From NCBI GenBank assembly GCA_030431455.1, contig JAUIJE010000003.1, positions 264,360 through 328,359 on the forward strand: DNA of 64,000 bases, given 5' to 3'. Under the pieces are notes generated by a model. That model was not told the DNA's origin, made no database searches, and worked only from the letters and a program-made list of their open reading frames with translations. Each line of letters opens with the position of its first letter. Within the stretch, counting starts at the first letter, position 1. Source of the stretch: a bacterium. Lineage in GTDB: Bacteria > Myxococcota > UBA727 > JAUIJE01. Below, in pieces: positions 1 through 64,000 of this stretch. The position numbers and the translations under genes were made by a program.

Positions 1-99
1 GGTGCCGTCCGACACCAGGTAGCAGGTCTGGGCCCCGGCCGCGGGCGCGAACAAGGCGGACACCATCAACACAACATAGGGGACAGACACCAAACGCAT
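1..99 (-). CDS. N-terminal fragment of a probable secreted protein; the gene runs upstream past the window start (partial)
   Basis: Minus-strand ATG at 97-99 is followed by MRLVSVPYVVLMVSALFAPAAGAQT..., a hydrophobic signal-peptide-like start that runs off the window edge. Confidence 0.3.
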   Translation of the reverse strand, partial: MRLVSVPYVVLMVSALFAPAAGAQTCYLVSDGT

Positions 100-234
100 G
101 CTTCCTCCCGGGCGGGCGCGACACCGCGCGCGACGCTGGCACATCAGGCGGCCGATCGCCTGGAAACGACCCTGGCCGCGTCGGGATGTGGTGGCTAGTG
201 TACCGGAACGTCCCCAGGACGACGAGGAGCGCAC

Positions 235-477
235 ATGAAGGTCGACATCGAATACTGCGTGGTTTGAAACTACAAACCACACGCCGCCCGGGTGGCGGCC
301 GACATCGAGCACACCTTTCCCGACGCCGAGGTCACCTTGGTGCCCGGCGGGCGCGGCGTCTTTGACGTGACCTGCGACGGGCGCCTGGTCTTTTGCAAGC
401 GCACCGCGGATCGCTTCCCCCGCGACGGCGAAGTGCCCGCCCTGCTCTCAAAAAATCCTGGTAAATCAGGAACTTAG
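235..477 (+). CDS. SelW/Rdx-family selenoprotein with selenocysteine encoded by in-frame TGA at 265-267
   Basis: Reading from ATG 235 through the TGA gives MKVDIEYCVV-U-NYKPHAARVAADIEHTFPDAEVTLVPGGRGVFDVTCDGRLVFCKRTADRFPRDGEV. The YC-x-x-U-x-YKP motif and the downstream GG..FEV..DG.L.F.K....FP signature match the SelW/Rdx fold, and the track ORF (292..477) is the same frame downstream of the TGA. Confidence 0.7.
283..299 (+). promoter_or_regulatory. Candidate bacterial SECIS hairpin: 6-bp GC stem with a CGGGU loop, 16-18 nt downstream of the UGA
   Basis: GCCGCC-CGGGT-GGCGGC is a perfect inverted repeat immediately 3' of the in-frame TGA, and its apical loop contains G and U as in bacterial SECIS elements. 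Confidence 0.45.
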
Positions 478-539
478 GCCGGCGGTGAGACGGTACTGCC
501 CGGGTTTTCCGTTTCCCGGGCGTCGGGTGTCAAGATCCC

Positions 540-2501
540 ATGATGAACGCCCGCCTGTTGATCGCCGCTCTGTTCCTGTTCACGACCCCCGCCGCCGCGG
601 TGGTGGTCCACCACGTGCCGATGTCGGACGGCACCTCGCTGTACACCCGCGTCTACCTGCCCGGCGACGACGAGGGCACGCCGCGCCCGGTGATCATGGT
701 GCGCACACCCTACGGCGCGGCCGCGGCGGTGGAGGGCAACCTGTTCGACCTGCTGCAGCCGGACCACGCCTGGCTCAACGCCCGGGGCTACGCGGTGGTG
801 GCCCAGGACGTGCGCGGCACCGGCGAGAGCGACGGCGAGGACGTGCTGCGCTTTTTGCACGACGCCGCCGACACCGACGAGACCCTCGCCTGGGTCGCGG
901 CCCAGGACTGGTCCAACGGGCGCGTGGCCCTCTGGGGTCCATCGGCATTGGGCATCAACGCCCTGCTCGCGCTCCAGCGCGCCCCGCCCGAGCTGTCCTG
1001 CGTGCTCGACCTCGTGGCCACCGCGGACGTGCGCGAGGCGTTCTACCCAGGGGGCGCGTTCCGCGAGGAGATGGCCGCGGGGTGGCTGCCCGAACACTCG
1101 TCGGACACCGCCCTGGACATCTTTCGCCAGCAGGAAGTGGACAGCGCGTTCTGGGACGAAGGCCGTCTCAGCGACGACGAAATCGCCGACACCCCGGTCA
1201 AGACCATGACCATCGCCGGGACCTTTGACGTGTTTGGGCCCATGGGGGCCCGGGTGTTCTCCCGGCTCGCGGCCCTGGGGCGCAACCAGACCGACCACAT
1301 GCTCGTGCTCGGGCCGTGGACCCACTCGGGGTATGTGCCCACCCACCAAGCCGACCTCGCGGGGGCGTTCAACGGTGAGCTCAAGTTCCCGGTGAAGTCC
1401 TTCTTCTTTCCCGGGCAGTACCTCGACCCCGCGGGCCAGTTCTCCGCGTTCATGAACTGGTGTCTCAACGACGCGGGCCGCCCCGGCTGGGCCAACGTGC
1501 GCGTGTTCCGTTTCTGGTTGCGCGATGAGCCGGAGTTCATCACCAACCTCACCACCGACGGCGGCTGGCAAGAGTACGAGACCTGGCCCCCGGCCACGGC
1601 CACCGCCACCCCCATGTTTCTGTATGACGACGGGGGGCTCGGCACCGCCCCCGACCCGGGCGGCCTCGGCCGCCAGCTCATCTCTCACCCCGACGACCCC
1701 GTGCCCACGGTGGGCGGGGCCCGGCTCATCGAGGCCGGCGAGGGCAACGGGGCCGGTCCCCGCAACCAGAACATGCTCATCGCCCGCAACGATGTGCTCA
1801 CCTACGTGTCCGCGCCCGCCACCGGCCAGGTCGAGCTCGTGGGCAACCTGCGCGCGGAGGTGTACGCCGCGACCTCGACCAATGACATTGATGTGCACGT
1901 GAAGTTCGCGGTCCAGCGCGGCGAAGGGCCTACCTACCTGCTCGCGGACGGGGTGCGCCGGGGCCGCTTTCTCGACGGTGAGGACGCCATCGTCCCCCTC
2001 GAGCCCGGCCAAGCCCGGCGCTTCGAGGTCGACATCGGTCCAGTGGCATTCTTGCTCCGGGCCGGCCAACGCTTGGTGGTGATGATCCAGGCCACCAACC
2101 ACGACCGGTTCGACATCAACCCGCAACACGCCGCGCCCATCGCCGATGACCCCGTGGCCTACCCCGCCGCGCTCACCGTCTACGGCGACATGGACCGGCC
2201 GAGCGCGATCTACCTGCCGCTGATCAGTGGAGAGCTGCCCGGGGCCGAGGCCCCCGTCGACCACGCCGACGCCGGGCCGGACCCGATGGGCCCGGTGTGG
2301 GACGGCGGCTTCATCCCCGAGGAGCCCGAGCCCAGCCCCGAGCCCAGCCCCGAGCCCGAGCCCCAAGGGGACGGCAACCCCGCCCCCGCCGGGTGCACCT
2401 GCGTGGTCGCGGGGGTGCCCGCGCCCGCGGGGGGCTTGGCGTTGGTGGTGATCGGGGCGCTGGCCCGTCGACGGCGCCGCCCGGTCACACCGTCGCGCTG
2501 A
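540..2501 (+). CDS. CocE/NonD-family (S15 X-Pro dipeptidyl-peptidase-like) hydrolase with a C-terminal Pro/Glu linker and MYXO-CTERM sorting tail
   Basis: 653-aa ORF with an N-terminal signal-like segment and a GTGESDG nucleophile-elbow-like motif in an alpha/beta hydrolase context typical of the CocE/NonD family. The C-terminus EEPEPSPEPSPEPEPQGDGNPAPAGCTCVVAGVPAPAGGLALVVIGALARRRRRP has Cys, a hydrophobic helix and an Arg cluster, which is the MYXO-CTERM pattern. Confidence 0.7.
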   Translation: MMNARLLIAALFLFTTPAAAVVVHHVPMSDGTSLYTRVYLPGDDEGTPRPVIMVRTPYGAAAAVEGNLFDLLQPDHAWLNARGYAVVAQDVRGTGESDGEDVLRFLHDAADTDETLAWVAAQDWSNGRVALWGPSALGINALLALQRAPPELSCVLDLVATADVREAFYPGGAFREEMAAGWLPEHSSDTALDIFRQQEVDSAFWDEGRLSDDEIADTPVKTMTIAGTFDVFGPMGARVFSRLAALGRNQTDHMLVLGPWTHSGYVPTHQADLAGAFNGELKFPVKSFFFPGQYLDPAGQFSAFMNWCLNDAGRPGWANVRVFRFWLRDEPEFITNLTTDGGWQEYETWPPATATATPMFLYDDGGLGTAPDPGGLGRQLISHPDDPVPTVGGARLIEAGEGNGAGPRNQNMLIARNDVLTYVSAPATGQVELVGNLRAEVYAATSTNDIDVHVKFAVQRGEGPTYLLADGVRRGRFLDGEDAIVPLEPGQARRFEVDIGPVAFLLRAGQRLVVMIQATNHDRFDINPQHAAPIADDPVAYPAALTVYGDMDRPSAIYLPLISGELPGAEAPVDHADAGPDPMGPVWDGGFIPEEPEPSPEPSPEPEPQGDGNPAPAGCTCVVAGVPAPAGGLALVVIGALARRRRRPVTPSR

Positions 2502-3513
2502 CCTCGGCGATGTGCACCAGCGCATCGCCGCGGTGCACCACCGCGCCCTGGAGGTGGCCGATGACGATGCCCGACCGGCCGGCGTTGACCCGGTATTCCT
2601 TGGAGCCGAGGGCGTCGAAGATGTGCGCCACCCCCTGCCCTTTTTCCACGTGGTCGCCGAGCCCCACCACCAGCTGACAAAACCCGCTGCGGGGCGAGCG
2701 CGTCCAGCTCGTCGACGCGGACTGCACGGTGCGGCCGGAGGGCGCGCGACCCGGGGCGCGTTTGATCATGCCCAGGTGGGCGAGCACGCGGAGCACGCCC
2801 AGGGTGCCGAGCTCCACCGCCCGGGACCAGAAGCGGCCCGCCTCGCCGGCCTCGTACACCAGCACCCGGGTCCCGGCTTTGACCGCGGCGTGCCGCAATG
2901 ATCCTGCACGCTCCTTGGCGTCGACCACCACCGGGGCCCCAAACGCCAGGCTCGCGGCCAAGGTCTCGGGGTCGCCGAGGTTGGCGCGGATTTGCGGGAG
3001 GTTGGTGCGGCCGTCCGACGCGGTGTGCAGGTCGATGCCGTAGGCGCAGCCCGACACGACCTCGTTCATGAACAAATACGCCAAGCGCGCGGCCAACGAC
3101 CCAGTCCTGGACCCGGGAAAACACCGGTTGAGGTCTCGCCCGTCGGGCAGGTAGCGCGACTCGTTGATCAGCCCGAACACGTTGACGATGGGCACCGTGA
3201 CCAGGGTGCCGCGCAGCTTGGCCGGGTTCACCTGGGTCAACAGCCGCTGGATGATGGGCACGCCGTTGAGCTCATCGCCGTGAATGGCCGCCGCCACCCA
3301 CACCGCGGGCCCGGGGCGGGCCCCGTGCACCACCGCCACCGGCAGGCTCACCTCGGTGTCGGACGGCAAGCGGGCCACGGGCAGACGCAACCGGCGCAGG
3401 GTCCCGGGCGGGATTTCGTGGTCCCCGATGCGGTGCGGCGGGCGGGACACATCGGGGACGCGCATTTTGGTGGACACGACCCGGGTCCTGGCTGGTTCGA
3501 TCGCGTTGCGCAA
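2485..3513 (-). CDS. Succinylglutamate desuccinylase/aspartoacylase (AstE/AspA) family zinc hydrolase
   Basis: 342-aa ORF with an AAIHGDELNG zinc-binding motif near the N-terminus, characteristic of the AstE/AspA carboxypeptidase-like family. Its 3' end overlaps the peptidase gene convergently by 17 nt. Confidence 0.65.
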   Translation of the reverse strand: MRNAIEPARTRVVSTKMRVPDVSRPPHRIGDHEIPPGTLRRLRLPVARLPSDTEVSLPVAVVHGARPGPAVWVAAAIHGDELNGVPIIQRLLTQVNPAKLRGTLVTVPIVNVFGLINESRYLPDGRDLNRCFPGSRTGSLAARLAYLFMNEVVSGCAYGIDLHTASDGRTNLPQIRANLGDPETLAASLAFGAPVVVDAKERAGSLRHAAVKAGTRVLVYEAGEAGRFWSRAVELGTLGVLRVLAHLGMIKRAPGRAPSGRTVQSASTSWTRSPRSGFCQLVVGLGDHVEKGQGVAHIFDALGSKEYRVNAGRSGIVIGHLQGAVVHRGDALVHIAEVSATV

Positions 3514-3555
3514 CCGGCAGCGGCAGTTTCATTGTTGGGAGCGGTGTGGTGACCA

Positions 3556-3588
3556 CCAAAAAGCGAAGGGCGCCAGCTGGCGCCCTTC
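3556..3588 (-). terminator. Rho-independent terminator downstream of tsf
   Basis: Perfect palindrome GAAGGGCGCC-AGCT-GGCGCCCTTC at 3565-3588 is followed on the minus-strand transcript by GCUUUUUGG (plus-strand A-run at 3558-3562), about 25 nt after the tsf stop. Confidence 0.6.
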
Positions 3589-3611
3589 TCGTCACAACCG
3601 ATGGTCCGCCT

Positions 3612-4538
3612 TCAGTTGGCGGTCATCTTGGCCACTTCCTCGGCCAGGTTGTCCTGCTTCTTTTCGATGCCTTCACCGACCTTGAAGCGGACGAAGCCAC
3701 CGATGCTGATGTCGGTGCCCACTTCTTTGCCCACGTTCTCGACGAGGTTCTTCACCTTCACGTCGGGGTCTTTGATGAACGCTTGGTCGGCGAGGCAGCT
3801 CTCGGCGATGAACTTGTTCACCTTGCCCACCACCATCTTCTCGATGATGTTGTCCGGCTTGCCTTGCTCTTTGGCTTGGGCGACGAAGATCTCTTTTTCG
3901 TTCTGCACCACGTTGGGGTCCAGGTCGTCGCGGGTGATCGCCAACGGGGCCTCGCTGGCCACGTGCATCGCGATGTCCCGGGCAAGATTCTGCACGTTGT
4001 CGTCGCTGGCCTTGCCCTTGTCGGACAGGTTGAGCTTGACCAACACGCCGATCTTGCCGCCGCTGTGCAGGTAGGCGCCGTAGGCGTCACCATCGTCGTA
4101 CCGCTCGAAGCGGCGCACGCTGATCTTCTCGCCGATGGTCGAGATCTTCTCGGTCACCAACGCTTCCACCGACTGGCCGTCGTTCTTCAAGAACGGCTGG
4201 CCCATGAGGTCGTCCATCTTCGCGGGGGCCTTTTTGGCCACGTGCTCGGCGAGGTCGCCCACCAGTCCCTGGAAGTCGTCGTTCTTGGCCACGAAGTCGG
4301 TCTCGCAGTTCACTTCACACAGAGCAGCGACATTGCCCTCGATGAAGGTGCCCACCAGACCTTCGGCGGCCACCCGGCCCGCCTTCTTGGCCGCGGCCGC
4401 GAGGCCTTTTTCCCGCAAGAACTTGATCGCCGCATCGACGTCACCGTTGTTCTCGGTCAGGGCCTTTTTGCAGTCCATCATGCCGGCGCCGGTCTTGTCC
4501 CGAAGTTCTTTCACCATGGCAGCGGTAATCGCCATCAC
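3612..4538 (-). CDS. tsf: Translation elongation factor Ts
   Basis: MAITAAMVKELRDKTGAGMMDCKKAL... is the canonical EF-Ts N-terminal UBA-like region and the 308-aa length fits. The gene lies directly downstream of rpsB, as in the conserved rpsB-tsf operon. Confidence 0.95.
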   Translation of the reverse strand: MMAITAAMVKELRDKTGAGMMDCKKALTENNGDVDAAIKFLREKGLAAAAKKAGRVAAEGLVGTFIEGNVAALCEVNCETDFVAKNDDFQGLVGDLAEHVAKKAPAKMDDLMGQPFLKNDGQSVEALVTEKISTIGEKISVRRFERYDDGDAYGAYLHSGGKIGVLVKLNLSDKGKASDDNVQNLARDIAMHVASEAPLAITRDDLDPNVVQNEKEIFVAQAKEQGKPDNIIEKMVVGKVNKFIAESCLADQAFIKDPDVKVKNLVENVGKEVGTDISIGGFVRFKVGEGIEKKQDNLAEEVAKMTAN

Positions 4539-4647
4539 GCTCTCCTTTTGTCGCGACCGAGGCCGCGCGAACTCAAAAATGAATGTGCATCAAAAACAAA
4601 CCCCCCAAATGAATGGAGGGTCGTCGAAAAAATCGCGGCCAACCCTC

Positions 4648-5541
4648 TTAGGCCGAGACCTCCGCGGGACCCGAATCCGAGTCCGGGGTCACGTCGTTGG
4701 CGGCGCTGGCTTCGCCGCTGGCCTCGCCGTTGCCGGCGCTGGGGTTGTCTTTGGTGGCGCGGATGACGTCGACCTGCGGGCCTTTGCCTTCGCCGCCTTT
4801 GCGCTCTTTGGGGCCCTTGCTCTCGGCCTTGTCGCCTTGGGCGGCGAGGTTGGCTTGGCGGCGCTGGCCACCTTCGATGCAGGCGTTGGCCATCTTGCTC
4901 GCGAACAGACGAATGCTGCGGATGGCGTCGTCGTTGGCGGGGATGACGAAATCAACCCCGTCGGGGTTGCAGTTGGTGTCGACCACCGCGCAGATCGGAA
5001 TGCCCAAGCGGCGGGCTTCTTCGATCGCGATGTGCTCTTTGCGGGGGTCGATGACGAAGACCATCGAGGGCAGGCGATTCATGTCGCGGATGCCGGCGAG
5101 GTTCTTCTCGAGCTTTTCGAGCTCGCGGGTGAGCTTGACCACCTCTTTTTTGGGCAGGCGGTCGAAGGTGCCATCGGTCTTCATCTTTTCGATGGAGCGC
5201 AGACGGTCCACCGACTGCTTGATGGTCTTGAAGTTGGTGAGCATGCCGCCGAGCCAGCGGTTGTTCACGTAGAACTGGCCCCCGCGGTTGGCCTCTTCGG
5301 CGATCACATCTTGGGCTTGCTTCTTGGTGCCGATGAACAGGACTTTGCCGCCCTTCGCCACCGTGTCGGCCATCGCTTTGTACGCGCGCTCGAACAGGCC
5401 GACCGTTTGTTGGAGGTCGATGATGTAAATTCCATTGCGGGCGCCGAAGATGTACTGCTTCATCTTCGGGTTCCAACGACGGGTCTGGTGCCCAAAGTGA
5501 GCCCCCGCCTCCAACATTTCTCGCATCCCGATGTGGGCCAT
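4648..5541 (-). CDS. rpsB: 30S ribosomal protein S2 with an extended acidic/Gly-rich C-terminal tail
   Basis: [46 protein letters not shown]... is the canonical S2 N-terminus. The start at 5541 is chosen at MAHIGM rather than the upstream in-frame extension of the track ORF, and the C-terminal ~70 aa are a low-complexity tail. Confidence 0.93.
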
Positions 5542-5856
5542 GACTTCTTTCCTTCTTCGTCCTTCGCGGACAGTGGGCGGTGATCTCGCCCGAGTGGGTT
5601 GTTCTTCCACGCGACTTAAGGACGAAAAAGTCCCTTCTTACGCGACCCGGTCCGAAGAGCCGGGCACCCGCGGAAGAACCCAGCAGCAGACTGCGTCTGG
5701 GAAGCGCGTGTGCGATGGGAAAGGGCTGTGATCCCAGGGATCAAAAACCGTTTTCCTCTTCGAAAGCAGTGTTTTCCCTAGCAGGAAGAATTCGATGCGA
5801 CAAGCATTCCCAAAGCCGATCACCGAACCGTTTCATTCCGTCGCAAGCGACTGAAA

Positions 5857-6903
5857 TTGCGGCTGATCAACACCTTGAACCGCACTGTTGCCGAGTGTAC
5901 CCCCCGTCCTGTGAGCGCCTTGCCTCTGCTCGTCCTGTGCACCGGCCTCGCCGCGTCCGCCGCCCCCCAGCCGGGGGCGACCAAGGGCCGGCTCCCGGTG
6001 GCCGCGACATTTGCCGCCGGCACCGAGTCGGTGGTGGTGCAGCTGCACGTCGACCTCCGCGGCGCCGGGCTCACCCCCGCCGAGCAGGTCGCGGTGGCGC
6101 GGACCCTGCGGCACGCTCACCACCGCACCCGCCCGATCTTCCCCACCCCGCCGCGCGCCGAGCTCGCCGACCAACTGCTCAGCCTGCACCTCGAGGCGCC
6201 GCCCGCTGAGCTGCAAAACACGCTCAAGGCCCTCAACGCCCTGCTCGCGTTCCGGCTCCGGCTCGACCCCGCGCCGGCGAGCGTGGCCCTCGACCGCGGC
6301 CCAGCGCTGGAGGGGGCGGTCCCGGCGGACCTGCGCGAGCTGACCGCGCGGGTCCTGACCCAAGACCGGGTGATGGTGTTCGTGCAGGGCCCGCTGCCGG
6401 CCGCGCGCGCCCTGGCCCTCGCCTACCGGGCCTTGCCCACCCGATTGCCCCCCGGCGCGCCCCCCGCCCCGGCCGCGAGCGGCCCCCACGTGCCCCTGGC
6501 CGCGGGGCCGGATCGGGTCCGCACCATCGCCGCGGCCTGGCTCGCCGCGGAGATGCTCGGGGCCCGCGCCCAGCTCGGGCCCGCGCGCATCGACCTCACC
6601 GCGCCCGCCGCCTTCGCCGGCCAAGCCCCGGCCGCGCGGGACACCGTCCTGCTGGCGCGGGCCAAGACCCTGGCCCAAGGACCGCCCGCCCCCGATGCCT
6701 TGTTCGAGACCGTGGCCCGGGCGCAGAACCGCCTGGCCCGGCGGTGGCAAGACCCGGTGGCCCTGGGCCGCGACATCGCCCGGGCGCAATGGCGGGCACA
6801 GGACGTCACGCTGTTCACAGTTGTCGACGACCTCTGGCCGCGGCTGTCCCCCGAGGACGTGCGCCGCGGGGCCGAGCTCATCCAAGCGGGGGCCGCGCCA
6901 TGA
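5857..6903 (+). CDS. Hypothetical secreted protein, possibly an M16 (pitrilysin)-like non-catalytic domain protein
   Basis: 348-aa ORF with a signal-like N-terminus (LPLLVLCTGLAASAAP). No HxxEH motif, but there is a DRVMVFVQGPLPAARALALAYRAL segment resembling the conserved element of inactive M16 domains. Its stop overlaps the next start (ATGA). Confidence 0.4.
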   Translation: MRLINTLNRTVAECTPRPVSALPLLVLCTGLAASAAPQPGATKGRLPVAATFAAGTESVVVQLHVDLRGAGLTPAEQVAVARTLRHAHHRTRPIFPTPPRAELADQLLSLHLEAPPAELQNTLKALNALLAFRLRLDPAPASVALDRGPALEGAVPADLRELTARVLTQDRVMVFVQGPLPAARALALAYRALPTRLPPGAPPAPAASGPHVPLAAGPDRVRTIAAAWLAAEMLGARAQLGPARIDLTAPAAFAGQAPAARDTVLLARAKTLAQGPPAPDALFETVARAQNRLARRWQDPVALGRDIARAQWRAQDVTLFTVVDDLWPRLSPEDVRRGAELIQAGAAP

Positions 6904-7922
6904 TCACGTTGGGCCTCGTGCTCGCCCTCGCCAGCGCGCCCCACGCCCCGCGCGACGACGTGCCCCTCGCGACCTGCGCGGTGGCGGTGCCCCGGGGGGA
7001 CATCCCGGTGGGGGACGTGCTGCTCGCGGCCAGCCTCGCCGCGGTGCCGCGCACGCTGACCCAAAAAGCCTTCGTGCGCCGCGGGGGCCGGCTGTGGACC
7101 GCCCCCCGGCCGGATGGGTTTGTCGTCGTGGCCCAGGCCCACGCCCGGTTCACCGAGGACGCGTGTCAGGCCGCGCTCGACGGGGTCGCGCCCGCGGTGG
7201 ATGCAGCGGCATTGGAGCAGGCCCAGGCCGGCTTCCTGGCCCACAAGCGCGACCCCGGGCTGCGGCACAAGGCCGACGTCGCCCGCCGGGTGTTCGGGCC
7301 GGGGCAAAGCTGGGCCGGTCTGTACGCCGACGACGTGGCCGCCCACCGCGTCTCTGCAGAGACATTGGGCAAGCGGTTGTCCGGCCGCGGCCCCCTCGCG
7401 GTGTTCGTCGAGGGGCCGCGCGACGTGAGCTCCACCGTGCGCCAAGGCCTCGCCCCCCCCGACCCCGGGCCGGTGACCTGGCTGCGGCCCGCGCCCCAGC
7501 CCGCGCCCCCCGAGACGGTGCAGGGGGTGGCCTTGCTGTTGCCCCCCGAGGTCGCCGTCGACCGGGACGCGTTCACGTTGTTGGCCCGGGCGTACGAGGC
7601 CGCGCTCGGCGGGGTGGCCGACATCGAGCGCCACCGGGGGGCGGCGGTGCTCGCCGTCGCCCTGGACGCGCCGCGCCCGCGGGCCGAGGTGCTGACCGCC
7701 CTGGCCGAGACCGAGCGGGGGCTCTTGTCGCGGTCGGTGACCCGGCCGTTGTTCGCGGCCGCGGCGGTGCCGCTCGACCCCGTGTACGTGCCCGGGGACC
7801 AAGCGGTGCGGGCGGCGGCGGTTGCCTTGCGCGGCGGCGACGAGGCGGCCCCGATGCGGGGCGCGGAGCGCCTGCTGTGGACACGGGCGTTGTTGTTCGC
7901 CGAAGCGCTCTATTGGTGGTGA
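6900..7922 (+). CDS. Hypothetical protein, M16-like non-catalytic partner, translationally coupled to the upstream gene
   Basis: The start ATG overlaps the upstream stop (ATGA at 6900-6903). The 340-aa protein has a hydrophobic N-terminus and a GPLAVFVEGPRDV segment analogous to the upstream gene, in the paired arrangement typical of M16 subunit pairs. Confidence 0.4.
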   Translation: MITLGLVLALASAPHAPRDDVPLATCAVAVPRGDIPVGDVLLAASLAAVPRTLTQKAFVRRGGRLWTAPRPDGFVVVAQAHARFTEDACQAALDGVAPAVDAAALEQAQAGFLAHKRDPGLRHKADVARRVFGPGQSWAGLYADDVAAHRVSAETLGKRLSGRGPLAVFVEGPRDVSSTVRQGLAPPDPGPVTWLRPAPQPAPPETVQGVALLLPPEVAVDRDAFTLLARAYEAALGGVADIERHRGAAVLAVALDAPRPRAEVLTALAETERGLLSRSVTRPLFAAAAVPLDPVYVPGDQAVRAAAVALRGGDEAAPMRGAERLLWTRALLFAEALYWW

Positions 7923-8059
7923 CCCCGCCGGTGCACACCAAAGGGTGTGCGCGCCGGCGGCGCGGCGGTGTCGCAACCGTGTGAGACGCGCGGACGGGGC
8001 GCACCGAGAAGCGCGGGCGCGGGCTGGAACGGCGGATGCATTGAGCTGACCCAGGAAGG

Positions 8060-8767
8060 GTGGTTCCGATGCTCAGTCTCATTGTGCACTTGGCGGTGGT
8101 GGTCCCCACCGCGAACGGCGCGGCTTTGCCGCCGGAGCGGCGCGCGACGGTGGAGCGCGACCGCAGGGACAGAACCGACGTCGACGACGAGGACGCGCCT
8201 TGGTTCGACCAGGTGCCCACCGCGGTCTGGGCCGGGAGCCTGACCGCGGGGGTGGCCTTCGGGTTGGGCGCGACCCCCACGGTGGGCCTGGCGGTGGCGG
8301 GCGTGTGCGCGGCGGCCGGGCTTTTGGGCTCGGGCTGGCTCGGGTCGAACAAACAGACCGGCCCCACGCTGATGCTCGGCTTCGCCGGGGTCGGCCTCGT
8401 CGCCGCGCTCGGCCCGTGGGTGGGTTTGATCGCCGCGCTCACCACCGCCACGGTGGTGACCCAAAACCCGTGGGTGCTGGCCGCGACCATGGGCGCGGGG
8501 GGCGCCGCGTTGATCCTGGGCGGCGCCGCCGGCTTGGTCGCGAGCTTGCCCCTGTCGCTGTACGTCGCCGCGTACACCTCGCCGTTCGCGCAACGCGCCC
8601 TCGGCACCGACCCGCTGCTGTGGCTGTGGCCGGTCCTGATCGTGCCCCCGGTGGTGATGATGACCTCGACGCTGGCTGCGGCGATGACCGGGGCGGCGGG
8701 GGCCACCGCGGGGGCCACGGTCAGCACCTTGCTGGCCGTCGACCTCGAGCTCGGGGGGCGCGAATGA
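8060..8767 (+). CDS. Gly/Ala-rich multi-pass membrane protein (glycine-zipper-like), paralog 1 of 3
   Basis: About 235 aa; a charged N-terminal segment (RRATVERDRRDRTDVDDEDAPWF) is followed by repeated GxxxG/AxxxA-rich hydrophobic helices. The start may be the ATG at 8069, and the stop overlaps the next start (ATGA at 8764-8767). Confidence 0.5.
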   Translation: MVPMLSLIVHLAVVVPTANGAALPPERRATVERDRRDRTDVDDEDAPWFDQVPTAVWAGSLTAGVAFGLGATPTVGLAVAGVCAAAGLLGSGWLGSNKQTGPTLMLGFAGVGLVAALGPWVGLIAALTTATVVTQNPWVLAATMGAGGAALILGGAAGLVASLPLSLYVAAYTSPFAQRALGTDPLLWLWPVLIVPPVVMMTSTLAAAMTGAAGATAGATVSTLLAVDLELGGRE

Positions 8768-9462
8768 ATGCGAGCGTGGGCTTGGTGTTGATTTTGGCCT
8801 GTGGCGCCCCCGCCTCGACGACGCCCGCCACCGATGCGGTGGTGGGTGACCCCGCCGAGCAGACCCCGCCGGCCCCGGCCCCGCCCCCCCTCGACCCCGG
8901 TCCACCGGGCTGGGTGACCGGGGCCGGCGTCGGTACAGTGGCATTGTTTGCGGGGGTGTGGCCGACGATGGGCATGGCCGCTCTCGGCACCGCGGTGGCG
9001 TGGGGCAGCGTGGCGGTGATCGGCATGCCGGAATCCGCCGCCCGGGATGTGTTGGGGACGGCGTCGATGCCCGCGCTGGTGGTGTGTGCGGTGGCCGGCG
9101 CGGCCCTCCCCATTGCTGCAGGGGCATTGGCCACGGTCGCGGCCTGGGGGTTCGGCGGCAACGGCTGGGCCCCCCTCGGGGCTGCGGCGGGCGCGCTGCT
9201 GTTCGGCGCGGGGGGCTTGGTGGTGGGGGCGGCGTTGGGGGTGCCGGTGGCGATCGCCGGGTCCCTCGTCGGGCTCTTGAGCCTGCTGCAGCTCGGGCTC
9301 ATCGAGGACAGCCCGGGCCTGGGGTTTTTGCCGTTGATCGCGGTGCCGCCGGGCATGGCGATGAGCGCCACCGTCGGGGTCGCGCTCGGGGTGGCGGCCG
9401 GCGCCGCCCTCGGGGGTGGGTTGGCCGCGGAAGTGGCGGCCTGGGGCGCGCGGGCGGAGTGA
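8764..9462 (+). CDS. Gly/Ala-rich membrane lipoprotein (glycine-zipper-like), paralog 2 of 3
   Basis: MNASVGLVLILACGAP has a lipobox (LILAC), then a Pro-rich stretch and Gly/Ala-rich transmembrane helices similar to the flanking genes. Confidence 0.5.
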   Translation: MNASVGLVLILACGAPASTTPATDAVVGDPAEQTPPAPAPPPLDPGPPGWVTGAGVGTVALFAGVWPTMGMAALGTAVAWGSVAVIGMPESAARDVLGTASMPALVVCAVAGAALPIAAGALATVAAWGFGGNGWAPLGAAAGALLFGAGGLVVGAALGVPVAIAGSLVGLLSLLQLGLIEDSPGLGFLPLIAVPPGMAMSATVGVALGVAAGAALGGGLAAEVAAWGARAE

Positions 9463-9489
9463 CGCGCGGACGCGACACGAGGTGAGACG

Positions 9490-10203
9490 ATGATGTGGGC
9501 GTTGTGGATGGCGGGGTGGCTGGGCAGCCAGGGGGCGCCGGAACAGGGGGCACCCCCGGGCGGGCAGGTCCATGATCCCGTCGAGGCCCCCGACGACGAG
9601 GCCGCCGCGGCCGGCCCCCGGGTCGGGCCCGCGACGCTGGCCACGGCGGTGGGGTTGGTGGCGATCGGCACCGGCCCGGTCACCGTCGGCGGGCTGATCG
9701 GGTGTGGCGCGCTGTCGACCCTCGCCTACGACCCGGCCAACGACCTGCGCTTGCCCGCCGCGCAAAAGGTGCCTTTGATCATCGCCGCGGCCTGGCTTCC
9801 GGTGCCCGCCGGCGCCGCCGCGCTCGCCACGGTGCCCGTCGCCGCGGCGCTGTCTGTGGTCGCGGCCTGGTTGATCGCCGACGACGGCGCGGTGGCGCTC
9901 GCGACCGGGATCGGCGCCGCCGTGGCCGGCCCCACCGGCTTTGGGTTGGGCCTTTTGGGCGCGACCCTGCTCGCGATTCCGCTCGCGCTGGTCAGCAGCT
10001 CTCTGGTGCCCGATCCGCTCGGCCTCCGCGGGGGTCCGGTCGGCCCCGACGACGCCATCGGCCCCTTGCTGGGGGTGGCCGCGACCCTCGGGGCCGCCTT
10101 TGGCGTCGTCGTCGGCGCCGCCGCGGGCGGCGCGGTGGGCATCGCGCTGTTCGGCGGGCCCGCCGGCGCGCCGCCCGCTTCTGGCGCGCGCTCCCGCGAA
10201 TAG
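9490..10203 (+). CDS. Gly/Ala-rich multi-pass membrane protein (glycine-zipper-like), paralog 3 of 3
   Basis: 237-aa ORF in the same orientation with similar Gly/Ala-rich helices (GLIGCGALSTLAYDP, GIGAAVAGPTGFGLGLLGATLLAIPLALV). The competing minus-strand ORF 7573..10218 is Arg/Gly-rich junk. Confidence 0.5.
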   Translation: MMWALWMAGWLGSQGAPEQGAPPGGQVHDPVEAPDDEAAAAGPRVGPATLATAVGLVAIGTGPVTVGGLIGCGALSTLAYDPANDLRLPAAQKVPLIIAAAWLPVPAGAAALATVPVAAALSVVAAWLIADDGAVALATGIGAAVAGPTGFGLGLLGATLLAIPLALVSSSLVPDPLGLRGGPVGPDDAIGPLLGVAATLGAAFGVVVGAAAGGAVGIALFGGPAGAPPASGARSRE

Positions 10204-10263
10204 ACCACCCCGTGTCACATCCAGGCCGCGCCCCCCTCTACCTCCCCGAACCCTGACGAGGAG

Positions 10264-11658
10264 GTGAGCATGAAGTCGGCGCTTGGCGTGGCCGTGGCGT
10301 TGTGGGTGTTTTCCCTGGGCTGCCCGGGCCCGGGCCCGGGCCCGGGAAAAGACGCCGGGCCCCCTGCCCCCGACGCCGGCCCCGACGGCGGCGTGGACCA
10401 GCCCGACGCCGGCGCAGACGCGGGGCCGGTGGCGCTGTGGCCGCTGTCCGGCATCGACGCGGACCTACCCGACGACGACCTCGCCCCCCTCGCCGGCCTG
10501 CTCGCGGGCAAAGACGTGATCGGCATCGGCGAAAGCGTACACACCACCGGCGGCGAGCTGCGCATGCGGGCCCGGCTGATTCGATTCCTCGTCGAGTCTC
10601 ACGGGGTGCGCGCCATCGCCCTCGAGAACGAATGGGAAAACACCGAACGGGTCATCGTCCCCTACGTCGAGACCTGTGCGGGCACCCCCGAGGACGCGGC
10701 CCGGGGCATGAACCCCATCTGGTGGGACGTGTCCACCCCCGACTTGATGCAATGGCTTTGTGAGTACAACCAGGCCCACCCCGCAGACCCGGTGCGCGTG
10801 ATGGGGGTCGACATCCGGCAAGCCTGGTACGACCTGCCCGCGCTCACCATGTACCTGCAACAGGCCGCGCCGGGGGTGGCCGATGCCCTCGCCGACGGCC
10901 TCGCCACCTGCCTGGGCGCGGGCTACGCCGATGCCGGCGCATTCTTCGCCGACCCGGCGGTGCAAGGCCACTTCGCGGGCACGCCCACCCCCGAGGCCGA
11001 ACACGAGGCCTGCCTCGACGGGGCCGACGCCGCCTCGGCCTACTTTGAGGCTGAACGCGACGCGCTCATCGCCGCGAGCAGCGAACGAGAGTACGAACGC
11101 GCCCGCCTGCGGGTGGTGGGCATGCGCGCCTTCGACCTGTCCATCTACCACTTGAGCCGGGGTTCGCTCGAGGAGGCCAACCCGCCGCGCGACGCGGCCA
11201 TGGCCGACGTGTTCACCACCTTTCGGCGGCTCGACTTTCCCGGCGCGCGCACCATTGTGTTCGCCCACAACGGGCACATCCTGCATCATTCCGACGAGGT
11301 CCTCGCCGGCCAATGGGTGGGGGTCAAGAACCTCGGCACCCTCGTGCACGAACAGCTCGGCCCCGCCTACGCCGCGGTGGGCCAGCTCAGCCGCACCACC
11401 CACATCAACTGGACCCAGGGCCCGCAGACCCTCGAACACTTCGCGTCCGATGACCTGGAGTTCGTCATCGGCACCCGGGGGCTTGGCTATGCCCTGTTGG
11501 ACCCGGCGGCCGCGGTCGCGCTGGACCCGCCGCTGTGGTCGCCGGACACCGGCTACGACGTGGGGTTCGACACCTTGGTGCCCGACCGCCACTACGACGC
11601 GCTGGTGTTTCACCTGGTGTCGCCGGCCAACGACTACTTCGCGACCCCGGCCCCCTAG
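10264..11658 (+). CDS. Erythromycin esterase (EreA/EreB) family lipoprotein
   Basis: Signal with lipobox (VFSLGCPG) and a Pro/Gly/Asp-rich linker, then VIGIGESVHTTGGELRMRARLIRFLVE and FAHNGHILH motifs typical of the erythromycin esterase family (PF05139). Confidence 0.7.
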   Translation: MSMKSALGVAVALWVFSLGCPGPGPGPGKDAGPPAPDAGPDGGVDQPDAGADAGPVALWPLSGIDADLPDDDLAPLAGLLAGKDVIGIGESVHTTGGELRMRARLIRFLVESHGVRAIALENEWENTERVIVPYVETCAGTPEDAARGMNPIWWDVSTPDLMQWLCEYNQAHPADPVRVMGVDIRQAWYDLPALTMYLQQAAPGVADALADGLATCLGAGYADAGAFFADPAVQGHFAGTPTPEAEHEACLDGADAASAYFEAERDALIAASSEREYERARLRVVGMRAFDLSIYHLSRGSLEEANPPRDAAMADVFTTFRRLDFPGARTIVFAHNGHILHHSDEVLAGQWVGVKNLGTLVHEQLGPAYAAVGQLSRTTHINWTQGPQTLEHFASDDLEFVIGTRGLGYALLDPAAAVALDPPLWSPDTGYDVGFDTLVPDRHYDALVFHLVSPANDYFATPAP

Positions 11659-11676
11659 ATCCAGCTCCGGGAAGCC

Positions 11677-13428
11677 TCAGCCTCCGCTGACCAAGGCTTG
11701 GTCGCCCTCGTCGATCACCCCGTCGTCGTCGAGGTCGTAGAGCGGATCGTAGTGACCGTCCATCCGGCGCGCGTCGGGCATCTGCCCCCCGCGCCGGAGG
11801 GCGACCTCGAGCAGGTCGTGGGCGTCGACCACCCCATCGAAGGTCACGTCCGCGCCGGTTCGGTCGAGCAATCGCGGCGCGGTCCAGCGGGGGTCGACCT
11901 CGACCAAGGCCGGGGCCCGGTCCACGTCGATGGCCACCGTGACCGGCGCCCCGCCGACCGCGACCAAGTGTTCGGTGCTGGTGCCGTCGTCGTGGGTCAA
12001 GCGCACCGGTACCGTGAATGTTTGCCCCCCGAGGTTGGTCAACGTCACCGTCTGGGTCCCGTCGACGTACGCGGTCTCGACCGCGAGGGTGGCGTACCCC
12101 GCTTGGCGCAAAAAGCCGTCCACGATGGGGCCGACGTCGTGACCCAGCAGGGCCAACTCGTCGACGAGGGCTTGTCCGCTGAGGGCCCCGGGGCCCCCGG
12201 CCGCGACCGCGGCCAGGGCGAGGTCAAAGTCGTCCACCCCCGCCTCGACCTCGATGGCCCGGTAGACCGCGGCGGCCTTGTGGTAGGCCACATGCAGGTA
12301 CACCGGGCTGTCCTGGACCGCGGGATCGAATGGCGCAATGTCATTGCCAACCGGGCGGCCGAGCAGATACCACACCGCGTTCATGCGCATGCCCGCGTCG
12401 CGCACCTTGTCGCCCTGCAACGCGCCGAGGGCACGCCAGGCGCTGTATTCGGCGAGCCCCTCCTGCAGCGCGCCCCCTTCGGCGAAGTCCGCGGCCGAGG
12501 TCATGCCCCCCCACCAGCTGTGCGCGAACTCGTGGGCCATGCCCTGCTCGAGCAGGTAGCGGTAGTCGGGGTGTCCCACGATGTACTCGCCGATGTAGAC
12601 GCTGCCGTAGTCGCCGAGGCCCCCGAACGCGAAGTTGGGCGGCACGGTGGTGAGGTAGGCGTGGTCAAAGGGCAACGGCCCGAAGAGGTCTTGGTAGACC
12701 CCGATGGCCTCGCTGGCCACGGTCACGGCTTGTTCCATGTACACGGCATTGTCTCCGGCCTGGTGAAACGCGCCGGTCACCGCGAACGGGGCGTCGACCT
12801 CGACGAGGTCGGCCTGCCCCGCGTACAGGGTCAATCGATCCGCGGCGGCGATGGAAAGCTGGTGGACCAGGGTGCCGTCGGGCTGTGGGGTGGTCGTGTC
12901 CGGGCCGCCCTGGGGCCCGGCGACGTGAAAAGCCGCGGGCGCGTGCACGGACAACGTGGCGTCGAAGTCATCGGCCCCGAACAGATTGACCAGGTACCAG
13001 CCTGCGTTGACGGTGGCGTTGATGAGGATGGTCTCTTGGGCGGACGTCCAGCACATCACCGTGTTGGGGCCGGCGCCGCAGTCCAGCGGTCCGGTCAGCT
13101 GCATGGTCAAGGTCGCGGTCTCGCCCGCGGACAGCGGGGCGGGCAGGTCGACGACCTCGACCTGCCCCGGGTACTGGGGATGGTCCGTGGCCGTCGTCGG
13201 TACCCCGTCGACGAGCCAGGTCGCGGCCTGGGCCCCGGTGGAAAAGGTGTACACCTCCGTGGTCGGGGACAGGGCCTCGAACAGCACCGTGGTCTCGATG
13301 GTGAGCGGGCTTTGCACCACATCCACGGTCACGGTCTGTTGCAGGATGTCGATCCCGGTCTGGGCGGTCGCCGCCGGCGCGGCCAGCGCGCACAGCCCCA
13401 CCAGCGATGCAGTCACAATGCGGGTCAT
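11677..13428 (-). CDS. Secreted M1-family-like zinc metallopeptidase with a C-terminal dockerin-like Ca-binding repeat
   Basis: Start chosen at MTRIVTASLVGLCALAAPAATAQ (signal peptide). MAHEFAHSWWGG...(18 residues)...E matches the gluzincin HEXXH-X18-E arrangement of the M1/LTA4H family, and the C-terminal DLDDDGVIDEGDQALV resembles a dockerin/EF-hand-like repeat. Confidence 0.6.
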   Translation of the reverse strand: MTRIVTASLVGLCALAAPAATAQTGIDILQQTVTVDVVQSPLTIETTVLFEALSPTTEVYTFSTGAQAATWLVDGVPTTATDHPQYPGQVEVVDLPAPLSAGETATLTMQLTGPLDCGAGPNTVMCWTSAQETILINATVNAGWYLVNLFGADDFDATLSVHAPAAFHVAGPQGGPDTTTPQPDGTLVHQLSIAAADRLTLYAGQADLVEVDAPFAVTGAFHQAGDNAVYMEQAVTVASEAIGVYQDLFGPLPFDHAYLTTVPPNFAFGGLGDYGSVYIGEYIVGHPDYRYLLEQGMAHEFAHSWWGGMTSAADFAEGGALQEGLAEYSAWRALGALQGDKVRDAGMRMNAVWYLLGRPVGNDIAPFDPAVQDSPVYLHVAYHKAAAVYRAIEVEAGVDDFDLALAAVAAGGPGALSGQALVDELALLGHDVGPIVDGFLRQAGYATLAVETAYVDGTQTVTLTNLGGQTFTVPVRLTHDDGTSTEHLVAVGGAPVTVAIDVDRAPALVEVDPRWTAPRLLDRTGADVTFDGVVDAHDLLEVALRRGGQMPDARRMDGHYDPLYDLDDDGVIDEGDQALVSGG

Positions 13429-14018
13429 GGCGTGCCCCCTCGGGTGATGGTGCCCCCGGCGCAGCGCGCGCCGAGCACCGCGCCGGTCGCGTCCTTGACC
13501 AGCAGCCGGGTGCACCGAATGGACCGGTCCTCGTCGGAAAACGGCACGGTGAACGCCAACACCGTGGCGTCCTCGGCCACGATCACGTCCCCCGCGGCGG
13601 GGTCTTTTCCCGCCCCGCCGAAGTGAAGCGCGTCCGGGGACCGCACCCACAGCTGGGTGTGGGTCTCGGCCGCGCCGAGCCAACGCGCGGTCTCCACCAC
13701 CTGGGCGTCGTCGAGCCCCGGCCCCACCAACCGCCCGGCCAGACCGAACAGCGGGGGCAAGCCGTGCGCGGCCAGGCGCAGGGTCACGGTCTGCGCGTCC
13801 TCGTCGACGGCGACGAGGTCGAGCGCGAGGTGTGCGCCGGGGGCGGCGTCATCGGGCACAAACCCCGGCGCCCCCGGGCCCGCGTCGGCCGCGACCGGTC
13901 CGGCGTCGGCCGCGAACAATCCGGCATCGGCGGCGCCCCCGTCGCTCTGGCCCGCGTCGATGGGGCATGCGCTGAGCGCGCCCGCGACGGTGATGAACAA
14001 TATCGTGCGTACGGCCAT
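13425..14018 (-). CDS. Hypothetical lipoprotein, translationally coupled to the M1-like peptidase
   Basis: Start at MAVRTILFITVAGALSACP (lipobox LSAC), about 197 aa. Its stop overlaps the peptidase start by 4 nt (ATGA), suggesting an operon. Confidence 0.5.
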   Translation of the reverse strand: MAVRTILFITVAGALSACPIDAGQSDGGAADAGLFAADAGPVAADAGPGAPGFVPDDAAPGAHLALDLVAVDEDAQTVTLRLAAHGLPPLFGLAGRLVGPGLDDAQVVETARWLGAAETHTQLWVRSPDALHFGGAGKDPAAGDVIVAEDATVLAFTVPFSDEDRSIRCTRLLVKDATGAVLGARCAGGTITRGGTP

Positions 14019-14112
14019 GGCCGACCTCCTCGCGGGCCGGGCCCGCAGGGATGGTTGTAGGGGGCCGGGCCGGCCGCCCACTAGGCGATTTGTGCTTTTC
14101 TCGCGTCGCCGC

Positions 14113-14892
14113 TCAGGCCGACAGGCGGCGCACCCGGCTCGGGGCCACCCCCACCCGGTCGCGAAACGCGCGCGAAAACCGCGACAGGTCGGCGAAGCCT
14201 GCGCGCATCGCCGCGTCGGTGACGGAGTGGCCGGCCCCGAGCAGACCGCGGGCCCGGCGCACGCGCACGTCCTGTACATAGACATAGGGCGCGCGCCCGG
14301 TGACGGCGCGAAAGGCGCGCGAAAAGTGCGCGCGGCTCATGCCCGCGGCCTTCGCGATGTCGGCCACGGTGATCGCCTCGGTGTACCCGTCCTCGATGAA
14401 CTGCACCGCGCGGGCGATGCGGCCGTCGTCGCGGGGGGCGCCCGGTCGGGCCCGGTGGTGCTGGTCGAGGTGAAAACCGAGCGCCTCGGTGAGCCCATCC
14501 ACCGCCCGGTCCCGGTCGGCCAAGCCGGTCTCGACCTCCGCGTGCAACAGCCGGCCCACCCACGCGAGGTCCTCGTCCGCGAACAGCGCGGGGTCCTCGA
14601 GGGGGACGGCGCCGGCCTCGGGCCCAAACCAGACCGAACGCGCCTCGGTCGCGGGATCTATCTCGGTCAGGTGCACCACCCCCGCGGGCACGACCATGAC
14701 CTGCCCCGGACCGAGGTCGAAGGTGCGCCCGCCGACGCGGTACCGCACGTGCCCGCGGTGCACCCACGCGATCTCGACCGCGTCGTGGGCGTTGGCGGCA
14801 AAGGGGGCGAGGGCGCCCGCGCCGCGCACGAAGTGGCGGACCCGCACCCGGTCGGACGCGGCCTGGTCGAGGGGAACCGCCCAGTTGGACAT
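14113..14892 (-). CDS. AraC-family transcriptional regulator (cupin sensor plus HTH)
   Basis: MSNWAVPL...VVPAGVVHL is a cupin-like N-domain, and the C-terminal ITVADIAKAAGMSRAHFSRAFRAVTGRAPYVYVQDVRVRRARGLL is the AraC-type HTH signature. The start is chosen downstream of the junk-like in-frame N-terminal extension of the track ORF. Confidence 0.85.
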   Translation of the reverse strand: MSNWAVPLDQAASDRVRVRHFVRGAGALAPFAANAHDAVEIAWVHRGHVRYRVGGRTFDLGPGQVMVVPAGVVHLTEIDPATEARSVWFGPEAGAVPLEDPALFADEDLAWVGRLLHAEVETGLADRDRAVDGLTEALGFHLDQHHRARPGAPRDDGRIARAVQFIEDGYTEAITVADIAKAAGMSRAHFSRAFRAVTGRAPYVYVQDVRVRRARGLLGAGHSVTDAAMRAGFADLSRFSRAFRDRVGVAPSRVRRLSA

Positions 14893-14948
14893 GTCCCGAT
14901 TGTGCGCTGTCGCGGGGCCGAACGCTCCAAAAAACGACTGAAACGGCT

Positions 14949-16418
14949 TCAGTCCCCGTCGGCCACCGCGAAGAACGCCGCCACCCGCGCGTCTTCCCCC
15001 CGCGGGGAGAGCGCCCACGCGAGCCCCAGATTGGGCAACAGGCCGTAGAGCCCGGCGTGGACCGGGACCGGCCGCAGATCCGGCCACAGGGTGAACAACA
15101 ACATCACCGCCGTGCCCACCACCAAGCCGCTGAGCACCCCCCGGGCGGTGAGCCGGCGCACGCACAGGCCCAAGACCACCGCGGGGAAAAACTGCACCAC
15201 CGCGCCGTAGGTCGCGAGCAACAACGTCACCAATGAACCTTGGTAGAGGACCGCGAACGCGTAGCCCGCGGCCATGACCGCCACCACCAGGATGCGAATG
15301 GCCCGCCGCTCGGCATCGGCGGAGAGGGTTCGGCCCCCGGCGGTGATGTAGCCATCCCGCACCGCGATGGACGCGGCCGCGTGCACCATCGCGTCCCCGG
15401 ACGACATCGACGCCGCCAATGCCCCTGCACAGAAAAGCCCCACCACCACGCTGGGCAGGTCCATGTGCATCAGCATATGCGGTAAGATCTGGTCCGGCTG
15501 GTCGGGCGCGGGGGTGAAGAACACCCCACAAAACCCAATGAAGAACAGCGGCACCAAAAAGATCTGGAACGTGGGGTAGAGCACCACCGTCCGGCGCAAT
15601 GTGTCTTCACTCTTCGCGGAGAAACTCTTCATGAACAGGTGGGGCCACAAGCAGAAGCCGAGGATCGACACCGTCACCGCCGAGCCGTAGGCCAAAAAGC
15701 TCCAGGGCTCCCCCGACGAGGACAGGCCGGGCGCGCTCAGCAGCTCGGGCCGCTCGGCCGCGATCTTGGCGAACATCGGCCCCACCCCGCCGTAGAGCTT
15801 GGTGGGCAAATAGAGCCCAAGCCCCCAGGCCAGAACCATCATGAACACGCCCTGCAAGGTGTTGGTCCAGCCCACCCCGAGCACGCCGCTCTTGAGCACG
15901 TACACGAGCACCACCGCATAGGTGAGCAGCGCGCCCGCCCACTCCGGCAGCGCCCCTTCGGTGAGCGCCTCGAGCACGTAGCCCGCGCCCTTCATCTGCA
16001 GCGCGAGGTAGGGCACGAACGCGGCCACGCTCACCACCGCCATCACCCCCGCCAGCCGCACATCGCCGAACCGGCTTGCCACCATTTCCGCCTGGGTCAC
16101 GAACCCGTATCGCCGACCAAGCCGGGCCGCCCGCGGGCCGAGGAAATAGAGCGGCACCATGCCCAGCGCGCCGTAGCCGAGGATGTAAAAGGCCGCCGCG
16201 CCTTTTTTGTATGCCCACCCCGGCCCCCCGAGGAAGGCGAAGGCGGAAAACACCGTGGCCCCGGTGATGAAGTACATCACCACCAGACCCAGCCCCCGGT
16301 CGCCGGCGACGAAGCCCGCGGCCGAGTCGGTGCTCTTTTTGCTCGGCCACATCCCCACAATGAGACTGATCGCGAGGTAGCCAAGGCTCACCGCCAGGAT
16401 CACCGCCCCCCGGGTCAT
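14949..16418 (-). CDS. Sodium:solute symporter (SSF) family transporter
   Basis: About 490 aa with multiple transmembrane segments and SSF-type sequence (MTRGAVILAVSLGYLAISLIVGMWPSKKSTDSAAGFVAGDRGLGLV...). The start overlaps the stop of the upstream small membrane-protein gene (ATGA). Confidence 0.85.
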   Translation of the reverse strand: MTRGAVILAVSLGYLAISLIVGMWPSKKSTDSAAGFVAGDRGLGLVVMYFITGATVFSAFAFLGGPGWAYKKGAAAFYILGYGALGMVPLYFLGPRAARLGRRYGFVTQAEMVASRFGDVRLAGVMAVVSVAAFVPYLALQMKGAGYVLEALTEGALPEWAGALLTYAVVLVYVLKSGVLGVGWTNTLQGVFMMVLAWGLGLYLPTKLYGGVGPMFAKIAAERPELLSAPGLSSSGEPWSFLAYGSAVTVSILGFCLWPHLFMKSFSAKSEDTLRRTVVLYPTFQIFLVPLFFIGFCGVFFTPAPDQPDQILPHMLMHMDLPSVVVGLFCAGALAASMSSGDAMVHAAASIAVRDGYITAGGRTLSADAERRAIRILVVAVMAAGYAFAVLYQGSLVTLLLATYGAVVQFFPAVVLGLCVRRLTARGVLSGLVVGTAVMLLFTLWPDLRPVPVHAGLYGLLPNLGLAWALSPRGEDARVAAFFAVADGD

Positions 16419-16615
16419 GGCCGGCCCCGGGTGAGGTGAAACGCGAGCAGGGCGAAAAAGCTCGCCCCCACCCACCCCACCGTCCACACCAAAGACACCG
16501 GCAAGCCGAACCACGAAAGCCCCGGCCCCGACGCAAACCAGGCGTGCCCGGCGCCCACCACCGCCAGCCAGCACACCCCACAGAACGCCGCGTAGGCGAC
16601 TTCGCGTTTGCCCAT
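16415..16615 (-). CDS. Small two-helix membrane protein (DUF3311-like) coupled to the symporter
   Basis: 66-aa ORF MGKREVAYAAFCGVCWLAVVGAGHAWFASGPGLSWFGLPVSLVWTVGWVGASFFALLAFHLTRGRP. Its position immediately upstream of and overlapping an SSF transporter is the usual DUF3311 context. Confidence 0.5.
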   Translation of the reverse strand: MGKREVAYAAFCGVCWLAVVGAGHAWFASGPGLSWFGLPVSLVWTVGWVGASFFALLAFHLTRGRP

Positions 16616-16698
16616 CGTCGTCGAGTCTCGCCCCCACCGCGGCCGCGAACAAGCCCAAACCAGCCCCCGCCCGCCGCCCTCTTGCTAGGCTCGACCGC

Positions 16699-17892
16699 AT
16701 GCTGCTCGTGACCCTGCTCCTCGCCGGACAGACCCTCAACCTCGGGGCCGACGCCATGCGCACCGGCCAGGACCGCTACCTCGGGGCCGAGCTCGGGGTG
16801 GAAAGCGGCTCGCCCGTCACCGTGCCCGCGGCCACCCGCACCCACGGCATCGTGCGCCTGCGCTACATCGAACGCGCCCTCATCCCCGGGCCCGGCGGCA
16901 TCGACCTCGACCTCAACACCGACACAGCCACATTGTCGTATTTCCACCCCGGCTTGTTCGGGGAGCGGTCCTGGTCACAGACCTATCTCCGGGCCCAGGG
17001 CTTCGCCGCCAACCTCCTCACCGACCACGCCCGGGCCGGGGTCCAGGTCCCGGGCCGGGGGTTCGGCGCCGGCTACCTCCTCGGGGGCACCCACCTCGGG
17101 GCCACCCTGGTCCGCACCGACCTCGCCCGGGTGTATGTCGCGGGCCAGCTCGAGGCCCGGCAGTGGTTTCACTTCGCCATGCCCACCACCAGCCCCGGCC
17201 TCGTGCTCCCCCCCGCCAACCAGGCGCTGGAGCCCACCCTGTTCGCCACCGTCGACGGCGTCGATTGGCAAACCCCCCTGCGCCGTCCCCACGGGGTCCG
17301 CACCTGGGCCCAGGTGGGCGGCATCGCCCGCCTCGGCGCGCGCAACTGGGGACAGCTGAACGGCAACGACGACAAGCGCAATCACATTGGGCCGTGGGGG
17401 GCCCGGGCGGAGGCGGGCATCCAGGGGGGCGCGGTGGCCCCGCAGTTTGTGTTCGTGCGGCCGGTGGTGGAGGTCGGCCTGCGCGGCGGCCTGAGCCAGG
17501 GGCTCGACGACCGCGATCGCTTTCGGGTCGGGGGCGACAACCCCTGGGTGATCCCCCTCGCGGGGGCGGGGTGGGCAGAGTTCCTCGTCGACGACTACGC
17601 GTGGGGCCAAGCCTGCGCGGGCCTGCTGGTGTTTGATCGGGTGGGGCTCGACCTCGGGGGCGAGGTGGCGATGATCAACGACCCCTACCGGCGGGGAGAC
17701 CTGACCGACGTGCGGACATTCTCGGGCGCGTTTTTCCGGGTGGTGGCCCGCCCCATCGACGCGGTGGTGGTCACGTTGCGGGTGGCCCAAAGCCTGTCGC
17801 TGCCGCGCACCGGCGTCGATCCCTATGGGCTGGCCGGGACCAAGGGCTACCTCAACCTGGAGTGGAGAGCGTTGCCCTGGCCCTGGTGGTGA
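16699..17892 (+). CDS. Hypothetical secreted protein, possibly an outer-membrane beta-barrel
   Basis: 397 aa with a signal-like start (MLLVTLLLAGQTLNLGADA), alternating amphipathic beta-like segments and an aromatic C-terminus (LEWRALPWPWW). Composition is normal, unlike the antisense ORF 16975..20307. Confidence 0.5.
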   Translation: MLLVTLLLAGQTLNLGADAMRTGQDRYLGAELGVESGSPVTVPAATRTHGIVRLRYIERALIPGPGGIDLDLNTDTATLSYFHPGLFGERSWSQTYLRAQGFAANLLTDHARAGVQVPGRGFGAGYLLGGTHLGATLVRTDLARVYVAGQLEARQWFHFAMPTTSPGLVLPPANQALEPTLFATVDGVDWQTPLRRPHGVRTWAQVGGIARLGARNWGQLNGNDDKRNHIGPWGARAEAGIQGGAVAPQFVFVRPVVEVGLRGGLSQGLDDRDRFRVGGDNPWVIPLAGAGWAEFLVDDYAWGQACAGLLVFDRVGLDLGGEVAMINDPYRRGDLTDVRTFSGAFFRVVARPIDAVVVTLRVAQSLSLPRTGVDPYGLAGTKGYLNLEWRALPWPWW

Positions 17893-17946
17893 CCGGCGGC
17901 GAACGCCCGGTGTTGGCGGGCCGCGCCTGCGCTGGTACGACAACGT

Positions 17947-19770
17947 GTGGCGGTCAAACTGCAACACGTCGACGCGCAGTTCGCGCGGTTGGTCCGGGAG
18001 CGGGTGAAGGCCGCGGCCGGTGAGGACGGCCGGCTCGAGGGGACCGAAGCACGAACACTCGAGGGCGACATCCAAGCGGTGGCCGCCGAGCTGTCGACCG
18101 CGGGCGGCGAGGTCTCCGTCGACGACGTGGTGCAAGGGGTGCTCGACCGCGCCCGCCAGGCCTGGGAGAAGGTCAACGACCGGGGCGCGGCGTTTTTGGC
18201 CCAGCGCGAGATCGGCCAGCTGCCGAAGTTTGGCGGCCTGCACGCGTTGACCCTGCACGCGTACCGGGCGGCCCAAGAGAGCGTGTTTGTCCTCGACAAA
18301 GACCCGGTGTTCCAAAAATACATGTCCGCCGAGCGCTACACCCTCCGGGTCAAAGGCAGCGACGGCAAGGCGAAGGCGCGCGAGGTCCTGTCCATCGACG
18401 GGCCGGGACAGGGCCCCATGCGCGGTGACGTGGCGGTGTTCGCCGCCATCGCGCTCGCCCCCGACGGCCGGCCGCTGTCGGTGCTCAAAGCCGGCGACAC
18501 CCGGGCCGGCCGCGTGGCCCGCGGCGACGACTACGTGAAGGTCGGGTTCATCGCCGGGCGCATGGACAAGGCGGACAAGAGCCCGCTCGAGATCGCGATG
18601 GAAGAGGTCACCGAGGAGGTCGGGGGCACGGTGCTCAGCTGGGGCAAGCTCGGGGACACCCCGGTGCCGACCATGCCTGGCCGGGTGCCCGACGACGACG
18701 ACGGCGCGATGAGCGTGGGCTCGCGGGAGCGCGACCATGTGTTCGGCGCGGTGATCACCGTCGACCCCGACTACGTTCCCCGGGGGGACGGCGGCGGCCA
18801 TGAGGTGGCCGGTCTCATCCAGGCCCACATCAACACCGCGGAAGAGGCGATCGAAGAGATGGCCGCGGGCAAGATGTCCGACGGGGCCCGGGCCTGGAAC
18901 GCCCTGCGCCGCCAACTCGACAAGAGCGGCTACATCCCCGAATTGAGCATGTACGTCCAGGACATGCCCCCGGCCGTGCAGCAACATTTCGATACGCGGG
19001 GGCTCGGCCCCGCCCAGGACCCCCGGGCCCTGTTGGCGAACGCGCCCGCCCCCAAAAAGACCCCGCCCCCGTCCGCCCCCGCGGTGGTCGAGGCGGGCGC
19101 GGCGGAGATCGACGGGGTGCGGGCCGTATCCAGTTCCATTGTCGAGGTGGGGGCCGGGGCCCAAGTGGTCGACGGCACCTTCGAACACCTCGCGGGCCAC
19201 GGCCCCGCGGCCCGGCCGGTGGGCAAGCCCTACCCGTCCCAAGCGCTGGCGGTGCCCTTCGACGCGGCCAAGACCGTGGTGTTCTATCTCGACGCCGCGC
19301 GCGGGCCGATGGTGCGCTTCACCGACGCGGAGCGCGGCAACATGGGGGTGAAGGTGGCCGAGGACGGGGCCGCCGACGCGGCCTACCGCGCCAAAGACGT
19401 GAGCGAGTTCCGGGTGCCGGTGGGCGATGCCCAAGGCGAGGCCGCGCTCTCGGCCCAGGCCCGCCGGGCGGTGACCGCGGGGCTCGACGCCGTGGGCTGG
19501 TCCGGGGCGGCGGTCAAGACCCTGGGGGCGTCCACCGACGCGTCCGCGGGACAGACCGACATGCGGTTTCATTTTTTCAGCGCCGAAGTCGCGCCCCCGC
19601 CGGGGGGCGAGGGGTTTGTCCCGCTGACCGACGCGTTGACCCAGATTCGGGCCGCGGGCCAAGGGGACGCGGGGGCCGAAAATGCGCTCCTCCGGCTCGC
19701 CCGGGACCTCGGCTATGTGCCCACCCTGGGCATGTTTGTCGACGACGTGACCGCGCTGCTCACGCCCTGA
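17947..19770 (+). CDS. Hypothetical protein (607 aa), weak Nudix-like segment
   Basis: Non-repetitive ORF with normal codon composition. The central segment GFIAGRMDKADKSPLEIAMEEVTEEVGG loosely resembles a degenerate Nudix box; no confident family assignment. Confidence 0.5.
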   Translation: MAVKLQHVDAQFARLVRERVKAAAGEDGRLEGTEARTLEGDIQAVAAELSTAGGEVSVDDVVQGVLDRARQAWEKVNDRGAAFLAQREIGQLPKFGGLHALTLHAYRAAQESVFVLDKDPVFQKYMSAERYTLRVKGSDGKAKAREVLSIDGPGQGPMRGDVAVFAAIALAPDGRPLSVLKAGDTRAGRVARGDDYVKVGFIAGRMDKADKSPLEIAMEEVTEEVGGTVLSWGKLGDTPVPTMPGRVPDDDDGAMSVGSRERDHVFGAVITVDPDYVPRGDGGGHEVAGLIQAHINTAEEAIEEMAAGKMSDGARAWNALRRQLDKSGYIPELSMYVQDMPPAVQQHFDTRGLGPAQDPRALLANAPAPKKTPPPSAPAVVEAGAAEIDGVRAVSSSIVEVGAGAQVVDGTFEHLAGHGPAARPVGKPYPSQALAVPFDAAKTVVFYLDAARGPMVRFTDAERGNMGVKVAEDGAADAAYRAKDVSEFRVPVGDAQGEAALSAQARRAVTAGLDAVGWSGAAVKTLGASTDASAGQTDMRFHFFSAEVAPPPGGEGFVPLTDALTQIRAAGQGDAGAENALLRLARDLGYVPTLGMFVDDVTALLTP

Positions 19771-19793
19771 ACCCCCCGGGGGGCGGGCCGGGT

Positions 19794-21548
19794 TCAGGGA
19801 TGGGCGAGGTCGAGCACGCGGTCTGCGGGCACGTGGCGCACCGCCAACTGGCGCCCATCGGGAAACAGCGCCGCGACCCACTCCGCGCCGGTGTACGGAC
19901 CCAAACCGAAACGAACCGCGAGCGGGTTCTGTGAGCCGCGGCTGCTTCCCCCGCGAATGTCTCTGAACTGCACGACGTCGCCGGCCTTGACCACCACCCG
20001 GGCGGCCACCGCCCCGGTGCCTCCCAGTCCGGGCTCGTCGGTGATGCGCACCTCGAGCCAGTGGTTGGTCCCGATGTCTGTGACATTGCGAAACACGGTG
20101 ACGCGGGACCCGTCGGTGGTGGCCCGCACCACGTCGATGCGGCCATCGTGGTCGAGGTCGGCAAAGACCGCGGCCACGTTGTGGGCCGCCCCCGCGGCCG
20201 GGTTGTGCACCCACCGGCTCTCGGTGAACGTGGGGGGCGTGTCTTGGTTGTGGGTGTACAGCCGGTCGAGCCGGTTGTCCTCTTGGGCGACGAAGATGTC
20301 CGGCCACCCGTCGAGGTTGAAGTCCTCGAACCCCAAGCCCCAGCTGTAGTCCGCCAATGTCCCTGCCTGCTCGGAGATGTTGGTGAACACCCCGTCCGGC
20401 CCGCCGAGGTAGAGCGGGTTGTGCCCGATGTCAGCGACGTAGTAGTCGAGAAACCCGTCCCGGTTGATGTCGGCCGCGTCGATGCCCATGGGGTTGCCGA
20501 TGTTGTGCGCGTGCAGACCGGAGGCGGCGGACACGTCGGCAAAGGCGCCGCCGTGGTTGCGGAGCAGCACGCGGTTTTCGAAGCGGTCCCCGCGGTCGTT
20601 CCACACCATCAAGTCTTGGTCCCCGTCATTGTCGTAGTCCGTCCACAGGGCGGCGCAGGGATTCCCGGTCGGTGAGGGGCGAAAGCCGGTCGCCTCGGTG
20701 GCGTCGGTGAACGTGCCGTCCCCCTGGTTGCGCAACAAATAGCCTTTGCCGATCTGTTCGAGCGAGGAGTACGACGAGACCAGGTCGGCCCAGCCGTCGC
20801 CATCGATGTCCCCGAACGACACAATCTTGCTGGACGTCCCCGGCTGGTCGACCGCGGGCCCCCCCGCGCCCGCGTTTGCGGTGCCATTGTAGAACGTCCC
20901 GTCCCCGAGGTTCAGCAACAGGAGGTCCCGGGGCCGGGCCCCCACGTACACATCGATGTCCCCGTCGTGGTCCACGTCGGCGGCGGCGATGCTGTACCCG
21001 TCGAGCTGGGAAAAAATCGCGCTCAACCCCGCGGGGGCGGTGTGGTCGATGAACACCCCGCCGAGGTTGTGCCACAGCTTCGAGGGTGTCTCCCGTCCGT
21101 TGATCACGAACAGGTCATCCCAGCCGTCGTTGTCGATGTCCACCAACGCCAACCCCACTCCATGGGCATTGCCTTGGCTCACCGCGGTGCCAAGACCGAA
21201 CGCCGCCCCCGCCTCCTCCAGCCGCACCTCCCCCGCGGGCACCCGCTCGGCCGCCGGCACCGCTTGGGCCACAAACCCCAGGCTCGGCGCGCCCGCCAAC
21301 TCGATCGCGGCCCACAAAAACGGCGCCGCGAACGTGCCTGCGTCCCCCGCGTCGACGTCGACCCCGACCACCCCCGCGTCCGGCCCCGTGGTCCCGGGGC
21401 CTGCGTCCCCGCCCGGCGCGCGCGCCCCCCCGTCGGCCACCCCACCGCCGGCAACCGGACACGCCACCTGCGCCATCGCCAGCACCGCGAGCGAGCCGAG
21501 ACGACAAAGTTGGACAGGATGTGTTCTCGTCACCGTGCGCTCCTCCAC
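19794..21548 (-). CDS. CRTAC1-family protein with FG-GAP/VCBS repeats and a C-terminal ASPIC/UnbV domain; secreted or lipoprotein
   Basis: Repeated DxDxDGxxD motifs (DIDNDGWDDLFV, DVDHDGDIDVYV, DIDGDGWADLV, DYDNDGDQDLMV, DINRDGFLDYYV, DFNLDGWPDIFV, DLDHDGRIDVV) and a C-terminal GTGAVAARVVVKAGDVVQFRDIRGGSSRGSQNPLAVRFGLG resembling the ASPIC/UnbV signature. Confidence 0.75.
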   Translation of the reverse strand: MEERTVTRTHPVQLCRLGSLAVLAMAQVACPVAGGGVADGGARAPGGDAGPGTTGPDAGVVGVDVDAGDAGTFAAPFLWAAIELAGAPSLGFVAQAVPAAERVPAGEVRLEEAGAAFGLGTAVSQGNAHGVGLALVDIDNDGWDDLFVINGRETPSKLWHNLGGVFIDHTAPAGLSAIFSQLDGYSIAAADVDHDGDIDVYVGARPRDLLLLNLGDGTFYNGTANAGAGGPAVDQPGTSSKIVSFGDIDGDGWADLVSSYSSLEQIGKGYLLRNQGDGTFTDATEATGFRPSPTGNPCAALWTDYDNDGDQDLMVWNDRGDRFENRVLLRNHGGAFADVSAASGLHAHNIGNPMGIDAADINRDGFLDYYVADIGHNPLYLGGPDGVFTNISEQAGTLADYSWGLGFEDFNLDGWPDIFVAQEDNRLDRLYTHNQDTPPTFTESRWVHNPAAGAAHNVAAVFADLDHDGRIDVVRATTDGSRVTVFRNVTDIGTNHWLEVRITDEPGLGGTGAVAARVVVKAGDVVQFRDIRGGSSRGSQNPLAVRFGLGPYTGAEWVAALFPDGRQLAVRHVPADRVLDLAHP

Positions 21549-21604
21549 GAGTGTACCGGCCCGCCCCCCTCGACAACCAGCGCCCCCGGTGAAACCCCTG
21601 CGCC

Positions 21605-22432
21605 ATGCTTGCCGTGCTGTCCCCCGCCAAATCGCTCGATCTGTCCCCCGCTCCTGTCCGGGTGCCGACCACCCAGCCGCCGCTGCTCGATCACGCCGCG
21701 TCGCTGATGAAGACCACGCGCAACCTGACCCAGACCAAGATCCGCGAACTGATGAACCTGAGCGAAGAGTTGGCCAGGCTCAACCACGAGCGCTACCGGT
21801 CCTTCAGCTTGCCGTTCACCGACGACAACGCCTACCCCGCGGCGGTCACCTTCAACGGCGAGGTCTACCGCGGCCTGGACGCCCGCACGTTGGGAAAGCA
21901 GGACCTGGCGTGGGCCCAAGACCACCTCGCGATCCTGTCGGGCCTGTACGGGTTGCTTCGCCCCAACGATCTGATGCAGCCCTACCGTTTGGAGATGGGC
22001 ACCAAGCTCGCCACCCGCCGGGGCAAGAACCTCTACGCGTTTTGGGGCACCACCATCACCGAGGCCCTCAACGCCATGCTCGACGACCACGATGCCAAGG
22101 TGTTGGTCAACCTCGCCAGCAACGAGTATTTCAAGTCGGTCAAGACAAAGTCATTGCAGGGCGAGGTCGTCACCTGCGTGTTCGAAGACTGGAAGACCCA
22201 CAAGGACGAGGGCAAGGTCATCAGCTTCATGGCCAAACACGCCCGGGGCCTGATGGCGCGCTACATCATCCAGCAGCGCGTGGATCGGCCGGAGGGCCTG
22301 CGGGACTTCAACCTCGAGCGCTACACCTTCCGGAAAGACCGGTCCCAACCAGGGACATTGGTGTTCTCCCGCAAGTTCGTGCCCGTGGCCCAGAAAAAAG
22401 CCGCGGCCAAGAAGAGCCGGGCCAAGGCCTAG
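21605..22432 (+). CDS. yaaA: Peroxide stress protein YaaA (UPF0246/DUF328)
   Basis: The N-terminus MLAVLSPAKSLDL matches the conserved YaaA start (MLxxxSPAKxLD), with the typical ~260-aa length and a Lys-rich C-terminal tail. Confidence 0.8.
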   Translation: MLAVLSPAKSLDLSPAPVRVPTTQPPLLDHAASLMKTTRNLTQTKIRELMNLSEELARLNHERYRSFSLPFTDDNAYPAAVTFNGEVYRGLDARTLGKQDLAWAQDHLAILSGLYGLLRPNDLMQPYRLEMGTKLATRRGKNLYAFWGTTITEALNAMLDDHDAKVLVNLASNEYFKSVKTKSLQGEVVTCVFEDWKTHKDEGKVISFMAKHARGLMARYIIQQRVDRPEGLRDFNLERYTFRKDRSQPGTLVFSRKFVPVAQKKAAAKKSRAKA

Positions 22433-22533
22433 CTCCAGCGAAGAGGCGCCCGCTCGGGGGCTCGTCGTGACCTGCGAGCGCCGCGTGCTTGGCTTGAGAG
22501 GCGCGGGATGCGCTCTGGCCCAGCCGCCGCCGG

Positions 22534-23181
22534 CTAGGCCGCCATGGCCTCGTCGAAGCGGGCGTCGAACGCCTGGAGCTCCGCCTGCACATCCCGCCGG
22601 GCCAGCGCCGCCTCGACCTGTTCGGCCTCGGCCTTTTTGCCCCGCAGACCAGACAAGGCGGCGGTGAGCACCCGCCAGTTGGTGCCCTTGAACGCGGCGT
22701 CGAACGCCTGGCGCACCCGCTTGGCCTCCGCGGTCAGGGCCTTGCCTTCGCGGGAGGCAAAGCCACCCGCGGCGAGGTGTCGCGAGAGCATGCGCGCCAA
22801 CAGATAGGTCTCCAGCGCGTCGGTGGGCACGCCGCGCACCGCGCCGAGGATGCGCACGACCTTCCGCACCGGGAAGAGCAGGAGTTTCCACGGGATGCCG
22901 AGCAAGAACCCAATGATACTGCCCGTATCGTACAAGGGCTTGAGGTGCTGAACCGACACGTCGTGTTGCGCGGCTTTGATCGTTTGGGACAAGGCGGTGC
23001 GGTTGGCCCGGTCCTTCACGATGTCGTCGAGGAACGGCACCGGCACGAAGCGCGCCCCCGCCGCCACCGCGGACAGGGCGAACACCTCCCGGGGCACGGC
23101 CACGGTGGCGGACGAAGAGGCGGCGGGCAAGGTGGGCTGGTCGGTCATGTCCGCATCATAGGCAGGCCCGAGCCTGGTCAA
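22534..23181 (-). CDS. Hypothetical protein
   Basis: 215-aa ORF with normal composition, convergent with yaaA. No recognisable motif, and the start is uncertain (an alternative is MTDQPTL). Confidence 0.4.
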   Translation of the reverse strand: MTRLGPAYDADMTDQPTLPAASSSATVAVPREVFALSAVAAGARFVPVPFLDDIVKDRANRTALSQTIKAAQHDVSVQHLKPLYDTGSIIGFLLGIPWKLLLFPVRKVVRILGAVRGVPTDALETYLLARMLSRHLAAGGFASREGKALTAEAKRVRQAFDAAFKGTNWRVLTAALSGLRGKKAEAEQVEAALARRDVQAELQAFDARFDEAMAA

Positions 23182-23273
23182 CCGGGGGCGAGACCGCGCT
23201 CACACCGCGCGTTGCCGCCGCCGGCGCCGCGTGACACGGTGTCATCGGGGACACCACCGCCCACGGGGGCGAC

Positions 23274-24131
23274 ATGCGCATCGGCATCGGGATTTTGTTG
23301 GTTCTGGTCACGGCCTGCGGCCGGACCGAGGTCGACGACCAATCGACCTCCCGCTGCGAGACCGACGACGACGGCGCGGTGGAATGTGCCTACCTCTCGC
23401 GCAACGTGTGGACCGGCCTCGGCGACCTGCACCCGCGGGAAGTGCACCACCAGGTCCCGGTGGGCACGCCCCCCGAGGAAGGGTTCCCGGTGGTGATCGC
23501 GTTTTCCGGCTCGGGCGCGTCGGGCTCACTGTCGTTCGCGGGGTGGCCGGGCATGCCCTTCGGGGGGCTGCACCAAGCGGAGATGGTGCGCGACCTCCTC
23601 GACGCCGGCTTCGCGGTGCTGTGCCCCGAGTCGCACCTCAACGGCGCCACCTACTGGGACAGCAACATTTACGGGTACTCGAGTGTGTGGGAACTGAGCG
23701 AGGACCGACAGTTCGTAGACGACATCCTCGACGAAATCGATGCAGGCTCATTTGGCCCGCTCAACCCTCAGGAGGTCTTCGCCACCGGCATCTCCAGCGG
23801 CGGGTACATGACCTCGCGCTTGGCCGTGACCCGGCCCGACAAGTTCGCCGCGGTGGCCATCGCCAGCGCGTCCTATGCCTGGTGCTACTCGGCGGTGTGT
23901 TGGGTGCCGGAGATCGAGGCCGACCACCCCCCCACCATGTTCCTGCATGGGGAGCGCGACCTGGTGGTGCCGGTCTCGAGCATGCTGCCCTACGCGGACG
24001 CCCTGGACGATGCCGGGGTCGAGGTCGAGGTCGTCATCGACCCCGAGGCGGCCCACGGCTGGATTCCCGCGTCCGGGCCCGAAGTGGTGGGCTGGTTTTC
24101 GCGGTTTGCCCACGCAAAAGCCGAGCCCTGA
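23274..24131 (+). CDS. Alpha/beta-hydrolase esterase lipoprotein (esterase/PHB-depolymerase-like)
   Basis: Lipobox (LVLVTACG) and a GISSGG nucleophile elbow (GxSxG). The C-terminal MFLHGERDLVVP...EAAHGW supplies the acid and His of the triad. Confidence 0.7.
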   Translation: MRIGIGILLVLVTACGRTEVDDQSTSRCETDDDGAVECAYLSRNVWTGLGDLHPREVHHQVPVGTPPEEGFPVVIAFSGSGASGSLSFAGWPGMPFGGLHQAEMVRDLLDAGFAVLCPESHLNGATYWDSNIYGYSSVWELSEDRQFVDDILDEIDAGSFGPLNPQEVFATGISSGGYMTSRLAVTRPDKFAAVAIASASYAWCYSAVCWVPEIEADHPPTMFLHGERDLVVPVSSMLPYADALDDAGVEVEVVIDPEAAHGWIPASGPEVVGWFSRFAHAKAEP

Positions 24132-24138
24132 GGCTCGG
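24121..24138. terminator. Hairpin CCGAGCC-CTGA-GGCTCGG between convergent genes, a possible bidirectional terminator
   Basis: Perfect 7-bp inverted repeat whose loop contains the esterase stop codon. It lies ~55 nt downstream of the rpmB stop, with a short U-stretch on the minus-strand transcript. Confidence 0.3.
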
Positions 24139-24193
24139 CTGCCACCATCGTGATCGCTTCCGGGGGGCGCTGCCCGGCCCGGACGGCGGACGG

Positions 24194-24409
24194 CTACTTG
24201 GCTTGGTCGCGCAGGAACTGGCTGAGCGACTTCTTGTTGAGCGTGCGCAGGTCGGACGTGGAGATGCGAACCCGCACCCAGCGGCCGGTCTCGACGTCAA
24301 AGATGCGCTTGGTCTGCAGGTTGACGTTCCAGCGCTTCTTGGTCTTGATGTTGGAGTGCGAGACCTGGTGGCCGTTCATCCAGCGCTTGTTGGAAATCTT
24401 CTTCGGCAT
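24194..24409 (-). CDS. rpmB: 50S ribosomal protein L28
   Basis: The C-terminal 71 aa of the track ORF (MPKKISNKRWMNGHQVSHSNIKTKKRWNVNLQTKRIFDVETGRWVRVRISTSDLRTLNKK...) match the L28 pattern (SH.N.KTKRRF.PNLQ...RWV.LRVST..LRT). The upstream in-frame extension is junk-like. Confidence 0.85.
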   Translation of the reverse strand: MPKKISNKRWMNGHQVSHSNIKTKKRWNVNLQTKRIFDVETGRWVRVRISTSDLRTLNKKSLSQFLRDQAK

Positions 24410-24684
24410 GATGTGTTCCTTGAACCGATCTATGTAGGTCGATGTAGCTAGCAGGTGATTTCGTGGTTGGCGAGACCGTTGGGTCAAAACCAACGAATTC
24501 CCGCCCGCGGGCCCGCGCCCGGCCACGCCCGCGCGGCGCCTTGATCGCTTGATTTTCGCTTTCTTTTCAAGAGCTTGGCGTGCGGCGCCGCAACTCGAGG
24601 CCGCGGGGCCCGGATCCAGAGAAGCAAGACGTCGCGCCGCCAGAATGGCCGCCCAGGAGGCGGCACGAGAAAGGCTTGCCCTTC

Positions 24685-24705
24685 GGGGGCGGGGGTGGGG
24701 GTGGG
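24685..24705 (+). other. G-quadruplex-forming motif G5-C-G5-T-G5-T-G3 overlapping a 7-bp inverted repeat (GTGGGTG-CGCC-CACCCAC, 24701-24718)
   Basis: Four consecutive G-runs with 1-nt loops, seen directly in the sequence, in the long divergent intergenic region between rpmB and the DM13-like gene. Confidence 0.4.
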
Positions 24706-24730
24706 TGCGCCCACCCACTGAGGGCGGGCC

Positions 24731-24806
24731 TGCGATCATATTTCGCCCCGGCCCCACGAGGCCCGGCCCGTGATCGGTTTCGCCCCGGGCCCCACGAGGG
24801 GCGGCC
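24731..24806. repeat. Two full imperfect tandem copies (plus a partial third) of a ~38-bp unit: tgatc(a/g)..tttcgccccgg(g)ccccacgagg(c/g)(c/g)cggcc
   Basis: tgcgatcatatttcgccccggccccacgaggcccggcc is followed by cgtgatcggtttcgccccgggccccacgaggggcggcc and then tctgatccgctcggcc. The array is intergenic, ~320 nt upstream of rpmB and ~210 nt upstream of the divergent gene. Confidence 0.5.
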
Positions 24807-25015
24807 TCTGATCCGCTCGGCCCGCGGCCGGCGCGCGGCGTGGCCCCGCCGCGCGCGTCGCGCCATGTCATGTCACTGCACGTCGCGGGCCCGGCCGGCC
24901 GATGCAACAGGCCAAACGAATCCGGGCAACGATTCTTGACCGGGGTCACCGTCCGGGATCGGACCGGTTACGCAAATCCCGCCGGCCTCGTTGTACGGGC
25001 AAGGAGGACTTGAAC

Positions 25016-25444
25016 ATGATGCGTGCACTCATTCTCTCGGCGTTGGTGGTGGTGGTTTCGGCGTGTGGCATGCCGGTGGAGGACATCGACCAGGACTCGT
25101 TGCAGACCGAGTGCGGGTCGGACCACCCGCTGGTGGGTAGCTCGGGGAGCTTCGAGACCCACTTTCACGGCGTGGCCGGGACCGTGACCGCGGTGGACGA
25201 CTGCACGATCCAGATTGAGAACTTCACCTACGACGGCACCGGGCTGGATGTGCGCATCATCGGCAGCCCCGACCAAGACTGGAACAATGGAATTGCGCTC
25301 ACAAATGACCTGCGGCAGTCGGGGGGCTACGACAAGGAATCCCTGACCTTGTCCCTTCCCGAAGGCGTCACCCTGGATGATGTGCAAACGCTGTCGGTGT
25401 GGTGTGTCACCGTCAGCGAAAACTTCGGCGACGCCGCGCTCTGA
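25016..25444 (+). CDS. Small lipoprotein, DM13-like domain
   Basis: MMRALILSALVVVVSACGMP has a lipobox. HGVAGTVTAVDDCTIQIENFTYDGTGLDVRIIGSPD matches my recollection of the DM13 pattern (H.VSG.a.i.d..ti.i.nF.ydG.GPDv). The start is 38 codons into the track ORF. Confidence 0.5.
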   Translation: MMRALILSALVVVVSACGMPVEDIDQDSLQTECGSDHPLVGSSGSFETHFHGVAGTVTAVDDCTIQIENFTYDGTGLDVRIIGSPDQDWNNGIALTNDLRQSGGYDKESLTLSLPEGVTLDDVQTLSVWCVTVSENFGDAAL

Positions 25445-25491
25445 CCCACCCGGGTGCGCGGGTCCCTTCCCCCCGCGCACCCGGGCGCCGG

Positions 25492-26313
25492 TCACCGCGC
25501 CAACCGCGCCTGGACCTCGTCGACCACCGCGGGCATATCGCGCCCCATGGTCTCGACCACCACGTCGGCCAAACCGTACAAGGGCGCGCGCCGCCAATAG
25601 AGCTGCTCGAGCTCTTCCCGGGCTTCGCTGCGGCCGTCCATCGGGCGCTCGTCGCCTTGGGCCACGACCCGGTCCCAATGTGCCTGGGGCGGCGCCTTGA
25701 GCCACACCGTCTGGGTCCGCCCCCGCAACAGGGCCAAGGCGTCATCGTCGGTGACAATCCCGCCCGACACCGCCACCACCACCCGCGGGTCTTCGTCGAG
25801 CAGGGCCCGGAGCACCGACCGCTCCAGCTCGCGGTAGTGGACCTCGCCGTGTATCTCGAAGATCGAACTCAACCGCATGCCCGCTTGCTCCTCGACCAGC
25901 CGGTCGAGCTCCACGAACCGGCGGCCCAGCGCCGACGCCAGCGCCGGCCCCACGGTGGACTTCCCCGCCCCCCGCAAGCCCAGCAACACCACCGCGCGCT
26001 CCTGCGCTTGGCGCAACGGGGCGAGCACCGGCTCGGCCTCGGGACGGCTCAGACCGCAGAACCTCTCCAATGCTTCTGCATCACCAGCCTCGGCCCACGG
26101 CAACAGCAGCGCCAACAACGGCACGGCGAGACCGTCGGCGAGCTCCTGCAGCGACCCCAGCGAGGGGTTGGCCCGGCCCTTCTCCACCTCGGTGACAAAA
26201 CGCGCCGAGAGCTGGGCCCGCTCGGCCAATGCCTTCTGGCTCAGGCCGCGGGCCACGCGCAGGCGTTGCACCTGCTGCCCAAGCCTGGCCTTGCGTGCGT
26301 CGGGGTCCGCCAC
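25492..26313 (-). CDS. aroK: XRE-family HTH domain fused to shikimate kinase
   Basis: N-terminal LGQQVQRLRVARGLSQKALAERAQLSARFVTEVEKGRANPSLGSLQELADGL is an XRE/Cro-type HTH. Then the P-loop LLGLRGAGKSTVG and the RRFVELDRLVEEQAGMRLSSIFEIHGEVHYRELERSVL shikimate-kinase core. Confidence 0.8.
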   Translation of the reverse strand: MADPDARKARLGQQVQRLRVARGLSQKALAERAQLSARFVTEVEKGRANPSLGSLQELADGLAVPLLALLLPWAEAGDAEALERFCGLSRPEAEPVLAPLRQAQERAVVLLGLRGAGKSTVGPALASALGRRFVELDRLVEEQAGMRLSSIFEIHGEVHYRELERSVLRALLDEDPRVVVAVSGGIVTDDDALALLRGRTQTVWLKAPPQAHWDRVVAQGDERPMDGRSEAREELEQLYWRRAPLYGLADVVVETMGRDMPAVVDEVQARLAR

Positions 26314-26320
26314 GTCTCGC

Positions 26321-26887
26321 CTACTCGGCGGCGTCTCCGGCGGCTTTGATCTTGGCCTGCGCCTGGTCGTAGCCGTCCTCGTCGACGCGTTTCATGAAGT
26401 TGAGCTCGTCCTCGTAGTCGCGGGTGGCTTTGACCTTCCCGTCGCGCACCAGCGAGGTGGTCATGACCATGCGCGCGCCGTTGTCACGATCCCAACAGGC
26501 GAAGCGTTTGGCGGTGCCGTCCTCGGGGGCGGTGTTGACCACCGCGGTGGGCGGTCCTTGGGGGGGCAAGGCCTCGGTCTCGAGGTCTGACGAGCCAGTC
26601 CCGAACGAAAAGCTCCCCGAGGTCTCGCTCGAGGTGCTGCTGCTGCCCCCGAGATGGAACGAGAACAGGCCGCTGTCGTCGTCCTTTTCCGACGGCAGCT
26701 CAAAACCCTCGTCGCGGTAGTACCCGGCCGCCTCCTGGGCCAGCTCGGCACACGAGTAGGTGTACTCCTTTTTGGACAAGAGCGCTTTGCGGGTGTCGAT
26801 CATCGCCTGCTCTTTGGCCGACACGCAGCCGACCAACGGCGACAGCGACAGCGACAACAACAGCGCGAGGGGGGGCTTGACGGTCAT
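26321..26887 (-). CDS. Hypothetical lipoprotein
   Basis: Start at MTVKPPLALLLSLSLSPLVGCVS (lipobox LVGC), about 188 aa, Ser/Gly-rich middle. The track ORF's N-terminal 42 aa are Arg-rich junk and were excluded. Confidence 0.5.
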   Translation of the reverse strand: MTVKPPLALLLSLSLSPLVGCVSAKEQAMIDTRKALLSKKEYTYSCAELAQEAAGYYRDEGFELPSEKDDDSGLFSFHLGGSSSTSSETSGSFSFGTGSSDLETEALPPQGPPTAVVNTAPEDGTAKRFACWDRDNGARMVMTTSLVRDGKVKATRDYEDELNFMKRVDEDGYDQAQAKIKAAGDAAE

Positions 26888-26952
26888 GCGGCGTCCTCCA
26901 GACTCATCGGGTAGGTCATCTGACGCCAAAAAACAAAGCGAGTTCCCTCGAA

Positions 26953-29400
26953 TCAACCGCCCCCGTTGATGCAGGCCCCCGTGAAGCCGCCTTCGTTGTT
27001 GTCCTCGAGGCATTCGTTGTGCTGGCCCTGGCCGGTGCCATCGTCGTCGACCACCACCCGCACCGCCAGGGACGCGCCCTCGCTCAGGGTGTAGGTCAGC
27101 TCGAAGGACTCCTGGGCCCCGGGCAGCAGCCCCACCGTGGTCTGGGCCACCCCCAGCAACGTCGGGGGCGTGTCGGCGTCGTTGAACACCGCGATGTTCA
27201 CCCCCGGGCCGACCTGCCGGCTGCCCTGGTTTTTGACGTTGAAGCGCACCACCAGCTCATCGATGAAGCAGCCGCCGCGGACCTCGCTGACGATGAGGTC
27301 GGGGGCCCAAAACACGCCCTCGCCCTGGGTGTTCTGCCGGAAGTTGTTGAGGGGTGCCTGCTCCCAGTTGCGCAACGTCGGCCCGGTGACGGTGCCGTCC
27401 TCGGTGATGTTGGTGACGTGGTAGGCGTGCTGGTTCCAGATGCGCCGGGTGAACACCCAGTTGTCGAGGGCGTCGGCCCAAATCTCAACCCCCGGGGTGC
27501 CGCCCTGGTACGCGTTCTCGGCGATGACGACCTCGGCGTTGCCGTCGTTGTCGACGTCGGCGATGACCGCCATCTCCAGCCGGGTGTGGCTGCCGTGGGT
27601 GTCGTCGCGGTACAGCTCCTGCCCGTCGGTGCCGCGCAAGATCCGAAAGGAGGTCTCGTCGGCGTACACCACCTCCGCGGCCCCGTCCCCCTCAAAGTCG
27701 AACACGCTCGACGCGGTCACCCGGCTCGAACAGTCCTCGTTGGGCACGGCCCAGAGCACCCCCACATCCAGGCACTCGGCGGGGAGCGGGTCTTGGCAAT
27801 CCAGGTCCACGACGACGTAGAAGTCGCCCGCCGCGGTGCCGACCTCGGCGCGGCCGTCCCCGTCGAAGTCGGCGACGGTGGGCGGACCCGATTCGTTGTT
27901 TGCGCAATTGTCGACCGGGATCGGCACCCGGTCGAGCAGCTGCCCGTCGTGCTCAAAAAAGAACACCTCGCCCCGCCGCACCACCGCGACCTCCCCTTGC
28001 GGATCGTCGTCGAAGTTGGCCGCGCTGGTGTACCCGTCGCACGGCAAGTCACCCCCGCACCCCGAGCCTTGGGTGGTGTAGGGGTAGGTCCACTTGGGCA
28101 TGCCGTCGATGCCGTAGGCGGTGTTCCCGGCCAACACCTCCATTTCCCCGTCGAGGTCCAGGTCCGCGGCCGACGACACCGGGCCCAAAAAGGCGTTGTT
28201 GCCGATGCCCCCCGCGCCCCCCGATGTGACCACCCCGTCGAACACCAGGTCCCCGGTCAGGCCGTTCAGCACCACGTTGCCCACGATGACCTCGGGCACG
28301 CCGTCGCCGGTGAGGTCGGTGAGCGCGGGCTGGGTGCCCCCGCGGGTGTGTACGTTCCACGTGGGATAAGTCTCATTGTGCCAAAGCTCGGTCCAGCTGC
28401 TCCCGTCGTCGCTGGCCCGCTTGAACGCCACCGTGCCCTGGGTCTGGCCGCCGTTCATGGTGATGGCCACGATCTCCATCACCCCATCCCCGTCGAGGTC
28501 CCCGAGGGCGAGGCCCCCGGAGTTGTCCATCGGGGGCTCGGTGATCGACGCCAGGGTGGTCATGCTGCCATCGGGGTTGCACGCCCCCGACACCACCCGC
28601 AGGGTCCCGGGTTGGTTGCAACAGCCGTCGCCTTCGTAGTCGTAGGTGAGAAAAACCACCTCAGGCACGTCGAACCGATCGGTGCTGCCGTCGCCGTTGT
28701 CGTCGGTGAGGTTGCCCACCACCGGGGCCATCACAATGTCGTTGCGGTTGGGGGTCACGGTGATGCCCTGGTTGGTCCAGCGGCAGTCGACCTCAGGCTC
28801 GAACAGGCCCGGGGGGGGCACGTATTCGCAGGTCCCGATCAGGGCCTCAGGGATGCAGATGCCGAGGTCGGGCTCACAGACCTCATCGTCTTCACAATCG
28901 GACTGGAGCACACACTCGACATCGGTGGACACACAAGACTGTGCATAGCAGATGTCTCCCGCGCCGCAGCACTGCTCCAGCGCCGGGCCGCAGCGCACGG
29001 TGTCGCAGGGGGCCCGGCACTGTCCGTCGAGGCACGCGGCCTCCCCCGGGCAACAATCGCCGCCTTGGCCGCACAGGGTTTGGGGGGTGCAGTCGCCGAC
29101 CTCGACGCAGGAGCCGTCGATACACACTTCTTCACTTTCGCACCCCTCGCCCCCCGCGCACGCGGCGCATAGGTTGGCGTAGCAATGGCCCGACCCACAA
29201 TCGTCCCCGTCGTCGCACGGATCGCCGATCTCCCCGGTGGGGCCCGCGTCCACCCCGGGGCCGGGCCCCTCCCCGCAGGTGCCGTCGGCGCGGCACACCC
29301 CGTCGGTGCAATCCCCGTCCGACACACACGCCGGGGCGGGGCAGCTGCACCCCGACACCAAAAATCCCGCCAGCAACAGCCACAATCTTGCGTGGGTCAT
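26953..29400 (-). CDS. Large lipoprotein with N-terminal Cys-rich modules, FG-GAP/VCBS repeats and a C-terminal CARDB-like domain
   Basis: Start MTHARLWLLLAGFLVSGCSC (lipobox). Then about 25 Cys in Cx3-6C spacing, repeated DxDGDG motifs (DLDGDGVMEIV, DLTGDGVPEVIV, DLDLDGEMEVL, DFDGDGRAEV, DFEGDGAAEVV, DVDNDGNAEVVI), and the C-terminal VVRFNVKNQGSRQVGPGVNIAVF. Confidence 0.7.
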   Translation of the reverse strand: MTHARLWLLLAGFLVSGCSCPAPACVSDGDCTDGVCRADGTCGEGPGPGVDAGPTGEIGDPCDDGDDCGSGHCYANLCAACAGGEGCESEEVCIDGSCVEVGDCTPQTLCGQGGDCCPGEAACLDGQCRAPCDTVRCGPALEQCCGAGDICYAQSCVSTDVECVLQSDCEDDEVCEPDLGICIPEALIGTCEYVPPPGLFEPEVDCRWTNQGITVTPNRNDIVMAPVVGNLTDDNGDGSTDRFDVPEVVFLTYDYEGDGCCNQPGTLRVVSGACNPDGSMTTLASITEPPMDNSGGLALGDLDGDGVMEIVAITMNGGQTQGTVAFKRASDDGSSWTELWHNETYPTWNVHTRGGTQPALTDLTGDGVPEVIVGNVVLNGLTGDLVFDGVVTSGGAGGIGNNAFLGPVSSAADLDLDGEMEVLAGNTAYGIDGMPKWTYPYTTQGSGCGGDLPCDGYTSAANFDDDPQGEVAVVRRGEVFFFEHDGQLLDRVPIPVDNCANNESGPPTVADFDGDGRAEVGTAAGDFYVVVDLDCQDPLPAECLDVGVLWAVPNEDCSSRVTASSVFDFEGDGAAEVVYADETSFRILRGTDGQELYRDDTHGSHTRLEMAVIADVDNDGNAEVVIAENAYQGGTPGVEIWADALDNWVFTRRIWNQHAYHVTNITEDGTVTGPTLRNWEQAPLNNFRQNTQGEGVFWAPDLIVSEVRGGCFIDELVVRFNVKNQGSRQVGPGVNIAVFNDADTPPTLLGVAQTTVGLLPGAQESFELTYTLSEGASLAVRVVVDDDGTGQGQHNECLEDNNEGGFTGACINGGG

Positions 29401-29525
29401 GGCCGGATCTTGGCACCCGCCGAAGACCCCCGCAAACCACCGCGGTGGATCTTCAGCGCGCTCACAGCGGATCACGTGCCCCGTCGCCCCCGCCCGGCGT
29501 GGCCCAAAACACTAGGCTCTGTTCC

Positions 29526-30704
29526 ATGACCGCACGCTTTTTCCTTCAGGTGTTGATCGCGCTCTCGGTGATGGTGGGCGCGTCGATGTACGTCGGCGTT
29601 CGCCTGCTCGGGCCCTTCCTCGGGTTCTCCACGTGGGTGGTGGTGGGCGCGCTGCTGTTCCCGTTTTTTCTGATGACCTCGGTGGTCTCGCGGCAGGTGC
29701 TCAAGCGCCGCGCCCCCGACGTCGATGTGTTCTCCTGGATCGTCTATGTGTCCATGGGCGCGGCCGCGTTTCTGCTCGTGGGCACGGTGTTGCGCGACGT
29801 GGCGCTCGGGGTCGGCTACGCGGTGGCCTGGGCGTTTGATCTGGTGGGCCGCCCCATCTGGCCCGACGAGGGCACCGGGCAGCTGATCGCCCAAGCCTCC
29901 GCCGGGGCCGTGCTCGGGCTCTCCGCGCTCGCCACCGCGGTCGGCCTCTACGAAGCCCGGCGCCGTCCGGCGGTGCAGCGCGTCGACGTGCCCGTGCCCG
30001 ATTTGCCCGAGGCCCTCGAGGGCTTCTCCATCGCCCAGCTCTCCGACGTGCACATCGGCCCCACCCTCAAGCGCGGGTTTTTGCAGCGGGTGGTCGAGGC
30101 CACCTCCGCCCTCGGCGCCGACGTGGTGGCCATCACCGGCGACCTCATCGACGGGCAGGTCAAAGACCTCGCCCCCCACGTCGCGCCCTTGGCCGACCTC
30201 GCCGCCCGCCACGGGGTCTACTTCGTGACCGGCAACCACGAGTACTACAGCGGGGCCGACGCCTGGATCGCCCACGTGCAGTCCCTGGGCATCGACGTCC
30301 TGCAGAACGAGCACCGGGTGCTCGAGCACGACGGCGCGCAGGTGGTGCTCGGCGGGGTGCACGACTACAGCGCCGCCCACGTGCACCGCGCCCATCGGTC
30401 GGACCCGGGGGCCGCCTTCGCCGGCGCCCCCGACGACGCCCCCCGGGTGTTGCTCGCGCACCAACCGCGCTCGGCCGAGGCGGCCGCGGCCGAGGCGGTG
30501 ACGCTGATGCTGTCGGGCCACACCCACGGCGGGCAGTTCTTTCCCTGGAACTTTTTTGTGCCCCTGCAACAACCCTTCGTGGCCGGCCTGCACGAGCTCG
30601 GCGCCACCAAGGTCTGGGTCAGCCGCGGCACCGGCTACTGGGGCCCGCCCATCCGGCTGTTCGCCCCCAGTGAAATCTCATTGCTGCGCCTGGTGCGCGC
30701 CTGA
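29526..30704 (+). CDS. Membrane-anchored calcineurin-like metallophosphoesterase (YkuE-like)
   Basis: Three or four N-terminal transmembrane helices, then the metallophosphoesterase motifs (SDVHIG, ITGDLID, GNHEY, GHTHGGQ). Confidence 0.8.
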   Translation: MTARFFLQVLIALSVMVGASMYVGVRLLGPFLGFSTWVVVGALLFPFFLMTSVVSRQVLKRRAPDVDVFSWIVYVSMGAAAFLLVGTVLRDVALGVGYAVAWAFDLVGRPIWPDEGTGQLIAQASAGAVLGLSALATAVGLYEARRRPAVQRVDVPVPDLPEALEGFSIAQLSDVHIGPTLKRGFLQRVVEATSALGADVVAITGDLIDGQVKDLAPHVAPLADLAARHGVYFVTGNHEYYSGADAWIAHVQSLGIDVLQNEHRVLEHDGAQVVLGGVHDYSAAHVHRAHRSDPGAAFAGAPDDAPRVLLAHQPRSAEAAAAEAVTLMLSGHTHGGQFFPWNFFVPLQQPFVAGLHELGATKVWVSRGTGYWGPPIRLFAPSEISLLRLVRA

Positions 30705-30745
30705 CCGACGCTGACGCCGCGCCCCGGGGGTGCTAACCGGCGGGC

Positions 30746-33217
30746 ATGAAGAGTTCATGGACGGTGCACAAGTTCGGCGGCACCTCGGTGGGCACCCCCG
30801 AGCGGGTGGCCAAGGTGGCGGACATCGTGCGCGGGTTGCCCGGCCGGCGCGCGGTGGTGGTCTCGGCCTTCGCCGGGGTCACCGACGGGCTGTTGTCGCT
30901 GCTCGCGCTGTCCGCGGCCCACGACGTCGAGGCCAAGCAGTCCTTTGGCCGGTTGGTGCAACGCCACCAAGACGCGGCCCGGGCCTTGTTGCCTGCGGGC
31001 GCGGCCCAGAGCGGGTACCTCGACACCCTCGAGCGCGAGGCCCGCGACGTCGAGGACGTGGTGCGTTCAGCGTTTTTGTTGCGCCACGCGGCCGAGGACG
31101 CGGTGGAGTTCGTGGCCGGCCACGGCGAGCTGTGGAGTGCGCGGCTGTTGGCCGCCCACCTCGAGGCCCAGGGCCAAACGGCGGCGTTCATCGATGCGCG
31201 CACCTTCCTCACCGTCGAGCAAACCGGACAAGGCCCGACCCCGGATTGGGAAAAGAGCCACGCCGGGCTCGCCCCCCTCGTCGAGGGCGCGGACGTGGTG
31301 GTGATCACCGGCTTCATCGCGCGCACCGCGGACGGCCGGAGCACGACCCTCAAGCGCAACGGCAGCGACCTGTCCGCGTCCATCGTGGGCAACCTCCTCG
31401 ACGCGGCCGCGGTCACGATCTGGACCGACGTCGACGGGGTGCTCACCGCCGACCCGCGCAAGGTCCCCGAAGCGGTGGTCACGCCCCACTTGAGCTACGC
31501 CGAAGCGGCCGAGCTCGCCTACTTCGGGGCCAAGGTGTTGCACCCGCACACCATGGCCCCAGCGATCGAGAAGTCGATCCCCATTCTGATCAAGAACACC
31601 CTGCGCCCCGGGGCCGAAGGGTCGCGCATCGGGCCCGCGGCGGCCGAGCACGACGCCGAGCGTCCGGTGCGCGGCTTCGCCTCCGTCGACGACGTGGCCC
31701 TGATCAACGTCGAGGGCAAGGGCATGATGGGTGTGCCCGGGGTGGCCGAGCGGCTGTTCCGGGCGCTGTCCGATGGGGGCATCAACGTCATCTTGATCAG
31801 CCAGGCCAGCTCCGAGCACTCCATCTGCGTGGCCGTGCCCCAGCTCCAGGCCGAGAGCGCAAAAGCATTGGCCGAGCGGGCCTTTCTGGCCGAGCTTCGC
31901 CTCGGGCACATCGAAGCCATCGACGCGGTGGGCCCGTGCAGCATTCTCGCCGCGGTGGGCGACGCCATGGGTCACGTGCCCGGGGTGGCCGGCCGCTTCC
32001 TCGGCGCGCTGGGCAAAGCCGGGGTCAACGCCATGGCCGTGGCCCAGGGCAGCTCCGAGCGCAACATCTCGGTGGTGGTCAAAGAAGCCGACGCCGAAAT
32101 GGGACTGCGCGCAGCCCACGCGGCGTTTTACCTCTCTGACCAAACCATCTCGGTGGGCATCGTCGGCCCCGGCCTCATCGGCCGCACCCTCCTGACCCAG
32201 ATTCACGAGCAGCGCACCGCCCTGCGGGAGCAACTCAACATCGATCTGCGGGTGCGCGCCATCGTCGACAGCAAACACATGTTGCTCAGCGACGACCACA
32301 TCGACCTCTCGTCCTGGCGCGCGGCCCTGGACCAGGCCGAGCCCATCGACGCCGACCGCTTCCTGCATCACCTCGCCGCCCCCCACATCCCCCACCGGGT
32401 GATCGTGGACTGCACCGCGTCGGACTCGGTGGCCGCCCGCACCCCGGTGTGGCTCGGCCACGGCCTGCACGTGGTCACCCCCAACAAGAAGGCCCGGGCC
32501 GGGGCCCGCGCCCTCGTCACCGCCATCGACGACGCCCGCGAGCGCACCGGGGCCCACTATTTTTACGAAGCCACCGTCGGGGCCGGCCTGCCCGTGCTCT
32601 CGACCCTGCGCGAACTCAAAAAGACCGGCGACGCCATCGCCTCCATCGAAGGCATCCTCTCCGGCACCCTGTCGTATCTGTTCAACACCTACGACGGGGC
32701 CACATCGTTCTCGGCCCTGGTGGCCCAAGCCCGCGAACAGGGCTTCACCGAGCCCGACCCCCGCGACGACCTCTCGGGCATGGACGTGGCCCGCAAGGTC
32801 ACCATCCTCGGCCGCGAGATGGGGCTCGACCTCGACATCGGCGACGTGGCGGTCGAGTCCCTGGTGCCCGCCAGCCTGCGGGACGCGCCTGATGCAGAGA
32901 CATTCCTATCGGGCCTGGCCGCGTTCGACGACGAGATGAAAGCCCGCTACGACGCCGCCCAAAAAGAAGGCGGGGTGTTGCGCTACGTGGGGCGCATCTC
33001 CGCCGATGGCCAGGGCTCGGTCAAGCTCATGACCCTGCCCGCCGCCCACGCCTTCGCGCGGGTCACGGGCAGCGACAACATCATTGCCTTCACCACCAAG
33101 CGGTACCGCAGCCAGCCCTTGATTGTGCAGGGCCCGGGCGCGGGGCCCGAGGTCACCGCCGGCGGGGTGTTCGCCGACCTACTCCGCCTCGCCGCCCACC
33201 TCGGCAGCCGAAGCTGA
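30746..33217 (+). CDS. thrA: Bifunctional aspartokinase / homoserine dehydrogenase
   Basis: MKSSWTVHKFGGTSVGTPERV is the aspartokinase N-terminus. ACT-like regions follow, then the NAD-binding ISVGIVGPGLIGRTLL and homoserine dehydrogenase core; the 823-aa length fits ThrA-type fusions. Confidence 0.9.
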   Translation: MKSSWTVHKFGGTSVGTPERVAKVADIVRGLPGRRAVVVSAFAGVTDGLLSLLALSAAHDVEAKQSFGRLVQRHQDAARALLPAGAAQSGYLDTLEREARDVEDVVRSAFLLRHAAEDAVEFVAGHGELWSARLLAAHLEAQGQTAAFIDARTFLTVEQTGQGPTPDWEKSHAGLAPLVEGADVVVITGFIARTADGRSTTLKRNGSDLSASIVGNLLDAAAVTIWTDVDGVLTADPRKVPEAVVTPHLSYAEAAELAYFGAKVLHPHTMAPAIEKSIPILIKNTLRPGAEGSRIGPAAAEHDAERPVRGFASVDDVALINVEGKGMMGVPGVAERLFRALSDGGINVILISQASSEHSICVAVPQLQAESAKALAERAFLAELRLGHIEAIDAVGPCSILAAVGDAMGHVPGVAGRFLGALGKAGVNAMAVAQGSSERNISVVVKEADAEMGLRAAHAAFYLSDQTISVGIVGPGLIGRTLLTQIHEQRTALREQLNIDLRVRAIVDSKHMLLSDDHIDLSSWRAALDQAEPIDADRFLHHLAAPHIPHRVIVDCTASDSVAARTPVWLGHGLHVVTPNKKARAGARALVTAIDDARERTGAHYFYEATVGAGLPVLSTLRELKKTGDAIASIEGILSGTLSYLFNTYDGATSFSALVAQAREQGFTEPDPRDDLSGMDVARKVTILGREMGLDLDIGDVAVESLVPASLRDAPDAETFLSGLAAFDDEMKARYDAAQKEGGVLRYVGRISADGQGSVKLMTLPAAHAFARVTGSDNIIAFTTKRYRSQPLIVQGPGAGPEVTAGGVFADLLRLAAHLGSRS

Positions 33218-34165
33218 GCTTTCCCCGTCGTCGGGGGGCGCGGGTTGGCTCGCGGGTTGACTGGCGGGCGCGTCGTCGGCCGCGGGTTGGCTCGCGGGGG
33301 CCGCGGCCTCGGCCGAGGCGGGGGCGGGGTATTTGTCGCCGGTCTTGGTCGGGTCTGGGAACAGCACCTCTTGGGCCACCACCGCCGGGCCCGCTTCGAA
33401 GCTGCGCACCTTCGCGGTGTGGATGTCCATGCCCCCGTCGCCCATCGCCACGTGCAAGCTGTCGAAATAGGTGTAGCTGCCCCGGTCGACGACCGCGCCG
33501 TAGGTGGCGAACCCCTCGATGGGCTCGCCCTGGTCCCGCACCGTGTAGTGCAGGTACTTCAGGTGGTGGGTCTGGCTGTCGATCCACAGCACGTACTGGT
33601 CGATGTCCTTTTGGGGCTCAGGAGAGCTCCACGTCGCGTACACGAGGTCGTAGGTCCGGCCGTCGCGCTCGACCTGCCCCGCGTGGGCCACGACGTCCGC
33701 TTCGTGAATGCGGGCGGGAATCTCGAGGAAGTAGATCATGGTCGGGACCCAAAACCGGATCGTCTCGTCTTCCCCAAACGCGACCGTGCCGTCGGGATCG
33801 TTTTTGTAGGTCACCCAGTTCTGGATGCCCCACCCCGCCAGCCGCTGATCGCCGTCGAGGAACGTCACCCGGCCATTGTCACTGCAGGTCTGCCACCGCA
33901 GCTGCAGCCGATCGACCCCGCCCGGCCAGGCCTTGGCGAAAGACATCAGGCCATGGAACTCGTCGGTGTAGATCATCGCCGCGGTCTTTTGGGCACAAAA
34001 CCCCGCCGCCCGGTGGGCGGTGCGCATCGCGTTCAACACCGCCTGGCCCCGGCTGACTTCGTCGTCGGACAGCCCGTCGATGGCCGCTTCCGGCCGGATG
34101 TCTTTGAGGCCGCAGGCGGCGGACGCGAGCAAGAGCAACGAAAGGGCGACATGTCGACAAAGCAT
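33179..34165 (-). CDS. Hypothetical lipoprotein with a Pro/Ala/Ser-rich C-terminal tail
   Basis: MLCRHVALSLLLLASAACG (lipobox) and a 328-aa globular body with normal composition. Its 3' end overlaps thrA convergently by 39 nt. Confidence 0.55.
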   Translation of the reverse strand: MLCRHVALSLLLLASAACGLKDIRPEAAIDGLSDDEVSRGQAVLNAMRTAHRAAGFCAQKTAAMIYTDEFHGLMSFAKAWPGGVDRLQLRWQTCSDNGRVTFLDGDQRLAGWGIQNWVTYKNDPDGTVAFGEDETIRFWVPTMIYFLEIPARIHEADVVAHAGQVERDGRTYDLVYATWSSPEPQKDIDQYVLWIDSQTHHLKYLHYTVRDQGEPIEGFATYGAVVDRGSYTYFDSLHVAMGDGGMDIHTAKVRSFEAGPAVVAQEVLFPDPTKTGDKYPAPASAEAAAPASQPAADDAPASQPASQPAPPDDGESSASAAEVGGEAE

Positions 34166-34291
34166 GCGCTTGGTTCGCCCAAAGGGCCCGGATCGTCAAG
34201 TATTCTCGGCGGTTCCGCACCGGCCCGCGCCCGCCCGCCCGCGGTGCGTGCTGCACAGACATTGCCCACGTTGCCCTACCTGGTGGGCACG

Positions 34292-34924
34292 TCAGGTCAG
34301 GGCCTTGCGCACGTCCCGCAAGAAGTCGCGCACCACCCCCGGCGGGGCCGCCAAGCAGCGCCGGCTGCTCGGTTGCTCGACGACCACGGACAAAAACCGC
34401 CCGCGCCGGTCGAACACCGCGCCCCCTTTGGGCAAGGGCAAGTCGAACGTCCACGCCCGGGCCCCCTTTTTGGCCAGGCCGCCGAGCGACCCTTGCACCC
34501 CGTCGTCGGACACGAACACCCCCGCGGTCCAGGCGCCCCGGCGGGGCGCCCGCGGGGCCACCGGCGCGGTGGCGTAGGGGGCGTTTTCTCGTCGAGGAAC
34601 CGCGAGCATCAACAGCCCGCGATCGAACGCGACCGCCCGCGCGGCCACCGGGGGATCGTCGCCGACCACGACGCTGGCCGCGCCCGGTCCCCGATCCGCC
34701 ACCGTCAACACCAAGCCGCGGCTGGCGAGCATGATCCCGGTGCGTGAGACACCGTCGAGGGTCACGGTGGCGATCGCCGGCCCGAGCTGGACGAGCAGCT
34801 GCGCCAAAGAAGGCAAACGGGACGCAGACTTAGCCGCGACGTCGGACGAGCCGATGGACAGGGGGAATGAAATGCCGGCGAGCGCCGTCCAAGCGCTGTG
34901 GACCAAGAACCGACGACGCGTCAT
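34292..34924 (-). CDS. Hypothetical Tat-exported protein
   Basis: Start MTRRRFLVHSAWTALAGISFP fits the twin-arginine consensus (T-R-R-x-F-L), about 210 aa. The remaining upstream part of the 531-aa track ORF is antisense to the DUF3108 gene and was rejected. Confidence 0.45.
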   Translation of the reverse strand: MTRRRFLVHSAWTALAGISFPLSIGSSDVAAKSASRLPSLAQLLVQLGPAIATVTLDGVSRTGIMLASRGLVLTVADRGPGAASVVVGDDPPVAARAVAFDRGLLMLAVPRRENAPYATAPVAPRAPRRGAWTAGVFVSDDGVQGSLGGLAKKGARAWTFDLPLPKGGAVFDRRGRFLSVVVEQPSSRRCLAAPPGVVRDFLRDVRKALT

Positions 34925-34945
34925 CGCGCTATGATAGGGCAGACC

Positions 34946-35944
34946 ATGAAGCCGCGAACAACTTCTGTTCTTCTCGGTTGGTCGTTGGTGGTCGCGTTCT
35001 CTGCGGGGGCGCCGGCCCGGGCCGACGACGACAACCGCCGGGGTGCGCCCTTGGCGGTGCGGTCGGATCTGTCCCAGGTGGTCAAAGAGAAGCGCCGGCG
35101 GACCCCGCGGCCCTTGGACCGAGGCTGCGCGGTGGAGGCGTTGCGCCCCCTCGACGGGCGCCTGCCCTATGGCCCGGGCGAACGGCTCGAGTACGACATC
35201 GCGATGTTTGGCCTGCCCACCGGCGACATCGCGCTGTCCGTCGGGGACCGCATCGGGACCGGCGATCGCAGCGTCGTGCCGGTGTACGCCGAGGGGTCGA
35301 CGTCGCCCCTGGTGGCGTTCATGGGCGGCATCGACGCGCAGATGGTGTCCTACCTCGACGTGAACACCCAGTTGCCGCGCAAGATGGCCAGCCGCGTGCA
35401 CGTCAACCGCCCGCTTCACGACGAGGTCATGATTCGCGAGGACGCGCTGTTTGTGCCCGACGACGTACAAAGTCACCTCACCTACCGGGTGGGCGACAAA
35501 GACAAGGAGTGGGACGCGCGGCGCGCGGGCTCCACCGACGTGCTCGATGTGCTCAGCGTGCTCTACTACGCGCGCAGCCGCGACTTCGCGGAGGGCACGC
35601 GGTTTTGTTTTGAGGTCTTTCACCGCCGCTGGCTGTGGCGTGTGAGCGGGGTCATCGGCCCCGCGGGGGACGTCGAGGTCCCCTTCGGCGAGCGGCGTGC
35701 GCGCCGCATCGACGCGGTGGTTCGCCGGGTCTACAAAAAGCGGCCGCTCAAGCCGGGGGAAAAGCCGCCCGCCGCGTACTCCCGCGCGATGCGGGTGTGG
35801 GTCTCGGACGACGACGAGCGCTTGCCCCTGCTGCTCAGCACCGACAACGAGACCGTGGGCGAGGTCCAGCTCCGGCTGACCGCCCACACCCGCGGTCGAC
35901 CGCTGCCGGCCAAAGCCCGAACAGCGCTGTCCGCTCCCCGATAA
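34946..35944 (+). CDS. DUF3108-like secreted protein
   Basis: Start MKPRTTSVLLGWSLVVAFSAGAPARADD (signal peptide). The body (ERLEYDIAMFGLPTGDIALSVGDR..., YLDVNTQLP...) resembles DUF3108 beta-rich proteins; about 330 aa. Confidence 0.5.
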   Translation: MKPRTTSVLLGWSLVVAFSAGAPARADDDNRRGAPLAVRSDLSQVVKEKRRRTPRPLDRGCAVEALRPLDGRLPYGPGERLEYDIAMFGLPTGDIALSVGDRIGTGDRSVVPVYAEGSTSPLVAFMGGIDAQMVSYLDVNTQLPRKMASRVHVNRPLHDEVMIREDALFVPDDVQSHLTYRVGDKDKEWDARRAGSTDVLDVLSVLYYARSRDFAEGTRFCFEVFHRRWLWRVSGVIGPAGDVEVPFGERRARRIDAVVRRVYKKRPLKPGEKPPAAYSRAMRVWVSDDDERLPLLLSTDNETVGEVQLRLTAHTRGRPLPAKARTALSAPR

Positions 35945-36065
35945 CCTCCCCGTGGGGCACGCGGCCGCCGCGCCTTGCCGGAGGGCGAGCGCGCCGGACG
36001 CGTGCTAGGTTGTTGGCAACGCCGCGTGGTGGACCGCAGGTCTGCGCCCGGCGGGGAGCGTGACC

Positions 36066-38552
36066 ATGCGTGCTGTTGTTTCGTCGTCGATTCTTGTCCT
36101 CTTGTTGACCGGGTGCTGGGAATTTGACGGGCCGGTCGAGCCCGAGCCGCAGCCCGAAGGCACCTCCGGCGTGTCCGGTCGGCTGCTGGTGCTCGGTGGC
36201 GAATCCACCGGCGACGACGCCCTCATCGCCCAACAACGCGAAAACCTCGCCGCGGCCTTCGCCACCGACGACGACGACACCCCCGCCCCGGCCATCCACC
36301 CGTCCCACCGCCCCTACACCCTCGGCGACCTCGCCCCCGAGCTCCCCCGCGCCCCCGAGTGGCGGCCGGGCGAGCTCATCATCGGGTACGAGACCGGTCG
36401 CTTCACCAAACACGCCCTCACCGCCATTCTCAACGACCTCATCGACGACACCGCGCACCACGCGCTCGACGCCCAGGTGACGCTCTGCACCGCCCGCCGG
36501 TTCTGTCTGGTCAAGGTCGGTCACGGGCCGTTCGACGACGAGGGACGCCCCCAAAAGCCCGCCTCCCTCGAGGCCACCCAGGCCCTCGAGACCCTGCTGC
36601 ACCCAAAACGCCCCGACGGCGTGCGCTACATCGCGGCCAACTACCTCAAGTACGCCACCCGGGTGCCCAACGACCCGCTCTATGTGATCCAAGACTGGCA
36701 CTACAGCTTCCCCGGCCTCCCCGCGGCCTGGGACATCTCCACCGGAGACCCCAACCTCGTGATCGCGGTCGTCGACAGTGGCATTGTCGTCTCCCACCCC
36801 GAGCTCATCAACCGCACCGTGCCCGGGGCCGACATCATCGAGGACGCCAACGTGGCCAACGATGGCGACGGCCGCGACCTCAACCCCAACGACGACGCCG
36901 GCCAGTACCATGGCACCCACGTCGCCGGCACCATCGGGGCCGAGACCAACAACGGCAACGGCGCCTCGGGCGTGACCTGGCAAGGGAGCATTCAAGCCGT
37001 GCGCGTGCTCGGCCAAGGCTTGTCCGGCTCAACCTTCGACGTGTTGTCCGGTCTGTACTGGGCCATCGGCGACCCCGACGTCGACGACGTGCCCCCCAAC
37101 GCCACCCCCGCCAAGGTGGTCAACCTCAGCCTCGGCGGCCCCCTCGGGGGCAACGACTACACCTCGTGGGCCGAGGAGGTCGAATACATCATCGACACCG
37201 CCCCCGATCAGTACGGCAACCCCATCATCATCGCCGCCGCGGGCAACGAGAACCAAAACGCCGACAACATCACCCCCGCCTCGCTGCCCCAGATCATCAC
37301 CGTCGGCGCCCACCGCTATGACGGGCTGCGCACCACCTACTCCAACTGGGGCAACTCCGTCGACATCATGGCCCCGGGCGGCCAAATGGAGGTCGACCAA
37401 AATGGCGACGCCTACCCCGACGGCATCCTGTCACTTTGGGCCAATGAGTATGACTTCGAAGAGGGCACCTCGATGGCCACGCCCCACGTCTCCGGGATCG
37501 CGGGGCTGATTCTCGCGGTGGATCCCAACATCGACCAGAACGCGATGAAGACCTTGCTCCGCTCCACCGCCGACCCCGCCGGGGTGTGCGCGGAGGGCTG
37601 CGGCACCGGCCACATCGACGCCTCCGCCGCGCTGCTCGCCGCGGGCGGGGTCAGCTCGCCCACGCCCCAGCTCGCCGCCGACCGCACCCGGCTCATCTTC
37701 GGCGTCGACCAAAGCTACCGGGAGGTCAATGTGCTCAACATCGGCGAGGGCCTGCTCGAGTACAACGTCGAGGTCATCGGGGCCCAGGCCGCGCTGTTCA
37801 GTGCCGAGATCGCCACCGGCTCCCTGCAGACCGGCCAGGTCTATCCCTTGGGGGTGAGCCTCTCGCGCAATGGGTTCGTCGCCGGCAGCGCCAACCTCAA
37901 GCTCAGCGGCTACGGCGACGCGGCGGGCCAAGAGGTGTACATCGACCTCGCGTTCTCCGACGAGCAAGCCAACAACGGCAACAATCTCATTGTCGCCCAA
38001 GTGGGGGCCTACACCCGGCTCGAAAACGGCACGTACCAGTCGCTGGTCCCGCCGGTGTTGGCCCGCGCCGACGATGGGTTCTCCTACGAGATCACCGGCC
38101 TGTTCCCTGGGGACGTGTTCGTGCTCGCGGTGGGCGACGACAACAACGACGGCACCTTCGACACCGACAACGAGAGCTTCGGGGCGTGGCCCGTGGGCTC
38201 CAACCCGCAGTTCATCACCGTCGAGGAGGACACCATGTACACCGAGGTCAACTTTGGCCTGCGCGGCGGGTACACGGACAAAGAAGACGGGTACGTGGGG
38301 TCGAGCTGCCAAGTCGACGGGGACTGTTCGTTTGCCTCCGACGGCACCTGCATCACCGAGTGGCAAGGCGGGTATTGCTCGCGGGTGTGCGACGACGGCT
38401 TCTGTGGGCCGGGCGCGTCGTGTGAAATCCTCGACTGCGGGGGCACGCCCTGCAACGTCTGCCTCGCCACCTGCGCGGGCGCGTCCAGCTGCCGCACCGG
38501 GGATGGCTACACCTGCGACCCGTTCAACACCTGCACCCCCGTGGGCTTCTGA
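36066..38552 (+). CDS. Subtilisin-like (S8) serine protease lipoprotein with a C-terminal Cys-rich domain
   Basis: Lipobox (LLLTGCW). Catalytic Asp (VAVVDSGIVVSHPEL), His (HGTHVAGTIGAETNNGNGASGV) and Ser (GTSMATPHVSGIAGLIL) motifs. The C-terminal ~90 aa contain 14 Cys. A GTG at 36060 is an alternative start. Confidence 0.85.
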   Translation: MRAVVSSSILVLLLTGCWEFDGPVEPEPQPEGTSGVSGRLLVLGGESTGDDALIAQQRENLAAAFATDDDDTPAPAIHPSHRPYTLGDLAPELPRAPEWRPGELIIGYETGRFTKHALTAILNDLIDDTAHHALDAQVTLCTARRFCLVKVGHGPFDDEGRPQKPASLEATQALETLLHPKRPDGVRYIAANYLKYATRVPNDPLYVIQDWHYSFPGLPAAWDISTGDPNLVIAVVDSGIVVSHPELINRTVPGADIIEDANVANDGDGRDLNPNDDAGQYHGTHVAGTIGAETNNGNGASGVTWQGSIQAVRVLGQGLSGSTFDVLSGLYWAIGDPDVDDVPPNATPAKVVNLSLGGPLGGNDYTSWAEEVEYIIDTAPDQYGNPIIIAAAGNENQNADNITPASLPQIITVGAHRYDGLRTTYSNWGNSVDIMAPGGQMEVDQNGDAYPDGILSLWANEYDFEEGTSMATPHVSGIAGLILAVDPNIDQNAMKTLLRSTADPAGVCAEGCGTGHIDASAALLAAGGVSSPTPQLAADRTRLIFGVDQSYREVNVLNIGEGLLEYNVEVIGAQAALFSAEIATGSLQTGQVYPLGVSLSRNGFVAGSANLKLSGYGDAAGQEVYIDLAFSDEQANNGNNLIVAQVGAYTRLENGTYQSLVPPVLARADDGFSYEITGLFPGDVFVLAVGDDNNDGTFDTDNESFGAWPVGSNPQFITVEEDTMYTEVNFGLRGGYTDKEDGYVGSSCQVDGDCSFASDGTCITEWQGGYCSRVCDDGFCGPGASCEILDCGGTPCNVCLATCAGASSCRTGDGYTCDPFNTCTPVGF

Positions 38553-38762
38553 CCGCGTCGGCGCGCGCCCCCTGCGACCGCGCAAACGCAGTTCCATTGG
38601 GCGATGGGTGGGCGGCGCCCCACCCGCGCGCCGCCCTCGGCTGAGCGACGGGGGGACAGATATTTGATGGGGTCCGCGGCGGCCCGATCGCGTCCCCACG
38701 CGGCCTGACCGCGGGCAAGGTTCTTGAACACCCTGCACGTTCATGTCGGAAAAGGAACGCGC

Positions 38763-39623
38763 ATGTTGTCATTGGTCGCCGCCACCCTCGCCCTCACCCT
38801 CTCCCACCAAACCGTCCGCGAACAGGCGGACGTGGCCGGCAATGAGCTCAGCGTACGCCCCACCCACAATGAGATTCTCCCCGCCAACGGGCGCATCTGG
38901 GCCACCGACCTGTTCAACGATTCGACCCTCACCGTGACCGGGACGGTGATCGCGCCCGACGCCACCACCGAGACGACCCTGAGCCGGCACTGCACCGAAG
39001 ACCACCGCAGCTGCTACCACGGGCTGGCCCTCACCGACCTCGAGGAGGGCGAAGACCTCACCCTCGAGCTGCAACCCTCCCAAGGGCTGTTGTCGCGCGT
39101 CGACGTCACCGTGGGCCCCGAGGACACCACCCCCCCGCCCGCGCTCGAGATCGAGCCCCCCCATGTCTCCGCCTACGTCGACGAGGGCAGCGGCGCGCTG
39201 TTGTACTTCGAGCTCACCATGTTCTTCTCCGCCAGCATTGACAATGACATTGCGATGGTCGAGTTCGTGGAGGTCAACGACGATGGAACCCAAACCCCGC
39301 TGGGCTACCGCATCGTGCAAGACTCTCAGGCCCGCGCGATCCAGACCGTGCGCAGCGACGGGGACGAGCAGGCCTGTTTCGCGGTCAACGCCTACGACCT
39401 GGCCGGCAACCGCACCACCACAGAGACCGACGCCCTGTGCCGGGGCCTCACCATCGACGACGCCGACGACGTGTTTGAGCTGAGCGAAGAACAGGGGGTC
39501 GCGCTTCTGTGGCTGCCCGGATGCAGTCACATCGACGCCACCACCGGGAGCGCGCCGGTGGGCCTGGCCGCACTCCTGGGGCTCGGGCTTTGCTGGGGGC
39601 GCAGCCGGCGCCGCCGCGACTGA
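38763..39623 (+). CDS. Secreted hypothetical protein with a MYXO-CTERM sorting tail
   Basis: Signal (MLSLVAATLALTLS). The C-terminus PGCSHIDATTGSAPVGLAALLGLGLCWGRSRRRRD has Cys, a hydrophobic helix and an Arg cluster. Confidence 0.6.
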   Translation: MLSLVAATLALTLSHQTVREQADVAGNELSVRPTHNEILPANGRIWATDLFNDSTLTVTGTVIAPDATTETTLSRHCTEDHRSCYHGLALTDLEEGEDLTLELQPSQGLLSRVDVTVGPEDTTPPPALEIEPPHVSAYVDEGSGALLYFELTMFFSASIDNDIAMVEFVEVNDDGTQTPLGYRIVQDSQARAIQTVRSDGDEQACFAVNAYDLAGNRTTTETDALCRGLTIDDADDVFELSEEQGVALLWLPGCSHIDATTGSAPVGLAALLGLGLCWGRSRRRRD

Positions 39624-39629
39624 GCGCGG

Positions 39630-40514
39630 CTACAGCAGCTGAAACTGTTTTTGCACCGCCGGCTCGCGGGAGGCGGGGGTGTAGCCCCGGGGCCGGCGGG
39701 CGTCGGGCCGGCGACGACGGGGGGCGGCGGGGATCGCCTGCGCCGGGGTCGAGAGGTCGACGGGCAAGAACGCGTCGCGGTGACGCTGCTCCCGCGCCTT
39801 GAACGTCGACAGCGGCACCTCGGGCACCACCGCCGCCAGCCGCTCGATCTCCGCCCACAACGCGAACAGCGGGGCGGCCCGGGTGGCGGTCTTTTTCGCC
39901 AACAGCGCCTCGACGGTGCGCAAGGCCTCGTCGTACACCCGGACCAGCACCGTCTCGTCGCCCGCGTACAGCGAGCCGAAGGCGGTGGCGAAACGCGACG
40001 GGGCCTTGGGCGCGCGCGGGTCACACACCAACTCGGCCAACAGTGACAAGCCGAACAACGACCGCACTTCGGTGAGCGTCTTTTTGGGGCCTAGCCCCGC
40101 GGGCACCTGCCCGGTGTACCCCACGTGCGCGTACGCGCTGAAGCGCCGGGCCAGATCCACGTCCCCCGCGGGCACCGTCCCCGAGGTGGGAAAGAGGGGG
40201 ACAACCTGCGACGCTGTACCCCCGATGGCGCACATGTCGCCGCCGATGTCGAACAACACCGGGTGCTCGGTGCCGATGTCGAGCCGGGCCGAATCGATGC
40301 CTCGACGCAGCGATCGCGCGACAAAATTGACCGCTTCTTTGGGCTCCAGCGGACCGCCCGCGAACGCAGACAACGCGACCACGTAGCCGGGGGCGCGCAG
40401 CTTTTGGGCCAGGCCCAGGTGCCCGTCCACGTCGACCACCAGCTCGGCCACCCCGGCGATAAGTCGGCTTGATCGCACAGCAAACCAACGGGGCAAAGCG
40501 TTCGGCGACGACAT
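39630..40514 (-). CDS. Hypothetical protein
   Basis: 294-aa ORF with ordinary composition. FDIGGDMCAIGGTASQVV is faintly ASKHA-kinase-like, with no confident assignment. Confidence 0.4.
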   Translation of the reverse strand: MSSPNALPRWFAVRSSRLIAGVAELVVDVDGHLGLAQKLRAPGYVVALSAFAGGPLEPKEAVNFVARSLRRGIDSARLDIGTEHPVLFDIGGDMCAIGGTASQVVPLFPTSGTVPAGDVDLARRFSAYAHVGYTGQVPAGLGPKKTLTEVRSLFGLSLLAELVCDPRAPKAPSRFATAFGSLYAGDETVLVRVYDEALRTVEALLAKKTATRAAPLFALWAEIERLAAVVPEVPLSTFKAREQRHRDAFLPVDLSTPAQAIPAAPRRRRPDARRPRGYTPASREPAVQKQFQLL

Positions 40515-40643
40515 GCGCAGAGAAGATCAGACTCCGATCTGTCCGTCCAGTCTTTTGTGGGCGTCGTCACCCGACCGGGAAACCGGCACCGATCTTGCGC
40601 CGTACTGTTCATGGATTTGCGCGCCCCCTTCAGGTGACGTGTA

Positions 40644-43100
40644 ATGAATGTGAGCAAACGTGGAGTCTCTATGACGTTCTCGGCCCCTGTCTCGACCGGA
40701 AAGATCCTCGCCGCTTCGCTGGTCGCGGGGGTGTTCATCGCCGGGCCGGCCTGTGTTCCCGCCATCAACCCCTGCGATCCCAACGCGCCCGAATCGGTGC
40801 AACAGCGCGCCCGCATCGCGGGGGTGGTGCACGACCAGGCCGACCGCCCAGTCCCGGGGGTGCAGTTGTTTTTGACCCAAACCGGGCAGAGCACCGAGAG
40901 CGGGCCCGACGGCACGTTCGCGTTTGTCGACGTGCTGCCCCAGGACGCGGGCTACGACGTCGCCTCGGTGGTGAACGCGCCGTTGCAAGGGGGACAGGTG
41001 CACCTCCCCCCGCTGGCCTGCGGCGAAGACGTCGAGGACTTGGTGGTCCGGGTCGCGGTGCCGCCCCCCGCGCCCGAGGTCGAGATCGTGCGGGCCACGT
41101 CGAAGGATCGGTTGTTCGTGGCCTTCGGCGCGACCAAGAGCCAAGCCGTGCCCGCCGAGAGCACGGACTCGAACACCACCCCGCAGGAGTTTGTGGATGC
41201 GTGTCAGGGGGGCGACACGGTGCAGTATCATGTGGAGCTGCGCGAGCCGTTTGGCACCTGGCAGCGCGCCCTGGTGCGGACCCGGCCGGTGTTTGATGAG
41301 GACGAGGCAGAAATTGTGGACAGCGCCGACCTCGCGTTCGGGGATGCCTGCGGGCGGGTGGGGTGTGGTTTTTTCGCCTACGCGTTCGAGGACCTGGTGC
41401 GCAAAGACAACGCCCGGTGCGCCGAGGTGGTGGGCTGGCTCGACGAGAACGGTGAGCGGTCCGGGCTCGAAGCCTACGGCCAATACGAGGTGCGGGTCCG
41501 GGCCGACCTGGTGGTGGAGAACAAGCTGCGGGCCCAGACCATCCCCGGGCTGGTGGTGTCCGATGCCAGCGCCCAACCCGAAGAGTTGACGTTGACCCCG
41601 ACCACGGTCATGCCCGTGACCATGTCCGAGGACCCGGACACCAACGCGGGTCTGCTCGACGACGTGGAGATCCAAGCGTTGGTGCCGGTGAGCGCGGACC
41701 GGTTCGCCGCCATCAACGGCCAAGGCCTGGCCGTGATCGGCGCGGGGGAAGGCGACGTGGGGGTGGCGGCGGACATCTTCGGCGGGGTCGCGTTCGACGC
41801 CCAGAGCAGTGAAGCCGGCGACGCGGAGGTCACCAGCGGCGGGCTCGGGGGCGCGGCCCAAGCGTTGGCGATTTTGCCCGCGGGGCGGTGGGTCCGGGTG
41901 TGGAAACGCCTGCCCGATGTCGACGGCACGTCGACGTCGATGATCGACAAGGTGTTCGTCGGGCTCAACCCCGAGGAGGCCCCGGCCAACAACAGCCCGG
42001 AGCAGCCGGTGTTCAACGTCGACATGGGCATGGACCAGATCGCCAACGACTTCTTGGGTTTCCGGTGGATGACCGCCCCCGACGGCGACCCCTTGGGCGC
42101 CGGCTACAACCCCCCCGACGCGTACCTGCTCGCCTTCTCCCGGGGCATCGCGCTGGTGGAGTACGCCGACGGCGAGAGCTTGACCAGCGGCGTGACCACC
42201 GGCGACGACGGCAATGGCCTGCCCGGGGGCAACCCCGGGGCGGGGGACGACTACTACATGACCGAAGGCGACGACGGCGGGTTGCTCGACCCCCGCGACG
42301 TGCTCGGCGGCGACTATCTTTGCAGTGGCATGGTGAACGCGATGGGCACCAACGGTGAAGACGGCGAAGGGCAGACCCACGGCGCTTGTCTCGATTTGCG
42401 GCTGTATGATCCCAACGCCCGGCTGTCCGACGTCGAGATCCTGCGCGGGGATGTGGGCGCGTCCGCGGTTTCGGAGACGTTCCATGTGATGGCCGACGTC
42501 AACAGCGACACGGTGTACGTGATCCGGAGCGATGATTTGCTTGGGGCGGGCATGGGCAGCGACCCCGAGGCCAAGGCGGTGGACTTCATTCAGCCCGTCC
42601 GGGTGGGGTTCAACCCGGTGGCGCTGCAATCCAGTGTCATTTTGGAGTGCGGCGACGGCCCCGAGGTGCGGCACAGCGCCCTGTATGTGGCCAACGCGGG
42701 CAGCGCCGACCTCAGCGTGCTGGTGGTGGACGGCAGCCTCACGACCTCGTCGGTGCAGGAGCACGCGGTGGTTCCGCTCCCCACCGCCCCGGCGCGGTTC
42801 TTCGCCGACCCGGGGGGGCCGACCTGCGACGACCCGTACCTGTGGGTGGTGGGCGACGACGGGCGCATGTTCCCCGTCGACGTGCGGGCGGGCCACTTTG
42901 GGCTCCCGGTGTGCGGCACCCAGGAATGCGCGGTGGAGACCCGCAACCGGGCCCAGGCCGGCGCGGTGGGGCGACGAGGGGGCGGGCCAGGCCGGGTGAT
43001 GATCGGCGGCAGCGGCATGCTCGGCGAAGTCGGGTTCTTGCGGCCCCAACGGCTGAACCCCTTCGAGGAGCTCGGCTCGTTCGACCTCGATTTGCGCTGA
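40644..43100 (+). CDS. Large secreted protein with an N-terminal carboxypeptidase-regulatory-like domain and C-terminal YVTN-type beta-propeller repeats
   Basis: Signal peptide, then GVVHDQADRPVPGVQLFLTQTGQSTESGPDGTFAFVDV (CarbopepD_reg-like). The C-terminal YVANAGSADLSVLVVDG and YLWVVGDDGRMFPVDV resemble YVTN/lactonase-type propeller blades. The antisense ORF 40527..43169 is junk-like. Confidence 0.6.
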   Translation: MNVSKRGVSMTFSAPVSTGKILAASLVAGVFIAGPACVPAINPCDPNAPESVQQRARIAGVVHDQADRPVPGVQLFLTQTGQSTESGPDGTFAFVDVLPQDAGYDVASVVNAPLQGGQVHLPPLACGEDVEDLVVRVAVPPPAPEVEIVRATSKDRLFVAFGATKSQAVPAESTDSNTTPQEFVDACQGGDTVQYHVELREPFGTWQRALVRTRPVFDEDEAEIVDSADLAFGDACGRVGCGFFAYAFEDLVRKDNARCAEVVGWLDENGERSGLEAYGQYEVRVRADLVVENKLRAQTIPGLVVSDASAQPEELTLTPTTVMPVTMSEDPDTNAGLLDDVEIQALVPVSADRFAAINGQGLAVIGAGEGDVGVAADIFGGVAFDAQSSEAGDAEVTSGGLGGAAQALAILPAGRWVRVWKRLPDVDGTSTSMIDKVFVGLNPEEAPANNSPEQPVFNVDMGMDQIANDFLGFRWMTAPDGDPLGAGYNPPDAYLLAFSRGIALVEYADGESLTSGVTTGDDGNGLPGGNPGAGDDYYMTEGDDGGLLDPRDVLGGDYLCSGMVNAMGTNGEDGEGQTHGACLDLRLYDPNARLSDVEILRGDVGASAVSETFHVMADVNSDTVYVIRSDDLLGAGMGSDPEAKAVDFIQPVRVGFNPVALQSSVILECGDGPEVRHSALYVANAGSADLSVLVVDGSLTTSSVQEHAVVPLPTAPARFFADPGGPTCDDPYLWVVGDDGRMFPVDVRAGHFGLPVCGTQECAVETRNRAQAGAVGRRGGGPGRVMIGGSGMLGEVGFLRPQRLNPFEELGSFDLDLR

Positions 43101-43150
43101 ACGGTCCCGGGCTGCCCCGTCGGTTGCCCCGCGCCAACCGACCGGCGACA

Positions 43151-45118
43151 ATGGCGTCCATGAGAGCAAGTGGGCTCTGGGCGGTGGTGCTCGTGTTGGT
43201 CTGGAGCGGCTGTCCCCGTGAACTGGACGGGCTGCGCTGCGACGATCAAGGCGGCTGCGCCGACGGTTACGTCTGCCTCGACGGGTTCTGCATCATTCCG
43301 GACATGCCCGGGGATGGCGACGGCGACGGAGACGGAGACGGAGACGGCCCCCCCGACGGCGGGACCGACGACGCCGGGGCGTCAGGCGACGGGGATGGGG
43401 ATGGAGACGGGGATGGTGATGGAGACGGGGACGGAGATGGAGATGGGGACGGAGATGGAGATGGGGACGGGGATGGTGATGGAGACGGGGACGGAGATGG
43501 TGATGGGGACGGAGATGGTGATGGGGACGGAGACGGGGACGGGGACTGCGCGCCGGACGTCTTTGCCGACGACATGTGCGATTGTGGTTGTGGAACCGCA
43601 GACCCTGCGTGCGGCGATGTGGGTTCAGATGCCTGCGATGTGAACCACTGTCCCGACGGGCTGGCCGCAGACTACGCGGACAACAGCCAATGCCAGGCGG
43701 CGCCCCCCCCGGAATGGACCTGCAACCCCATTTTTTACGGTCGCACCGACGGCTGCGACTGCGGGTGTGCGGTGCTCGACCCCGACTGCGAAGGAACCGG
43801 GTTCGGCGCGTGCCAGTACCATTTCTGTGTCGAGGGCGATGACGAGGACCCGAGCGGCACCGACCCCACCGACCCAACCCAATGTCTCGGGCCGGGGGTG
43901 CCCGGCTGGACCTGCAACGATGACTATTTCGGGGACGGCGATTGTGATTGCGGGTGTCACTACCCCGATCCGGACTGTCCCGCCCCGGCCAAACTGCAAG
44001 ATTGTCTTTACCAAGGGTGTGAACCCGACATGTACATGGACCTGAGCTACGTCGACCCCGACGACGTGTTGCTCTGTCTTGCCGAGGACCCGTTCTTCGC
44101 CGCGGGCTGGACCGCGCGCTGGCCCCTCGACCTCGACGTGTCCGGCCTGAGCGAACCGGTGCTCGACGTGCCCGTCGCGGTTCGGCTCGACCCCGGCCTC
44201 GTGGCCGGCTTCGACGCGGTGCGGCCGGCGGTCGACCTGCGGTTTGTGCAGGACGGGGCCGAGCTGCCCTTCGAGGTCGAGGTCGCGACCCCCACCCGCC
44301 TGTTGGTCTGGGTCCGGCTCGCCCACGCCGACCCCGGGGTCACCCAACGTTTCTTCATGTACGGGGACAACCCGGCCTTGGACACGAGCTACGACAGCTC
44401 CCCCGCGCAGGTGTGGTCCCACGGCTACGAAGCCGTGTGGCACTTCAACGACCTCGCCGACTCGGTGCACACCAACCCCGAGCTCGCGATCGACTTTGCC
44501 GGCGCCGGCGCGCTCACCGGCGACCTCGGCCTCGGCCCCGCCGTCGAGCTCGACAACACCGGCGGGGGCAACATCACCTACACCGACGGGAGCGCCCTCG
44601 ACCTGCTCGTGGGCACCGCCCACCCCGGGGTGGTCGCCCTCGCCGCCACCACCCCGGACGGGGGCCACCAAAAGATCATCGACGTCGCCCACGGGGCCAA
44701 CAGCCTCGACTCACGCTTGTCACTGCTGATCAACAACGCCGACCAAGCGGTGTGTTACCTGCGGGACGCCGCGTACAACTCCGACGCGCTGTTCTCCAAC
44801 GGCACCGTCGCCGACGGCACCCCCCGGGTGTTCGCGGCCTACAGCGATCTCACCGCCGACACCAGCTGGCTTTACGTGGACGGGGCGCTCGCCACCGACC
44901 CGCTCGACAGCGTGCTCACCGCGGGCACCACCTCGACCCAGCCCCCCTGGGGCGCGGCCATCGGCAGCGAAGAAGATCTCACCACCGCCACCTTCAACGG
45001 CGTCATCGACGAGGTCCGTCTCAGCCACGTGGCCCGGAGCGCGTCTTGGGTCTGGCTCGAGGCCCGCACCCTGCGCGGCGCCGCGGTGGTCGTCGGCGCG
45101 GTCGTCAACGCCCCGTGA
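43151..45118 (+). CDS. Lipoprotein with a (Gly-Asp)n linker, three CDCGC...DPxC Cys modules and a C-terminal DUF2341/LamG-like domain
   Basis: Lipobox (VLVWSGCP) and ~45 GD dipeptide repeats. Modules MCDCGCGTADPACGD, GCDCGCAVLDPDCEG and GDCDCGCHYPDPDCP. The C-terminal ~350 aa (VRLAHADPGV...FNGVIDEVRLSHVARSASWVWLE) fit a concanavalin/LamG-like fold. Confidence 0.65.
   Translation: MASMRASGLWAVVLVLVWSGCPRELDGLRCDDQGGCADGYVCLDGFCIIPDMPGDGDGDGDGDGDGPPDGGTDDAGASGDGDGDGDGDGDGDGDGDGDGDGDGDGDGDGDGDGDGDGDGDGDGDGDGDGDGDCAPDVFADDMCDCGCGTADPACGDVGSDACDVNHCPDGLAADYADNSQCQAAPPPEWTCNPIFYGRTDGCDCGCAVLDPDCEGTGFGACQYHFCVEGDDEDPSGTDPTDPTQCLGPGVPGWTCNDDYFGDGDCDCGCHYPDPDCPAPAKLQDCLYQGCEPDMYMDLSYVDPDDVLLCLAEDPFFAAGWTARWPLDLDVSGLSEPVLDVPVAVRLDPGLVAGFDAVRPAVDLRFVQDGAELPFEVEVATPTRLLVWVRLAHADPGVTQRFFMYGDNPALDTSYDSSPAQVWSHGYEAVWHFNDLADSVHTNPELAIDFAGAGALTGDLGLGPAVELDNTGGGNITYTDGSALDLLVGTAHPGVVALAATTPDGGHQKIIDVAHGANSLDSRLSLLINNADQAVCYLRDAAYNSDALFSNGTVADGTPRVFAAYSDLTADTSWLYVDGALATDPLDSVLTAGTTSTQPPWGAAIGSEEDLTTATFNGVIDEVRLSHVARSASWVWLEARTLRGAAVVVGAVVNAP
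43309..43546 (+). repeat. Coding hexanucleotide microsatellite (GGN-GAY)n encoding (Gly-Asp)n
   Basis: ggcgac/ggggat/ggagac units repeated more than 40 times, with a short interruption (PPDGGTDDAGAS). Confidence 0.9.
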
Positions 45119-45198
45119 CCTCGCCCCCGCGATTCGACCTCGACGCGCGGGCCGCACAACGCTAATACGGCGGGGTTCACCCCGACGAGGAGTCGCCC

Positions 45199-46245
45199 AT
45201 GGTCTGGTTCGAAGTGTTCATTCCCGCCAAAGACCAAAGCAAAACCAACGTGACCTTGACCATCGAGGCCCCCAACTGGATCGGTGCCCTGCGCAGCGGC
45301 CTGTCCAACATCGGCGAGGGCCAGGACGCGATGTCCAACGTCATGTGCGACATCAAGCCCGACAACTCCATCCACGTCACCAACCCCAACACCAAGCGCG
45401 TGTTCCGCCTGCGCGAGGTGCCCGCCCCCAGCGACACCGCCCCCCCGGCCGCGGCCGCGCCCGCCCCGGTGCAAGCCGCCCCGCCCCAGGCCGCCACCGA
45501 GCCGATGGTCCCGCCCATCCGGGCCGCCCCCCACGTCTCGCCCACCGCGGCCACTGTCCCCTCCGGCACCCCCCGCCCGGCCCCCACCCCCACCCCCAAA
45601 CGCAAGGCGCCCCCCCCGTCGCGCGAGGTCCAACAGTTCTCTGACGCACCCCGGCCCGCGACCCGGGAAGAGAGCCCGGTGAAAAAGACCGACCCCCAGA
45701 TCGGCCGCACCGACCTCGGCGAGGTCAACATCGACGACGTCATCGCGGATGTGTTCGACGCCACCCAAGACCTGCAAATGGAGGCGACCATCGACCCCAA
45801 GCGGGTCGCCGAGGTCTGCCTCGACCTCGCGATGCAGAAAGTCCCGGCCGAGTCCGGCACCTTCTACACCGCCGACATCAACAACAACGTGCTCGCCTTC
45901 ACCGCGGTGCGGGGCCCCAAGGCGGACGCGATCCTCAAAAAGGGCCTGAGCGTGCCCGTCGGCCAAGGCATCGTGGGCTTCTGCGCCCAGGAAGGCGTGT
46001 GCCTGGTCATCGACCAAATGAAACACGACCAGCGGTACTTCTCGGCCATCGCCGACGCGGTGGGGTACCAGCCGGACAACACCCTCTGCGCCACCTGCGA
46101 AGCCGACGGCCGGCTGTACGGCGCCATCCAGCTCATCAACGCCAAGCGGGGGGGATTCACCGCGGCGGAAATGGAGATCGTTCGCTACATCGGTCTCACC
46201 GCAGCTGGTATGCTGTCGAGAGCGGCCGATCAGAGAGCGGAGTGA
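45199..46245 (+). CDS. GAF-domain protein with a novel N-terminal domain and Pro/Ala-rich linker
   Basis: The C-terminal ~160 aa (VLAFTAVRGPKADAILKKGLSVPVGQGIVGFCAQEGVCLVIDQMKHDQRYF...LCATCEADGRLYGAIQLIN) fit the GAF fold. The N-terminal ~80 aa and the linker are of unknown function. Confidence 0.6.
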   Translation: MVWFEVFIPAKDQSKTNVTLTIEAPNWIGALRSGLSNIGEGQDAMSNVMCDIKPDNSIHVTNPNTKRVFRLREVPAPSDTAPPAAAAPAPVQAAPPQAATEPMVPPIRAAPHVSPTAATVPSGTPRPAPTPTPKRKAPPPSREVQQFSDAPRPATREESPVKKTDPQIGRTDLGEVNIDDVIADVFDATQDLQMEATIDPKRVAEVCLDLAMQKVPAESGTFYTADINNNVLAFTAVRGPKADAILKKGLSVPVGQGIVGFCAQEGVCLVIDQMKHDQRYFSAIADAVGYQPDNTLCATCEADGRLYGAIQLINAKRGGFTAAEMEIVRYIGLTAAGMLSRAADQRAE

Positions 46246-46260
46246 GCCGCCGCAAGGAGT

Positions 46261-47616
46261 GTGGGGCGTTTGCCTGAATCTGGCGGGGTTCCTTTAGAAT
46301 CTGTGACCCTAGAGTTGTTGGCGCTTGGCGTCGCACTTCTGTGTTCAGCGTTCTTTTCTGGTTCGGAGACCGCGCTCACCGCGCTGTCCGACGCCAAGGC
46401 CCGCATGCTCATGGAGCAGCGACCGCGGCGCAACCGGCTGCTCGCCTATTGGCTCAACCGGCCCAACCAGATGCTGACCACGGTCCTGATCGGCAACAAC
46501 GTGGTCAACACGTTCACCGCCGCCCTCGCCACCTTGGTCACCCAGCGGGTGTTCGCCGAGACCGTGCTGTCCCTCGCGGTGGGGGTCACGACCATCGCCA
46601 TCCTCGTGGTCGGCGAGATCACCCCCAAGACCTTCGCCAAGCACAACGCCGAGCGCGTCGCCCCCGCGGTGATGTACGTGCTCGTGCCGCTCTATTTCGC
46701 GATTCTGCCCGGGACCTGGCTGTTCACAAAGCTGTCGCAGTTCATGGTCAAGCTCTTCGGGGGCAAGGTCACGCGGTCCGGCCCGTTCATCACGGAGGAG
46801 TACATCAGCTACATGGTCCAATTGGGCCAAAAGGAAGGTGTGCTCGAGGAGCACGAAGAGGAGCTCATCTCTTCGGTGCTGGAGTTCGGCGATACCGTGG
46901 TCAAGGAGATCATGGTCCCCCGCACCGACATCGACGGCATCCCCGTCGAGGCCAGCCTGCCGGAGATCATCGAGCGGGTGCGCGCCTCGGGCCACACCCG
47001 GATGCCGGTGTACCAAGAGAGCATCGACGACGTGCGCGGCTTTTTCCACAGCCGCGAGTTGCTCCATGTCAACGCGGAGGACGCGGCGTCGTTCAAGCTC
47101 GAGGAGCACCTCCACGATGCGATCTTCGTGCCCGAGCTGATGAAGATCTCCGAGCTGATGAAGATCTTTCAGCGGCGCAAGTCCCACCTCGCGGTGGTGG
47201 TCGACGAGTACGGCGGCTGCGCCGGCATCGTGTCCCTCGAGGACGTCATCGAGGAGCTGGTGGGCGAAATCCGCGACGAGTACGACGAGGACGAAGAGGA
47301 AGAGCTCAAGCGCATCGACAAAGACCGGTTCGTGGCCATGGGCAAAGCCAATGTCTTTGATCTCGGCGAGGCGTTGGGCATCAAGTTCCCCGAGGCGGGC
47401 GACTTCGAGACCCTGGGCGGGTTTTTGATCCACCGCCAAGGCAAGATGCCCGCGGTGGGGGACCGCATCAGTTTTTCCGGGTGGTTGTTTGTGGTCACCG
47501 ACGCGGACCAGCGCAAGGTCGAGCGGTGCGAGATCGTGCGCATCGGCTCGGTGGCGCCGGCGCGGTTGCCCACCGGTCCCCAAAAGCGCGTGCCCCCGGT
47601 GCGGCTGGTCAAATAG
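46261..47616 (+). CDS. CNNM/CorC-family transporter (DUF21, CBS pair, CorC_HlyC domains)
   Basis: N-terminal DUF21 transmembrane domain (LCSAFFSGSETALTAL), CBS pair region (IMVPRTDIDGIPVEASL...), and the C-terminal CorC_HlyC (GGFLIHRQGKMPAVGDRISFSGWLFVVTDADQRKVERCEIVRI). Confidence 0.85.
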   Translation: MGRLPESGGVPLESVTLELLALGVALLCSAFFSGSETALTALSDAKARMLMEQRPRRNRLLAYWLNRPNQMLTTVLIGNNVVNTFTAALATLVTQRVFAETVLSLAVGVTTIAILVVGEITPKTFAKHNAERVAPAVMYVLVPLYFAILPGTWLFTKLSQFMVKLFGGKVTRSGPFITEEYISYMVQLGQKEGVLEEHEEELISSVLEFGDTVVKEIMVPRTDIDGIPVEASLPEIIERVRASGHTRMPVYQESIDDVRGFFHSRELLHVNAEDAASFKLEEHLHDAIFVPELMKISELMKIFQRRKSHLAVVVDEYGGCAGIVSLEDVIEELVGEIRDEYDEDEEEELKRIDKDRFVAMGKANVFDLGEALGIKFPEAGDFETLGGFLIHRQGKMPAVGDRISFSGWLFVVTDADQRKVERCEIVRIGSVAPARLPTGPQKRVPPVRLVK

Positions 47617-48072
47617 GTGCTCAGCGCCAAAAAGGCGGTGTTCTCGGTTGTGGCCGGGCTGATCCTGGCCGCGATGGCCTGGGTGATGACCAAATCGGTG
47701 GGCGACCCCACCACGTTGTATGTGCGCGCGCCACGGGACGTGTCGGTGTTTCTCGACGACCGGCGGCTGTCGGCGTGCAACGGCCAAGAGGGGTGTTCGC
47801 CCCCCGAAGAGCAAAAGTCCCTGAGCCAATACGTGTGGGGAATCTACGTCGGGTACAACTACATTGTGGAGGCCCGGCGCGATGGCGAGGTGGTGGCCCG
47901 GGTGCAGTTCGAGGCTGAGCCCGGGGAGGCACCGTCGATCTTGCTCGACTTCGAGGACGACTGGGTGGAGGCGGCCCCGCCCGTCGACGCGGCGGGGGCC
48001 CAGCACAACCTCGAGAAGGTCGACGTGAACTTCCGGCGTGACTTCGAAGGCAACGTCCACGTCGTGCCGTGA
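47617..48072 (+). CDS. Single-pass membrane protein, paralog A of a tandem pair
   Basis: N-terminal transmembrane helix (AVFSVVAGLILAAMAWVM), then a ~120-aa beta-rich domain (TTLYVRAPRDVSVFLDD...YIVEARRDGEVVARVQFEAEPGEAPSILLD). About 55% identical to the next gene; GTG start. Confidence 0.55.
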   Translation: MLSAKKAVFSVVAGLILAAMAWVMTKSVGDPTTLYVRAPRDVSVFLDDRRLSACNGQEGCSPPEEQKSLSQYVWGIYVGYNYIVEARRDGEVVARVQFEAEPGEAPSILLDFEDDWVEAAPPVDAAGAQHNLEKVDVNFRRDFEGNVHVVP

Positions 48073-48122
48073 GGCACCGCCCCCGGCGGAGCGCCCCCGC
48101 GCGATCCCGTCCCGCGCCCTGA

Positions 48123-48575
48123 TTGGGTATGCTGGGGGTGATGTTCAGTGCCAAAAAAGTCGTGTTTGCGGTGGTGTCGAGCCTGATCATCTCGGCCATG
48201 GGGTGGCTGATGATGAAGTCCACCGGCGAGCCCACCACGCTGTACCTGCGCACGCCCACCGATGTGGTGGTGTTCCTCGATGACAAGCAGCTGCGCCCCT
48301 GCACGGGCAAGACCGGCTGCGTGCCCCCCGAAGAGGGCGAGTGGATCCAGTATCGTTGGGGCATCTTCTCGGACACCAGGTACATTGTGGAGGCCCGGCG
48401 GGGGGGCACGGTGGTGGGCCGGGTCCAGATCGAGGCCACGCCGGGCGAGGCGCCGTCGGTGTTGCTCGACGACGAGGGCGACTGGGTCGAAGCCGCGCCC
48501 CCCGAGCGCCCCAAGATGCCCGACCTCGGCGCGCTGGGGGTGGATTTGGGCCTAGACGGCCCAAACGGCTCGTAG
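48123..48575 (+). CDS. Single-pass membrane protein, paralog B of a tandem pair
   Basis: Same architecture as paralog A (VVFAVVSSLIISAMGWLMM...TTLYLRTPTDVVVFLDD...YIVEARRGGTVVGRVQIEATPGEAPSVLLD). The true start is probably the ATG at 48141. Confidence 0.55.
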   Translation: MGMLGVMFSAKKVVFAVVSSLIISAMGWLMMKSTGEPTTLYLRTPTDVVVFLDDKQLRPCTGKTGCVPPEEGEWIQYRWGIFSDTRYIVEARRGGTVVGRVQIEATPGEAPSVLLDDEGDWVEAAPPERPKMPDLGALGVDLGLDGPNGS

Positions 48576-48590
48576 CCAGACGCGAGCCGG

Positions 48591-51500
48591 CTAGGGCAGA
48601 GACAGCGCGAAGACCGAACCGCTCTCGTCCCCCACCAGCACCGAGGGCGTGCCCTCGACGAGCCCGCACCACATCGCGGTGGTGTGCGCGGGGAGGGCGG
48701 CCGCCCCCACCGCCCGCGCCTGCTCGAGGTCAAACAGCTCCAGTCGCGTCGCGGTCCGGACGATGAGCAGGTCCTTCCAGATGCTGGCGTCCACCACCTT
48801 CGCGCTGACGCCGAGGCGGCGTTCGCCCCCGCGGAACACCGCCACCCCGTCGGTGCCTGCCACCGCCACCCAGGGCGCGTCCCCCCGAGAGACAATGCGG
48901 GATGCCGACCGCGGCCAGGGAAGCGGGGTGCTCAGGGGGCTTCCCTCTCCCTGGCGGGCAAAGGCCACCACCCGCACGACCCGCCGGGCCCCCGCCATCA
49001 CCCCCCCCAACCCATAGACGTGCTCGTCGGTGGCGGCGGCGTCCAACCACTCCACCCCGGTCACGGCAAAGCTTCGCCCCGGGCCCTCCTGGTCGATGTC
49101 AATCTCTCGAATCTCCGTCATCCCGGCAGCGAAAACCGTCCGGGGCCCGATGCGGTGCAACCGTTCAAAGAACCCCACAGGGTCCTCGCCGGCCCCCAGG
49201 AGCTCGACGTTGTCCGGCACCTGCTGGTCGAAGCCGATGGAAGCGACCGCGCCACCGTCGAGCGCCACCAATTGGTAGAGCATCATCGCTCCGAACCCAT
49301 CTTCCACCAGCTCGGCCCGGTCGCCCTGGATTCGGTAGAGCTTGGCCTCGGCCTGCTCACGCCCCAACGCCAGCCACCGACCATCAGGGGACAGCGACGC
49401 GAGCTCCGCAAAGTCCGCGCCCTCGGGGATGGTGCCCACCGACGACCAGGCCCGCCCCTTCACCCTCAGCAGCGTGGTCTGCGCGGTGCCGACCACCACC
49501 CCGGTCCCCGCCGGACCGAACCGGATGGCCTGCACCGGGTCTTGGTCCCCCTGATGTCGCGGCTCGAACCGCAATGTATCTGTATCCGCCGACACCAGCA
49601 GCTCCGGTTGCGCGCTCGTCCCCACCGATTCGGCCAACGCCAGCGCCACCGACCAGCGGCGGGCGTCCTCGTCGCCGAGGGAAGCTGGCGGCCCGTGATG
49701 AAGGGCCTCGGCCGCGCCGGGAAACGAGTCCTGAGTCAGACCATCCAGCGCCCAATGTTGCTGTTTGGAATCGCCCGCCAAGTGCTTCAGCAGCGCGCCC
49801 TGGGCCCCCTCGTGGCCGGCCGCGGCCAGGCGGGCACAGACCCAGGCCGAGGCGCGGCGCTCCTCGACCCCGGGGGCGGTGATGAACAGCCGGGCCAACG
49901 CGAAGCTCTCGTCGGCCTCGAGGACCTCGGCGGCCAGGGCCAGGCCGCTGTCCGCGGGCCAAGAGGAAAGCAACGGCTCGGCCGCGACCAGGCGCAACCA
50001 GGCGGACAGGTGGGCGCCGAGCACCGCGCGCTCGGGTGGGGTCCAGTCGCGACCCCCGCTGCGCCGAAGTTGGGCGACCACCGATGCCTGGTGGCGCAGG
50101 GCCACCGCCAACGCGGCGGGGTCAATCGCGCTCGCGGCCCGCACCACGGACGCGGACAGGTCGCGGGCGCGGGCCCGGGTCAAAAATGTGGAAAGCGGGT
50201 CGTCGTCGTCGAGAGCGGTCTCCGACCACAGCTTGGCCTCCAGCGCGGCCTGGGCCGGTTCTGCTTCGATCTGGAGCCAGTCGGTGATGGGCGATGGCGG
50301 TGCGCCGGCGGCGATCGTTCGGCTGCGGGGATGGGTCGGGTGGCGGGCGAGGCTGAGCAGGGCCGCGTCACGTGAGGGGCCGGTGGCGGCCAGCCATGCC
50401 GAGAGCCGGTCCGCGACCTGCGCGAAGGGGAGTTCGGAGATGGCCCGAACCACCGCCGCGCCCATCTCCGCCGAGGTCGAACGGTCTTCGACCGCTAGGC
50501 ACAGTTGGTCGATGAACGCCCCGCGGCCGGCCGCTTCGGTATGTGCCACCCGCTTGATCAGGTGCGGAACCTGGGTGGCCTCGAGGGGCGCGTCACCCGA
50601 GAGGGCAGCGAGCACGAGGTCGACGATGGCCGCGTCCTCTTCGTCGGTGCGGGGACGCCCCCACCGGTAGGGCAGCTCGTGCCCCTGCGCCAGCTCTTGG
50701 GCTTCGCGCCAAATTGTGGCCCAGCCACCGCGGAGGTCGACGCCCGCGCCCACCACATCGAGCGGGCCGGGCGCAGGCAGGCTGCCTCCGGGAGACCAAG
50801 CCGGCGCCCAGACCTGGCCCACCAGCAGCCCCACCTCGAGCACTTGCCGGGCGACGTCGGTTTGGTCGCGCGACTCGCGGCGGGCGATCACGTCGGCGAG
50901 CATGCGTTCGCGCGCGTCGGACGCGCAGGCCTGCGCGGTGTCTCCGTCGAGCAGCGCCACGGCCGCGCCGTACAGGTCGCCCCGCCACCGCCCTCTGCAC
51001 TGGGGGTGCGCGGCGATGGACCGGAGGAGCGCGACGTTGCCCGACGACGTGAGCGCGCGCTGCAGAGCGTGCCCCCAGCCCGATCGGGCCCGGCCGAGCA
51101 TCGAGATCACCAGGTCGGTCTCGTCGAGATGGGCCAGGGCGAGCAAGAGCTCCGCCTCAGCGAGATGGGGCACCGACCACTTGCCCATCGCGGCAGCGTC
51201 GAGCGCGGCCTCGGCACTTTTTTGGGCCGCGCGAAAGTCGCTCTGCTGGTTTTGCAGCAAGGCCAGGGTGGCGTGCAGATCGTGCCGAAATGCTCGGCTG
51301 CTTCCGTCACGCGGAATGGTGTCGAGCAGCTCTTGCACCTCGGACATCGCCCGATGTGGCTGCATCGAACGATGCAGTTTGACCGCGCGCTCGACCCGGG
51401 TGCTCCAGCGGGCCGGACCGGCTTTTTCGTGTTCGGCGGCCGCGGCGAACCAGGACAATGACGCAGGGGTGCCGCGTCGCGGGTCGGTGGCGATGGGCGC

Positions 51501-52256
51501 CGAGTCCGCGATGCGCGCCGCTTGTAAAAGGCGCGGGCCCATCGGCCGGCGCGCGAAGCGACACAACGACAGGTACGCGAGGCATGCCGCGGTGGTCAGG
51601 CCCGCGGGCACCTCGTCGCCCTGGCGGCTGAGGCGCCCGGCGAGGGAATGCAGGGTGCCGGTCAGGTTTTCGTCGTGGGCGCCGAACGCCAGCGCCTCCA
51701 GCCCCAGCAACTGCCAGAACAGGCGCGCACCTTCGCGTCCCCGCGCGCCCCCCTGCTTGGCTTCGCCAAAGTACATCGCAAGATGAAAGAGGCTGGCCGC
51801 GGCCGCGGGAGACTCGGGGCCGTGCTCGGTTTGAATGTGCTCGTCGAGGTCGAGAAGTTGTTCGAGCGCCTGGTCGGGGTCGGCTGACCACTCGACCCGG
51901 CGGGCGGCCCGTTCGACCTCGTCGTAGCCCGGTCCGGTCAGCCCCCATTCGAAACGATGCGAACGGGGCCGGGCGGCGGTGGTGATGGTGCGGCGCCGCG
52001 GCGCGGCCGGGGTGCGGGGAAGGGACACGCCCTGCGCCTGCAACCACAGATGGACAAACCGCCCGTCGTCGCGGGCGGCGAGGGACGCGGCCACCTCATC
52101 GGGCCACGCGGAGGCGGCGCACGAAAGGTGACTCCACCTCAGGGTGGTGAACGAGGCCTTGCGCTCGACGCGCAGAAAGCGGCCTTGGTCAGGCGTGATG
52201 CCCCCGCCACAACGGGGGCACGGCCAACGGAGGGCGGGAAGGGTCTTCTCCTGCAT
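48591..52256 (-). CDS. 1221-aa hypothetical protein: N-terminal zinc-ribbon-like Cys/His cluster, central alpha-helical (HEAT/ARM-like) repeats, C-terminal WD40-like beta-propeller
   Basis: Start MQEKTLPALRWPCPRCGGG...HLSC. The central region is long and Ala/Leu-rich and helical. The C-terminal LSPDGRWLALG, WVAVAGTDGVAVF and GDESGSVFALSL look like propeller blades. No Walker A motif was found. The 128-aa in-frame extension of the track ORF is junk-like and excluded. Confidence 0.6.
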   Translation of the reverse strand: MQEKTLPALRWPCPRCGGGITPDQGRFLRVERKASFTTLRWSHLSCAASAWPDEVAASLAARDDGRFVHLWLQAQGVSLPRTPAAPRRRTITTAARPRSHRFEWGLTGPGYDEVERAARRVEWSADPDQALEQLLDLDEHIQTEHGPESPAAAASLFHLAMYFGEAKQGGARGREGARLFWQLLGLEALAFGAHDENLTGTLHSLAGRLSRQGDEVPAGLTTAACLAYLSLCRFARRPMGPRLLQAARIADSAPIATDPRRGTPASLSWFAAAAEHEKAGPARWSTRVERAVKLHRSMQPHRAMSEVQELLDTIPRDGSSRAFRHDLHATLALLQNQQSDFRAAQKSAEAALDAAAMGKWSVPHLAEAELLLALAHLDETDLVISMLGRARSGWGHALQRALTSSGNVALLRSIAAHPQCRGRWRGDLYGAAVALLDGDTAQACASDARERMLADVIARRESRDQTDVARQVLEVGLLVGQVWAPAWSPGGSLPAPGPLDVVGAGVDLRGGWATIWREAQELAQGHELPYRWGRPRTDEEDAAIVDLVLAALSGDAPLEATQVPHLIKRVAHTEAAGRGAFIDQLCLAVEDRSTSAEMGAAVVRAISELPFAQVADRLSAWLAATGPSRDAALLSLARHPTHPRSRTIAAGAPPSPITDWLQIEAEPAQAALEAKLWSETALDDDDPLSTFLTRARARDLSASVVRAASAIDPAALAVALRHQASVVAQLRRSGGRDWTPPERAVLGAHLSAWLRLVAAEPLLSSWPADSGLALAAEVLEADESFALARLFITAPGVEERRASAWVCARLAAAGHEGAQGALLKHLAGDSKQQHWALDGLTQDSFPGAAEALHHGPPASLGDEDARRWSVALALAESVGTSAQPELLVSADTDTLRFEPRHQGDQDPVQAIRFGPAGTGVVVGTAQTTLLRVKGRAWSSVGTIPEGADFAELASLSPDGRWLALGREQAEAKLYRIQGDRAELVEDGFGAMMLYQLVALDGGAVASIGFDQQVPDNVELLGAGEDPVGFFERLHRIGPRTVFAAGMTEIREIDIDQEGPGRSFAVTGVEWLDAAATDEHVYGLGGVMAGARRVVRVVAFARQGEGSPLSTPLPWPRSASRIVSRGDAPWVAVAGTDGVAVFRGGERRLGVSAKVVDASIWKDLLIVRTATRLELFDLEQARAVGAAALPAHTTAMWCGLVEGTPSVLVGDESGSVFALSLP

Positions 52257-52387
52257 GGCGGAACGATAGAGCCCCCACCGCGCGCGGGATTGAAACCTGG
52301 CTGAAGGCCGACACCGCTTGGCCGTCGCTCCGCCCGGCGGATGGGCCAGGCTGAGGGCGGGGGCTGGCCGCCCGCCCCGGGCCACGG

Positions 52388-52684
52388 TCAACCCTCCGGG
52401 TCCGGCTCCTCGGCAGACCAGGTCCGCACCCCCACGGGGGCGGCCGAGCCTTCGATGCCCACCGAGGACGACGAGGGCACGGGAACCTCCGCGGGTGGTG
52501 GCAATGCTTGTGCACTCGTCCGCCGGGCCCGCCACCCCCGATGGGCCGCGAGCAGCCAACCGCCGATGCGTTGCAGCCAAGCCCGGGCGCCCCCCGCGAG
52601 AATGAGCAGGAAGCTCAGAATGCCGACGGTGATCACCCAAGAGGGTGAGCTCAGCGGGGCCTCGTCGGGGGGCGGCGGACCCAT
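52388..52684 (-). CDS. Possible small membrane protein between the substrate-binding protein and the 1221-aa protein gene
   Basis: 98-aa ORF with one clear transmembrane helix (WVITVGILSFLLILAGGARAWL), in the same orientation as its neighbours, starting 8 nt after the upstream stop. Composition is otherwise weak. Confidence 0.3.
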   Translation of the reverse strand: MGPPPPDEAPLSSPSWVITVGILSFLLILAGGARAWLQRIGGWLLAAHRGWRARRTSAQALPPPAEVPVPSSSSVGIEGSAAPVGVRTWSAEEPDPEG

Positions 52685-52691
52685 GCCAATG

Positions 52692-54410
52692 TTACTTTGT
52701 GTTTTCCGCGGGGACGAGGTCCCAGGTCGCGACGTTCCACGCCACCGGGGTCTGGGTCCCGGTGGGGGAAAAACCGACCAGCTCTTCTTTGGCCAGCGCC
52801 TCCACCGGACGGAAAAAGACCGGCACCGCGGGCAGCTCCTCGGCGTACACCTCTTGCACCTCGTGCATCATCCGGGTGCGCTCCTTCTCGTCGATCTCGT
52901 TGGGCACCCGGGGCAAGATGGAGCTCACCTTGGGGTTGCGCCAGCCGGGGTAGTTCTGTCCTTGCCAGTTGTTGTTGGCTGACGGGATCATGTCCTCCTG
53001 CCACAGGGTGTTGCCCCACGCGGTGGGGTCCATGGACCAGGAGTAGAACGTCATGTGCGGGGCTTTGCGGTACCGCAAGATGTCCCCGAAGAACGCTTTG
53101 GCGTTCTTGTTGTCGAGGTTGAGCTGCACCCCGATCTTGGCCAAGTCCGCGGCCATGATCGCCTGCATGCTGCGGATATCGGGAATACCGGCCACGGAGT
53201 TGAGGGTGAGGATGAGTTTTTGGCGGCCCTTTTTGCGCGGCTTGCCTTCCCCCTTGAACGCCCAGCCGGCCTCGTCGAGGAGCTTGCCCGCGGCGTCGAG
53301 GTCGAAGGGGTAGGTCTTGACCCCCGGGTGATAGCCCCAGTGGCGCGGGGGCAGGAACGTGTGGGCGATGGTGTACTTGCCCCCGTACAGCTTCTCGAGG
53401 ATGCCCTTGCGGTTGATGCCGTGGGCGATGGCCTGGCGCACGCGCTTGTCCGCGAGGATGGGGTCGTCGAGGTTGAAGTCGATGTGGGCCCAGACCAGAC
53501 CGGGGGCGATGTGGTGGCGGTAGACCCAGGGGGCGTTCTGCATCACCGCGTCGATTTCCGAGCTGGTCATGGGGGTCGAGGGCAAGACCCCGTCGATGTC
53601 GCCGGCGATGAGCGCGGCTTGGATCGCCGAGGTGTCTTTCATGAACCGCACCACGATCTCGTCGATGTGGGCGGGGGGGACGTAGGTGGGGTTCTTTTCG
53701 AGCACGATGTGCTGGCCCGGCAGCCACTCTTTGAACAGGTAAGGACCATTGGCGAGGGGTTTTTGGCCGAACACGTCCTGCTTCATGTTGGCGGTGCCCC
53801 CGCCGGGCTTGCGGTACCGCGGCTCGAGCACGTGCTGGGGCAGGCAATGGTGGTTTTCCCACTGGTGGTAGAACGCGAAGGGCTCCTTCCAGGTCACGAC
53901 CAGGGTCTTCTTGTCGTCGCCTTGGACCTCCATGCTCTCGATGCGCTCGGGGAGGTCGCGGTTGATGATCTCCTGGGTGGGATCCATTTGCATGTTCCAC
54001 GCGAACACGCAGTCCTCGGCGGTGACGGGCACGCCGTCCTGCCAGCTGGCGGTCTTTTTGATGTGCCAGATGACGCGCATCTTTTGGTGGCCGTCTTCGG
54101 CTTCGAAGATGCTCACGTCGCCGTTGTCGGTGGTGGGCACGCGCTCGGCGAGGTCGGGCACGATCTCCCAGCGGTCGTCGTGCATGGTGAGTTCGCGCAG
54201 GCCAAAAAAGATGACCTCGCGGGCCACCGCGGTCTCGGCGAACATCGGGTTGAGCGTGTCCGGCTCCGAGCCCAGCGCGAGCACCAGGCGCTTTTTCGCG
54301 GGGGGGGCGACGGGGCCTTTTTTCCCGTCGTCCTCGGGCGATTTTGTGCACGAGACGAGCACGAGCCCGACGAGCAACCAGCGGCATTGACACGATACGC
54401 GCCCGTTCAT
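52692..54410 (-). CDS. ABC transporter substrate-binding lipoprotein, family 5 (oligopeptide/dipeptide/nickel type)
   Basis: Lipobox (LVLVSCT), ~570-aa length, and family-5 substrate-binding protein sequence throughout (GPYLFKEWLPGQHIVLEKNPTY..., LNLDNKNAKAFFGDI...). No permease or ATPase genes are adjacent. Confidence 0.85.
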   Translation of the reverse strand: MNGRVSCQCRWLLVGLVLVSCTKSPEDDGKKGPVAPPAKKRLVLALGSEPDTLNPMFAETAVAREVIFFGLRELTMHDDRWEIVPDLAERVPTTDNGDVSIFEAEDGHQKMRVIWHIKKTASWQDGVPVTAEDCVFAWNMQMDPTQEIINRDLPERIESMEVQGDDKKTLVVTWKEPFAFYHQWENHHCLPQHVLEPRYRKPGGGTANMKQDVFGQKPLANGPYLFKEWLPGQHIVLEKNPTYVPPAHIDEIVVRFMKDTSAIQAALIAGDIDGVLPSTPMTSSEIDAVMQNAPWVYRHHIAPGLVWAHIDFNLDDPILADKRVRQAIAHGINRKGILEKLYGGKYTIAHTFLPPRHWGYHPGVKTYPFDLDAAGKLLDEAGWAFKGEGKPRKKGRQKLILTLNSVAGIPDIRSMQAIMAADLAKIGVQLNLDNKNAKAFFGDILRYRKAPHMTFYSWSMDPTAWGNTLWQEDMIPSANNNWQGQNYPGWRNPKVSSILPRVPNEIDEKERTRMMHEVQEVYAEELPAVPVFFRPVEALAKEELVGFSPTGTQTPVAWNVATWDLVPAENTK

Positions 54411-54542
54411 GGGGAAGCTGTTACCACGCGACGTCGGGGGCGCAAAAACCGGCCCCGGCCCCCCCGTCGCCCATCAGGTGCAGTCATCGCGTCACCATCC
54501 TGAAATCGTTGTCCTTTCGGGCCGTCCAGGTAAGCTTCCCGC

Positions 54543-56003
54543 GTGGGACGTGACCCGTCATTTGCCGACAATCGCGCCGCCGGCCCCTGGGTGGTCGACC
54601 TCGACGGCACCTTGATCAAGACCGATCTGCTGGTCGAAAGCGCGCTGTTGTTGCTCAAACACAACCCGCTGTACCTGTTCTTGCTTCCCCTGTGGCTGGC
54701 CCGGGGCAAATCCGTGCTCAAGCAGGAGATCGCGCGCCGGGTCGACGTCGACCCCGCCCGCCTGCCCTACCGCGATGACGTGATCGCGTTCTTGCAGCAG
54801 GAGCGCGACCAGGGGCGCGTGCTCATCCTCGCCACCGCCAGCCACCAGAAGTACGCCGACGCGGTGGCTGCCCACCTCGGGCTGTTCGAGCGCGCCCTCG
54901 GCACCAGCGAGACCCACAACCTCAAAGGCAGCGGCAAGCTATCCACCCTGCAACAAGAGCTCGACGGGCCCTTCGGCTATCTCGGGGACAGCACCGCCGA
55001 CCGCCCCCTGTTCGAGCAGGCCGCGGCGTCGGTGCTCGTCGGCCGCTTGTCCCAAAATCCCGAACGGCACTTCAAGGGTGTCGCCTTCGCCCGCACCTTC
55101 CCCGAGAAGAAGCGCGGCGTGCGCCCGCTGATCAAGGCCCTCCGCCCCCACCAATGGGCCAAGAACGTCCTGATTTTTGTGCCCCTCGTCCTCGCCCACC
55201 GCATCTTCGACGTGCCCGCCCTCGTCGAGGCCGGCTTGGCGTTCGCGTCGTTTTCGCTTTGTGCGTCGAGCGTCTACGTGGTCAACGACCTGCTCGACCT
55301 GCCCTCGGACCGCGTTCACCACCGCAAAAAGACCCGCCCGTTCGCGTCCGGCGACCTGCCCGTGCTCACCGGCATGTGGCTCGCCCCCGCGTTGCTCGGG
55401 GCCGCGTTTGTGCTCGCCGCCCTCGCCCTGTCCGTCGAGTTCCTCCTCGTGCTCGCCGCCTACTATGTGGTCACCACCCTCTACTCGGTGGTGCTCAAGC
55501 GCATCGTGCTCATCGACGTGCTCGTGCTCGCCGGGCTCTACACCCTGCGCATCGGGGCCGGGGCCGCCGCCACCCACACCCCGATTTCGCACTGGCTGTT
55601 CACGTTTTCGCTGTTCTTCTTTTTGAACCTCGCGTTCGTCAAGCGCTTCATCGAGCTCGACACCCTGCAAAAGCGCGGCGACGCCAGCGCCGAGGGCCGC
55701 GGCTACCGCGTCGCCGACCACGGCCGGGTCAGCCAGCTCGGCACCGCCGCCGGCTACGCGTCCATCCTCGTGCTCGCCCTGTACATCAACAGCCCGAGCG
55801 TGACCCGGCTGTACCCGTCGCCCACGCTCTTGTGGGGCCTGCTCCCGCCGTTTTTGTATTGGGTCAACCGCGTGTGGATCATCGCCGGGCGCGGGGAGAT
55901 GCACGACGACCCCATCGTGTTCGCGCTCAAGGACAAGGTCAGCTACGCGGTGGTGGCGAGCCTGGCCGCGGTGCTGCTCGCGGCCAAGCTGTGGACGGTG
56001 TGA
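54543..56003 (+). CDS. HAD-like phosphatase fused to a UbiA-family prenyltransferase (decaprenyl-phosphate phosphoribosyltransferase-like)
   Basis: N-terminal HAD motif I (VVDLDGTL) plus motif II/III context (ILATASH, GDSTADRPLF). The C-terminal 8-TM UbiA domain has NDLLDLPSDRVHHRKKTRPFASG (NDxxDxxxD) and a second Asp-rich motif. Confidence 0.75.
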   Translation: MGRDPSFADNRAAGPWVVDLDGTLIKTDLLVESALLLLKHNPLYLFLLPLWLARGKSVLKQEIARRVDVDPARLPYRDDVIAFLQQERDQGRVLILATASHQKYADAVAAHLGLFERALGTSETHNLKGSGKLSTLQQELDGPFGYLGDSTADRPLFEQAAASVLVGRLSQNPERHFKGVAFARTFPEKKRGVRPLIKALRPHQWAKNVLIFVPLVLAHRIFDVPALVEAGLAFASFSLCASSVYVVNDLLDLPSDRVHHRKKTRPFASGDLPVLTGMWLAPALLGAAFVLAALALSVEFLLVLAAYYVVTTLYSVVLKRIVLIDVLVLAGLYTLRIGAGAAATHTPISHWLFTFSLFFFLNLAFVKRFIELDTLQKRGDASAEGRGYRVADHGRVSQLGTAAGYASILVLALYINSPSVTRLYPSPTLLWGLLPPFLYWVNRVWIIAGRGEMHDDPIVFALKDKVSYAVVASLAAVLLAAKLWTV

Positions 56004-56018
56004 GCCCACCGCACCGGG

Positions 56019-56044
56019 CTTGTGCTCCGCCCCACCTCCTCTAG
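56019..56044 (+). repeat. Copy 1 of a perfect 26-bp direct repeat, cttgtgctccgccccacctcctctag
   Basis: Identical 26-mer at 56019-56044 and 56172-56197 in the 232-bp intergenic region between the UbiA-fusion and SDR genes. Confidence 0.9.
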
Positions 56045-56171
56045 CTTTCCGAGGGGAATGTCCCATTCCCCTCCCCCGCTTGCGCCTCGCAAGCTCGGCG
56101 TTCACGGGGCCCCCACCCCAATGTCGCTGCTCCAGGGGCCTCCGGCCCGTCGCAGCGGTGTGGCATTCGCT

Positions 56172-56197
56172 CTTGTGCTCCGCCCCACCTCCTCTAG
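56172..56197 (+). repeat. Copy 2 of the 26-bp direct repeat, 38 nt upstream of the SDR start
   Basis: Same 26-mer as copy 1. Confidence 0.9.
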
Positions 56198-56234
56198 ACT
56201 CACGGCCACGTTCGGCTGCGACCAGGAGCTTTGT

Positions 56235-56969
56235 ATGACCCACATCGTGATCTACGGGGCGACGTCCGCCATCGGCCAGGCCACCGCCCGGGCCTTCGCC
56301 GACGAGGGCGCCCACTTCTTCCTCGTGGGCCGGGACCTCGCCCGCACCGACCAGGTCGCGCAAGACCTGCAGAGCCGCGGGGCCCAAGCCACCGCCTGCG
56401 TGCTCGATGTGCTCGACTTCGATGCCCACCAGGCCACCGTCGAGCAGGCGCGCCAAAGCCTCGGCCAAGTGGACATCGTGCTGTTCTGCCACGGGGTGCT
56501 CGGCGACCAAGCGGAAGCGGAGAAGGACTACGCCGCGGCCGAGCGCATTCTCCAGGTGAACTTCCTGAGCGTGGTCAGCCTCGGCGGGATGTGGGCCAAT
56601 GTCCTTGAAGAACAGGGCCACGGCACCCTCGCCGCGGTGTCGTCGGTGGCCGGGGACCGGGGCCGGCAAAGCAATTACATGTACGGCACCGCCAAAGGCG
56701 CGGTGAGCATCTTCCTGTCCGGTCTGCGCAACCGCCTGTTCAACAAGGGGGTGCACGTGTGCGACATCAAGCCCGGGTTTGTGTCCACCCCGATGACCGC
56801 CCACCTCGACCAAGGCCCGCTGTTCGCCGACGCCGACAAGGTGGGGCGTCAGATCAAAGAAGCGATCCGCGGCCGCAAAGACGAAGCCTACGTGCCCGGC
56901 TTCTGGCGACCGATCATGGGGGCGATCCGGGCCGTGCCCGAACCCCTGTTCAAGCGCATGAAGCTATAG
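56235..56969 (+). CDS. SDR-family oxidoreductase resembling decaprenylphospho-2-keto-pentose reductase (DprE2-like)
   Basis: The Rossmann start IVIYGATSAIGQATARAF and the catalytic YxxxK (YMYGTAKGAV) are present. It is co-linear with my recollection of mycobacterial DprE2, including the short 244-aa length and C-terminal ...PGFWRPIMGAIRAVPEPLFKRMKL. Confidence 0.75.
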   Translation: MTHIVIYGATSAIGQATARAFADEGAHFFLVGRDLARTDQVAQDLQSRGAQATACVLDVLDFDAHQATVEQARQSLGQVDIVLFCHGVLGDQAEAEKDYAAAERILQVNFLSVVSLGGMWANVLEEQGHGTLAAVSSVAGDRGRQSNYMYGTAKGAVSIFLSGLRNRLFNKGVHVCDIKPGFVSTPMTAHLDQGPLFADADKVGRQIKEAIRGRKDEAYVPGFWRPIMGAIRAVPEPLFKRMKL

Positions 56970-56997
56970 CTGCGTCCCGCAACCGGGACCGCGGGGG

Positions 56998-58434
56998 TCA
57001 GGGGCAGTCGGGCTCGGCCGCGCCGAGGTCGAACACCGCGGCCGCGGCCCACTGGGAGGGGTCGAACGCCTCGCCGCTCGACCACACCGCCGGGTCCCGC
57101 TCGAACGTCGCCGATTGGTAGCTCGGGTGGGCCACGCTGCCGTCCGCGGTGCCGTAGGCGTCGCGCACCAGGCCGGTGTCGTCCTCGATGAACAGCCGTT
57201 CGGTGCCGAACAGCTGGGCCGGGGCGTTGTTCATCTCGAGCACGGTGTCGCACAGCGCGGCGGGGTCGGGGACGGCGGACAAAAAGCCCACCGGGTCGGT
57301 GGTGGCGATGAGGCCCCCCCCCGGGGGAATGGTCACCGCGCCCTCGACGATGGTGCTGAACGAGGTGTTGGCCCCGTCGACGATGCGAAAGATCCAGTTC
57401 TGTACGCTGATGGGCGCGTCGCCTTGGTTGACCACGCGGTAGGCGACGATGCCGGTGCCGGTGTCGGTGTGGGCGAGGTACCGCAATGTGATGGGATGGC
57501 CGCCGCCGGAGCAGGCCGCGCCGTCGTCAAAAATGGACGCGCCCTGGTCTTGGGCCTCGCAGGCGCTGTCGAAGGGAATGGTCCCGCCGCATCCGCACAC
57601 CGGCCCCTGCACCGCGGCGAAGCAGCCGTCGTGCTGGGCCGCGCACACCCCGTCGATGCCGCAGGTGCGCGGGGGAAACCGGCAGTACTCGTCGTCGGCG
57701 CAGCCCTCGTTGTCGGTGCACGCCACCGCGTCTCCGCAGGCGCCGTCGACGGCGTCGAACCCCGCGAGGTTGGCATCGAGCTGCGAGCCGTAGGTGCGCC
57801 CGTCGCAACCGCACACCTCTGCGCCACCGAAGGCCAAGGTGTCGTCCACCTCGTTGCAGGTGCCGTTCTCCACCGCGCAGCCGCCGACAAAGCAGAACAG
57901 CCCCACCCCGCAGCCCCCGTCGGACCCGTCGCGCAGACACTCGCTCCCGGCGGCATCGACGCAGCCGTTGCCCACCCCGAGCTGCCCGAGGGTGGCATCG
58001 CAGCGTTGGCCGGGCGCACATTGGAACGCGGGGTTCACGTCGTACAGGCACTCGCCAGTGTCACTGCACACCGCGGTGTGACACCCGAGGTCGGGACAGT
58101 CGCAGGGCGCACAGCCGTCGTCGTCACGGTCCGGGGCCTTGGGGTCACAAAATTGGGTGTCGCCGCACAGGCCGGCCACCGCCTCCTCGACGACGCAGTC
58201 GCCGTTGGGGTCACAAAAGCCCGTGGCCATGCAAGCGAACGGGCAATCGCCGTCGCACGCCCCGTTGTCCGGGAGCTCGTCGACGCAAAAGCCCGCCCCG
58301 AGGTCACACCGGGGGGTCACAAACGGGCAATCGTCGTCGGTGACACAGTCGAACTCCGCCTGCAGAATGTTGACGCACCCGGGCAAACCCGTCGTCACCA
58401 AAAGCCCCATCACCACCAGCCGCCACCGATTCAT
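56998..58434 (-). CDS. Cys-rich lipoprotein with a Kazal-like motif and a C-terminal lamin-tail-like domain
   Basis: Lipobox (LVTTGLPGC), about 60 Cys, and CGCDGRTYGSQ resembling the Kazal core (CGSDGxTY). The C-terminal ~130 aa (GIVAYRVVNQGDAPISVQNWIFRIVDG...) are LTD-like. Confidence 0.6.
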   Translation of the reverse strand: MNRWRLVVMGLLVTTGLPGCVNILQAEFDCVTDDDCPFVTPRCDLGAGFCVDELPDNGACDGDCPFACMATGFCDPNGDCVVEEAVAGLCGDTQFCDPKAPDRDDDGCAPCDCPDLGCHTAVCSDTGECLYDVNPAFQCAPGQRCDATLGQLGVGNGCVDAAGSECLRDGSDGGCGVGLFCFVGGCAVENGTCNEVDDTLAFGGAEVCGCDGRTYGSQLDANLAGFDAVDGACGDAVACTDNEGCADDEYCRFPPRTCGIDGVCAAQHDGCFAAVQGPVCGCGGTIPFDSACEAQDQGASIFDDGAACSGGGHPITLRYLAHTDTGTGIVAYRVVNQGDAPISVQNWIFRIVDGANTSFSTIVEGAVTIPPGGGLIATTDPVGFLSAVPDPAALCDTVLEMNNAPAQLFGTERLFIEDDTGLVRDAYGTADGSVAHPSYQSATFERDPAVWSSGEAFDPSQWAAAAVFDLGAAEPDCP

Positions 58435-58436
58435 GC

Positions 58437-59354
58437 CTATTCACCCATCACGAAGGAAAGGCCCACCAGGCCACCGCCCACGGCCAACCCCCCGCCCAAC
58501 AACACCACCGCCCCCGCGCCGCTCGCCATCGCGCCGATGTAAGCCACATTGGGGGGCAACAAGCGCTGCTCGACCGGACCGAGCTGGGTGTCGAACACGA
58601 ACGCCCCCAGCGCCGCTGCCCCCCCGCCGACCACGCCCACCGCCATCGCGCTGAGCCCGCTGATCAACCACACGTTCAGGCCGCCCCCCCCGCCGGCCGC
58701 GGCCGAGGCGAAGCGCGGGGACGAAGACGAGGGCGGCAACGCCGCGCCCTCGGGCAGCAGCGGGCCGACCAAACGATCGATGCTCGGCTCGACCTCGTGG
58801 GCGAGGTCCTCGATGCGTTCGGTGCGGAGGTCCTCGCGGCCCACCGAGCGGCCGGCCTCCGCGTCGTACAGGTTGAGCTGGACGATGTAGATCGAGCCCA
58901 GACGACCCACTTGGCCAAAGATCACAAAGTCCGCGCCCATCGCCCCGGCGACCTCGGCCAAGCAGCTCGACTCTTCGCAGCCCACCGCCTGGCGTTGGCC
59001 CTCGAGCTCGACCAACCGGGCGATGTCGGCGGCGGTCATCACGTTGAGCTGCGGGTGGCGCGAGAGCGCGTCCGCGACGAGGCCCTCGACCAGCTTGGCC
59101 GGTCCCGATTCGACGTCGATGGCGGTGAGGTTCATCACCAACACCTGGTGGGTCTCGACGGGGGGGGCCGGATCGGGGCCCGCCTCCTCGGCGGGGACCG
59201 GGTCCGCCGCGGGCGCGCGCTCGTCGTCGTCGGGCGCGGCGGGGGTCCCTTCGTCCGCGGCCGCCGCGGGCTCGGCCGCCTCGGTGGCCCCCGCGGGCGC
59301 GTCATCGACCCAGCCCGCGCTCAACAACAGCGCGGCGCACATTGCCCAGCTCAT
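58437..59354 (-). CDS. Hypothetical secreted protein or lipoprotein with a C-terminal Gly/Ala-rich membrane anchor
   Basis: Start MSWAMCAALLLSAGW, an acidic Pro/Ala-rich region, a globular middle (LVELEGQRQAVGCEESSCLAEVAGAMGADFVIFGQVGRLGSIYIVQLNLYD), and a C-terminal GGGAAALGAFVF...GGGLVGLSFVMGE hydrophobic helix. Its stop abuts the downstream gene start. Confidence 0.5.
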   Translation of the reverse strand: MSWAMCAALLLSAGWVDDAPAGATEAAEPAAAADEGTPAAPDDDERAPAADPVPAEEAGPDPAPPVETHQVLVMNLTAIDVESGPAKLVEGLVADALSRHPQLNVMTAADIARLVELEGQRQAVGCEESSCLAEVAGAMGADFVIFGQVGRLGSIYIVQLNLYDAEAGRSVGREDLRTERIEDLAHEVEPSIDRLVGPLLPEGAALPPSSSSPRFASAAAGGGGGLNVWLISGLSAMAVGVVGGGAAALGAFVFDTQLGPVEQRLLPPNVAYIGAMASGAGAVVLLGGGLAVGGGLVGLSFVMGE

Positions 59355-59499
59355 CCAGCCTCCCGGGCCAAAACCTACCACGCGCGTCGAGCACCGCACG
59401 ATTTTGACCCCTTTGCGCCGCGGTGGTTCACGCCGTGCCATTTCCGCAGGGCCGATCCCGCGCGCGCCCGCGTTTCGCCCCACACGAGGAGGAGCGCGG

Positions 59500-60846
59500 A
59501 TGATGCGGGCACAGTGGGTTTTGGTGGCGGTGGTCGTGGCGGTGGCGCCGGTCGTCGGGTGCGCGGGCGCGGCCGCGGGCAACGGCGACGGCGACGGGGA
59601 TGGCGACGGAGACTGGCCGCCTGACGGCGGCTTGGAAGAACCGTCGGACGGCGGAGCCGCCGACTCCGGTTCTTCAGGCGACGGCGACGGCGATGGCGAT
59701 GGCGATGGCGATGGCGACGGAGACGGAAGCTGCGCGGGCCGGTGCGGGGCGCCGTTCGATGACGCCGCCCTGTGTCAGTGCAACCCCGGTTGCGCCGGCT
59801 TTGGCGACTGTTGCGATGACCACGCGGCGCTGTGTGGCGGCGGAGACTGGCCGCCTGACGGCGGCTTGGAAGAACCGTCGGACGGCGGAGCCGCCGACTC
59901 CGGTTCTTCAGGCGACGGGGACGGGGACGGCGACACCAGCTGTGCGGGCCGGTGCGGGGACAGCTACGATCCGGCCCTCGCGTGCCAATGCAACCCCGCC
60001 TGCGCCGACTTCGGCAACTGCTGCGACGACTATGCGCCGCTGTGCACAGATTCGACCGCGTCCTGTGCCGGCCGGTGCGGGGACAGCTACGATCCGGCCC
60101 TCGCCTGCCAATGCAACCCCGCCTGCGCCGACTTCGGAAACTGCTGCGATGACTACGACACCCAGTGCACGGCGCCGGGGCCCGAATGCGGGGCGCCCTT
60201 GCTGGTCCAGGGCCAGGTCCACACCAGCATCGCGGACCTGGCCGTGAGCAACGGCGCCCTGTCCGGCTACGACGTGGTGCACAAGATCGACATCGACCCG
60301 GTGGAGGACGGCTGCGTGGGCGAGGTCAGGCTCGCGGTGCAGTTTCATCCCCAGGGGTGCTTGCTCAGTCTGGACTTTTTTGTGGACAGCGGCGGCAACG
60401 GCTACCTCGACGACATCTTCCTCGACGCGGACAGCTTCTGCCCCGGCTTCCTAGACGCCCAAGAGGGCACGTACCATTTGGCCTACGAAGGCAACTACGG
60501 CAACGGTTTTGCCCGCCAGGTCGCGCTGTGGCCGACGGGGCTGCCCGCGACGGTGCCCGACGCGCAGGCCGACGCGTCCTGCCTCGCGGACGTGGTGGTG
60601 GGTTTTCCCGACCTGGACCTGCCCTTGGCGCGCGACGCCAGCGACGCCATCTTGTGGACCAACCTGCACGACCTCACCTTGTCCGGCGGGCTTGTCACCG
60701 AAGGGGACCAAAGCGCCCACTGCCGCCAAGCCACCGCGTGTCCGGCCGGGACCGTCGACGGGGGCCAGGCGATGTGCTTCTCCCCGCCCTACTGCGACAG
60801 CGGGTTTGTGTACGACTACGCGACCGCGACCTGCGGGCCGAGCTGA
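59500..60846 (+). CDS. Lipoprotein with (Gly-Asp)n linkers, three tandem somatomedin-B-like domains and a C-terminal domain of unknown function
   Basis: AGGAGG RBS 8 nt upstream and a lipobox (VVGCAG). Three copies of C-x-GRCG-x8-10-CQCNP-x-C-x2-FG-x-CCDDY-x3-C, which is the 8-Cys somatomedin-B pattern. Confidence 0.7.
   Translation: MMRAQWVLVAVVVAVAPVVGCAGAAAGNGDGDGDGDGDWPPDGGLEEPSDGGAADSGSSGDGDGDGDGDGDGDGDGSCAGRCGAPFDDAALCQCNPGCAGFGDCCDDHAALCGGGDWPPDGGLEEPSDGGAADSGSSGDGDGDGDTSCAGRCGDSYDPALACQCNPACADFGNCCDDYAPLCTDSTASCAGRCGDSYDPALACQCNPACADFGNCCDDYDTQCTAPGPECGAPLLVQGQVHTSIADLAVSNGALSGYDVVHKIDIDPVEDGCVGEVRLAVQFHPQGCLLSLDFFVDSGGNGYLDDIFLDADSFCPGFLDAQEGTYHLAYEGNYGNGFARQVALWPTGLPATVPDAQADASCLADVVVGFPDLDLPLARDASDAILWTNLHDLTLSGGLVTEGDQSAHCRQATACPAGTVDGGQAMCFSPPYCDSGFVYDYATATCGPS
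59608..59685 (+). repeat. Perfect 78-bp direct repeat inside the CDS, copy 1 (copy 2 at 59843-59920), encoding DWPPDGGLEEPSDGGAADSGSSGDG
   Basis: ggagactggccgcctgacggcggcttggaagaaccgtcggacggcggagccgccgactccggttcttcaggcgacgg occurs twice, 235 bp apart, each followed by GD repeats and an SMB module. Confidence 0.85.
59940..60165 (+). repeat. Near-identical ~105-bp tandem duplication encoding SMB-like domains 2 and 3
   Basis: The DNA encoding CAGRCGDSYDPALACQCNPACADFGNCCDDY is repeated with only a few substitutions. Confidence 0.8.
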
Positions 60847-61113
60847 CCGCGTCGCGCCTGCATTGGCATTGTCAAGGCCGCGGCGATGGCCGGGACGCGC
60901 CCGGCCCGGTTCCGCCCCCCGGCGATCGCCGCCGCTAACACGGCGCGTTGTGACAAAAGACCGCATTGCTGCGCGTTTCTCGACGACACTTGCGCCCCCC
61001 CAGGGCCCAACGATACAACGTCGGTCACGGTCCCCGACCATGCACGCCCCCCTCCGCTCCTGCCTTGTGCGCTGCCCCCGCTGGTTCTGGGCCGCCGGGG
61101 GGAGGGCCCGGGG

Positions 61114-62703
61114 ATGACCCGCCACCAAGCAACGCGCGGCGCCGCCCTGGTGGGGTTGGCGGTGGCCCCGTCGTCCGTGCTCGCGGCGGGGGCGTGGTTG
61201 TCGGTGTGGCCGGCGGTGCCGCGCGCCCTCGGGCTGCTGGGCTTGATGGTGCTCGGGCTCGCCCTCACCGCGCTGCCGGTTCTCGTCGGGGGCGCGGGGC
61301 CGCTGCGCCGTCTCTACAATGCCCATGCAAGCGCGTGGCGGGCCCTGGGCCTCGGGATCTGGCTCGCGCTCATCGCCCTCGCCGGCCACTGGGCCGGGCC
61401 CGAGGACGTGACCGCCGACGTCAAGGTGCGGGCGGCGACCGGCGCGGTGTTCGCCAGCGTGGCCGACCGCGTCGACGCCGACCAGTTCGCCCACGCCCTT
61501 TTGTACGCGGACAGCCGCGGCCAGGCCCGGCTCGCGGGGGTGGACGCCTTTTACGATCCCGGGCTCGGCCGGCTCCTGCCCCGCCGGGCCGCGGTGGAGC
61601 GCGAACCGGCGGTGACCGGCGCGCCCGATGACCCCGCCCTCCGCGCCGCCGCCGCCCGGCTTGCAGAATCATTGTCAACCACCGAGACCGCGGCCGCCTT
61701 CGCCACCCCGCCGCCCCGGATCGCGCCCCTGCGGCTGTGGGTGATGCACGAGGTCGACGCCCGGTTTGCCCCCACCGCGGCGACGTGGCGGGCCCTGGAC
61801 TTTGTCGCCGCCGGCTTGTGCGCGCTCGCCTTGGCGTGGGCGTTTTCTCCGTCGGTGGCGTGGCTCGGGTTGTTGTTCCTGCTCGCGGGCCTCGGCGCGC
61901 TGCGCTTCGCCGCCCCCGGGCTCACCCTCGACGGGGTGTGCGCGCTGGTGGGGGCGCTTTGTTTTCTGCGGCGGGGGCACGGCGCCGCCGCCGGCGTGTG
62001 TCTGGCCGCGGGGGTGCTGCTCGATCCGGTGGCGGGCTGGTTTGTGGTGCCGGTGGCGGTGGCGCGGGCGGCCCGGCGGGGACACCCAGGCACATTGGCC
62101 CGGGTGGGCCCGGCCGCGCTCATCACCCTCGTCGGGTTGTGGGGGGTGTGCGCGGCCGGGCTCGGGCCCGGCCACGCCAAGGCGGCCCTGGGGGGCGCCT
62201 ACGCGTCGCTGGTCGCGCCGGAGACCACGGGGTGGGGTCTGGGCGGCCTGGTCGGCAGCGGCCCGTACGGCCTCTTGGGGCCCGCCCAGCGGGCATTGGC
62301 GCTCTTGAGCGTGACCCTGGTGTGGGTCTACGGGTGGCGCACCCGGCGACCGGCGTGGCAGACGATGTGGCTCGGCTGGTTGCCGCTGTTCGCGTTTTCC
62401 GCGGTCAGCCTCGACGATCTCGCGTTCCGGGTGTTGTTCCTCGCGCCCTGGGCCGCCTCCTTGCGCACCCCCGGCCGGGTGTGGATGGGGGTGGTGCTGC
62501 TGTTGCCGGAGCTTCTTTCCTACGCGCCCGGGGCGGCCTCTGGCCTCTCTGCGCTCGACCCGGGCTGGGCCCTGTTGCTGTTGTGGCTCGTGGCGGCCGG
62601 ACCCGTGGCCGCGGCCGCGCTGCAGCGACGGTATTGGGCGCGGCCGCACCGCATCGCCGAACGCAGCCGCAAAATCATGTCCGCGCCCGGCGGCGGCCCC
62701 TGA
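61114..62703 (+). CDS. Polytopic integral membrane protein of unknown function
   Basis: Start MTRHQATRGAALVGLAVAP, about 530 aa with 10-12 predicted transmembrane helices rich in Leu/Ala/Gly/Trp. The stop overlaps the Nudix start (TGATG). Confidence 0.55.
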   Translation: MTRHQATRGAALVGLAVAPSSVLAAGAWLSVWPAVPRALGLLGLMVLGLALTALPVLVGGAGPLRRLYNAHASAWRALGLGIWLALIALAGHWAGPEDVTADVKVRAATGAVFASVADRVDADQFAHALLYADSRGQARLAGVDAFYDPGLGRLLPRRAAVEREPAVTGAPDDPALRAAAARLAESLSTTETAAAFATPPPRIAPLRLWVMHEVDARFAPTAATWRALDFVAAGLCALALAWAFSPSVAWLGLLFLLAGLGALRFAAPGLTLDGVCALVGALCFLRRGHGAAAGVCLAAGVLLDPVAGWFVVPVAVARAARRGHPGTLARVGPAALITLVGLWGVCAAGLGPGHAKAALGGAYASLVAPETTGWGLGGLVGSGPYGLLGPAQRALALLSVTLVWVYGWRTRRPAWQTMWLGWLPLFAFSAVSLDDLAFRVLFLAPWAASLRTPGRVWMGVVLLLPELLSYAPGAASGLSALDPGWALLLLWLVAAGPVAAAALQRRYWARPHRIAERSRKIMSAPGGGP

Positions 62704-63173
62704 TGGCCAAGCGCAGCGCGGGCCTGCTGCTGTACCGCCGACGCGACGAGCTCGAGGTGTTGCTCGCCCACCCCGGGGGGCCGTTCTTTGCCAAAAAGGA
62801 CGCCGGGGCGTGGACGGTGTTCAAGGGCGAGCTCGACGAGGGCGAGGACCCGTGGGCGTGCGCGCGCCGTGAGTTCGAAGAAGAGAGCGGACACCCCGCG
62901 CCCGACGCAGTCCCATTGGATCTGGGCGAGATCAAGCAAAAAGGGGGCAAGGTGGTGCGCGCGTTCGCGGTGCCGGGCGATTTCGATCCAAACACATTGT
63001 CGAGCAACACCTTCGAGATGGCCTGGCCCCCGCGCTCGGGGAAGATCCAGTCGTTCCCCGAGGTGGATCGGGCCGCGTGGTTCTCGCTCGGGGCGGCCGC
63101 GGACAAGATCAACCCTGCCCAGGTGCCGTTTTTGGACCGGTTGCGGGAGCGGGTCGACGTCGACGACGGGTGA
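62703..63173 (+). CDS. NUDIX hydrolase
   Basis: MAKRSAGLLLYRR...GGPFFAKKDAGAWTVFKGELDEGEDPWACARREFEEESG contains the Nudix box (G-x5-E-x7-REFEEESG); about 155 aa. Confidence 0.8.
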   Translation: MAKRSAGLLLYRRRDELEVLLAHPGGPFFAKKDAGAWTVFKGELDEGEDPWACARREFEEESGHPAPDAVPLDLGEIKQKGGKVVRAFAVPGDFDPNTLSSNTFEMAWPPRSGKIQSFPEVDRAAWFSLGAAADKINPAQVPFLDRLRERVDVDDG

Positions 63174-63197
63174 CCGGGATGCGGCGCCGCGCGTGGG

Positions 63198-64000
63198 TCA
63201 CAAACAGATGCAGTCACCGCCGATGCACTTGCCCCCGTAGGTGCCGCACTGCTGGTTGCAGGTCGACAACGTACAGTCCCCACTGGGCGGGGGCGGCGGC
63301 GGCGGTGGCGGCGAGAACACCAACGACACCCCCAGGGCCTCGTCGACGTACTGGACCGCCGAGAACACGTCCCGGTTTTTGAACCACGCCCACTGGTAAC
63401 CGGAGTGCACCCCAAACAGTTTGCTCCCGGCAAACCACGGCCCCCCGCTGTCCCCGGGATCGGCGTACTCGTTCTTCATGCTCACCAACCGGTGGTATCC
63501 CTGGGACGACGTGTTCGTCTTCCGCACTTCGTCGCAGCGCTTTCCGGTGGTCTTGCCCAACCGGCACAATGTCATTCCTTCCACCGCGAACCCGAGACTG
63601 CTGGCCGGCCGGGTGTGGTTGACATTGTCGTAGAAGTCGCTGGACAGCGTGTTGCCGTTGTTGGTGTGCCACTGGAGGTCGCCCCACATGCCCTTGTGTT
63701 CCGCCTTGAACGTCGCGTGGCCCCCTTCCCCGCCGGCCCAGTTCTGCTGCCACTCGGTGCTGTTGGGGCAATGCCCGGCGGTGAGGTAGCCCTGGCTGGC
63801 CCCCTTCTTCACCATGAACGCGGCGGTGCAGGCGAGCATCTTCCCGCCCCCGTAGAGCGCCTCGCGACCGGCGGGAAGCTCTTGTGTCAAAGCCACCCGC
63901 ACGTTGTCCCCGAGCGCGGGCACCGTGCGCAAAAGCTCGTCCCGCGGCACCCGGCGCCCCGCCTTGCTTGGCACCATTTCGACCTCGACGTCGCCGGTCT
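63198..64000 (-). CDS. S1E (streptogrisin/alpha-lytic protease) family serine protease with a C-terminal Pro9 linker and small Cys-rich domain; 5' end outside the window (partial)
   Basis: The mature-domain start LYGGGKMLACTAAFMV...YLTAGHC fits the streptogrisin pattern (GG...C..GF.V...Y.LTAGHC), and GDSGGPWF is the catalytic Ser motif. Only ~37 aa lie upstream of the mature domain in-window, so the signal and pro-region are beyond the edge. C-terminal PPPPPPPPP then GDCTLSTCNQQCGTYGGKCIGGDCICL. Confidence 0.8.
   Translation of the reverse strand, partial: TGDVEVEMVPSKAGRRVPRDELLRTVPALGDNVRVALTQELPAGREALYGGGKMLACTAAFMVKKGASQGYLTAGHCPNSTEWQQNWAGGEGGHATFKAEHKGMWGDLQWHTNNGNTLSSDFYDNVNHTRPASSLGFAVEGMTLCRLGKTTGKRCDEVRKTNTSSQGYHRLVSMKNEYADPGDSGGPWFAGSKLFGVHSGYQWAWFKNRDVFSAVQYVDEALGVSLVFSPPPPPPPPPSGDCTLSTCNQQCGTYGGKCIGGDCICL

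Follow-up and report, generated by a model that had tools for sequence, protein, structure and literature searches.

Somatomedin-B (SMB) is a textbook domain of animal extracellular-matrix proteins and ectoenzymes (vitronectin, autotaxin/ENPP and ENDOU), and in the eukaryotic ENPP and ENDOU proteins the SMB modules stand ahead of the catalytic domain. The locus described here raises the question of whether a bacterial gene can encode true SMB modules, how they came to be three, and what they might do in the protein that carries them. The following features were placed in the window, that is, the whole 64-kb stretch of DNA that was analysed:

59487..59492, + strand: Shine-Dalgarno sequence AGGAGG within GAGGAGGAG, 7 nt before the ATG, read off the sequence
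59500..60846, + strand: coding sequence of 448 aa plus stop codon, from open reading frame, translation and GC by codon position
59500..59562, + strand: signal peptide with lipobox V-V-G-C, sequence MMRAQWVLVAVVVAVAPVVGC; Cys21 is the predicted lipidation site and the +2 residue is Ala
59563..59730, + strand: acidic tether 1, aa 22-77, with (Gly-Asp)n runs either side of WPPDGGLEEPSDGGAADSGSS, encoded by (GGCGAC)n hexamer arrays
59607..59684, + strand: perfect 78-nt direct repeat, copy A (linker)
59731..59835, + strand: SMB module 1, aa 78-112, CAGRCGAPFDDAALCQCNPGCAGFGDCCDDHAALC, from Pfam PF01033
59836..59940, + strand: acidic tether 2, aa 113-147, a copy of the tether 1 core
59841..59918, + strand: perfect 78-nt direct repeat, copy B, at an offset of 234
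59941..60045, + strand: SMB module 2, aa 148-182, from Pfam PF01033 and an AlphaFold2 model
60064..60168, + strand: SMB module 3, aa 189-223, tandem duplicate of SMB2 with a period of 123 nt
60172..60843, + strand: C-terminal domain of 224 aa, of an uncurated family, with 10 Cys in all and an all-beta core that leads into a Cys-rich hairpin tail, from AlphaFold2

The locus is a genuine chromosomal gene, and the bacterium it belongs to is high in GC and Myxococcota-like. GC by codon position over the coding sequence is 0.69/0.55/0.86, and the motif GAGGAGG lies 7 nt ahead of the ATG at 59500, which bears out the strong AGGAGG ribosome binding site (RBS) described in the earlier note. The in-frame stretch 5' of this ATG (59023-59499) has a GC2 of 0.78, unlike coding DNA, and overlaps a divergent minus-strand gene; 59500 was therefore taken as the true start. 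The window has a GC content of 69.6% and its genes are bacterial. GC3 of the SMB modules is 0.84 as against 0.83-0.93 in the genes of the window, a match which speaks against a recent eukaryotic donor and also against contamination. Neither a sigma-70-like promoter nor an intrinsic terminator was found near the gene, and its neighbourhood has no neighbours in common with any related locus.

A lipoprotein signal was defined by a basic n-region, a hydrophobic h-region and a lipobox of the form [LVI][ASTVI][GAS]C within the first 15-35 residues. The N-terminus, MMRAQWVLVAVVVAVAPVVG followed by C21, conforms to this rule, with Arg in the n-region, a hydrophobic core of 14 residues and the lipobox VVG-C21; the lipobox claimed before is present, and the gene looks lipoprotein-like. 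Lipidation is predicted to take place at Cys21. The mature protein contains 35 Cys, i.e. the lipid-bearing Cys plus 34 others, enough for 17 disulfides, and has a pI of 4.05; the 34 non-lipid Cys and the low pI fit an oxidising extracytoplasmic compartment. Judged from its sequence, the product would be a modular, strongly acidic, disulfide-rich lipoprotein, with a predicted export, lipidation and localisation. Comparable tethers occur in a second lipoprotein of the window (43247-45118) and in P0007, a protein of another genome, of which no homolog was detected elsewhere in the 64-kb window. The same window also contains a scorpion-toxin/defensin-like 6-Cys module fused to a serine protease.

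The three modules are true homologues of the eukaryotic SMB domain, on the combined evidence of the HMM, of sequence matches to solved structures and of the predicted fold. Pfam Somatomedin_B (PF01033) matched the protein in three stretches (E=6.6e-31, 106.8 bits against a cut-off of 23.1), which upholds the earlier claim of three SMB domains in a bacterial lipoprotein. The first Cys of the modules is aa 78, 148 and 189 respectively, and each of the three has 8 Cys in the spacing C-x3-C-x9-C-x-C-x3-C-x5-CC-x6-C; aligned with animal and bacterial modules, they show no variation in any of the 8 Cys columns. The module pattern given previously fits too, except that module 1 reads CCDDH and not CCDDY. 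The best sequence relatives of solved structure all bear SMB, with human ENDOU (9ftw, 2.1e-16) followed by ENPP2/3/1 and vitronectin. The AlphaFold2 model of SMB2 (pLDDT 91.1) was superposed by Foldseek on the vitronectin SMB domain 1oc0_B with an rmsd of 0.9 Å (TM 0.83/0.90), on 3bt1_B with 1.0 Å and on ENPP1 4b56 with 1.3 Å, each at probability 1.00; the superposition is that of a prediction by a method whose training included the solved SMB structures.

Vitronectin, ENPP1/2/3 and ENDOU (placental protein 11) have the 8-Cys framework, Pfam family and predicted fold in common with the modules described here. Structural alignments give an identity of 31-40% to SMB domains of solved structure, and with the modules of sea-urchin ENDOU it reaches 60-63%. 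As in the eukaryotic proteins, the modules lie N-terminal to another domain, in tandem, in a protein that is predicted to be secreted; animal EndoUs have signal peptides and disulfide-rich SmB domains (PMC11961692). Unlike them, this protein has a bacterial host and a lipobox anchor, and its partner domain is not a phosphodiesterase, nuclease or XendoU: the ENPP/ENDOU catalytic domain is absent, since Pfam gives only PF01033 in the 448 aa at E<=1 and NCBIfam nothing meaningful. At the positions that we take to be the PAI-1/uPAR hot spots of vitronectin (F13, D22, L24, Y27, Y28 and D34), SMB2 and SMB3 have Y, N, A, D, F and D in a manual alignment on the Cys frame. As the contact residues are only partly kept in this alignment, the vertebrate ligand set would not carry over to the bacterial modules.

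The repeats record how the modules multiplied. There are four exact repeats of at least 30 nt in the window, three of them inside the gene. Modules 2 and 3, which had been called near-identical and the product of a very recent duplication, agree at 97 of 108 nt (90%) and are similar only; Tandem Repeats Finder reports a period of 123, 1.9 copies and 91% matches. Over the first 31 codons, the core on which dS and dN were computed, they show 5 synonymous differences at about 19 synonymous sites (dS ~0.33, dN 0), which indicates that the SMB2/SMB3 duplication is older than was thought and has been held by purifying selection. SMB1 and SMB2 are 72% identical at the DNA level (dS 0.77, dN 0.26). 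In neighbour-joining on 34 columns, SMB3 was sister to SMB2 in 89/100 bootstraps, while the three modules were monophyletic in just 33/100. The two copies of the 78-nt linker have 0 differences, for which the chance is ~0.01 at the SMB2/3 core divergence of 5.4%. This linker copy is either very recent or, equally, homogenised by gene conversion. The earlier note had reported the repeat, and it is indeed real and perfect, although the coordinates given there were 1-2 nt off. Its statement that the locus is actively expanding can be argued for the linker copy only, with gene conversion as good an explanation, and does not hold for the older SMB2/SMB3 pair. A single duplication of a [linker+SMB] unit was rejected because the linkers are identical yet the adjacent SMB1 and SMB2 only 72% so. 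An independent tandem triplication of SMB was observed in a Nannocystaceae MAG (L005), with 87.5-95% DNA identity. In the order of events that we propose, domain shuffling would have come first and stepwise duplication within the gene afterwards: SMB1 would have parted from the SMB2/3 lineage long ago, and the SMB2-SMB3 duplication would be of intermediate age, both copies being under purifying selection.

Two explanations would take the finding apart altogether. A domain as tiny (35 aa) and as dominated by Cys as this one may inflate profile scores, and the modules might then be convergent Cys-rich knots that are no homologues of SMB. This is extremely improbable, and we rejected it: the modules also have the non-Cys positions of animal modules (RCG..YDPAL.CQCN..C....NCCDDY, compared with sea-urchin ENDOU CKDRCGIGYDPALTCQCNDECESYSNCCDDYNEQC), their identity to the sea-urchin modules is high as given above, the PF01033 score is well beyond the cut-off, and the predicted fold lies within 0.9-1.3 Å of solved SMB domains. 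It is likewise very improbable that the repeat structure is an assembly artefact, or that the gene is a eukaryotic contaminant or was passed on very recently by a eukaryote. Short-read assemblers can mis-join repeats such as the perfect 78-nt one and the 123-nt tandem one; however, both are in frame (234 and 123 nt), the perfect repeat has differing flanks as seen in the divergence of SMB1 from SMB2, and the 11 differences between SMB2 and SMB3 follow a codon-aware pattern. As to a eukaryotic origin, the top single database match of the SMB region is indeed sea-urchin ENDOU (P0001), but contamination was rejected on the bacterial RBS, the lipobox, the host-like GC3 (0.86 for the whole gene) and the context of bacterial genes in a GC-rich window. 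Relatives of the C-terminal domain, moreover, all look bacterial, with lipobox-type N-termini, and both of those with an organism name are from Myxococcales.

The partner of the SMB modules was characterised by its own relatives. Phmmer found 130 representative relatives of the C-terminal domain at E<=1e-3, 5 of them at E<=1e-30 (best 6.8e-50), and by sequence the domain defines a sizeable, uncurated, mostly lipoprotein-like Myxococcota family. Its members (P0008-P0137, e.g. MGC4120315.1 'hypothetical protein QM765_38180 [Myxococcales bacterium]') are 28-48% identical to the present domain along its full length and have the same Cys pattern and the same conserved motifs, HKxDxDxxEDGC and ADSFCPGFxDxxEGxY. 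In alignment A1, D40, C48, C63, C90 and G172 are invariant, while H37, D42, A86, D87, S88, D95, E98, G99, Y101, C137 and C184 are nearly so. The AlphaFold2 model is confident (pLDDT 94.1, pTM 0.90). The domain had no match in Pfam or NCBIfam (the latter without a model in any of 42 family members), no fold match in the PDB by Foldseek or among viral folds, and, as a profile, no PDB sequence match at E<=10. Among the 113 full-length relatives, a lipobox-like N-terminus was seen in 72 with a relaxed pattern and in 23 with the strict [LVI][ASTVI][GAS]C. The position of the domain differs as well: in the relatives it normally follows straight after the lipobox (median start at residue 57, within the first 150 residues in 100/113) and is usually succeeded by Kelch or RCC1 propellers, DUF4215, Ig-like or Cys-rich repeats, whereas in the present protein it is C-terminal, starting at about residue 230 after the tethers and three SMB modules. 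SMB is absent from all 130 relatives, and its motif was found in 0/113 full-length ones. A word-indexed homology search with the domain gave nothing, a metagenome scan with the single domain gave no relative, and a scan with a 5-sequence alignment picked up just 9 loci, distant ones (30-43% identity) that all lack SMB. No paralog of the domain occurs elsewhere in the 64-kb window.

Do other bacteria use SMB, and in what company? A pattern scan of 185,579 species genomes yielded 23 SMB loci, all in MAGs and mostly in Myxococcota; the pattern was narrow, so that 23 is a lower bound. The earlier statement that SMB is very rare in bacteria holds, though there are precedents. Other bacterial SMB proteins carry 1-6 modules, come mostly from Myxococcota MAGs and are already tagged PF01033 in public databases; our literature search found no paper on bacterial SMB domains. 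The hosts include PAD_porph + fn3 with a type IX secretion tail (L006, L016), a subtilase (L007), Kazal + antistasin (L023), Spondin_N (L021), LTD/TSP3/LamG (L010) and an astacin/matrixin with G/D-rich linkers (P0005), and in L007, L013 and L023 the SMB stands at the extreme N- or C-terminus. Bacterial SMB is a rare accessory module, with precedents, on assorted secreted enzymes, inhibitors and binding domains. Like the present protein, these MAG proteins (P0002 'MAG: hypothetical protein H6698_06965 [Myxococcales bacterium]', P0004/L001, L005 from Nannocystaceae, L006/L016 from Cryomorphaceae with PAD_porph) are secreted or lipoprotein-like, often have tandem modules parted by acidic G/D-rich linkers, and reach up to 69% identity to its modules. 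Unlike it, none has the C-terminal beta domain, and many of their modules have a ninth Cys (CC-x-D-[IV]-C-x2-C) where those described here are of the canonical 8-Cys CCDDY type. The SMB tethers plus all-beta domain are a rare domain combination for bacteria, alongside other bacterial SMB proteins. No ortholog of the whole protein was found in homology searches, the 185,579-genome pattern scan, metagenome scans and exact look-ups, the last of which returned no record for the protein from either start codon, nor for one neighbouring gene. The word-indexed search with the whole protein gave 7 matches among 8000 candidates scored, dominated by Gly-Asp low-complexity words, and that with SMB2-3 only 2 short matches. 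In neighbour-joining on 34 columns, the branching of bacterial versus eukaryotic modules came out without support either way.

We lean, with moderate confidence, towards a putative modular binding protein of the surface or periplasm, built by domain shuffling and intragenic duplication. The protein would be exported by Sec and then lipidated at Cys21, and Ala at +2 would probably sort it to the outer membrane or cell surface. The mature protein would consist of a stalk and a head. In the stalk, a flexible (Gly-Asp)n tether with one SMB knot would be followed by the second tether copy with the tandem SMB pair, and the head would be the 224-aa all-beta domain at the end of the chain. The SMB modules may be small protease-resistant protein-binding or spacer modules which hold the beta domain off the membrane, add binding surface, or both. 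Such a binding or spacer role would be in line with other bacteria, where SMB serves as an accessory module on secreted enzymes and inhibitors.

Other divisions of labour between head and stalk were weighed against this surface or periplasmic binding protein. The C-terminal domain may be the working part, as an enzyme or in metal/ligand binding, with SMB targeting it to a substrate or surface as in ENPP and ENDOU. This is unlikely, yet several observations speak for it. The invariant and near-invariant polar residues of A1 form clusters (H37, D40, D42 and D46 with C48; D87, S88, D95, E98, G99 and Y101), and H37, D40, D42, D87, S88, D95, E98 and Y101 could be a catalytic or metal site rather than part of a passive head; the SMB modules would then serve to target an enzyme. 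Enzymes are frequent among the bacterial hosts of SMB (arginine deiminase, subtilase, astacin, endonuclease I), and the domain stands alone behind the lipobox in the short relatives P0009, P0011 and P0025, so that it would function on its own. On the other hand, Pfam, NCBIfam, the PDB profile and Foldseek against the PDB gave no enzyme family match, and relatives usually continue into Kelch or RCC1 propellers and Cys-rich repeats, features characteristic of binding proteins. It seems quite unlikely that the SMB modules are mere rigid, protease-resistant spacers which lengthen the stalk and have no ligand of their own. They do lie within the tether, with low-complexity (GD)n segments around them, their number changes by tandem duplication here and in L005, and the beta-domain relatives do without them. 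However, the lack of any amino-acid change over 31 codons of SMB2/SMB3 despite dS ~0.33, surface positions included, is stricter than a spacer needs, and spacing makes little sense for the terminal modules of L007, L013 and L023.

A bolder reading is a speculative one and rather doubtful: Myxococcota would be a native, diversifying reservoir of 'eukaryotic' disulfide-rich extracellular modules, bacterial SMB would either have given rise to the eukaryotic domain or be an acquisition of ancient date, since redeployed widely, and the 224-aa domain might represent a novel fold that has a conserved His/Asp/Glu site. It is compatible with a module tree without resolution, with the host-like composition of the modules and with a beta domain that Foldseek did not match in the PDB. 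Taken together, this gene and the 23 related loci indicate that Myxococcota and a few other phyla make use of SMB, duplicate it and retain it under purifying selection, on secreted enzymes, inhibitors and lipoproteins. Current understanding is not overturned; the finding adds to what is known of eukaryote-like extracellular domains in myxobacteria. The C-terminal family adds a confident predicted fold with no structural relative in the PDB by Foldseek. The loci lend themselves to tests of which way transfer between eukaryotes and bacteria went, and offer a tractable bacterial system in which to ask what the SMB knot does outside vertebrate biology.

The target gene encodes a predicted lipoprotein, and its features are given below in window coordinates unless residues are stated.

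59500-60846, plus strand: target open reading frame, 448 codons
Residues 78, 148 and 189, plus strand: starts of the somatomedin-B (SMB) modules SMB1, SMB2 and SMB3, each with the 8-Cys frame
59607-59684 and 59841-59918: perfect 78-nt direct repeat (linker), offset 234
59940-60170: SMB2-SMB3 tandem repeat, period 123 nt, 1.9 copies, 91% matches
60172-60843, plus strand: C-terminal beta domain, 224 aa

The start was placed at 59500 because the upstream in-frame stretch (59023-59499) is not coding-like (GC by codon position 0.59/0.78/0.86) and overlaps a divergent minus-strand gene. A strong AGGAGG ribosome-binding site and a lipobox had been claimed from the sequence, and both are present: GAGGAGG lies 7 nt 5' of the ATG, and the N-terminus, MMRAQWVLVAVVVAVAPVVG followed by C, is a signal peptide with a lipobox at its end (V-V-G-C21). 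A search near the gene revealed neither a consensus promoter nor a terminator. The mature protein has a pI of 4.05 and contains 34 Cys plus the lipid Cys, which would fit only an oxidising extracytoplasmic location.

The earlier note had read three SMB domains in this protein, and a Pfam search indeed returned a single family, Somatomedin_B (PF01033), over three stretches (E=6.6e-31; 106.8 bits against a cut-off of 23.1). The frame C-x3-C-x9-C-x-C-x3-C-x5-CC-x6-C is present in all three modules; the signature proposed in the note holds in its cysteines, but not in every residue, SMB1 carrying CCDDH in place of CCDDY. Among solved-structure sequences, the SMB region matched SMB-bearing proteins in 38 of 38 cases, best human ENDOU (9ftw, 2.1e-16), then ENPP2/3/1 and vitronectin. 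Identity to sea-urchin ENDOU reaches 60-63% and includes non-Cys positions, e.g. RCG..YDPAL.CQCN....NCCDDY. An AlphaFold2 model of SMB2, made from a 25-module alignment (pLDDT 91.1), can be superposed on crystal structures of vitronectin SMB (1oc0_B, 0.9 Å, TM 0.83/0.90; 3bt1_B, 1.0 Å) and also on the SMB domains of ENPP1 and autotaxin. Judged by HMM, Cys frame and predicted fold, the target modules are genuine members of the SMB family.

Modules 2 and 3 had been taken for a very recent tandem duplication. At the DNA level they are identical at 97 of 108 nt. Nei-Gojobori estimates over their first 31 codons gave dS 0.33 and dN 0 (5 synonymous differences in 18.7 synonymous sites); therefore the duplication is, on these rates, an older rather than a very recent one, whose protein identity has been held by purifying selection. 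For SMB1 the values are dS 0.77 and dN 0.26 against SMB2, and dS 1.24 and dN 0.30 against SMB3. The final codons of SMB2 and SMB3 differ blockwise (APL against DTQ). The linker has a different history. Its perfect 78-nt copy was confirmed, at positions 1-2 nt away from those first reported; given the 5.4% divergence in the SMB2/3 core, 0 differences in 78 nt would have a probability of about 0.01, and the modules adjoining the two copies (SMB1 and SMB2) are just 72% identical. The linker copy would therefore be the product of either a separate recent duplication or gene conversion. Only four exact repeats of at least 30 nt occur in the 64-kb window, three of them inside the target gene, and the Gly-Asp runs are encoded by three (GGCGAC)n hexamer arrays. 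In neighbour-joining trees SMB2 and SMB3 were sisters in 89 of 100 bootstraps, and monophyly of SMB1-SMB3 was recovered in 33 of 100. Module GC3 (0.84) matches that of host genes (0.83-0.93) and gives no sign of a recent foreign origin.

No Pfam or NCBIfam model covers the C-terminal beta domain. An exhaustive phmmer search over 1.84 billion representatives returned 130 relatives with E<=1e-3, of which 5 reach E<=1e-30; P0008 ranks first (6.8e-50, 48% identity). Among the ten looked up, "hypothetical protein" is the sole name on record, once with the organism Myxococcales bacterium. None of the 130 contains an SMB motif. The median start of the domain is residue 57 across 113 full-length relatives, 72 of which have a lipobox-like N-terminus by a relaxed pattern and 23 by a strict rule. 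Some consist of lipobox, linker and domain, nothing more; in others the domain is followed by Kelch or RCC1 propellers, DUF4215, Ig-like domains or Cys-rich repeats. In an alignment of 42 sequences D40, C48, C63, C90 and G172 are invariant, and the motifs HKxDxDxxEDGC and ADSFCPGFxDxxEGxY are nearly so. The AlphaFold2 model is confident and all-beta, with 15 strands (pLDDT 94.1, pTM 0.90). Foldseek against the PDB gave no significant match (best E=0.1, TM <=0.25; weak top matches to lipocalin, streptavidin and AChBP-type beta proteins), a BFVD search gave no match, and the family profile found nothing among PDB sequences at E<=10. A Cys hairpin, 'C..G(F/Y)HDGG.G.C', ends the target's domain and occurs in many tandem copies in the relatives P0019, P0026 and P0030; this is apparently an uncurated Cys-rich repeat, with no model in Pfam.

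To survey SMB in bacteria, two narrow patterns, CQCN[PSA][AGE]C[AV][DGN] and FG[ND]CC[DEA]D[YIH][ACD], were back-translated and run against 185,579 GTDB species genomes. The 23 confirmed loci, all from MAGs, bear out the rarity that had been asserted; the count is a minimum, since such patterns miss divergent modules, e.g. of the C[YW]CD type. Of 17 host ORFs searched with Pfam, 16 were confirmed to carry SMB. Most of the loci belong to Myxococcota (Myxococcales, Nannocystaceae, Polyangiaceae, "Deltaproteobacteria"), the others being two Cryomorphaceae, one Phycisphaeraceae, one Thermodesulfobacteriota and a few bins with unclear label. Partner domains at these loci (L) and in matching proteins (P) are as follows.

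L006, 2604-5162, and L016, 5806-8310 (Cryomorphaceae MAGs): N-terminal SMB, then Porphyromonas-type peptidyl-arginine deiminase (PAD_porph), fn3 and a type IX secretion C-terminal sorting domain
L007: Subtilase S8
L023: Kazal and antistasin
L021, 5746-6846 (MAG-89, JAHDIH010000001.1, a 49% GC bacterial MAG): two SMB and Spondin_N (PF06468, 9.5e-41)
L010: LTD, TSP3, LamG and DUF4215
P0005: Astacin/matrixin, with 4 SMB modules on G/D/N linkers
P0006: Endonuclease_1
L005, 5254-6426 of CAYXVR010000001.1 (Nannocystaceae MAG): three tandem SMB, 87.5-95% DNA identity over 144 nt

Several hosts end, by eye, in a MYXO-CTERM-like tail. L006 and L016 place SMB on a plainly bacterial architecture outside Myxococcota. 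Spondin_N, like SMB, is an animal extracellular-matrix domain. The L005 triplet is an independent recent tandem expansion in another Myxococcota genome. Many bacterial modules (L001, L005, L017, L018, L022) carry a ninth Cys at the conserved-Tyr position (CC-x-D-[IVRA]-C-x2-C), which suggests a variant disulfide pattern; in contrast, the target modules are of the canonical 8-Cys type. The L010 and L012 contigs (CAZPHC01), labelled 'uncultured Enterobacteriaceae', have 69-72% GC, and the LTD/TSP3/LamG/DUF4215/SMB proteins of L010 are typical of Myxococcota; the bin label looks wrong.

The window (GC 69.6%) has an ordinary chromosomal gene content: aspartokinase-homoserine dehydrogenase, a CNNM/CorC transporter, an SBP_bac_5 solute-binding protein, a UbiA/HAD protein, a short-chain dehydrogenase and a NUDIX hydrolase, with numerous secreted proteins (S8, S15 and S1 proteases; FG-GAP and LamG proteins). 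The neighbours and other secreted products are listed here.

Upstream of the target, opposite strand: DUF3280-like protein
40 nt 3' of the target: 605-aa membrane protein
43247-45118, plus strand: second lipoprotein, lipobox ...LVWSGC
56998-58434, minus strand: Cys-rich lipoprotein, 478 aa, lipobox LPGC
63198-63977, minus strand: trypsin-like S1 protease (PF00089, 6.9e-5)

No obvious functional link between the target and its flanking genes was seen, and none of the neighbours recurs at related loci. The second lipoprotein contains a 54-aa (Gly-Asp)27 run (43385-43546) and a target-like tether, GDGDGDGPPDGGTDDAGASGDGDGD, followed by three 'WTCN..YG..DGCDCGCG..DPDC' Cys motifs and a LamG-like domain; P0008 and P0012, relatives of the target's C-terminal domain, end in this Cys motif too. 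Very similar (GD)n-PPDGG-acidic-(GD)n tethers occur in this protein and in P0007 from another genome, and such a tether is typical of the target's lineage. At its end the S1 protease carries a poly-Pro linker and then a 6-Cys module, CTLSTCNQQCGTYGGKCIGGDCICL. All 32 weak matches of this module among PDB sequences are scorpion K+-channel toxins with the CS-alpha/beta fold (best alpha-KTx 15.8, 6ay8, E=0.02), and the protein has the appearance of a bacterial protease fused to a toxin/defensin-like knot. The 478-aa lipoprotein has no Pfam match and, by eye, a Kazal-like stretch (CGCDGRTYGS...).

Public data already include bacterial SMB proteins, tagged PF01033 automatically; the novelty of the target is its domain combination. 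No paper on bacterial SMB proteins was found in the literature library searched; for animal EndoUs, disulfide-rich SmB domains have been described as suggesting secretion (PMC11961692). Since the beta domain is absent from all the surveyed bacterial SMB loci and no ortholog of the whole target was found in any collection searched, the combination of three SMB modules with this domain is so far unique. Unlike ENPP and ENDOU proteins, the target has no catalytic partner domain and is therefore not of either type, and binding of vitronectin's ligands cannot be assumed.

The mature protein runs from a 56-aa acidic tether through SMB1, a 35-aa tether copy, SMB2, 6 aa and SMB3 to the beta domain. 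It is predicted to be anchored by its N-terminal lipid, and Ala at +2 suggests, by known sorting rules, no inner-membrane retention. In relatives the beta domain stands directly behind the lipobox, and in other bacteria SMB is an add-on to secreted proteins; the target is therefore best read as a putative stalk-and-head surface protein, in which the SMB knots may provide stable modules for binding or spacing. That SMB2 and SMB3 are so strictly conserved argues for specific binding more than for a spacer function alone. The beta domain, given its conserved polar motifs, could have an enzymatic or metal-binding role. The architecture as a whole looks like ordinary domain shuffling in a lineage already using SMB.
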